Origin: Nanobdellota archaeon
Lineage (GTDB): Archaea > Nanobdellota > Nanobdellia > Woesearchaeales > JAHWHD01
Direction of reading: 5' to 3'
Length of the DNA: 12,157 bases
NCBI GenBank assembly: GCA_034722435.1
Contig: JAYENX010000025.1
Span: 28,931-41,087 of the forward strand
This document shows positions 1 to 12,157 of the stretch, one piece after another (position 1 is the stretch's first letter; each line of letters begins with the position of its first letter). The notes under the pieces were generated by a model. The model had not been told where the DNA came from and made no database searches. It was given only the letters and a program-made list of their open reading frames with translations. Both the position numbers and the translations under genes were made by a program.

Positions 1-204
1 TCATCTAAAAAATGACTTAGGAAAATCTTTGATTTTTCGTGGGTCCATTTTTTATATTATTTTCTTTCAATACTTTTTCATCTAAAAAATGACTTAGGAA
101 AATCTTTGATTTTTCGTGGGTCCATTTTTTATATTATTTTCTTTCAATACTTTTTCATCTAAAAAATGACTTAGGAAAATCTTTGATTTTTCGTGGGTCC
201 ATTT
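1..204. repeat. Perfect 77-bp tandem direct repeat: 2 full copies (1-77, 78-154) plus a 50-bp partial copy (155-204); probably continues left of the window
   Basis: TCATCTAAAAAATGACTTAGG... starts at 1, 78 and 155; copies are identical on base-by-base reading; the match breaks at 205, inside the glutaredoxin stop codon. Confidence 0.97.
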
Positions 205-427
205 ATTTATCTTTCAAGAATTCACAAAGGTCGTCGTACCCGCCAACAAATTTATCATCACAGAATATCTGTGGCACAGTCTGATGTCCAGTTTTCTTTT
301 TCAATTCTTCATATTGTTCATCAGATATAAGTTCAATCTCTTCAAATTCATAACCTTTATCCTTAAGAAGTTCTTTTGCCATTGTACAATATGGACAATA
401 CGATTTTGTATAAACTTTAAATTTCAT
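203..427 (-). CDS. grxC: Glutaredoxin (Grx3/GrxC-like, dithiol)
   Basis: 74 aa; CPYC active site, TVPQIF cis-Pro motif, GGYDD motif. Confidence 0.93.
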   Translation of the reverse strand: MKFKVYTKSYCPYCTMAKELLKDKGYEFEEIELISDEQYEELKKKTGHQTVPQIFCDDKFVGGYDDLCEFLKDK

Positions 428-607
428 GATTTCTATAATTATAACTAGTTTTTTTAAATGTTTTGAAATACTTCTTAAATATTAACATTTTTTACAACAG
501 TTAATTAATATTGACATTTTAAACTTTGTTTATTTATTTTTAAGAGGTATATATAATTTTAAATCATCGTCTACAATTTTATACACCTGTACACTTGCTC
601 AGTAATC

Positions 608-615
608 TTTAAATA
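608..615 (+). promoter_or_regulatory. Archaeal TATA box for the 639 ORF
   Basis: TTTAAATA ending 24 nt before the ATG at 639. Confidence 0.5.
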
Positions 616-638
616 ACACTCTCCAGAAAGGTAATCTT

Positions 639-1184
639 ATGAGAACTACAAGAGGAAGAGACTATTTTACGATAGAACATAAGAAACTCTATATACGAGG
701 AATAGAAGGCACTCTCGATATGCCTTTGTCAGATATTTCAGTTGATACTATTGAATTCGCTCCAGTTAAACAAGAAGACTACAGAACGTTTCTTCCTGGT
801 TTTCGTTATGGCCCTTCAGTTGATGTAACAATAGTACAACCGCTTAATGCTCCTGCATCAGTCCTTGTTTACACTTTAAGTAGGGGTGGTGCGATCAGTT
901 CTATTAATGATATAATAGAAAGTACTGGTATGAAACCAACTAGTTTAAACGAAGAATTTGTCTCTGCAATTGAATCTGCGATGTTCCTTGAAGAAGAAAC
1001 TTATAAGATGGCTAAAGTTATTGCGAAATCTCAACGCGAAAATTTTGGCAAAGTTTGGTCAGGTATACGTTATGCACGTTTTCTTAAATATTTCTCTTTA
1101 AGCGGCGATGAAGCAATATCTCTGGCTTGTAGAAAATACAACTTAAAAGGTTTGCAAGAACTCATGTCTCGTGTAGTTAACTAA
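639..1184 (+). CDS. Hypothetical protein (181 aa)
   Basis: Long ORF filling the space between grx and the ATP-grasp gene, upstream TATA and AAGGT motif; no recognisable family motif. Confidence 0.75.
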   Translation: MRTTRGRDYFTIEHKKLYIRGIEGTLDMPLSDISVDTIEFAPVKQEDYRTFLPGFRYGPSVDVTIVQPLNAPASVLVYTLSRGGAISSINDIIESTGMKPTSLNEEFVSAIESAMFLEEETYKMAKVIAKSQRENFGKVWSGIRYARFLKYFSLSGDEAISLACRKYNLKGLQELMSRVVN

Positions 1185-1243
1185 TCCAAACCTTTAAAAA
1201 CCATTTAATTATTATTTCTATACAAACAAAAGAGGTTTAGGTA

Positions 1244-2179
1244 ATGACATCTATATTCATACATGCAGCGTGTAACTTTAAAAGAGACCATCCATTCATT
1301 AACCCTAAACGTAACCAGGTTTTTCCAATATTCTTACGTGCAGGAGAAAAAAAAGGATTGAATGTATTCATTTCTCGTTTTAAAGAGTTTAACCCTAAAA
1401 CTAGAAGAGTTAAACATGCCTGGGTCTTTGATAAGGGCTGGAAAGTTGTTAAGAACAAAAAAGTTGACCTTATGTATTACCACGGTAAGAATGCTGATTC
1501 AGAAATCATTGGTAAGAAAGCAGTGGCTGAAAGTCTTAAGATGATAAACCATCCCGATATTGAAGTTCTTTGCGATGATAAGGCTGTTACTGCTTTAAAA
1601 TTTCCTGATATCTCTCCCAAATCTTTTCTCATAAATTCTCATTACGATCTTCAGAAAGCCATAAAATTTATCAGGACAAGAAAAGTTGTTCTTAAACCAA
1701 GGTACGGAAGTTTTGGTAACAATGTTTTGATAATCGATAAAAACAAACTTCATGGAGGTATTCAGAAAGGTACAATTCTCCAAGAGTTTATAGATTCCTC
1801 AAATGGTATACGTAAGTTTAGATTCAGCGGATACCACGATTTACGAGTGGTCGTTGTTGATGGTAAAATTGACCATGCTTATATTCGAATAGCACCTAAC
1901 GGTTCATTCACTGCAAACATGACTCGTGGTGCTTTAAAAAAATATATTGAACCTGATAAACTCCATAGATCAGTAAAGAATTTGATAAAGTATATCGACT
2001 CAGAACTTAAACATTATGGTTCAAGAATTTATTCTGCAGATTTCATGTTCGACAAGCACCAAAAACCGTGGCTGGTTGAGATGAACTCTAAACCTGGAAC
2101 TCTTTACTATGACAACAATCCTAAAGTTAGATTAAAATATTATAAAAATATTTTTAAGAGTCTAAAGGCGGCTCTTTAA
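1244..2179 (+). CDS. ATP-grasp peptide/amide ligase (RimK/GshB/YheCD-like)
   Basis: VLKPRYGSFG, ILQEFI, DLRVVVVDG, ANMTRG and DFM...WLVEMNSKPG ATP-grasp motifs; GAGGT SD at 1232-1236. Confidence 0.85.
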   Translation: MTSIFIHAACNFKRDHPFINPKRNQVFPIFLRAGEKKGLNVFISRFKEFNPKTRRVKHAWVFDKGWKVVKNKKVDLMYYHGKNADSEIIGKKAVAESLKMINHPDIEVLCDDKAVTALKFPDISPKSFLINSHYDLQKAIKFIRTRKVVLKPRYGSFGNNVLIIDKNKLHGGIQKGTILQEFIDSSNGIRKFRFSGYHDLRVVVVDGKIDHAYIRIAPNGSFTANMTRGALKKYIEPDKLHRSVKNLIKYIDSELKHYGSRIYSADFMFDKHQKPWLVEMNSKPGTLYYDNNPKVRLKYYKNIFKSLKAAL

Positions 2180-2333
2180 CACCATAATCTTCAACTATTC
2201 TTTTATACAATTCAATCTCTCTAAATAAAGATCCTGGTGAATCTATTTTATATCCTTTTTCAATTTCAAGTAAATGTTCTAATCTCTCTCTTGTCTCTTC
2301 GAGAGTTTTTGGCATTTTTTCATATATTGACAT
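2154..2333 (-). CDS. Small hypothetical protein (about 59 aa, MSIYEKMPK...)
   Basis: Charged, helical-looking ORF downstream of sucD; start moved from 2378 to the ATG at 2333; overlaps the ATP-grasp 3' end convergently by 26 bp. Confidence 0.5.
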   Translation of the reverse strand: MSIYEKMPKTLEETRERLEHLLEIEKGYKIDSPGSLFREIELYKRIVEDYGVKEPPLDS

Positions 2334-2382
2334 TTTATTTATTCTTCTTATTATGAGTTGGTTTTTATATTTTATCATTAAA

Positions 2383-3288
2383 TTAATTCTTTATCATTCT
2401 TAGAAGTTGTTCAAGAGTTTCACTATCTTGAAATGTAGGAATTCCTGCTTTATTGAAAGCTTCTATCTTACTTAACCAGGTACCTTGCCCTCCTTCGATT
2501 ACCGCGCCTGCATGACCCATTCTTTTTCCGGGAGGTGCTGTTTTTCCAACAACTGTGACAAAAACCGGTTTTGTATATTTACTTTCTTGAATAAATTTTG
2601 CTGCTTCTTGTTCGTGAGTTCCCCCTATTTCTCCGATAAGAACTACGGCGTCTGTATTGGAATCATTTCTAAATAATTCGAGGTAGTCAGCATAATTAGT
2701 AAACTTTATTGCATCGCCGCCTGTCGGTACAGCTGTTGATATCCCGAACCCTGATTTATAGATATCTCTTACAATTTCGTAAAGTAAAGTGCCGCTTCCG
2801 GAGATAACACCTATATTACCTGGTTTAAAATATTCTGCAGATGCAGGGATAACCCCCGCGTATGCTTCACCAGGAGTTATAATTCCTGGACAGTTAGGTC
2901 CAATAAGTTTTTTACCATTCTTTTCTGCTTCGTTAGCGAGAATTATTGATTCTTTTCGAGGGATACCCTCAGTTATCACTACTAAACTTTTAATTGTATT
3001 ATCTCCTTCATAAGTGTTTAATGCTTCATTTATCTCCTTTCCTGCATATTTTGGAGAAATAAATACAACACCTAACTCAGCTTTCACTTTAGTTAATGCA
3101 TCTGATAAATCTTTAAAAACTGGTACTTTATGTTTTCCTAAATGTAATATTGTTCCATCTTTTTGTCGTTTATCTACTCCTGCAACGACATTAGTACCAT
3201 AATCTAACATTCTTTCTGTGTGAAATTTTCCTTGTTCCCCTAGACCTATTACATATACTGGAGTTTTTTTATTAATTAGAATACTCAC
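2383..3288 (-). CDS. sucD: Succinyl-CoA synthetase-like (NDP-forming acyl-CoA ligase) alpha subunit
   Basis: MSILIN start, ITEGIP, GPNCPG, GEIGG and RMGHAGA phospho-His motif; GTG start overlaps the sucC stop (GTGA). Confidence 0.93.
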   Translation of the reverse strand: MSILINKKTPVYVIGLGEQGKFHTERMLDYGTNVVAGVDKRQKDGTILHLGKHKVPVFKDLSDALTKVKAELGVVFISPKYAGKEINEALNTYEGDNTIKSLVVITEGIPRKESIILANEAEKNGKKLIGPNCPGIITPGEAYAGVIPASAEYFKPGNIGVISGSGTLLYEIVRDIYKSGFGISTAVPTGGDAIKFTNYADYLELFRNDSNTDAVVLIGEIGGTHEQEAAKFIQESKYTKPVFVTVVGKTAPPGKRMGHAGAVIEGGQGTWLSKIEAFNKAGIPTFQDSETLEQLLRMIKN

Positions 3289-4553
3289 TTTTTAACCACC
3301 TTTTTCAAATATGTGACAGCGTCAGAAATTTCAGTATATATTTTAATACCTTCATCTTTTAGTAATTCATGTGCTCTTTCTTCATTTGTTCCAATAATTC
3401 TTATAGCATAAGGCACTTTTCTTTCTTCAAAAACATTTTTTGCTCTTATTACTCCTTCTGCTACAGCATCAGTTTTTACAATGCCACCGTGAATGTTTAA
3501 AAGAAAACCTTTAATCTTTGGGTCGGATAAAACCAGTTTTATTGCTTCATAAACTCTATAAGCTGTCGCTCCACCAGTCAAATCACAAAAATTTGCAGGT
3601 TCTATTCCTTGTTCGTAAAGAAGATCATTCGTTGCCATTGCAAGTCCTGCACCATTTACAATACATCCTATGTTGCCACTAAGAGCAACATAACTGCACC
3701 CTATCTGTTTAGCTTGAGATTCTCTATTTTCAGATTCAGTCAAAGTATAATTCCATGACTTGTTCCAATATTCTACAATATCAGGATGTCTATCAATCGC
3801 ATCTGAATCTAATGTAACCTTTGCATCTCCTGCTAAAATTTCACCGCTCTCTGTAGTTATGAGTGGGTTAATTTCTACAAGATTTAAATCATATATCCAT
3901 GACCTATAATACAGATTAAGCATCAGACTTTTAATTTCATCCGGCTTAAGGTTCTTGGGGATGTTCATTATATCAATAAAATTTCCCGGATTTGTTATAT
4001 CATTAATAGTAATTGTTTGTAATTTTTCTTGTTTCGCTAATTCTTCAATATCCATTCCACCTTCGGAGGCCCACATTATCATAGGTTTTCGGGATGCATC
4101 ATCTAATGTTATTGCCATGTATGATTCTTTGTGAATTTTAACTATAGGTTCTACATATAATTGCGATATCCTGTGACCTTTTAGATCCATTCCAATTAAT
4201 GTTTGGGCTTCTTCTTTAACAAGAGAAATATATTCATCAATATCTAATCCAGTTTTGTTTTTAACTAGCTTGATACCTCCAGCTTTACCTCTGCCTCCTG
4301 TCAAAGCCTGAGCTTTTAACACTACTTCATTTTTTAAATTTTCAACTGCAGTTACAACTTCATCAATAGAACTTGTTAATATTCCTCGGGGTATCGGGAT
4401 TGAATCTAACGCTAATCTTTCAGGAATTATTCTTTTTTCTATTAAAAAATCTAGCCAAGAAATAAACTTAGAGTTATTAGTTTTGTTTAACTCCGAAATA
4501 TCTAACCTTTCATTTAATAATTTTTTACCAAAATATTCTGCAAAATTAACCAT
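3285..4553 (-). CDS. sucC: Succinyl-CoA synthetase-like beta subunit with an N-terminal insertion
   Basis: KAQ..GGRGKAGG, EGGMDIEE, EINPL, DAK, GNIGCIVNGAGLAMAT, PANF and GGIV motifs. Confidence 0.93.
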   Translation of the reverse strand: MVNFAEYFGKKLLNERLDISELNKTNNSKFISWLDFLIEKRIIPERLALDSIPIPRGILTSSIDEVVTAVENLKNEVVLKAQALTGGRGKAGGIKLVKNKTGLDIDEYISLVKEEAQTLIGMDLKGHRISQLYVEPIVKIHKESYMAITLDDASRKPMIMWASEGGMDIEELAKQEKLQTITINDITNPGNFIDIMNIPKNLKPDEIKSLMLNLYYRSWIYDLNLVEINPLITTESGEILAGDAKVTLDSDAIDRHPDIVEYWNKSWNYTLTESENRESQAKQIGCSYVALSGNIGCIVNGAGLAMATNDLLYEQGIEPANFCDLTGGATAYRVYEAIKLVLSDPKIKGFLLNIHGGIVKTDAVAEGVIRAKNVFEERKVPYAIRIIGTNEERAHELLKDEGIKIYTEISDAVTYLKKVVKK

Positions 4554-4753
4554 GATATGTTAAGAAATTTAGATATTATTTAAAGATTTATTTACTGAAG
4601 AGCGACCTAAATGAACCCTCTGAGTATTTATAACAATTATAAATTAATATTTAATATTTAATGTTTATGTTTAAATTTGATATATTCTCTATTCAAGTAG
4701 TTTTAATTAATTAATAAGAAGTTATTTATACTATTCTTCAAACTTTCTATACT

Positions 4754-4759
4754 GGTGAT
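4754..4759 (+). promoter_or_regulatory. Archaeal Shine-Dalgarno GGTGAT
   Basis: GGTGAT 4 nt before the ATG at 4764, which favours 4764 over the GTG at 4755 as the start. Confidence 0.7.
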
Positions 4760-4763
4760 ACTT

Positions 4764-5162
4764 ATGACTGATTGCATATTTTGTAAAATAATAAATAACG
4801 AAATCCCTTCATACAAAATTTATGAAGATGACGAGTTTTTAGCATTCCTTGACGCTTTTCCATTGAACAAAGGACACACTTTAATTATCCCTAAGAAACA
4901 TGAACAATGGGTTTGGGACGTTGACAATCCTGGTAAGTACTGGGAAATATCTACCAAGGTAGCTAAAGCAATAAGGAACGCGTTCAACCCTGAACGAGTA
5001 ACTTCTTTTGTTTTAGGTGAACAAGTACCTCATGCACATATCTGGTTAGTACCTAGATACCCTGATGACGGTCACGGTTCAAATATAGATTTTAATAATA
5101 AAAAAACGTTTACAGATGAAGAGTATAAAGAAATTGCTAAAAAGATTAAGGAAAATCTTTAA
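4764..5162 (+). CDS. HIT family nucleotide hydrolase (Hint-like, HxHxW variant)
   Basis: MTDCIFCKII start, AFLDAFP..KGHTLIIPKKH, VPHAHIWLVPR. Confidence 0.92.
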   Translation: MTDCIFCKIINNEIPSYKIYEDDEFLAFLDAFPLNKGHTLIIPKKHEQWVWDVDNPGKYWEISTKVAKAIRNAFNPERVTSFVLGEQVPHAHIWLVPRYPDDGHGSNIDFNNKKTFTDEEYKEIAKKIKENL

Positions 5163-5197
5163 TTTATTTTTTCTTTTATAAAATCAAGCACAACCTT

Positions 5198-5205
5198 TTT
5201 AAATA
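5198..5205 (+). promoter_or_regulatory. TATA box of the tRNA gene
   Basis: TTTAAATA ending 23 nt upstream of the tRNA 5' end at 5228. Confidence 0.7.
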
Positions 5206-5227
5206 CCTATTTCTCCTTAATAATCAC

Positions 5228-5377
5228 GGCGGTGTAACTCAGCCTGGTTAGAGTGCCACGCTCATATTGTTGAGCGATGAGGCGTAAGCCAATGATTATC
5301 CTTCAACCGGGATACGTGGATCTGGGTCTGGAAGAAGCCTAGCACGATTGTCGCGAGTCCAAATCTCGCCACCGCCA
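5228..5377 (+). tRNA. tRNA-Met(CAT), probably elongator, with two introns: exons 5228-5266, 5314-5320, 5349-5377; introns 5267-5313 (47 nt, 37/38) and 5321-5348 (28 nt, 44/45)
   Basis: Acceptor GGCGGTG/CACCGCC plus A73; D stem ACTC/GAGT; anticodon stem CCACG/CGTGG with loop CTCATAA; T arm GCGAG-TCCAAAT-CTCGC; the spliced product is a standard 75-nt cloverleaf with G15-C48, G26-A44 and G46; no A1-U72 or triple G-C initiator signature; CCA not encoded. Confidence 0.9.
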
Positions 5378-5415
5378 TTTTTCTTCCATTTTTTATATTT
5401 TTCTTGATGTTTTTG
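5378..5415 (+). terminator. Oligo-T tract(s) after the tRNA, candidate archaeal terminator
   Basis: TTTTT...TTTTTT...TTTTT runs directly follow the discriminator base, between convergent genes. Confidence 0.5.
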
Positions 5416-5436
5416 ATTAAAGAAACAAGTTTTTCA

Positions 5437-5706
5437 CTATTTCATTCTATTAAGCATACGCTTATACTCTTTTCTCACACCTGCATCGTTTTCCTGGATT
5501 AACTCATCCTTTATACGTTCGCATAATGTTAAACTTCTGAATTCAATATTATCTCTGTAATCCATGAACGCACTTGGTTTATCATCTTTCTTTATCTCAG
5601 AATAAGTTTTTTGGATATGGTTATATGCCACAGGTTTTTCACTTTGATATCTTGCAGAACATCCTGTTAAACATAACGCCAATGCAATAGCAATGTATTT
5701 CTTCAT
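5437..5706 (-). CDS. Small putative lipoprotein (89 aa)
   Basis: MKK + hydrophobic stretch + LTGC lipobox (Cys16). Confidence 0.75.
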   Translation of the reverse strand: MKKYIAIALALCLTGCSARYQSEKPVAYNHIQKTYSEIKKDDKPSAFMDYRDNIEFRSLTLCERIKDELIQENDAGVRKEYKRMLNRMK

Positions 5707-5761
5707 ATTACTATTTATGTTTCAAGTTAATTTAAGAATTACTTAAAAAAAAACGGAACAT

Positions 5762-6088
5762 TTACGAAACAATAGAGACGTCATAACTTTCTTCCATGTC
5801 TTCTTCATGCTTAGTTATTTTAATCTTAACTTTGTGCTTGTTAGGTTTTTTACCTTTCAACAACTTTTTTAATGTTTCTTTAAGTTCAAAGTCCCACACT
5901 GACCAGATTTTATCAACCTTGTTACCGTTCCACTCTTCAACATGCGTCTTGAACAACGAATCATTATAAGCATTCTTTTCAAAGACCCAATCAACTAATA
6001 ATAATTCTTGTTCTTCGTCAAGGGGTAAGTATACATACGGATACTCTTTAGGTTTAGTTTTAGGTTTTGCATATTTCCATTTAGCCAT
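5762..6088 (-). CDS. Hypothetical protein (108 aa), possibly OB-fold/ssDNA-binding-like
   Basis: Start abuts the stop of the upstream SPOUT gene (0-nt gap); alternating beta-strand patterns rich in aromatic and basic residues; the fold is a guess. Confidence 0.7.
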   Translation of the reverse strand: MAKWKYAKPKTKPKEYPYVYLPLDEEQELLLVDWVFEKNAYNDSLFKTHVEEWNGNKVDKIWSVWDFELKETLKKLLKGKKPNKHKVKIKITKHEEDMEESYDVSIVS

Positions 6089-6640
6089 TTAGAACTCCTC
6101 CCTTTCTTTCAAATGTTTCACTAACGCGTCACTTATCAAAGGTTTACCATCTACAAGTATATACTTAAAATCAAATATAACAGACTCGCCATCTGCAAGC
6201 AGAATTTCTATTCCTTCTTGAAACTTAAGATCTTGCATTTTTTTACCGTCAACAAGTTGTTTAGCAACATATACAGCATTATCGGTTGCCATTTGTTCTT
6301 TACCAAGACTTCTTCTCTCGCCTGGCAACTGCAGTTCTTCCTCAGTTCTTCTTCGTGGCGGGTTATCTCCCAAGATTCCGCCGAATATTAAATATTCAAA
6401 CTTATCATCGCTGTTTAACTCTTTAGAAGCGAACGGGTCAAGAACGCACGTATTGTTAAAATTTATATCCTTAACACTTTGCACTCTACAATCTGCATAA
6501 TCTTCTAACTTGTCAAGGTCTTCTTCTTTAAGATTAGTAATGATTAGTTTATTCTTACCAACAATCTTAGAAATGTGTTTGTACTCTACTAGACACCACT
6601 CAAATAACTCAGGTTCAAGGTGCTCTATCACGTACTTCAT
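6089..6640 (-). CDS. SPOUT-class SAM-dependent methyltransferase, Sfm1/DUF431 (COG2428) family
   Basis: YVIEHLEP...W...EY, VLDP, FGGILGD.PPR.RT and LG..QM.TDNAV motifs typical of Sfm1-like proteins. Confidence 0.88.
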   Translation of the reverse strand: MKYVIEHLEPELFEWCLVEYKHISKIVGKNKLIITNLKEEDLDKLEDYADCRVQSVKDINFNNTCVLDPFASKELNSDDKFEYLIFGGILGDNPPRRRTEEELQLPGERRSLGKEQMATDNAVYVAKQLVDGKKMQDLKFQEGIEILLADGESVIFDFKYILVDGKPLISDALVKHLKEREEF

Positions 6641-6694
6641 GGTATAATTAAGAAAAGGGTTATTTATAAAGTTAATTGAAGATAATTAAACGTA

Positions 6695-6922
6695 TCAATC
6701 CTTAAGTCTCCAGTACGCAAAATATCTGCCAGGTGTCGTGATATATTTTTTGATTCTAGAACCTATCCCTTTCTCACTTTCTTGTTTAACAGTCGCTTCA
6801 TAATATGCTGGATCAGGTTGGTTGTTTGCAAAAGACCATTCCATTACATCGCTGTACGCTGCAATATTCGAACCTATCGCATACAAGCTTGCTAATGCCC
6901 CTACAATGTTAGAGATATCCAT
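6695..6922 (-). CDS. Small hypothetical protein (75 aa) with a hydrophobic N-terminus
   Basis: ORF fills the gap between the SPOUT gene and archease; TTTTATAA about 25 nt upstream; no family motif. Confidence 0.6.
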   Translation of the reverse strand: MDISNIVGALASLYAIGSNIAAYSDVMEWSFANNQPDPAYYEATVKQESEKGIGSRIKKYITTPGRYFAYWRLKD

Positions 6923-6995
6923 TTAATTACATGTGTATTAATTATTTATAACTGTTTTCATAAATATTATAAAGAACCTCCGCAGAAACAGTGCT

Positions 6996-7418
6996 ATGAC
7001 TTATAAATATCTTGAACACACTGCAGATGTTAAGTTCCGCGCATACGGCGATACATTAGAGGAAGCTTTCATAAATGCAGCATACGCATACCAAGACGTT
7101 GTTAGCGACCATACTAAGATAAAACCTAACATAACAAAAACTATTAATATTAAATCTGAAGACGACAAATCTCTTCTTTACGATTTCATTGAAGAGTTCA
7201 TTGTACTTCTTGATACTGATACTTTCTTGTTAGCAGAAATCAAATCCATAAAGATAACTAAAACAGATAACAAACATCAATTAACTGCGGAAATAGTCGG
7301 AGATAACAAACCCGAACAATACGAAATCTTAACACACGCTAAAGCAATGACGTATCAAGAGATGAAGATAGAAGAAACAGATGAAGGGTTTATGGTTCAG
7401 GTTGTAATAGATCTTTAG
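6996..7418 (+). CDS. Archease (RtcB activator)
   Basis: YKYLEHTADV N-terminal motif, G.TLEEAF.NAA, KAMTY and C-terminal V.IDL. Confidence 0.95.
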   Translation: MTYKYLEHTADVKFRAYGDTLEEAFINAAYAYQDVVSDHTKIKPNITKTINIKSEDDKSLLYDFIEEFIVLLDTDTFLLAEIKSIKITKTDNKHQLTAEIVGDNKPEQYEILTHAKAMTYQEMKIEETDEGFMVQVVIDL

Positions 7419-7847
7419 TTACCTACTAAAAAACTCAATATTAATTGATTCAACATTTAACATTGGAGAAGTTGTCTTACCATTTTTATTCAACTTAACC
7501 AGATCAAACTTTTCTAATATTTTCAAATCATCATAAATATTTTTAATATCGCGTTTCACATGCCTGGACAATTCTGCAATAGATGAAAAACTTATTTTAT
7601 CTAACTGATTAAGAATCTCTAACCTTTTTTTTGTAAACACTTTCCTGAACTTTTCCAATGTAAGTTCTGTCACTAACTCCTCATCAAAATATACCTCTCC
7701 TGATTCTTCATAAGCTCTGATTGCTTGCGTATACTTTTCTAATGTTAATACTTCGTCATCATTAAGGTTTTTTTTCCTTTTCAATGACTTTGTTCTTTTA
7801 AGAATCTCTCCCGCATCCACATTACGAACTATATTAATTCTCATCAT
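7419..7847 (-). CDS. Winged-HTH putative transcription regulator (COG4190/HVO_A0114-like C-terminal domain)
   Basis: FT.KRLEIL...SI.EL.R.V.RD.KNIY.DLKILE.F.LV.L pattern; stop codon abuts the archease stop; divergent from rtcB. Confidence 0.8.
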   Translation of the reverse strand: MMRINIVRNVDAGEILKRTKSLKRKKNLNDDEVLTLEKYTQAIRAYEESGEVYFDEELVTELTLEKFRKVFTKKRLEILNQLDKISFSSIAELSRHVKRDIKNIYDDLKILEKFDLVKLNKNGKTTSPMLNVESINIEFFSR

Positions 7848-7868
7848 TGGTATCTAACACCAATAACC

Positions 7869-7878
7869 TATTTAAAGT
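7869..7878. promoter_or_regulatory. Single palindromic TATA core (TTTAAA, 7871-7876) positioned to serve both the HTH gene (-) and rtcB (+)
   Basis: The only TATA-like element in the 62-nt divergent gap; about 24 nt from the HTH ATG and about 34 nt from the rtcB ATG at 7910; GGTGAT SD at 7900-7905. Confidence 0.55.
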
Positions 7879-7909
7879 TTTTGCATGGAATTAACAATTG
7901 GTGATGCTC

Positions 7910-9349
7910 ATGTATAAAGAAGTAGAAAAAATAACTCCAAACAAAATTACAGAATTCATGTACGAAATACCTAAAGAGGGTGGTATGAATGTTCCTTGTA
8001 GAATTTTTGCAAGTGAACCACTTTTATCATTAATGCAAAAAGATAGAACTTTGATGCAGGGTAAAGAGATGGCATATCTTCCAGGTATATACAAATATTC
8101 AATTATAATGCCTGACGGTCACCAAGGTTACGGTTTCCCGATTGGCGGTGTTGCTGCTCTGGACACAAAAACTGGCGGCATCTCTCCGGGAGGTATTGGT
8201 TACGATATTAATTGCGGAGTAAGATTACTAAGAACAAACATCAAATATGAAGAAGCTAAAGAAAAAGTCAAAGAACTTCTTGATAAGTTATTAGAATACT
8301 GTCCCGCAGGTATAGGTTCTTCTAACATAAGAATTACGGATGAAGAACTTAACAAACTTCTTAACAATGGCGCTAAATGGGCAGTTGATAACGGTTACGG
8401 TGACGAAGACGATCTTAAACATTGCGAAGAATCTGGTTGTATGTCACAGGCAGACGCATCTGCAGTTTCAGATAAAGCAAAAAAACGTGGTAGAAAACAA
8501 ATTGCAACTTTAGGATCTGGTAACCATTTCCTTGAAATACAATATGTTGACGAGATTTATGACGAAGAGACTGCAAAAGCTTTTGGTCTGGAAAAAGGTA
8601 ATGTAGTTTTCATGATACATTGCGGTTCCAGAGGACTAGGTCACCAGGTTTGCTCAGATTATTTGAGAGATATGGAACGTACATTCCCTGAGATAGTGAA
8701 AACACTCCCTGATAGAGAACTTATCTATGCACCTGCAGGACATGAGTTATGCGATAAATATTTGAAAGCTATGGCAGCTGCTGCAAACTTTGCATGGACA
8801 AACCGTCATGTATTAGGTCACCAGACAAGAACTGCTATCAAAGAATTTTTCCCTGACGCAGAAGTTAAAACTGTTTACGATGTTGCACATAACATTGCTA
8901 AAGTTGAAACTCACATGATTGATGGCGAAGAAACTGAAGTTTATGTACACAGAAAAGGGGCGACAAGAGCATTCGGCCCTGGAAGAAAAGAAATTCCTGA
9001 AGCTTACAGAGAGATTGGTCAACCAATCATTTTACCTGGTTCAATGGGTACCTGTTCATACGTTCTTGTAGGAACTAATGAAGGCATGGAACTTACATTC
9101 GGTTCAACTGCACATGGCGCTGGCAGAGTAATGTCACGTCATGCAGCTTTGAAAGAATTTAAAGGCGAACAAGTTGTTAAGGATATGGCAGCTCAAGGTA
9201 TCACTGTTAAAGGTGTTTCTATGAAAGGTGTCGCTGAAGAAGCAGCAGGAGCATATAAAGATGTTGATGAAGTTGTTAAAGTCTCAGACGCTGCAGGTAT
9301 CGGCAGGAAAGTTGTAAAACTAAAACCTCTTGGTGTGATTAAGGGTTAA
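7910..9349 (+). CDS. rtcB: RNA-splicing/repair ligase RtcB (archaeal type)
   Basis: MPDGHQGYGFPIGG, YDINCGVR, LGSGNHFLE, HCGSRG, YDVAHN, HRKGAT, PGSMG and STAHGAGR motifs; start set at ATG 7910 from the SD. Confidence 0.97.
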   Translation: MYKEVEKITPNKITEFMYEIPKEGGMNVPCRIFASEPLLSLMQKDRTLMQGKEMAYLPGIYKYSIIMPDGHQGYGFPIGGVAALDTKTGGISPGGIGYDINCGVRLLRTNIKYEEAKEKVKELLDKLLEYCPAGIGSSNIRITDEELNKLLNNGAKWAVDNGYGDEDDLKHCEESGCMSQADASAVSDKAKKRGRKQIATLGSGNHFLEIQYVDEIYDEETAKAFGLEKGNVVFMIHCGSRGLGHQVCSDYLRDMERTFPEIVKTLPDRELIYAPAGHELCDKYLKAMAAAANFAWTNRHVLGHQTRTAIKEFFPDAEVKTVYDVAHNIAKVETHMIDGEETEVYVHRKGATRAFGPGRKEIPEAYREIGQPIILPGSMGTCSYVLVGTNEGMELTFGSTAHGAGRVMSRHAALKEFKGEQVVKDMAAQGITVKGVSMKGVAEEAAGAYKDVDEVVKVSDAAGIGRKVVKLKPLGVIKG

Positions 9350-9427
9350 TTTATTTTTTTTATATTCTATAACTTCTATTTTTAATAATATAAATCTATA
9401 TAACTTATTTTAACTGTCCTTATAATT

Positions 9428-10126
9428 ATGGCAGAAGTTCGTGTTAGTTGTAGTGGATTGGTCTATGCACCTGTTGATGATTGTATTCTGGGACATTATT
9501 CTAGGAGTAAATTAAAGAAAAAAGGTAAATGGTTCATGAGCCCTTTTGGTGGTAGGAACATGCACGATGAAACTGTTGATTCTTTTATGAAATCTTTAAA
9601 TGTACGTTATGAATCAAAAGAGCGTCAGTTAAACTTGTGGCTACCTGAGAAAAATGTTGAACGTTTTGTTGATTGGCTTTATGAAGGACAAGATCGGGAA
9701 ATTGTACCTTTGCGCGAACTTGGTGAAGAATTAGTTGATGAAGAACACGTATTTCCAGATAGGGAAGTTCCATTCACTCTTGACCGAGGCTTTACACTTA
9801 GAAAACTTACAGAACGTGCTGGCGGAGGTCCTCCAACATTTTACTTTTTTGATGTTTATAGAATGCAGTTGGAGAACTATGACGCATTCAGACAAGCAGA
9901 GAATCGTGAAGGGTGCGGTATACGTTTAGTAACAAGAAAAGAAATTGATATTGGAAAGATGAATCGTCCGGGCCTCTCAGAACATAACGCAGAGTTGGGT
10001 GATATGTTTCAATACTTTGATCTTCCAAAACAAGAACTTGAAGCCAGAGTAACTTTAAATGCAAAAGATAATGTGGAAGTCACAGACATATCTGATGAAA
10101 TACATAAATTTGAACGTTTTCTTTAA
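9428..10126 (+). CDS. Stand-alone NUDIX-fold protein resembling the SMODS-associated NUDIX (Sa_NUDIX) family
   Basis: VRVSC...; SPFGG; L.L.LP.KNV..F..W...G..RE..PLRELGEEL (REUXEE Nudix core); T.YFFDVY. Resemblance recognised from memory, not searched. Confidence 0.65.
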   Translation: MAEVRVSCSGLVYAPVDDCILGHYSRSKLKKKGKWFMSPFGGRNMHDETVDSFMKSLNVRYESKERQLNLWLPEKNVERFVDWLYEGQDREIVPLRELGEELVDEEHVFPDREVPFTLDRGFTLRKLTERAGGGPPTFYFFDVYRMQLENYDAFRQAENREGCGIRLVTRKEIDIGKMNRPGLSEHNAELGDMFQYFDLPKQELEARVTLNAKDNVEVTDISDEIHKFERFL

Positions 10127-10174
10127 TAATATTCCAACTCTATTTTTATTTAGAACACTTTCCTTTAATAAATA

Positions 10175-10663
10175 TTATTTCAACTTTTGTAATTCTTTCT
10201 TAAATAATTTCATTTCTGATTCAGTTAATCTTAAGTTTTTAAACTTTTTTCCTTTCTTAGGTATATCTGGAGGGTTCCCCCAATCTTTATCAGTCTTAAA
10301 CCTTGGATAAATGTTCCAGTGTATGTGCGGATCCCAGTTATCCAGGTATTCCATGTTAAGCCTGTCAAATTTTATAGCTTTATGCAAAGCTCGGCAAACC
10401 TTGATAGCATCATTAAAAAACGAGTTCAACGTTTTTCTGTGCAACAACATAAGATGTTCTTCATGAGCTCTTGTCGCAATCACCAGATGCCCTTTATGAT
10501 GCGCCCTTCCCATTACAACTATGATGTGCGCATTCTCAAAAAGTATATCTTCTTTCTTAATGTGCAGTTTACAAAATTTACACTTAGGATGTTTATCAGG
10601 ATGTTGATGTTCATGCTTAACAAACTTCTTCAAAAACTCTTTATGACGCTTAGAATGTCTCAT
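10175..10663 (-). CDS. HIT family protein, His-rich, non-canonical HxHxN motif
   Basis: CKFC, KGHLVI...H, DPHIHWNIYPR; ATGA overlap with the upstream paralogue. Confidence 0.88.
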   Translation of the reverse strand: MRHSKRHKEFLKKFVKHEHQHPDKHPKCKFCKLHIKKEDILFENAHIIVVMGRAHHKGHLVIATRAHEEHLMLLHRKTLNSFFNDAIKVCRALHKAIKFDRLNMEYLDNWDPHIHWNIYPRFKTDKDWGNPPDIPKKGKKFKNLRLTESEMKLFKKELQKLK

Positions 10664-11094
10664 TTTAATTTACGATGCCCCTTCATTAACTTTATTATTT
10701 TTTGTTTTTCTTTCTCAGTCAACTCTTTCTTCCTAAACCTCGAATTCTTGCCAGGTATCTTGATAGGTTGTCCCCATGCAGAATCATCATTCTTAAACCT
10801 TGGATAAATATGTCCATGGATATGGTGTACCCAGTTACCGTTTATCTGATAATTGATAATGTCAGGTTTAATCGTTTTCTCAATTGCTTTACCAATCTTT
10901 TGCCAGGCATACATAAAATCTTTTAACTCTTTATTTGTTAATTTTATAATATCTTCAACATGCCTCTTGAGCATAACAACAGTATGCCCTCTAAAATCCG
11001 GCCTTGAGAAATAAGCTACTACCGAATCATTTTCCCAGAAATAATCTTTTGATTTTAATCGTTCGCATTTACTACACCCTTTTTTATATCTCAT
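10660..11094 (-). CDS. HIT family protein, canonical HxHxH motif
   Basis: CSKC, RGHTVV...H, VHHIHGHIYPR; start moved to the ATG at 11094 (MRYKKG). Confidence 0.9.
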   Translation of the reverse strand: MRYKKGCSKCERLKSKDYFWENDSVVAYFSRPDFRGHTVVMLKRHVEDIIKLTNKELKDFMYAWQKIGKAIEKTIKPDIINYQINGNWVHHIHGHIYPRFKNDDSAWGQPIKIPGKNSRFRKKELTEKEKQKIIKLMKGHRKLK

Positions 11095-11152
11095 TTTAAG
11101 CACAATAATAGAAATCAAGTTTATATATGTTTCTTTCCTGATTAATGATTTT

Positions 11153-11389
11153 TTAATTTAAAGTTGTAGGTTTTAGTTTCCTTATAATCCAGCCAACAAT
11201 ACAAGCAACTAGATAAGAAACTAACCCGTGCCCGACCATCATATAAATAAAACTGGTAATCATCTCTCCAACAGTACATTTATGAAAAAACGGACAAAAT
11301 CCTATGCCAATATTGAACAACAAAACTCCTACCCATATAATTCCAACAAATATCAACTTCCCTTTAGTAATTTTGAAAAACTCTTTCAT
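11153..11389 (-). CDS. Small membrane protein (about 78 aa, 2 predicted TM helices)
   Basis: Basic N-terminus, two hydrophobic segments separated by a CPFFHKC loop. Confidence 0.6.
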   Translation of the reverse strand: MKEFFKITKGKLIFVGIIWVGVLLFNIGIGFCPFFHKCTVGEMITSFIYMMVGHGLVSYLVACIVGWIIRKLKPTTLN

Positions 11390-11488
11390 TTTAAACATAA
11401 TAACATAAATCCTATTTATATCTATCCTGATTCATTTAAAATTCTAACAATCGTAATCTTTAATAATTACCTGCAATCATCATCTTTA

Positions 11489-11965
11489 ATGCTAGAACCA
11501 AACAGATACCGTGACATAAGAATTATGTCAGACGACCAGGCAAGACTTATTACTAACATTTTCACTAATGACACATATTTTTCGCCAAGAAAACGCGTTC
11601 TTGACATTGGCTGTGGACGCGGCAAGTTTCTTAACACTTCTGCTACTCGTAATATTGAAGCATACGGAGTAGACCTGAGAGCGGTATACAAAGGAGATAA
11701 CCTTGTTCTTGCTGATGCGTATAAACTTCCTTTCAAAGACGATTCATTTGACGCAGTCCTTGCAAACTGGTTTTTTAACGACCTTAAAGATTTACAAAAT
11801 ATTACAGACAAAGATCTTATGCCTTTAGAGGATGAGATTAAACGTGTCATACAACCTCAAGGCATTCTGTTAGTAGGTCCTGGTATTTTCACGTCTATGT
11901 ACGACTTCGAACCTTTTTATATACCTGAACTAAAATACTTGTTAGCATATTCTTTAAAAGAATGA
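11489..11965 (+). CDS. Class I SAM-dependent methyltransferase (158 aa)
   Basis: VLDIGCGRG motif I, GVDL, LADAYKLPFKDDSFDAV; the upstream part of the tracked ORF is antisense to the membrane gene and AT-rich, so the start is placed at 11489. Confidence 0.88.
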   Translation: MLEPNRYRDIRIMSDDQARLITNIFTNDTYFSPRKRVLDIGCGRGKFLNTSATRNIEAYGVDLRAVYKGDNLVLADAYKLPFKDDSFDAVLANWFFNDLKDLQNITDKDLMPLEDEIKRVIQPQGILLVGPGIFTSMYDFEPFYIPELKYLLAYSLKE

Positions 11966-11967
11966 AA

Positions 11968-12156
11968 TTATTCCAACTTAAACTCAAACTTATTCCTGCT
12001 CCAGAACCATAACGGAGAATGCATATCTATAGGGTTTATTCCTGTTCCATCTAAAACCTGTCTCCATTTCTCTGATAGTTTTTCTTTAGAGACAGTTTCT
12101 GCTTCGTCTTTACTTATTACTCCTAAAACGACTGAACATTTAGTAACATGTGTATC
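11968..12156 (-). CDS. C-terminal fragment of a gene entering from the right edge; resembles an AGOG-like N-glycosylase/DNA lyase C-terminus
   Basis: Open frame DTHVTKCSVVLGVI...KWRQVLDGTGINPIDMHSPLWFWSRNKFEFKLE* with stop at 11968-11970; absent from the ORF track; the family call is tentative. Confidence 0.55.
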   Translation of the reverse strand, partial: DTHVTKCSVVLGVISKDEAETVSKEKLSEKWRQVLDGTGINPIDMHSPLWFWSRNKFEFKLE

Positions 12157-12157
12157 A

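What the first reader, a model, noticed from the sequence alone, without database searches (positions are those of the whole stretch)
5228..5377. Two-intron tRNA-Met with a 7-nt micro-exon, including a non-canonical 44/45 intron
Besides the canonical 37/38 intron, 33 nt lie between the anticodon and T arms, too long for a normal variable arm. They fold as a bulge-helix motif: central helix CGTG(5315-18)/CACG(5343-46), bulges GA^T (5319-21) and AT^T (5347-49), and intron helix CTGGGT/GCCTAG abutting both. Cutting after the second bulge base removes 5321-5348 and leaves a 5-nt variable loop ATGTC with G46 and C48. The middle exon is only ACGTGGA. Multi-intron and non-canonical introns are established in Thermoproteales and ARMAN archaea, which have broad-specificity endonucleases. 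In a Woesearchaeota-like genome this would imply such an EndA, and standard scanners could mis-call the gene.
Basis: partly seen in the sequence, partly recalled or inferred. Interest (0 to 1): 0.75.

Follow-up and report, generated by a model that had tools for sequence, protein, structure and literature searches.

The report
Two-intron methionine tRNA gene
This is the only elongator methionine tRNA gene found in a tiny Woesearchaeota-type archaeon, cut into three pieces (the middle one 7 bases) by two protein-spliced introns, one in the variable loop; it is a well-supported new example of a known archaeal habit, not a new kind of element.

Summary
Window 5228-5377 (+) is a tRNA(CAU) gene (Rfam tRNA, 42.4 bits) with a 47-nt insert at 37/38 and a 28-nt insert (5321-5348) in the variable region. 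Removing both gives a 75-nt cloverleaf with variable loop ATGTC and a 7-nt middle exon.

The second insert has one boundary pair that gives a 4-bp central helix, a 3-nt bulge and a 6-bp inner helix. It has no outer helix, so it is a relaxed HBh'-type motif.

A same-size, same-site insert sits in the orthologous gene of five other genomes, from five other families of the order. All six inner-helix pairs change on both sides. Most orthologues, including the same-genus one, have an uninterrupted variable loop identical to the predicted junction.

The genome holds an initiator tRNA and a tRNA-Ile(UAU). I found no TiaS domain and no second copy of this gene, so it is probably the sole elongator tRNA-Met.

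EndA, RtcB and archease are present. EndA is a single plain alpha4-like protein, not one of the known broad-specificity forms.

Intron 1 carries a K-turn guide aimed at C34. This scan has found that design before in other genomes, and Nanoarchaeum is a published precedent.

Verdict: a real feature, and a new member of a known kind.

The parts
5198..5205 (+). TATA-box-like TTTAAATA, centred about 26 nt upstream of the first tRNA base
   Evidence: Read directly from the sequence. The position fits the usual archaeal TATA spacing, which is established knowledge. Its function is inferred, not tested.
5228..5377 (+). Whole elongator tRNA-Met(CAU) gene, 150 nt: three exons and two introns
   Evidence: Rfam RF00005 scores 42.4 bits over model positions 1-71. 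The spliced 75-nt product folds as a cloverleaf at -30.4 kcal/mol.
5228..5266 (+). Exon 1, positions 1-37: acceptor 5' strand, D arm, anticodon stem 5' strand CCACG, and loop CTCATA with anticodon CAT at 5263-5265
5267..5313 (+). Intron 1, 47 nt, canonical 37/38 site. Its BHB is relaxed: the central helix is C32-G5311, U33-G5310, C34-G5309, with A35 opposite C5308 unpaired. The inner helix is 5269-5274 with 5302-5307.
   Evidence: Orthologues usually have a perfect CTCA/TGAG central helix.
5271..5298 (+). K-turn guide module inside intron 1: antisense TGAGCG (5271-5276, complementary to C30-A35), D-like box ATGA (5277-5280), hairpin GGC-GTAA-GCC (5281-5290), C-like box AATGATTA (5291-5298). 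G5272, the fifth base upstream of the box, pairs with C34.
   Evidence: The same layout is in 28 of 29 orthologues. The hairpin stems differ while staying complementary. N31 against guide position -2 reads G:C 18 times and A:T 10 times, with no exceptions.
5314..5320 (+). Exon 2, the 7-nt micro-exon ACGTGGA (positions 38-44), carrying the whole 3' strand of the anticodon stem
5321..5348 (+). Intron 2, 28 nt, at 44/45 in the variable loop. Central helix 5315-5318 with 5343-5346; 5' bulge 5319-5321; inner helix 5322-5327 with 5337-5342; loop 5328-5336; unclosed 3' 'bulge' 5347-5349.
   Evidence: One boundary pair fits the motif and there is no outer helix. Covariation in homologues. The helix-bulge-helix is present in the MFE fold.
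5349..5377 (+). Exon 3, positions 45-73: TGTC of the variable loop, T arm GCGAG-TCCAAAT-CTCGC (C55 in place of U55), acceptor 3' strand, discriminator A73
5378..5382 (+). Run of five T directly after A73, an archaeal oligo-T terminator-like signal. No CCA is encoded.
   Evidence: Read from the sequence. The flank TTTTTCTTCCA is shared with the orthologues of G001, G135 and G374.
6996..7418 (+). Archease gene. Archease is the known activator of RtcB. It is context for the locus, not part of the tRNA gene.
   Evidence: Pfam PF01951, E 3.3e-36.
7898..9349 (+). RtcB tRNA-splicing ligase gene, the enzyme expected to join the three exons. It is context for the locus.
   Evidence: Pfam PF01139, E about 1e-169.

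Best explanation
Window 5228-5377 is the functional, and probably the only, elongator tRNA-Met(CAU) gene of this Woesearchaeota-type (DPANN) genome.

Its transcript carries two introns of the archaeal protein-spliced kind.
- Intron 1 (47 nt, position 37/38) is a K-turn guide intron whose antisense stretch places C34 at the methylation position.
- Intron 2 (28 nt, position 44/45) is a relaxed HBh'-type intron. Its 3' end (CACG) pairs with bases 39-42 of the anticodon stem to form the 4-bp central helix.

Inferred mechanism: EndA cuts after the second base of each 3-nt bulge, and RtcB with archease joins the exons. Intron 2 needs bases 39-42, while intron 1 needs those same bases in the anticodon stem as its outer helix. 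The two cleavage motifs therefore cannot exist together, so splicing must go in two rounds with a refolding step between them. The 7-nt exon would then never be free at both ends.

Shown here: the gene, both motifs, the comparative support, and the presence of the enzymes. Inferred: that cleavage happens at these sites, the order of splicing, and the methylation of C34.
For: Gene and motif:
1. The Rfam tRNA model hits end to end, with two insertions at exactly these places.
2. There is a single boundary pair with a 4-bp central helix, a 3-nt bulge and a 6-bp inner helix. Only 160 of 200,000 shuffles reach this. The MFE fold of the precursor contains it.

Comparative support:
3. Intron-less alleles exist. 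The orthologues in G001 (same genus), G002 (same family), G038 (L032) and G007 (L035) have an uninterrupted ATGTC loop. About 20 other genomes have AAGTC or AGGTC.
4. A homologous 28-nt insert sits at the same site in G034, G047 and G135, and in the unpublished G374 and G122. In the alignment of five carriers, 86% of cells pair, against 24-40% when the partner columns are slid. All 6 inner-helix pairs change on both sides.

The gene is needed:
5. The other CAT tRNA (C2:21944-22018) has A1:U72 and GGG/CCC in the anticodon stem, so it is an initiator.
6. A tRNA-Ile(UAU) is present and there is no TiaS_FLD hit.
7. There is no second copy of the exons.

Machinery and function:
8. EndA, RtcB and archease are present.
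9. The intron-1 guide is in 28 of 29 orthologues, with perfect covariation between N31 and guide position -2. Fibrillarin, Nop5 and L7Ae are present. Cm34 of archaeal elongator tRNA-Met is made by box C/D RNPs (PMC6601510). [quoted passage not shown]
10. If the insert were kept, the predicted pairing probability of the anticodon stem falls from 0.61 to 0.05.
Against: - There are no RNA data, so no junction has been observed.
- The 3' splice site of intron 2 is not closed by an outer helix, in this genome or in any of the four homologues scored.
- Intron 1 also has a mismatch in its central helix.
- The only EndA found is a plain alpha4-like protein. Published work describes that class as strict for BHB motifs (PMC5829648, PMC3241643).
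- The T-loop reads C55 where U55 is almost universal. The orthologues read U at that position, apart from two miscalled T arms.
- The genome is 94.5% complete, so a second tRNA-Met, a TiaS gene or an EndA beta subunit could lie in the missing part.
- My search for hidden CAT tRNAs would miss genes with introns upstream of the anticodon.
Confidence: 0.85

Rival explanations
1. The 28 nt are not removed. The mature tRNA-Met keeps them as a long, class-II-like variable arm, with the CTGGGT/GCCTAG hairpin as the arm.
For: The hairpin alone would make a plausible arm stem of 6 bp. The Rfam model tolerates the insert as an insertion. There are no RNA data to exclude it.
Against: - Ten unpaired bases would follow the hairpin before the T stem, unlike class II arms.
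- The last bases, CACG, copy the 5' strand of the anticodon stem. They lower the predicted pairing probability of that stem from 0.61 to 0.05.
- Orthologues in the same genus and family, and in more than 20 other genomes, have a 5-nt loop identical to the predicted junction.
- The central helix and bulge geometry are conserved in the homologues scored, with a register shift in G047 that still gives a 28-nt excision. A simple arm would not need that.
Confidence: 0.04
2. The locus is a decaying or silent tRNA-Met copy. The working elongator tRNA-Met lies in the unassembled part of the genome, or is hidden by introns that my scans cannot see.
For: - C55 in the T-loop is unusual; the orthologues read U55.
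- Both cleavage motifs are relaxed.
- The genome is 94.5% complete in 60 contigs.
- ARAGORN with introns allowed finds only 13 tRNAs, so many genes are cryptic.
Against: - All four stems are intact, and both introns keep their helices.
- A TATA-like box and an oligo-T tail are in place.
- No second copy of either long exon exists in the assembly.
- The guide module of intron 1 is intact.
- The orthologue is single-copy in its relatives, and the 3' flank is shared with G135 and G374.
Confidence: 0.07
3. The 28-nt element is removed, but not by the standard EndA reaction at the predicted sites. For example, a helper protein or a different nuclease could be needed, because the resident EndA is of the strict class.
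For: - Only a plain alpha4-like EndA was found. No beta subunit appears by phmmer or Pfam.
- Its alignment to M. jannaschii EndA shows no gaps.
- Strict EndAs did not cut BHL motifs in vitro (PMC3241643).
Against: - The geometry is exactly that of an EndA substrate: a 4-bp helix and 3-nt bulges, with cuts after the second bulge base giving a perfect tRNA.
- Earlier notes of this scan, which I did not check, list many other non-canonical introns of the same shape in this genome, so one general enzyme is the simpler reading.
- Kaneta et al. conclude that subunit type contributes least to substrate range (PMC5829648).
Confidence: 0.04

Closest known systems
Multiple-intron tRNA genes with non-canonical BHB / HBh' / BHL introns of Thermoproteales and other Crenarchaeota (Marck & Grosjean 2003; Sugahara 2007, 2008; summarised in PMC4033280, PMC8450103, PMC3241643)
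   Same: - Protein-spliced introns occur at sites other than 37/38, including the variable region (PMC3241643).
- A gene can carry several introns.
- Neighbouring introns can have motifs that form only one after the other (PMC8450103).
- Relaxed motifs lacking one helix are known.
   Different: - The lineage is different: a Woesearchaeota-type DPANN order.
- The resident EndA has no CSL-type loop and no beta subunit.
- The 44/45 intron is a small homologous family restricted, as far as I searched, to the tRNA-Met gene of six families of this order.
Disrupted tRNA genes of DPANN archaea with alpha4-type EndA (Kaneta et al. 2018, PMC5829648)
   Same: DPANN genomes show marked tRNA gene disruption, incomplete tRNA sets from standard predictors, and a short homotetramer-type EndA.
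   Different: Kaneta et al. link the disruption to an L3 insert in EndA. Here EndA aligns to M. jannaschii EndA without visible gaps and lacks the inserts seen in N. equitans alpha between the catalytic Tyr and His. I could not confirm from the paper's text that this insert is L3.
C/D-box-like stable RNA in the 66-nt intron of Nanoarchaeum equitans elongator tRNA-Met (Randau 2012, PMC3491384), and the box C/D guide in the euryarchaeal pre-tRNA-Trp intron (Clouet d'Orval 2001)
   Same: Intron 1 holds C- and D-like boxes forming a K-turn, inside the canonical intron of elongator tRNA-Met. In tRNA-Trp, such an intron guides Cm34 of its own tRNA.
   Different: - Here the intron is only 47 nt, with one K-turn and one 6-nt antisense stretch (a half-size, permuted layout).
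- The target C34 follows from the N+5 rule and from covariation, not from experiment.
- This scan has reported the same design in more than 20 other genomes.
Class II tRNA long variable arm (tRNA-Leu, tRNA-Ser)
   Same: There is extra sequence with a hairpin between the anticodon and T arms.
   Different: - The tRNA is a methionine tRNA.
- Ten unpaired bases would follow the hairpin.
- The insert is absent from the closest relatives.
- The insert competes with the anticodon stem.

Membership tests
Archaeal EndA-spliced tRNA intron, strict hBHBh' motif | 4-bp central helix flanked by two 3-nt bulges on opposite strands | tested here: met
   Central helix CGTG 5315-5318 with CACG 5343-5346. Three bases (5319-5321) follow on the 5' strand and three (5347-5349) on the 3' strand.
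Archaeal EndA-spliced tRNA intron, strict hBHBh' motif | Outer helix h closing the second bulge | tested here: not met
   Outer-helix pairs number 0 in G000 and in the four homologues scored. The strict motif is therefore not met. The locus is filed under the relaxed HBh'/BHL class.
Archaeal EndA-spliced tRNA intron, relaxed HBh' / BHL class | Central helix H, one well-formed bulge and an intron helix h' directly abutting. Cuts after the second bulge base restore a canonical tRNA. | tested here: met
   H is 4 of 4 pairs and h' is 6 contiguous pairs. Only one boundary pair fits, and the product is a 75-nt cloverleaf with a 5-nt variable loop.
Archaeal EndA-spliced tRNA intron, relaxed HBh' / BHL class | Presence/absence polymorphism: orthologues without the insert carry the predicted exon junction | tested here: met
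   G001, G002, G038 (L032) and G007 (L035) read ATGTC uninterrupted. About 20 more read AAGTC or AGGTC. G001 and G002 are unpublished genomes; the others suffice for the claim.
Archaeal EndA-spliced tRNA intron, relaxed HBh' / BHL class | Helices supported by compensatory changes in homologues | tested here: met
   In five genomes, all 6 h' pairs change on both sides. 86% of cells pair, against 24-40% in the slid controls.
Archaeal EndA-spliced tRNA intron, relaxed HBh' / BHL class | Splicing endonuclease and RtcB ligase encoded in the genome | tested here: met
   EndA at C58:50304-50834, with PF01974 and PF02778. RtcB and archease lie in the window itself.
Archaeal EndA-spliced tRNA intron, relaxed HBh' / BHL class | Actual excision at the predicted sites | not testable with these tools
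   No transcript data are on hand.
Broad-specificity EndA types ((alpha-beta)2, epsilon2, or alpha4 with a specificity loop) | A beta subunit, a three-unit fusion, or an inserted loop (CSL/L1, ASL/L2, L3) | tested here: not met
   There is one 176-aa gene. phmmer and Pfam find no paralogue at E below 0.03. The alignment to M. jannaschii 1A79 shows no gaps, and two gaps (2 and 4 residues) appear against N. equitans alpha between the catalytic Tyr and His. Limits: the genome is 94.5% complete, and the identity of that insert with L3 was not confirmed.
Elongator tRNA-Met | CAU anticodon, A73, and none of the initiator marks (A1:U72; G29-G31 with C39-C41) | tested here: met
   This gene has G1:C72 and the anticodon stem CCACG/CGTGG. 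The initiator marks are found instead on C2:21944-22018.
Elongator tRNA-Met | Not tRNA-Ile2(CAU) | tested here: met
   A tRNA-Ile(UAU) gene lies at C56:49928-50065, and there is no TiaS_FLD hit in the genome. The cis guide points at C34, which is Cm34 in archaeal elongator tRNA-Met (PMC6601510). Absence of TiaS is limited by the 94.5% completeness.
Box C/D-type K-turn guide in a tRNA intron (N. equitans tRNA-Met, euryarchaeal tRNA-Trp) | C- and D-like boxes able to form tandem G-A pairs next to a canonical stem | tested here: met
   ATGA, hairpin, AATGATTA at 5277-5298. 28 of 29 orthologues keep the boxes, and their hairpin stems differ in sequence while staying complementary (read from the listed sequences, not formally counted).
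Box C/D-type K-turn guide in a tRNA intron (N. equitans tRNA-Met, euryarchaeal tRNA-Trp) | An antisense element that places the target at the fifth pair upstream of box D | tested here: met
   G5272 pairs with C34. The spacing is invariant in 28 orthologues. N31 against guide position -2 reads G:C 18 times and A:T 10 times, with no exceptions.
Box C/D-type K-turn guide in a tRNA intron (N. equitans tRNA-Met, euryarchaeal tRNA-Trp) | A second (C'/D') motif and a guide of about 10-12 nt, as in standard archaeal sRNAs | tested here: not met
   There is only one K-turn and 6 antisense bases, so this is a half-size guide. It works like a C/D guide but is not a standard two-motif sRNA.
Box C/D-type K-turn guide in a tRNA intron (N. 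equitans tRNA-Met, euryarchaeal tRNA-Trp) | L7Ae, Nop5 and fibrillarin present; Cm34 actually made | tested here: inconclusive
   All three proteins are encoded. The methylation itself cannot be tested here.
Class II tRNA with long variable arm | An arm hairpin with only 1-2 unpaired bases before the T stem, kept in orthologues | tested here: not met
   Ten unpaired bases follow the hairpin. The insert is absent from most orthologues.

The most novel reading that the evidence does not exclude
The two introns may cooperate. The 3' end of intron 2 copies the 5' strand of the anticodon stem and captures bases 39-42. That frees C30-A35 to pair with the K-turn guide of intron 1, so that C34 is methylated first. 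Only after intron 2 is removed can the anticodon stem form and present intron 1 for cutting. This would be a built-in order of modification and splicing.

For: the MFE fold of the precursor shows both duplexes at once.

Against: most orthologues have the guide without intron 2, and G122 appears to have intron 2 without the K-turn. Any BHB intron at 44/45 must pair with bases 39-42 by geometry alone.
Probability: 0.07. Interest if true: 0.6.

Novelty: new member of a known kind. Interest (0 to 1): 0.3.

Why it matters
Practical value:
- The locus shows why tRNA sets of DPANN genomes look incomplete. The only elongator tRNA-Met gene found here is invisible to ARAGORN.
- It gives a clean, compact test substrate. 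The 150-nt precursor holds two relaxed introns whose cleavage motifs exclude each other, and a 7-nt exon.

Biological value:
- It adds a variable-loop (44/45) intron family, conserved in length and shape across six families of one order.
- It sharpens an open question already raised in the literature: how a plain alpha4-like EndA with no known specificity loop handles motifs that lack the outer helix.

It does not reveal a new kind of element.

Tried and rejected
- ARAGORN with default settings and with introns allowed does not find the gene. This is a limit of the scanner, not evidence against the gene.
- The genome search with RF00005 on the whole genome lists only 10-20 tRNAs and omits this one, so it could not serve as an inventory.
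- My first regex scan for CAT tRNAs was too loose to read. The stricter version found only this gene. A looser stem-loop scan gave no further credible tRNA.
- A candidate EndA beta subunit at C22 is an M23-peptidase-like protein by its sequence. One at C30 looks like a PUA-type protein. Both were rejected by reading the sequences.
- The pattern ACGTRGA..CACGWWWGTC across 400 genomes is not enriched over its reversed control: 7 matches (4 forward, 3 reverse), including G000, against 14 control matches. Three of the seven are unrelated: one T-loop intron of another tRNA and two coding regions. The other four, including G000, are tRNA-Met genes.
- No Rfam family other than tRNA matches 5180-5420, even at E up to 10.
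- The sigma-70 promoter and intrinsic-terminator scan is not informative for an archaeon.
- No copy of intron 2 exists elsewhere in the genome (best match 13 nt), so there is no sign of recent intron mobility within this genome.
- An outer helix for intron 2 was looked for, before and after removal of intron 1, and none was found.
- PMC92551 and PMC1852824 are not held, so the published list of intron positions could not be read directly.

Full report
**What is there**

Window 5228-5377 (+) matches the Rfam tRNA model from end to end (42.4 bits against a cut-off of 29). The match has two insertions: 48 nt after model position 37 and 29 nt in the variable region. Read by hand, the gene divides as follows:

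- Exon 1: 5228-5266, positions 1-37, anticodon CAT at 5263-5265.
- Intron 1: 5267-5313, 47 nt, at 37/38.
- Exon 2: 5314-5320, ACGTGGA, positions 38-44.
- Intron 2: 5321-5348, 28 nt, at 44/45.
- Exon 3: 5349-5377, positions 45-73.

The spliced 75-nt sequence folds as a cloverleaf at -30.4 kcal/mol.

ARAGORN finds nothing in the window. With introns allowed it finds 13 tRNAs in the whole 1.3-Mb, 94.5%-complete genome, and not this one.

**Is intron 2 a real cleavage motif?**

I scanned all boundaries near the site. Exactly one pair gives a 4-bp central helix directly followed by a 3-nt bulge and an inner helix of at least 4 bp. That pair is 5321 and 5348. It has a central helix of 4 of 4 pairs, an inner helix of 6 pairs, and no outer helix.

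Only 160 of 200,000 shuffles of the 28 nt do as well at a boundary that leaves a 5-nt variable loop. The unconstrained MFE fold of the 150-nt precursor (-57.8 kcal/mol) contains this helix-bulge-helix.

The topology is that of the canonical intron. The exon bases just upstream of the 5' bulge pair with the intron bases just upstream of the 3' bulge. What is missing is the outer helix, so this is a relaxed HBh'/BHL-type motif and not a strict hBHBh'.

**Comparative evidence**

A DNA search of 60 relatives found the orthologous gene in about 40 genomes. I parsed 29 of them with a splice-aware aligner.

- Most have only the 37/38 intron. One (G013) has none.
- All read a plain 5-nt variable loop. 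ATGTC, identical to the predicted junction, is found in G001 (same genus), G002 (same family), G038 (L032) and G007 (L035). The others read AAGTC or AGGTC.
- A 28-nt insert at the same site, with the same architecture, occurs in G034 and G047, G135 and G374 and G122.

With G000 that makes six genomes in six GTDB families of one order. A covariance model built on five of them finds the element in 5 of 151 genomes sampled from the order.

In each of the five scored (G000, G034, G047, G135, G374) there is again exactly one fitting boundary pair and a 28-nt excision. G047 uses a register shifted by one base (ACGT/ACGT, cut at 43/44) yet gives the same kind of product.

On the five-sequence alignment, 86% of cells pair, against 24-40% when the partners are slid by 1-3 columns. 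All six inner-helix pairs change on both sides. The unpaired cells come from the shifted G047 row.

G122 has one mismatch in the central helix.

G001, G002, G374 and G122 are unpublished genomes. None of the claims depends on them alone. Published genomes supply both intron-less alleles (for example G011, G013, G018, G038) and carriers (G034, G047, G135).

**Which tRNA is it, and is it needed?**

- The only other CAT tRNA I found (C2:21944-22018, minus strand) has A1:U72 and GGG/CCC in the anticodon stem, the archaeal initiator marks.
I found that gene at C56:49928-50065, and no TiaS domain in the genome. A tRNA-Ile2(CAU) is therefore not expected.
- blastn-short with the exons and the spliced sequence finds no second copy.
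- A TATA-like TTTAAATA is centred about 26 nt upstream, and five T follow A73.

The locus is therefore most likely the sole elongator tRNA-Met gene. Two caveats remain: 5% of the genome is missing, and my scans would miss a CAT tRNA with introns upstream of the anticodon.

**Long variable arm as the rival reading**

If the 28 nt stayed in the tRNA, ten unpaired bases would separate the hairpin from the T stem. The CACG at its end would also compete with bases 28-31 for bases 39-42. The predicted pairing probability of the anticodon stem is 0.05 with the insert kept and 0.61 after removal. Together with the intron-less orthologues, this makes retention unlikely, though only RNA data can exclude it.

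**Intron 1**

Its cleavage motif is also relaxed here. The central helix is C32-G, U33-G, C34-G plus an A35-C mismatch, and the inner helix is offset by one base. Most orthologues have a perfect CTCA/TGAG helix.

Inside the intron lies a module kept in 28 of 29 orthologues:

- antisense TGAG plus 2 nt;
- a D-like box (ATGA in 24, CTGA in 2);
- a short hairpin whose stem varies while staying complementary (for example GGC/GCC, TCC/GGA, GAC/GTC, GCC/GGC);
- a C-like box (RATGAT.. or GCTGATGA).

The boxes can form the tandem G-A pairs of a K-turn, with the hairpin as the canonical stem.

The antisense pairs with C30-A35 here, and across orthologues with N31 to A35. The fifth base upstream of the box always faces C34. 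The base facing N31 is C when N31 is G (18 genomes) and T when N31 is A (10 genomes), with no exception. Related genomes are not independent, so this counts events only loosely.

Fibrillarin, Nop5 and L7Ae are all encoded. Cm34 of archaeal elongator tRNA-Met is made by box C/D RNPs (PMC6601510). Pyrococcus uses a separate sRNA for it, whereas the tRNA-Trp intron guides its own tRNA (PMC7994747). The 66-nt intron of N. equitans elongator tRNA-Met is a stable C/D-like RNA (PMC3491384).

I worked this out from the sequences before looking it up. This scan has already reported the same design in more than 20 other genomes, so it is not new here. It does support the identity of the tRNA.

**Mechanism and order of splicing (inferred)**

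An intron at 44/45 must use bases 39-42 for its central helix. Intron 1 needs the same bases in the anticodon stem as its outer helix. The two motifs therefore cannot exist together, and cutting must proceed in two rounds with refolding between them. Such cases are described for closely spaced introns in PMC8450103.

In the MFE fold, the intron-2 helix and the guide:C28-A35 duplex form together. That would fit methylation and removal of intron 2 coming first, but the order is not shown. With ligation between the rounds, the 7-nt exon is never free at both ends.

**The enzymes**

RtcB (window 7898-9349) and archease (6996-7418) lie 1.6-2.5 kb downstream of the tRNA gene.

The only EndA is a 176-aa protein at C58:50304-50834, with both Pfam domains.

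- Its best structural relatives are N. equitans alpha (3IEY_A, E 7e-36) and M. jannaschii alpha4 (1A79, E 8e-32).
- The alignment to M. jannaschii EndA shows no gaps, and the Tyr, His and Lys of the catalytic triad align.
- Compared with N. equitans alpha, two inserts (2 and 4 residues) between the Tyr and His are missing.
- Neither Pfam at E up to 10 nor phmmer finds a paralogue. The two weak candidates are unrelated proteins.

By sequence, however, the enzyme is not of the (alpha-beta)2 or epsilon2 types and has no room for a specificity loop. Kaneta et al. already noted alpha4-type EndAs in DPANN genomes with many disrupted tRNA genes, there linked to an L3 loop (PMC5829648). Earlier notes of this scan report the same mismatch in other Woesearchaeota genomes.

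**Comparison with what is known, and verdict**

Non-canonical and multiple tRNA introns, including ones in the variable region, are established in archaea (PMC3241643; PMC4033280). DPANN genomes are known to be rich in disrupted tRNA genes (PMC5829648). Earlier first-reader notes of this scan list many two- and three-intron tRNAs in this genome, which I did not check.

What this locus adds:
- a small family of homologous 28-nt variable-loop introns in the tRNA-Met gene of one order;
- a clear case of two mutually exclusive relaxed motifs around a 7-nt exon;
- one more genome in which only a plain EndA is found.

It is a new member of a known kind, of modest interest.

The unexplained detail is C55 in the T-loop (5359). 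The orthologues read U there, apart from two miscalled T arms.

Noticed in passing
window 5358-5364 (T-loop TCCAAAT; C55 at 5359): The T-loop has C at position 55, where U (pseudouridine 55) is almost universal. The orthologues read U55, apart from two miscalled T arms. It could be a real change in a working tRNA, a polymorphism or an assembly error.
   Followed up: partly
window 5271-5298: Intron 1 carries a half-size K-turn (C/D-like) guide whose fifth base upstream of the D-like box pairs with C34. It is kept in 28 of 29 orthologues with perfect N31 covariation. This scan found the same design before in more than 20 other genomes, and N. equitans is a published precedent (PMC3491384).
   Followed up: yes
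window 6996-7418 and 7898-9349: Archease and RtcB, the tRNA ligase and its activator, lie 1.6-2.5 kb downstream of the two-intron tRNA gene, separated by a small HTH gene on the other strand.
   Followed up: partly
L026 / L044 (G034:C10, about 10196-10420): The orthologous tRNA-Met gene of G034 has four inserts (30/31: 24 nt; 37/38: 53 nt; 44/45: 28 nt; 59/60: 40 nt). That would give two adjacent 7-nt exons, and is one intron more than the 'up to three' quoted in PMC8450103. G135 and G374 have three introns (30/31, 37/38, 44/45). The scan has seen four-intron tRNAs elsewhere.
   Followed up: partly
G000:C58:50304-50834 (L041:1474-2004, minus strand): The only EndA found is a 176-aa alpha4-like protein with no insert relative to M. 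jannaschii EndA, and no beta paralogue was found. Earlier first-reader notes, which I did not check, list many non-canonical introns in this genome.
   Followed up: partly
G000:C56:49928-50065 (minus strand): A tRNA-Ile with anticodon UAU carries introns at 37/38 and in the T-loop, and there is no TiaS domain in the genome. AUA is therefore probably read as in Nanoarchaeum.
   Followed up: partly
G000:C2:21944-22018 (minus strand): The initiator tRNA has the anticodon loop CCCATAA, with C33 in place of the usual U33.
   Followed up: no
L013, L016, L014, L019 (G001, G002, G018, G015): Relatives that lack the 44/45 intron often carry a T-loop (59/60) intron of 16-100 nt in the same gene, while G000 has none. 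Intron sites in this one gene turn over quickly within the order.
   Followed up: no
window 6089-6640 (minus strand): An SFM1-like SPOUT methyltransferase gene (PF04252, E 2.8e-48) lies close to the tRNA gene. Its substrate is unknown.
   Followed up: no
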